From Armatimonadota bacterium (lineage in GTDB: Bacteria; Sysuimicrobiota; Sysuimicrobiia; Sysuimicrobiales; Humicultoraceae), in the NCBI GenBank assembly GCA_037446215.1, contig JBBIJB010000068.1:1-11747 (forward strand): a stretch of 11,747 nucleotides of DNA, in the 5' to 3' direction. This document shows positions 1-11,747 of the stretch, one piece after another. Each line of letters starts with the position of its first letter. The first letter of the stretch is position 1. Below the pieces are notes generated by a model that made no database searches, had not been told where the DNA came from, and saw only the letters and a list, made by a program, of their open reading frames with translations. Both the position numbers and the translations under genes were made by a program.

Positions 1-980
1 ACGCTGCGCGAGAGCACCACGCCCGAGATCGGCGAGGTAAGCACCGCGTTGGCCCGCACCGCCAGCGCAAGCCGCAGCGCCGCCTCGGCCTGGGCGAGCG
101 CGGCCCTGGCGGCGGCGAGCTCCTGCTCCCGGGCCGCGACGAGGTCGAGCGAGGCCCTCGCGCCCGCGGCAGCCGCCTCTGCCTGGCCCGCGCCTGCCTC
201 GGCCACAGCGACGTCGCCCCTGCGGATCTTGACCTGCCGGGCGGCCGCCTCGGCGAGCGCGAGCGCGGCCCGTGCCTGCTCCACCTGCCTGGAGGCGGCG
301 GCTTCCTGGGCCGCCGCCGCGGCCTCCTGCGCGGCGAGCACCTCGACCGCCGCCTTCGCGGCATCCACTGCCTGGGCCGCTATCGCGCCCTCACGGTGCA
401 GGGCGCCTGCGCGCGCGAGGTCCCCTTCCGCCTTCCTCAGGCCGGCCCGTATCGCGGCGCGCCCGGCCGCGGCCGACTTCGACCCCGCCTCCGCGACCTC
501 CAGCGCTGCGCGGGCAGAGGCGATCTGCTGCTCGGACTGGTCCTGCTGGAGGAGCACGGCCTCCCTGGCCTGGGGCACGCGCGCATCGGCTGCGGCCTTC
601 GCCGCCTCTGCCTGGTCCACCGCCGAGGCCGACTGCCTGCGCTGCATCCGCAGCGCAACCTCGGCCTGGCCGACCCGCACGCGGGCCGCCGCGACCGCGG
701 CCTCTGCCTGGGCCACCTGCGCATCCGCCTCGCTCGTATCGAGACGGACCAGCACCGCTGCCTGCTCTACGCGGTCGCCCGAGGCGGCCAGGATCTCGCT
801 GATCCGGCCCGGCGTCTTGGAGGCGACGTAGATGCCGGTCGCCTCGATCGTGCCCGAGCCCTCGATGTAGTCGCCGTCGGCCCTGTCCCGAACGGAGAGC
901 CGAAACGCCCCGTAGGCGGCGAGCGCCAGGAGCAGGAGGATCGGGACGAGCGGAACGCGGCGGCCGTGGATCGTGACCAT
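1..980 (-). CDS. HlyD/YbhG-family periplasmic adaptor (membrane fusion protein), 3' end runs off the window
   Basis: Not in the ORF track; translated by hand from ATG at 980: MVTIHGRRVPLVPILLLLALAAYGAFRL (membrane anchor), IEGSGTIEA, VASKTPGRISEILAASGDRVEQAAVLVRLD (first lipoyl half), a long Ala/Glu/Gln coiled coil, then AVLTSPISGVVLSRS (second lipoyl half). SD TAAGGAGG overlaps the TolC stop codon. Confidence 0.9.
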   Translation of the reverse strand, partial: MVTIHGRRVPLVPILLLLALAAYGAFRLSVRDRADGDYIEGSGTIEATGIYVASKTPGRISEILAASGDRVEQAAVLVRLDTSEADAQVAQAEAAVAAARVRVGQAEVALRMQRRQSASAVDQAEAAKAAADARVPQAREAVLLQQDQSEQQIASARAALEVAEAGSKSAAAGRAAIRAGLRKAEGDLARAGALHREGAIAAQAVDAAKAAVEVLAAQEAAAAAQEAAASRQVEQARAALALAEAAARQVKIRRGDVAVAEAGAGQAEAAAAGARASLDLVAAREQELAAARAALAQAEAALRLALAVRANAVLTSPISGVVLSRS

Positions 981-990
981 GGCGCCCTCC

Positions 991-2343
991 TTACTCCACC
1001 GGCCCTCCCACCGCACGCTCGAGCTGGGCGCGCGCCAGGTTGACACCGAACAACGCCTGCATCCAGCCGGCGTGCGCCTGGGAGAGGATCGCGGCCGCTG
1101 TGACTACCTCGAGGTTGGTGGAAACCCCGGCGGCGAAGCGGACGTTGGCGATCCGAAGCCCCTCCTCGGCCTGCTCTATCGTCTTCTGGGCGGCGTCGAG
1201 CTCCTCGCGCGCCGAGCCGAAGTTCAGCAGGGCGCTGCGGACCTCGAGCTCTATCCCCTGACGCAGCTGTGCCTCGGCCGCCTTGAGCTGCTCGATCCGT
1301 GCCTCGGCCTCCTTGATCCGCTGCGCCGTGGTCCCGGCGTCGAAGAGCGTGAGCGTCGCCGCCAGCGTGACCGCCCATCCCGTCGCCAACGCGCCGGCCG
1401 TGTTGCCGTAGTTGGGGCCGGCCGCGAGGCTGACGGTAGGGCGGCTCCCGGCGCGCGCCAGCTCCATCGCGGCCTCTGCCGCGGCCAGGCGCGCCTTGTG
1501 CTCGGCCAACTCGGGCCGGGCCTCCAGCGCCCTGCGGATCAGCCCGGCGGCCTCGCTCCTGATCGGCACCACCGTCATCGCCTCGCGCGGAGCTATCGCG
1601 GTGTCCAGGGCCAGGCCCATGAGCGCGTTGAGGCCGTGGCGGGAGAGCGCCACCGAGTTGCGCGCCCTGATCAGCCCCTGGCGCGCACCCGCGAGGTTGG
1701 CCTCTGCCTGGACCTCGTCGAACTTGGGCGACGCGCCCGCGGCCACGCGCGCCTTTGCCACGCGCAGGTTCTCCTCGGCGGCGGCGACGGTGCGTGAGGC
1801 CACCTCCACGCCGCCGAAGCCGAGCAGGAGATGGTAGTAGGCAACCTTGACGTCGAAGACAAGCTGCTGCCTGGATCGCTCGAGCGCCGCCTCCGCGCCC
1901 TTCAGGCTTGCCCTGGCCAGGGCGACCTGCGACTCGATCCGCCCGCCGGTGTAGAGCGGCACCTGGTACATAAGCGACGCCGAGTAGACGTTGGGATCGG
2001 GCGGCGGCAGGGTGATCGTGATCGGGACGTCTATTCCGGGAATCGTGCCGGGAGGGATCACCATCGCGCTTCCGGCTCGCTCGTTGATCCTGGTGTAGGA
2101 GGCGGAGAGCACTACCTGCCCGCCGCGGGCGGCCTCGGCCTGGGCGAGCTGCGCCTTGGCCGCGGTCACCTCGAAGGCGGCCACACGCAGGCCGTGGTTC
2201 TGCTGCGCGGCCAGGGTGAGGGCCTCGACCATCGTGATAGGCCTCGCCGCCTGTCCCGCGGCAGGCGTTGCGGGTACGAGCAGCCCCACAACAAGGAGGG
2301 CCGCTGCTCCCAGCCCCATCGCGCGGCGCGTTGTCGTCTTCAT
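991..2343 (-). CDS. TolC/OEP-family outer-membrane efflux channel, 450 aa
   Basis: Sec-type signal peptide ending ..PATPAAG; two OEP repeats (YQVPLYTGGR..AYY and LTLFDAG..RFAAGVSTNLEV..LERAVG); SD GGAGG upstream of ATG; directly upstream of the adaptor gene. Confidence 0.92.
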   Translation of the reverse strand: MKTTTRRAMGLGAAALLVVGLLVPATPAAGQAARPITMVEALTLAAQQNHGLRVAAFEVTAAKAQLAQAEAARGGQVVLSASYTRINERAGSAMVIPPGTIPGIDVPITITLPPPDPNVYSASLMYQVPLYTGGRIESQVALARASLKGAEAALERSRQQLVFDVKVAYYHLLLGFGGVEVASRTVAAAEENLRVAKARVAAGASPKFDEVQAEANLAGARQGLIRARNSVALSRHGLNALMGLALDTAIAPREAMTVVPIRSEAAGLIRRALEARPELAEHKARLAAAEAAMELARAGSRPTVSLAAGPNYGNTAGALATGWAVTLAATLTLFDAGTTAQRIKEAEARIEQLKAAEAQLRQGIELEVRSALLNFGSAREELDAAQKTIEQAEEGLRIANVRFAAGVSTNLEVVTAAAILSQAHAGWMQALFGVNLARAQLERAVGGPVE

Positions 2344-2344
2344 A

Positions 2345-3103
2345 TCATCCTCCGTCCGTATGCTCCAGCGCCTGGCGGACCGCCTCCAGGTTCTCGGGCC
2401 GGTCGGCGTCCACGTCCAGCACCAGCTCGGGGCCGTCGAGTATCACGGCGCGCGCCTTCACGCCCGCGATCTCCTCGGCGCGCCTCTCCACCTCGGCGAT
2501 CGCCAGCCGTCCCGAGGCGAACTTCATTATGGTCGCCATGCCGAACATCTGGGCGAGCTGCCAGGGCTTCTTTCGGGCCGAGATCATCTGCTCGATGAGG
2601 GGCTTGACCCTCTCGATCACCTCGAGGGAGACCACCATCGCGCTTCCCCCACAGAACATCCCGTCTGCCAGCCTCACGTAGGTCTTGCGGGCCGTGGGGA
2701 AGCGGCGCTCTACCGCGGCCTGGGTCGCGACCGAGTAGTAGAAGTCGGCGTCGCCGGCGCACCTCGCGAGGAAGCCTTCGACCGCCTCCGCCGTCACAAG
2801 GGGAAGGTCGGAGGCAAGCGCCAGGACCTTCCCGCTGCCGCCCAGGTGTGCGGCGGCCGCCTCGATGTTTCCGACCAGCGTCTCCCGCTCCGGGACCAGC
2901 TCTATCGAGGGGTCGAGGATCTCGGCCAGCGGCTCCGTCGGACCGACAACGACCACGCGGTCGATCGCGCCGCAGTCGAGAGCCGCACGGGTGACCCTGA
3001 CCACCAGCGGGATCCCGCCTATCGCCAGGAAGGCCTTGTTGGGCAGGCCTGGGGCGAGCCGCGGCTCGGGGCCGCCTCCGGCCAGCACCACCGCGGCGGC
3101 CAC
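2345..3103 (-). CDS. MobA/IspD-like (GT-A fold) nucleotidyltransferase family protein of unknown substrate, 252 aa
   Basis: Start reassigned to GTG at 3103, overlapping the ispE stop (TAGTG), with SD GGAGGAG. Motifs VVLAGG..PRL..NKAFLAIGGIPLV, SDLPLV and C-terminal LDVD. Confidence 0.85.
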   Translation of the reverse strand: MAAAVVLAGGGPEPRLAPGLPNKAFLAIGGIPLVVRVTRAALDCGAIDRVVVVGPTEPLAEILDPSIELVPERETLVGNIEAAAAHLGGSGKVLALASDLPLVTAEAVEGFLARCAGDADFYYSVATQAAVERRFPTARKTYVRLADGMFCGGSAMVVSLEVIERVKPLIEQMISARKKPWQLAQMFGMATIMKFASGRLAIAEVERRAEEIAGVKARAVILDGPELVLDVDADRPENLEAVRQALEHTDGG

Positions 3104-3969
3104 TAGCGCTCCTCCGCGAAGGTGCGCTCGACGTGGACGTCCACGCCCTCGACCGAGGAGAGCTCCTCTGCCACGTGCCGGGCGGCCGCCTCGTTCGCCA
3201 TCAGGCCGTAGACCGTGGGACCGGTGCCGCTCATGCAGGCGCCGTAGGCCTCGCCGCGCAGCACGCGCGCCTTCAGATCGAGGATCAGCGGGTGGTGACC
3301 GGCGACGACCTCCTCGAAGACGTTGCCGAGCAGCCGTCCCAGCGCCGGCACGTCGCCGCCCCGTACCGCCTCGGAGATCATCGGGATGCTCGGCCTGTTC
3401 TCGATCGACTCGGGCTTGAGCTTCTTGTAGGCCCACTCGGTCAGCACCTGCACCCTGGGCCTGGCCAGCACCACCCAGGTAGAGGGCAGCGGGGGAAGCT
3501 TCTGCACCCTCTCGCCGCGGCCCCTGGCCAGCGCCGCGCCGCCGGTGAGGAAGAACGGGACGTCCGAGCCCAGCCGGCCGGCGAGCGCATGCAGCGCGCG
3601 TCCGTCCAGGCGCAGCTTCCAGAGCTGCGCGAGCCCCATCAGCGTCATCGCGGCGTCGGCGCTGCCACCGCCCAGGCCGGCCGCCACCGGGATCCGCTTG
3701 GAGAGCTCTATCTCGACGGGCCGCTGTACGTCGAACTGCTCGCGCAGCAGGGCCGCCGCGCGATAGACGATGTTCTCCTTGCCGGAGGGGACCGTTTCGC
3801 CGGTGGAGGTGAAGGCGATCCCTTCCCCGGCCTCCCTCAGCGTGATCTTGTCGTGAAGGGAGATGGTGTGCAGCACCGTCTCCACTTCGTGGAACCCATC
3901 GTCCCTGCGGTAGAGCACATCAAGCCCAAGGTTCACCTTCGCGTAGGCGTTGAGGTGCAGCTCCTTCAC
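3103..3969 (-). CDS. ispE: 4-(cytidine 5'-diphospho)-2-C-methyl-D-erythritol kinase, 288 aa
   Basis: AKVNLGL, IPVAAGLGGGSADAA (GHMP ATP loop), GSDVPFF, GRGE, MSGTGPT. Start reassigned to GTG at 3969 (SD GGGAGG, 8-nt spacing). Confidence 0.96.
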   Translation of the reverse strand: MKELHLNAYAKVNLGLDVLYRRDDGFHEVETVLHTISLHDKITLREAGEGIAFTSTGETVPSGKENIVYRAAALLREQFDVQRPVEIELSKRIPVAAGLGGGSADAAMTLMGLAQLWKLRLDGRALHALAGRLGSDVPFFLTGGAALARGRGERVQKLPPLPSTWVVLARPRVQVLTEWAYKKLKPESIENRPSIPMISEAVRGGDVPALGRLLGNVFEEVVAGHHPLILDLKARVLRGEAYGACMSGTGPTVYGLMANEAAARHVAEELSSVEGVDVHVERTFAEER

Positions 3970-3994
3970 TATTCCGGCCTCCCATGGTGAAGTG

Positions 3995-4020
3995 GCGGCA
4001 CCTTCAGAGTTAGGTGCCGC
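3995..4020. repeat. Perfect 9-bp inverted repeat upstream of ispE
   Basis: GCGGCACCT (3995-4003), 8-nt loop, AGGTGCCGC (4012-4020); no adjacent T-tract on either strand. Confidence 0.7.
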
Positions 4021-4056
4021 GGGCCTCAAGTCCTCTCGGGCGCGGCGCCGGCTTCG

Positions 4057-4085
4057 TTGCGCGCCGATGGGGCTTTGCGTAATAT
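4057..4085 (+). promoter_or_regulatory. Putative sigma70/sigmaA promoter of the lcp gene (leaderless geometry)
   Basis: TTGCGC (4057-4062), 17-nt spacer, TAATAT (4080-4085); the GTG start lies 6 nt after the -10 box and has no SD. Confidence 0.6.
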
Positions 4086-4091
4086 GGACCC

Positions 4092-5507
4092 GTGGATCCG
4101 GAGCGCGAGCGGGACAACCAGGAGATCGAGGCCCCGGGACGGGAGGCGGTAGGGCCGCCCGTGCCGGGCCCGGAGGCCGCGCCCCGGCGCGGCAGGCGCT
4201 GGCTGCGCTGGATAACGTGGGGCGTGCCTCTCCTGGCCCTAACCATGGGCGGGATCGCGCTCGGGCTCTACATCTATGTGCTCAGCCAGGTCACGGTGGG
4301 CACCGGCGAGGTGGCCGTCCGCGGAGGGGCGGCGGAGGCGTTCGGCTGGCCGCTGCGGCTGACCGAGCGGGTGAACATCCTCCTGATAGGCATCGACGAG
4401 ACGCTGGACAACAGGCGGAGGGTGGTGAACGTGGCGCGGGCCGACACGCTCCTTCTCGCCACCTTCGACGTCGAGCGCGATAGGATGGCAGCGCTCTCGA
4501 TACCGCGCGACACGCGGGCCGAGATCCCGCGCTTCGGGGTCCAGAAGATCAACGCCTCCTACGCCTACGGAGGGCCGCGGCTGACGATAAGGACCGTGGA
4601 GCAGCTGGTGGGCGTCGAGGTTCACTACTACGTCAAGCTGGGCGCGAACTCGTTCTCGCGCCTGATAGACGCGGTCGGTGGGGTCGAGGTCGAGGTAGAC
4701 AGGGACATGAAGTACACCGACTCGTGGGCCGGGTTCCGGGTAGACCTGAAGAAGGGCCGCCAGAAGCTTACCGGCGAGCAGGCGATGGGCTTCGTGAGGT
4801 TCCGCAGCGATCCGCTCGGCGACATAACGCGGGTGGACCGGCAGCAGAGGGTCCTGATGTCGCTGCTCGCGCAGCTGCGCCAGCCCTCGACGGCGCTCGC
4901 CGCGCCCTCCCTGCTGAAGGCGTTCGCTGAGAACACCGAGACGAACCTGACGCCCGCCCAGCTGATGACGCTCGGGTTCTTCGCCATGACCGCGGACGGC
5001 GCGCCTCTGCGCGCGATGACGCTTCCCGGGATCATAGACGAGCTCTACTACGTGCCCGACGCGGCCAAGGTCCGGGAGGTAGTGGCCGAGATGTTCTACG
5101 GGGTCACCACCGAGGAGATCGCCGGAGCGCAGATCGAGGTGGTGAACGCGAGCGGAACCTCCGGGCTGGGGCGGCAGGTAGCGGCGCGGATTGAGGCGCT
5201 CGGCTTTCGGACCATATCGGTCCGGGCCTCGGAGACGATCGAGGAGAGGACCACCGTGATCAACAGGACCCCGCGCAAGGGGTTCTCGCGGATGATCGCC
5301 CGCACGCTGGGCAAGGTCCAACTCCTGGAGGAGGAGCCGACCGAGGGTCCGGCGGTGACGGTGGTGGTGGCGCGCGATGCGGTTCGCGGGGCCTACAGGA
5401 TGGAAAAGCGTCAGCGGCCGCCTGCTGCCGAGTTAGGCCGGGCCGCTCCCGAAGGAGTACCTCCTCCCATCTCAACCAGCCACGTACCGCTGACGGTGCA
5501 AAGGTAG
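4092..5507 (+). CDS. LCP (LytR-CpsA-Psr) family glycopolymer transferase with C-terminal LytR_C domain, 471 aa
   Basis: One N-terminal TM helix; NILLIGID, RADTLLL, LSIPRDT, KINASY, FVRFR.D..GDITRVDRQQ; LytR_C motif IEVVNASGTSGLGRQVA..IEALGF. Confidence 0.93.
   Translation: MDPERERDNQEIEAPGREAVGPPVPGPEAAPRRGRRWLRWITWGVPLLALTMGGIALGLYIYVLSQVTVGTGEVAVRGGAAEAFGWPLRLTERVNILLIGIDETLDNRRRVVNVARADTLLLATFDVERDRMAALSIPRDTRAEIPRFGVQKINASYAYGGPRLTIRTVEQLVGVEVHYYVKLGANSFSRLIDAVGGVEVEVDRDMKYTDSWAGFRVDLKKGRQKLTGEQAMGFVRFRSDPLGDITRVDRQQRVLMSLLAQLRQPSTALAAPSLLKAFAENTETNLTPAQLMTLGFFAMTADGAPLRAMTLPGIIDELYYVPDAAKVREVVAEMFYGVTTEEIAGAQIEVVNASGTSGLGRQVAARIEALGFRTISVRASETIEERTTVINRTPRKGFSRMIARTLGKVQLLEEEPTEGPAVTVVVARDAVRGAYRMEKRQRPPAAELGRAAPEGVPPPISTSHVPLTVQR
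5404..5494 (-). ncRNA. Putative ~90-nt structured RNA (sRNA or attenuator), antisense to the lcp 3' end; family not recognised
   Basis: Begins 6 nt after a -10 box. 5' GUCAGCGG (5494-5487) pairs with CCGCUGAC (5417-5410); internal CUCC-UUCG-GGAG hairpin; UUUU at 5407-5404. Confidence 0.45.
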
Positions 5508-5530
5508 CACGACCCCTCGAAATCCGTCAA
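5501..5530 (-). promoter_or_regulatory. Putative sigma70/sigmaA promoter pointing into lcp in the antisense direction
   Basis: TTGACG (5530-5525), 18-nt spacer ending in extended -10 TGc, TACCTT (5506-5501). Confidence 0.6.
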
Positions 5531-5552
5531 TCCGAAACCTTTGTTCCCTCCC

Positions 5553-5570
5553 TGTGGATAGTGTGGACAG
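5553..5570. promoter_or_regulatory. Two abutting DnaA-box-like 9-mers
   Basis: TGTGGATAG-TGTGGACAG; reverse complement CTGTCCACA-CTATCCACA. Each is 1 mismatch from TTGTCCACA or TTATCCACA. Confidence 0.45.
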
Positions 5571-5573
5571 CCG

Positions 5574-6779
5574 CTAGAGACTGCGCTTGACTATCCTCGC
5601 GATCCTGGCTATCCCCTCCCGGATCTCCTGCTCGGAGGGATAGGAGAAGTTGAGCCGCATCGTGTTGGCGCCGCTGCCGTCCGCGTGGAAGGGCCTACCA
5701 GCGACGTACGCCACGCCCTCCTCGTCGACGGCGACGCGGAGCATCGCCATGGTGTCCATCCCCTCCGGCAGCCGCACCCAGAGGAAGAGGCCTCCCTCGG
5801 GGCGCGTCCAGGTGACGCCCGCCGGCATCTCCCTCGCGAGCGCCTCGACCATCACGTCGCGCTTGTGGGCGTAGAGGTCGGTCACCTGGGGAAGCCTGCG
5901 GAGCAGGTCGCCTGAGGCAAGCAGCTTCGCGGCTATCGCCTGCGTGAACGACGGGCAGCAGAGGTCCATCGACTGCTTGGCGGTGACGCACTCGGCTATG
6001 ATCCGCTCGGGGCCCGCTATCCAGCCGATCCGCAGCCCGGGCGCCAGCGTCTTGCTGAACGTGGACAGGTAGACGGTTCGCCCGCCCTTATCCATCGCCA
6101 TCACCGGCGGCGGGGCCGCTCCGGCGAAGCGCATCTCGCGATAGGGATTGTCCTCGACTATCAGGCAGTTGAACTCGGAGGCGAGGTCGAGCAGCCTCCT
6201 GCGGCGCTCGAGCGTCCACGTGATCCCCGATGGGTTCTGGAAGTCGGGCACCACGTAGAGGAACTTGGGGCGGCGGCCCTTGCGCCTCAGCCCCTTGAGG
6301 GTCTCCTCCAGCGCCGAGGTGTCCATGCCGTGGTCGTCGGCCGGGATGCCGATCATCTCCACGCCGTAGGCGCGGAAGGCCTGGAGGCCCCCGAGATAGG
6401 AGGGAAGCTCCACGACGATCGCGTCCCGGGGGTCGAGGAAGATCCTCCCCATCAGGTCCAGTGCCTGCTGGGAGCCCATCGTGATCAGGATGTTGTCGCG
6501 GCCTACCTTGATGCCGTCCTTCGCCATCCACTTGACCAGCTCGTCGCGAAGGTTGGGGTCGCCGTCGGAGGGCCCGTACTGGAGCGCCAGGCCCGCGTTG
6601 GCGGACAGGATCTGATCGACGGCCTTCCCGAGCTCGGCGACCGGGAACGTCGACGGATCAGGGAAGCCGCCGGCGAACGAGATTATGTCCTTGTGCCGCG
6701 AGAGCTTGAGCATCTCCCTAATGAGCGACCGCTCCGACCTCCGCGCGGTAGCGGAGAGGAGCGGCTCGAACTCGATCAT
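5574..6779 (-). CDS. PLP-dependent aminotransferase class I/II (LysN/aromatic multi-substrate type, no HTH), ~401 aa
   Basis: FAGGFPD, LQYG, GSQQALDL, PDFQNPSG, EDNPY, STFSKTLAPGLRIGW (PLP lysine), GGLFLW, RLNFS. ATG 6779 preferred over GTG 6791 on SD spacing. Confidence 0.92.
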   Translation of the reverse strand: MIEFEPLLSATARRSERSLIREMLKLSRHKDIISFAGGFPDPSTFPVAELGKAVDQILSANAGLALQYGPSDGDPNLRDELVKWMAKDGIKVGRDNILITMGSQQALDLMGRIFLDPRDAIVVELPSYLGGLQAFRAYGVEMIGIPADDHGMDTSALEETLKGLRRKGRRPKFLYVVPDFQNPSGITWTLERRRRLLDLASEFNCLIVEDNPYREMRFAGAAPPPVMAMDKGGRTVYLSTFSKTLAPGLRIGWIAGPERIIAECVTAKQSMDLCCPSFTQAIAAKLLASGDLLRRLPQVTDLYAHKRDVMVEALAREMPAGVTWTRPEGGLFLWVRLPEGMDTMAMLRVAVDEEGVAYVAGRPFHADGSGANTMRLNFSYPSEQEIREGIARIARIVKRSL

Positions 6780-6803
6780 CCGGGCACCCACCCTCTAGGG
6801 ACG

Positions 6804-7709
6804 CTATGTCTTCCCCTGTGGAGTTCTTAGGCGGTCGTCGCGCGGTTCCCTGTCGTGGAAGGCCTCGGCCAGCCTGGCGAACTCCGCCACTGACAGGCTC
6901 TCCCCCCTTCGCCTGGGATCGATCCCGGCCAGGCCGCAGGCCCGCTCGACCTCGGCCGCGGACGGCCGCCCCGGCCCGCCGCCCAGCCGGCCCCCGGCCG
7001 CCTGGAGCGCCGACCGCAGCATCTTGCGTCTCTGGCCGAACGCGGCGCGGACCACTTCCATGAAGTGGGGCATCGCCTCCAGAGGCACCGCCGGCTCTCC
7101 GCCGACCTCGAGGCGCACCACGCTGGAGGCGACCTTGGGCGGCGGGAAGAACGCGGTCCTCGGAACGCTCATGACAGCGTGAGGGGTGGCGCGGGCCTGG
7201 ACGACCACCGAGAGCAGGCCGTACTCCTTCCCGCCCGGGGGTGCCGTGATCCGGTCGGCCACCTCCCTCTGCACCATGACGACCATGCGCCGCGCGGTGT
7301 CGGCCAAGAGCAGGTTGATCAGCAGCGGGGAGGCGATCGAGTAGGGCAGGTTCGAGACCACCTTGGTGGCGCCGACGGCGCGCAGCTCCGCGGCGGTCAA
7401 CTCCATGGCGTCGGCCTGCATGATCCGGACTTGTGGGTAGGAGCGGCAGGCGGCCCGCAGCGCCGGGATGAACCTCCGGTCCACCTCTACCGCCACCACG
7501 GCAGCGCCCGTGCGCGCCAGGGCCACCGTTAGCGTGCCGATCCCAGGGCCTACCTCGAGGACGGTGTCGTCTGGACCCGCCTGAGAGGCGGCGACGATGC
7601 GGTCGAGCACGTGGCGGTTGACAAGGAAGTGCTGCCCGCGCGCGCGGTGGAGGCGGAGACCCATGGCCGCCAGGACCGCCCGGACCCCGGTGGGCGTGAC
7701 GAGGTCCAC
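6804..7709 (-). CDS. rsmA: 16S rRNA adenine dimethyltransferase RsmA/KsgA, 301 aa
   Basis: GQHFL, EVGPGIG, VEVD, SNLPY, MVQREVA, FFPPPKVAS, FGQRRK; usual position downstream of yabE. Confidence 0.96.
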   Translation of the reverse strand: MDLVTPTGVRAVLAAMGLRLHRARGQHFLVNRHVLDRIVAASQAGPDDTVLEVGPGIGTLTVALARTGAAVVAVEVDRRFIPALRAACRSYPQVRIMQADAMELTAAELRAVGATKVVSNLPYSIASPLLINLLLADTARRMVVMVQREVADRITAPPGGKEYGLLSVVVQARATPHAVMSVPRTAFFPPPKVASSVVRLEVGGEPAVPLEAMPHFMEVVRAAFGQRRKMLRSALQAAGGRLGGGPGRPSAAEVERACGLAGIDPRRRGESLSVAEFARLAEAFHDREPRDDRLRTPQGKT

Positions 7710-7726
7710 CTCGGGTAGATGCGGCG

Positions 7727-8722
7727 TTACTTCGACCTCGCCTGCGGCGAAGAGAGGATGTAGACCCGCACCGGCCTGCGGCCGAAGCGATAGGCCTCCT
7801 TCGCGGTGTTGAAGCCGAGGTCGATCCGGTGGCCCTTGATCGCGCCGCCGGTGTCGCCGGCGACCGCCCGGCCGTAGCCCTCGATGAACAGGCGAGAGCG
7901 CAGCGGGATCACCCGCGGGTCGACCGCCACCACGCCGTAGCCCGCGCGGAGCCCGATCGCCGTGGTTCCGTCCACGCCGCGGCCGTGCCAGGGAGCGTAG
8001 GCCGTCGCCTCCATGTGGACGATCTCCTTGCCGGCGAACTCACCGCGCGTGGCGAACATCCTGCGCGTGCCTACCTGCATTATGCGGTCCTGCGGCGGCT
8101 GCAGCAGCGCCTCGCTCAGCAGCTGCCGCTCGATGACCGCGCCGTCCGCCATGGTGACCGCGACCCGCCGCAGCCGCACGCCCGGCCTGCCCTGCTGAGC
8201 CACGCGGGTCATGCCGCGGGGCAGCGTCGCGTCGGGCCTGGAGAGGCGCGCGTAGGGCACACGCTCCTCCCTGCTGACGATCCTAGTCTCTATCCGAACG
8301 ACCCGAACGGCCGCGCCCGGCCTGAGCACGGCGTCCATGACAGGGTAGACCCTGTCCCGGGGCCGGAGCCGGATCCCTGCCTCGCCCAGGAGCTCCTCGA
8401 CCGTGGCCGAGGCGGTCGTCATCGCGCGCTTCTTCCCGTCGGCGACCAGGGTGACGCCGAAGGAGCGGCGCACGACTATCCTCAGCCCTGTCTCGAGCCG
8501 TGTATCCAAGGACGGGGTGACCCTGTCCTTGGCCCGGAGCCTGATGCCGGACTCCTCCAGCACCTCACCCACCGTAGTCCGGTAGGTCCAGGCCTTGAGG
8601 CTCTTCGAGCCGGCCTGCACCACGACGGCCTTGGGAAGATGCGCAGTGGCCGCGGCGCCCAGGGCCATCGTGGCTGCCACGACGAGCCCGGCCGGCACCA
8701 AGCGGAGCCTGCAAAGGCGCAT
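7727..8722 (-). CDS. yabE: YabE/SpsB-like secreted cell-wall enzyme (2x DUF348, G5, 3D domain), 331 aa
   Basis: SD AGGAGGTGA before ATG 8722; hydrophobic N-terminus; two TV.E.L.E.GIRLR..DRV.P repeats; G5-like segment; 3D domain ATAY..VAVDPRVIPL..GDTGGAIKG.RIDL with all three Asp. Confidence 0.9.
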   Translation of the reverse strand: MRLCRLRLVPAGLVVAATMALGAAATAHLPKAVVVQAGSKSLKAWTYRTTVGEVLEESGIRLRAKDRVTPSLDTRLETGLRIVVRRSFGVTLVADGKKRAMTTASATVEELLGEAGIRLRPRDRVYPVMDAVLRPGAAVRVVRIETRIVSREERVPYARLSRPDATLPRGMTRVAQQGRPGVRLRRVAVTMADGAVIERQLLSEALLQPPQDRIMQVGTRRMFATRGEFAGKEIVHMEATAYAPWHGRGVDGTTAIGLRAGYGVVAVDPRVIPLRSRLFIEGYGRAVAGDTGGAIKGHRIDLGFNTAKEAYRFGRRPVRVYILSSPQARSK

Positions 8723-8867
8723 CCCCTCACCTCCTGTCGTCTGGAAAGCCGGGGCCGGCAAATGCTCGCCGCCCGCTGATCGAACTGATGGCCGGACAGA
8801 TCGGCGGACCGCCCTCCGGCCTGGGACGGCCCTGATCTGGCATCAGGGTAGGATGGTGGATGTGACC
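8723..8867 (-). promoter_or_regulatory. Putative structured 5' leader of yabE-rsmA-aminotransferase
   Basis: Non-coding ~145 nt with several complementary segments: CUGAUG/CAUCAG, CAGAUC/GAUCUG, GGGCCGUCC/GGGCGGUCC, or alternatively CCCUGAU/AUCAGGG and GGCCGGA/UCCGGCC. Confidence 0.45.
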
Positions 8868-8882
8868 TCGACCATCTTACCC
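8846..8882. repeat. 12-bp imperfect inverted repeat over the predicted yabE -10 box and start site
   Basis: GGGTAGGATGGT (8846-8857), 13-nt spacer, ACCATCTTACCC (8871-8882); 11 of 12 positions complementary. Confidence 0.65.
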
Positions 8883-8902
8883 GTTCCCGGGGGCCAGGGC
8901 AA
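8874..8902 (-). promoter_or_regulatory. Putative sigma70/sigmaA promoter of yabE-rsmA, embedded in the end of meaB-mce
   Basis: TTGCCC (8902-8897), 17-nt spacer, TAAGAT (8879-8874). Confidence 0.55.
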
Positions 8903-10276
8903 TATCCGGGCCCGGCTCCATCAGCTCCACGAGGACCCCTGAGGTGGTCTTGGGGTGGAGGAACGCGACCCGCGCGCCGTGGGCGCCGGGCCTGGGAGCG
9001 GCGTCGATGGGCTCGAAACCCGCGCCCCGGGCTGCTTCCAGCGCCCTCTCCACGCTCGGCACCACGACCGCCACGTGGTGGATCCCCTCGCCCCGCCGCT
9101 CCAGGAACCTGGCGATCGGGCCTTCGCCGGAGAGAGGCTCCAGCAGCTCGATGGTGGCCTCGCCGAGCGGGACGAAGGCGACCCGCACCCCCTCGGAGCC
9201 GAGGCTCTCGGGCTCTCCCACCTCAAGGCCCAGCACCTCGCGGTAGAACCTGGAGGCCGAAGTGACGCTGCGGACCGCGACGCCGATGTGGCCTACGCGG
9301 ACGGGCCGCCGCGGCCCCTGCGCCAGGCGGGGCGCGGCATGGCCGACCAGCAGCCGGGAGGCTGCTCGTGGGTCGCTCTCGCCGGAGGCTACAGAGCCCA
9401 CGAGCCGCTCCAGGTCGGAGGGCGAGAGCGCGTCCAGGAGCTGTGAGCGCAGCGACGCCTCGGCTAGGCGCAGGATCTGCCTTCGCCACCGCTCGCGCCT
9501 GCGCCGGTCCAGCGCGCCGCTCGACCCCTGCGCGGCCCGGTGCTCCGAGATGGCGGCGAGCATCCTGGGGACCCCTTCTCCCGTGGTCGCCACCGTGGTC
9601 ACGACCGGCGGCCGCCACCAGGAGTCCGGCGTCATCTCGAGCATCATCTTCAGGTCGCTCACCGCGCGGTCGGCGTCGGCACGGTCGGCCTTGTTTACCA
9701 CGAAGAGGTCGCCTATCTCCATCACGCCCGCCTTGATCGCCTGCACCCCGTCGCCGAGCCCGGGAGTGGTGACCACCACCACCGTGTCCGCGGCCGACAT
9801 CACATCCACCTCGGCCTGCCCGGTGCCCACGGTCTCGATGAAGATCGTGGAGGCGCCCCAGGCGTCGAGCACGGCCGCGGCCTCGCCGGTCGCAGGTGCC
9901 AGCCCGCCGAGGCTGCCGCGGGTGGCCATCGAGCGGACGAAGACCTCCGGGTCGGTGCTGTGGTCCTGCATCCTGACGCGGTCGCCCAGCAGGGCGCCGC
10001 CCGAGAAGGGGCTGGTGGGGTCGATCGCCACGACGCCGATCCGCTCGCCCGCCGCGCGGAGGGCGCGCACCGCGGCGTCCACCAGGGTGCTCTTGCCCGA
10101 GCCGGGGGGGCCTGTCACCCCGACTATGTAGGCGCGCCCGGTGTGGGGGAAGAGCGCCCGCATCGCCTCCTCCGCCGCCGGGCCGTTGTTCTCGACCAGG
10201 CTTATCAGGCGCGCCGCGGCCGCGGCGGAGCCCGCGACCACCTGGGCGGCGAGCCTGCCTGCGCGATCGGCGTCCA

Positions 10277-10277
<1 letters not shown>
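8877..10277 (-). CDS. meaB: MeaB/ArgK (MMAA) G3E GTPase fused to methylmalonyl-CoA epimerase (VOC fold), 466 aa
   Basis: ATG 10277 overlaps the mutase stop (TGATG). MeaB motifs GPPGSGKST, AIDPTS, LGDRVRM, ETVG, NKAD; then in frame the epimerase motifs HIGVAV, IELLEP, EGIHHVA, FLHPK..GVLVEL. Confidence 0.92.

Positions 10278-11747
<1,470 letters not shown>

Follow-up and report, generated by a model that had tools for sequence, protein, structure and literature searches.

The bacterial SRP (4.5S) RNA is a hairpin of about 100 nt with paired ends and, near its tip, an invariant internal-loop core that is the protein-binding site; it is near-universal in its clade. Another widespread RNA, 6C, consists of two hairpins with C-rich loops. 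As described in Corynebacterium glutamicum (cgb_03605), 6C is short, highly structured and very stable, and it occurs phylum-wide in the Actinobacteria (PMC5014011). It is transcribed from a housekeeping-type promoter, rises about 2-fold with mitomycin C and nearly 3-fold in the absence of LexA, and has a link to cell division; DnaA-box look-alikes do not figure in the accessible part of that description (PMC5014011). In Klebsiella pneumoniae, the small RNA DinR is made under a LexA-controlled promoter and links the SOS response to cell division (PMC10907235), and CcnA of Caulobacter crescentus is a non-coding RNA wired into replication and cell-cycle regulators (PMC8959179). The uncultivated phylum Sysuimicrobiota (CSP1-3) can reach a relative abundance of up to 22.64% in soils (PMC11604079), and a term search of two genomic studies of the phylum returned no mention of small or non-coding RNA. 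In the former study, the rRNA-depleted metatranscriptome of a chemoautotrophic enrichment had protein-coding genes as its sole mapping targets (PMC11604079).

Here, we analyze a stretch of 11,747 nt from one genome of this phylum (assembly GCA_037446215.1, contig JBBIJB010000068.1, positions 1 to 11,747; hereafter the window). Judged from comparative sequence evidence, a segment of its minus strand is a real and previously undescribed gene for a folded non-coding RNA of about 90 nt that is near-universal in CSP1-3 (Candidatus Sysuimicrobiota). A sequence-only reading of the window had proposed at this place an independently transcribed small structured RNA with its own minus-strand promoter between two convergent genes, and the conservation of both promoter layout and structure argues for that proposal. 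The described RNA closest in kind appears to be 6C; both are short, structured, phylum-wide and served by a housekeeping-type promoter. Nonetheless, by Rfam comparison the two share no likeness of sequence or structure, they belong to different phyla, and the RNA described here would be a rod with a purine-rich internal-loop core as opposed to the two hairpins of 6C. With SRP RNA it shares the overall hairpin architecture, the paired ends, the invariant internal-loop core and the near-universality in a clade; however, the true SRP RNA lies elsewhere in this genome (contig C65), the core sequences are unrelated, and the new RNA can be present in up to three copies per genome. CcnA, which we compared by description only, belongs to another phylum and to other regulators (CtrA/GcrA). 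The features of the locus are collected in Table 1.

Table 1. Position and strand of the features at the RNA locus, numbered from the first nucleotide of the window; promoter distances are from the inferred transcription start
Feature	Coordinates	Strand	Remarks
lcp gene (LytR_cpsA_psr + LytR_C)	4092..5507	+	last ~35 codons cross the RNA gene; Pfam domains reach residue 429 of 471
U-rich tail GCUUUUCCAU after P1	5400..5409	-	inferred 3' end; T enrichment over 64 copies
RNA, 85-nt rod-shaped hairpin	5410..5494	-	inferred +1 G5494 to end of closing stem; model R1 100.5 bits
Conserved core, 3' strand CGGCCCGGCCUAACUC	5430..5445	-	CCCGGCYUAAC nearly invariant phylum-wide
Apical hairpin CUCC-UUCG-GGAG	5446..5457	-	sequence and length variable; stem pairs covary
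Conserved core, 5' strand GAGAUGGGAGGAGGUA	5458..5473	-	hardly varies; consensus GRUGRGAG(n)GAGGUA
Closing stem P1, 5' strand GUCAGCGGU	5486..5494	-	pairs with 5410-5418; 6/9 pairs covary
Extended -10, TGc-TACCTT	5501..5509	-	18-nt spacer from the -35 in this genome
-35 hexamer TTGACG	5525..5530	-	(C)GGATTGAC conserved across families, spacer not
Palindrome GAAC-AAAG-GTTT, SOS-box core look-alike	5535..5546 (-52 to -41)	-	ends 4 nt before the -35
DnaA-box look-alike 2, CTATCCACA	5553..5561 (-67 to -59)	-	head-to-tail with box 1
DnaA-box look-alike 1, CTGTCCACA	5562..5570 (-76 to -68)	-	8/9 match to TTGTCCACA
Class I/II aminotransferase gene	5574..6791	-	upstream on the RNA's strand; stop 3 nt before box 1; Pfam Aminotran_1_2 E = 1.8e-46

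A search with the covariance model of the RNA (R1) gave matches in 84 of 94 genomes of the phylum, with one to three copies in each, and in 52 of the 54 high-quality ones; when two flagged genomes (G015 and G024) are left aside, 82 of 92 match. Ten genomes had no match to R1, and two of these (G077 and G079) are 96% complete and belong to family f4, the family of the weakest matches. The DNA of the RNA gene is 74-91% similar across genera, as against an amino-acid identity of 48-72% for the flanking genes. The order aminotransferase, RNA, lcp is confined to family f1. Second copies, like the loci of the remaining families, have this RNA and this promoter beside unrelated neighbours (GcpE, NadE, TilS, an M20 peptidase, CtaA-CtaB, ThyX). 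The locus would thus represent a free-standing RNA gene, inherited vertically across the whole phylum. A repeat or a mobile element was rejected, as the gene is single copy in this genome; among viral contigs there were three pattern matches, all of which failed the model (13.8 bits). A scan of a 185,579-species collection, which detects only copies that fit one strict pattern, gave 65 pattern matches; seven of these are titled as other phyla and all seven fail the model, at no more than 15.7 bits with filters off.

The transcript is predicted to fold into one long rod. Its closing stem is rich in G and C, the helices in the middle vary, the internal-loop core is almost invariant and the hairpin at the tip varies freely; in the core, GRUGRGAG(n)GAGGUA would face CCCGGCYUAAC, with an invariant G-U pair. 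Read directly on the minus strand, GUCAGCGG (5494-5487, starting from G5494) has its pairing partner in CCGCUGAC (5417-5410), after which comes GCUUUU (5409-5404), and the UUCG tetraloop hairpin is likewise in place; both had been pointed out from the sequence alone. The third helix of that reading (GCUGGUUG/UAACUCGGC) stands as a helix, but its register does not, the covariation supporting a slightly shifted one (GCUG/CAGC and UUGAG/CUCGG). In an alignment of 63 homologous copies, compensatory changes are seen in 22 of 30 base pairs; for example, in P1 a UA pair has become CG in 28 of the 63 rows and an AU pair GC in 15. The pair G5468-U5435 is G-U in all 63 rows, and the G-C adjacent to it is replaced by A-U in nine. 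The proportion of paired cells is 96.2%, compared with 81.7% in shuffled alignments, none of 500 of which reached the level of the RNA, and in controls slid along the sequence it was at most 50%. Both folding and scoring favour one strand: the minus strand from 5494 to 5404 folds at -48.5 kcal/mol (z = -3.99, equalled by one of 200 shuffles) and the plus strand of the same stretch at -33.1 kcal/mol (z = -2.0), and R1 gives 100.5 bits on the minus strand versus 26.2 on the plus. The apical loop is variously UUCG, GCGA, GGAA or GAAA, and in a 113-116-nt form of family f2 the apical hairpin is replaced by one about 30 nt longer. Even within a genus, copies of 84, 85 and 86 nt are found.

The two ends of the RNA are conserved as well. 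A housekeeping-type promoter (TTGAC, N17-18, TGnTAnnnT) would place the start of transcription at or beside G5494. In this genome the TTGACG-N18-(TGc)TACCTT that the sequence-only reading had reported is indeed on the minus strand, and of 64 copies 52 have a TTGnnn-N17/18-TAnnnT whose -10 is spaced 6-7 nt from the RNA, with TGn in 41 of them, versus two of 640 control windows; 11 further copies (f2-long) have TTGACC-N17-TGGTAGAAA. At the other end, the closing stem and the U-rich tail presumably form the 3' end of the transcript. The 10 nt after P1 hold a mean of 5.06 T in the 64 copies, compared with 1.60 in controls, and at least five T in 62.5% of copies versus 1.7% of controls. A simple consensus scan of the locus listed neither promoter nor terminator, because TACCTT, which agrees with TATAAT at three of six positions, and a GC-rich 9-bp stem that encloses about 67 nt both fall outside the rules of such a scan. 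A stem that closes around some 67 nt departs from the classical intrinsic terminator; it is the conservation of the stem, the tail and the promoter across copies, not a match to consensus, that speaks for the promoter and a probable terminator. No other gene of this genome is under the same promoter module, and GTTYCGGATTG followed by AC occurs only here.

It had been cautioned that the -10 box might owe its A and T to the lcp stop codon by chance; this concern falls away, because lcp stops elsewhere in 20 of 20 relatives while the -10 persists. In all 20 the lcp stop lies 6 to 492 nt past the 3' end of the RNA, and a coding overlap is seen in this genome alone of the 21 compared. The overlap of about 35 codons that the sequence-only reading had described does exist, and the Pfam domains do end before it (residue 429); however, the supposedly unstructured tail most likely reflects lcp reading on through the RNA gene in this lineage alone. 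Comparison of these loci suggests that the accidental loss of a stop codon is the best explanation of the overlap. In relatives the promoter and stems are kept and the lcp frame does not extend over the element.

The sequence-only reading had been unable to assign the RNA to a family, and Rfam bears this out. No family of Rfam 15 matched the window at the gathering threshold; relaxing to E <=10 on positions 5300-5650 produced only three chance-level eukaryotic or viral matches (10-15 bits), and 17 diverse copies searched at E <=1 only their neighbouring tRNAs. The window itself contains no tRNA or tmRNA. SRP RNA is rejected since RF00169 lies elsewhere (G000:C65:93-192, 73.4 bits; SRP RNA was found in 18 of the 21 genomes searched, this one included), and so is 6S RNA (RF00013 at G000:C77:4271-4453, 56.6 bits). 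For 6C there is no Rfam match, and the RNA here forms one rod capped by a UUCG or GNRA loop; for Y RNA there is again no Rfam match and no TROVE/Ro protein in the genome, which is 91% complete. In the same genome no CsrA was found and Hfq falls below the cut-off (25.6 versus 27 bits), and on these grounds a CsrA sponge and an Hfq-dependent RNA were also rejected.

Upstream of the -35 are two further kinds of site. Between about -86 and -59 there are two or three DnaA-box look-alikes, arranged head-to-tail, through which DnaA would be able to influence the promoter; box 1 agrees with the DnaA-box consensus, TTGTCCACA, at eight of nine positions. Boxes 1 and 2 are the only T[GA]TCCACA sites of the 2.16-Mb genome that lie no more than 60 bp apart and, with one mismatch allowed and barring two self-overlapping palindromes, the only adjacent pair outside a cluster close to dnaA. 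That cluster, the only one of at least three such boxes in the genome, is situated in a low-GC, non-coding, origin-like stretch about 1 kb upstream of dnaA and holds the same 9-mers (CTGTCCACA and TTATCCACA) along with one-mismatch variants. Considered for membership of the DnaA regulon, the RNA gene thus has, adjoining its promoter, putative DnaA boxes like those of the organism's own origin-like cluster. Boxes occur at fixed positions; of 54 copies, 34 have one or more and 21 have two or more (controls, 2/54 and 0/54), and in 33 of the 34 box-bearing copies all are on the RNA's strand. A box near the position of box 1 is also found in f1, f2-long and f4 copies. A head-to-tail spacing of 9 bp is unusual for DnaA arrays.

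Between the boxes and the -35, the GAAC-N4-GTTY palindrome has the same core as the LexA operator of the phylum, and LexA or a repressor related to it would be able to silence the promoter from there. Of 54 copies, 41 have a RAAC-N4-GTTY that begins between -53 and -49, as against none of 54 control windows; its core occurs at only 28 places in this genome. The full SOS box, CGAAC-N4-GTT[CT]G, precedes recA, lexA, ruvCAB and an mrfA-like helicase gene in the same genome, and C[GA]AAC-N4-GTTTG is present at 30 of 30 recA loci across the phylum. The palindrome of the RNA is without the outer C and G of all 30 recA boxes (G-GAAC...GTTT-C versus C-GAAC...GTTT-G), and it is placed just upstream of the -35, the recA box lying between -35 and -10 and the ruvC box directly after the -10. 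Neither boxes nor palindrome are found in any of the nine f5 and f7 copies; the f2-short copies carry the palindrome without boxes, and of the four f1 second copies three carry boxes without a palindrome.

We consider the best reading of the locus to be, with reasonable probability, an independent, stable and probably protein-binding RNA whose transcription is tied to the state of replication or of DNA damage. It would act in trans as a binder of a protein (or ligand) and not by base pairing, because the conserved nucleotides are all in helices and a small internal loop and no seed is exposed. A more ambitious version of this, to which we give rather little credence, is a phylum-specific checkpoint of replication and DNA damage in which DnaA and LexA would jointly set the level of the RNA and its core would bind a replication, repair or division protein; the RNA would then be part of an RNP dedicated to cell-cycle regulation, and its paralogues would each have retained one input, either boxes or palindrome.

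An alternative is a small RNA that base pairs in trans, like DinR with ftsZ in Klebsiella, and that would be induced by DNA damage or replication stress and repress one or a few mRNAs by pairing near their ribosome-binding sites. The gene has its own promoter and U-tail, as classical small RNAs do, and an SOS-box-like core in that promoter; DinR, an SOS-linked RNA that blocks ftsZ translation (PMC10907235), is a precedent, and pyrimidine-rich targets would in principle be open to pairing with the purine-rich GGGAGGAGG strand. We nonetheless find such a role unlikely: there is no conserved exposed seed, because every highly conserved nucleotide is in a helix or a 2-3-nt internal loop and the apical loop, the sole loop of any size, varies, and Hfq was found in this genome only below the cut-off. 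With its own promoter, no exposed conserved seed and a genome without an above-cut-off Hfq, the RNA departs from DinR, and its control by LexA, unlike DinR's, is a prediction from sequence.

There is a slim chance that the element functions in cis, either as an antisense regulator of lcp or as a leader or attenuator whose closing stem and U-tail govern read-through into a downstream gene. Of the 20 relatives in family f1, 11 have the end of the convergent lcp 6-8 nt past the RNA, so that the RNA could be overlapped by an lcp 3' UTR. In f5, gcpE/ispG follows the RNA on its own strand after 25-55 nt; the RNA also precedes nadE in f2 and tilS at two f4 loci. But the neighbours vary by family, f1 and most f4 copies have no downstream gene on the same strand, and RNA structure and promoter are kept whatever the context. 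A riboswitch or cis leader was rejected since what follows the RNA is not consistent, being gcpE, nadE or tilS at some loci and a convergent gene (lcp, M20 peptidase, thyX) at others. The cis-antisense control of lcp that the sequence-only reading had entertained does not hold up, there being a coding overlap in this one genome of 21, in none of the 20 relatives, and no neighbouring lcp outside f1. Finally, that the element is not primarily an RNA, being instead a conserved DNA site (for example, for DnaA titration or replication control), as the adjoining boxes might suggest, a C-terminal lcp peptide or, in view of a 19-codon RUG...UGA frame in 13 of 64 copies, a small protein, is scarcely credible given the one-strand RNA signature of the compensatory changes and the constant G-U pair, copy lengths that differ by 1 nt within a genus, an lcp frame that is off the element in relatives, and frames that run from RUG for 4 to at least 30 codons, have no start codon in 3 of 64 copies and include none conserved among the 64, for which a small-protein gene was rejected.

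The stable, probably protein-binding RNA that we favour would be one of the first regulatory elements defined for its phylum, because it is near-universal and strongly covarying, has a conserved promoter and is preceded by no mention of a small or non-coding RNA in the two genomic studies searched. It could be proposed to Rfam as a new family and would serve as an annotation marker for genomes of the phylum, including for lcp genes wrongly extended across it. Should the DnaA and LexA inputs prove genuine, its promoter would respond to replication-initiator status and SOS status alike, which is rare for a small RNA. It would then be a parallel to the still unexplained 6C, and a second system in which phylum-wide, SOS-linked RNAs could be probed.

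The promoter, stem arms, UUCG hairpin and GCUUUU tail described by the sequence-only reading do lie in a row on the minus strand, between the convergent lcp and aminotransferase genes. At this locus a simple consensus scan returned no promoter or terminator, and no tRNA or tmRNA is present. When folded, the minus strand (91 nt) forms a single rod (-48.5 kcal/mol, z = -3.99); the plus strand of the same stretch gives a weaker fold (-33.1, z = -2.0). Transcription would run from G5494 to the U-tail past the closing stem.

Features of the RNA locus, in the direction of its predicted transcription, and its two flanking genes
Feature	Position	Strand	Sequence or remark
DnaA-box look-alike 1	5570-5562	-	CTGTCCACA
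DnaA-box look-alike 2	5561-5553	-	CTATCCACA; head to tail with box 1
SOS-like palindrome	5546-5535	-	GAACAAAGGTTT; ends 4 nt short of the -35
-35 hexamer	5530-5525	-	TTGACG
Spacer		-	18 nt, between TTGACG and TGc-TACCTT
Extended -10	5509-5501	-	TGc-TACCTT; then six bases to closing stem
Closing stem, 5' arm	5494-5487	-	GUCAGCGG
Hairpin	5457-5446	-	CUCC-UUCG-GGAG
Closing stem, 3' arm	5417-5410	-	CCGCUGAC
Tail	5409-5404	-	GCUUUU
lcp gene	4092-5507	+	LytR_cpsA_psr and LytR_C domains; LytR_C ends at residue 429 of 471
Class I/II aminotransferase gene	5574-6791	-	

The 171 bases from 5560 to 5390 are single-copy in their own genome, G000 (2.16 Mb in 149 contigs, 91% complete), and recur in 24 of 24 genomes from its family with a DNA identity of 74-91%, and partially in two further families; the proteins flanking the RNA are only 48-72% identical. 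When the relatives are aligned, (C)GGATTGAC is kept, the spacer is free, TGnTAnnnT is kept and the next six to seven bases are free, until conservation restarts precisely where the closing stem begins, a pattern such as would be expected of a gene with a promoter. The more general form TTGnnn-N17/18-TAnnnT-N6/7-(+1) precedes 52 of 64 copies (41 with TGn), as against 2 of 640 control windows; eleven copies of a longer, 113-116-nt form found in family f2 have TGGTAGAAA in place of this standard promoter, and one of the 64, in family f4, has no such pattern (f1 to f7 being families of the phylum Candidatus Sysuimicrobiota, or CSP1-3, with G000 in f1). The promoter module as a whole has no second occurrence in G000. 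At the opposite end, the ten bases 3' of the closing stem are U-rich, with a mean of 5.06 T versus 1.60 in controls and at least five T in 62.5% of copies versus 1.7% of controls.

From 27 aligned copies (alignment A1, none from the flagged genomes G015 and G024) RNAalifold derived a 30-pair rod, the basis of the covariance model R1. In the 64 model-aligned copies of alignment A4 (whose rows L092, L122 and L143 apparently correspond to loci of G015 and G024), standard pairs fill 96.2% of cells versus 81.7% in shuffles, both-side changes occur at 22 of the 30 pairs, the covariation score is reached by none of 500 shuffles, and pairing falls to at most 50% when partners are slid by one to three columns; being fitted to the model, A4 favours the structure, but the effect is still large and is also seen in a plain MAFFT alignment. 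The rod starts from a closing stem rich in G and C (G[CU]C[AG]GCGG with CCGC[CU]G[AG]C). Above it come middle helices, which are variable, and then a helix that contains one R-A mismatch and a G-U pair kept in 63 of 63 rows; in family f4, A-U replaces G-C at the pair beside this G-U. Further up, AG(n) faces GG in a very small internal loop with an A bulged out, three pairs follow, and the tip is formed by an apical hairpin varying freely in sequence, length and loop (UUCG, GCGA, GGAA, GAAA) and about 30 nt longer in the 113-116-nt form. The conserved core reads GRUGRGAG(n)GAGGUA ... CCCGGCYUAAC. Inside the RNA there is no conserved RUG-initiated frame, such frames ranging from 4 to at least 30 codons and the start codon missing in three copies.

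R1 matched 84 of the 94 genomes of the class, at one to three copies per genome, the sampled class, order and phylum being the same 94 genomes; without G015 and G024, flagged as unpublished and both matched, the figure is 82 of 92, and among genomes at least 90% complete it is 52 of 54. By family, with G000 left out, matches were found in f1 (31/33), f2 (22/22), f4 (18/23), f5 (11/12) and f7 (1/1), and in neither of the sole genomes of f3 (0/1) and f6 (0/1). Family f4 gave the lowest scores and includes the two 96% complete genomes among the ten without a match (59-96% complete). A strict core pattern, which is blind to divergent relatives, found 65 loci in one genome per species from 185,579 species; the model matched 58, titled Candidatus Sysuimicrobiota, 'Armatimonadetes bacterium CSP1-3' or 'Bacillati bacterium ANGP1', with Ca. 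Sysuimicrobium, Fervidifonticultor, Geohabitans and Calidihabitans among the genera. In the phylum description, Sysuimicrobium and species of the other three form one class and one order (PMC11604079). The pattern's candidates outside the phylum or on viruses were rejected: seven loci titled as other phyla and three viral-contig matches fail the model, at no more than 15.7 bits with filters off. Comparison of these genomes shows a vertically inherited, independently promoted and structured RNA gene.

A cis-antisense action on lcp, which the sequence-only reading had thought possible, does not survive this comparison. Family f1 alone keeps the aminotransferase-RNA-lcp order, and when the lcp frame was extended to its stop in 20 relatives with an lcp match (excluding L005 at a contig edge, L019 and L026-L030 without lcp, and the flagged L015 and L022), the stop lay past the RNA 3' end in 20 of 20, by +6 to +8 nt in 11 and by +18 to +492 nt in 9. 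The window is the one case in which the frame crosses the RNA, its stop falling 13 nt upstream of the RNA 5' end. With its end at 5404-5507 (plus strand), the window's lcp frame is about 95 nt longer than in any of these relatives; in those belonging to the same genus a TAG stands 6-8 nt past the RNA, where the window genome has an extra T. The tail that looked unstructured is therefore best read as lineage-specific read-through past a lost stop codon, or possibly as an assembly error.

A survey of 58 proteins at 29 loci revealed no constant partner gene. The neighbours are a divergent Pyr_redox_2 gene with GcpE/IspG downstream in f5, an ANTAR response regulator or PCMT upstream and NadE downstream of the f2 long form, a convergent M20 peptidase or a downstream TilS in f4, CtaA-CtaB upstream of the second copies in f1, and ThyX in f7. 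The ANTAR gene preceding the 113-116-nt RNA and nadE has Pfam support at L140 and L115; at L109, L112, L138 and L148 a frame of about 190-200 aa corresponds to it in size and position only. A tRNA gene lies about 50-900 nt from the copies at L019, L077 and L085. Around the RNA gene in the window are an IspE-like GHMP kinase (3103-4029), KsgA/RsmA (6804-7709) and an Rpf-like DUF348-G5-3D protein (7727-8761), all on the minus strand, a set resembling the actinobacterial rpfB-ksgA-ispE neighbourhood, here split by lcp, the RNA and the aminotransferase. Elsewhere, a 792-aa frame with MeaB and a glyoxalase/epimerase domain (8877-11255, minus) overlaps a methylmalonyl-CoA mutase frame (10277-11725, minus) by about 1 kb, and its translation probably begins internally, around residue 340. 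An outer-membrane efflux protein like TolC (991-2343, minus; OEP, E = 4e-57) adjoins an LCP-family gene, which bears on the cell-envelope type of this uncultured phylum.

The RNA is a new family. The earlier failure to assign it is echoed by Rfam 15, which gave no match at gathering in the window, nothing meaningful for 5300-5650 at E up to 10, and only neighbouring tRNAs for 17 diverse copies. SRP RNA and 6S RNA were discarded as identities, G000 having its own copies on other contigs. In their main text, two genomic papers on the phylum make no mention of small RNA, sRNA, non-coding or riboswitch. The conserved nucleotides all lie inside helices or the 2-3-nt internal loop; because they are buried, and because the one sizeable loop varies, the RNA resembles a scaffold for a protein or ligand, similar in shape to SRP RNA, more than a seed-pairing regulator. 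Neither Ro/TROVE nor CsrA was found in G000, and Hfq only below the cut-off.

When the 95 bases preceding each of 54 copies were aligned, two further conserved modules emerged that travel with the RNA gene in any context. The first consists of look-alikes of the DnaA box, whose consensus is TT[AG]TCCACA. T[GA]TCCACA occurs 45 times in G000, and the pair at the RNA promoter is the sole one within 60 bp. With one mismatch allowed there are 282 boxes. At least three cluster at one place only, 17646-17875 of contig C22, in non-coding DNA of low GC content that precedes dnaA by about 1 kb and is probably the origin of replication or a control region of dnaA; outside it, the RNA-promoter pair are the only adjacent boxes, bar two self-overlapping palindromes (one mismatch). 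Between -130 and -37 from the presumed start, at least one box occurs in 34 of 54 copies and at least two in 21, versus 2 and 0 of 54 controls from the same loci. Their positions are fixed (f1, -76/-67; f2 long form, -86/-77/-68; f4, -79 or -73 with -62), and in 33 of the 34 box-bearing copies all are on the RNA's strand.

The second module, the palindrome RAAC-N4-GTTY, begins between -53 and -49 in 41 of 54 copies versus 0 of 54 controls. It shares its core with the SOS box of the phylum: at 30 of 30 recA loci sampled from five families, a single C[GA]AAC-N4-GTTTG precedes recA. Only 28 sites in G000 have the core and six have the full box, CGAAC-N4-GTT[CT]G, including recA, lexA, the start of ruvC-ruvA-ruvB and an mrfA-like DEAD-box helicase. 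The recA box in G000 lies between TTGACA and TATTCT; the palindrome of the RNA gene is upstream of the core promoter, with flanks G...C versus C...G in SOS boxes. Neither module is present in the f5 and f7 copies (0/9), the short f2 copies have the palindrome only (4/4), and three of the four f1 second copies have the boxes only. Tandem DnaA-box look-alikes beside an SOS-like palindrome are unusual, as is the retention of one module or the other by paralogous copies. Elsewhere in G000, at C59:13565 (L189, ~3066-3079), a perfect CGAAC-N4-GTTCG on the minus strand sits between TTGACA and TATAAT; the 211-aa frame behind it has no Pfam match and may belong to an SOS gene not yet recognised, such as a division inhibitor. 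G000 also has two LexA_DNA_bind genes (C16:22205 and C22:4775), CGAAC-N4-GTTTG preceding only the first, and the second protein could recognise a variant site like the RNA-promoter palindrome.

In kind, the nearest known RNA is 6C of Actinobacteria, which has no likeness to the present RNA in sequence or fold; it is described as phylum-wide, stable, housekeeping-promoted and tied to cell division, its level rising with mitomycin C and without LexA (PMC5014011). DinR of Klebsiella is an SOS-controlled RNA able to arrest division (PMC10907235) and an Hfq-dependent 3'-UTR fragment, whereas the RNA described here is a free-standing gene. The upstream modules suggest that its level would be set by DnaA, through the look-alike boxes at about -60 to -86, and by LexA or its paralogue, through the palindrome between these boxes and the -35. 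Such control, if true, would link the RNA to the state of replication and of DNA damage.
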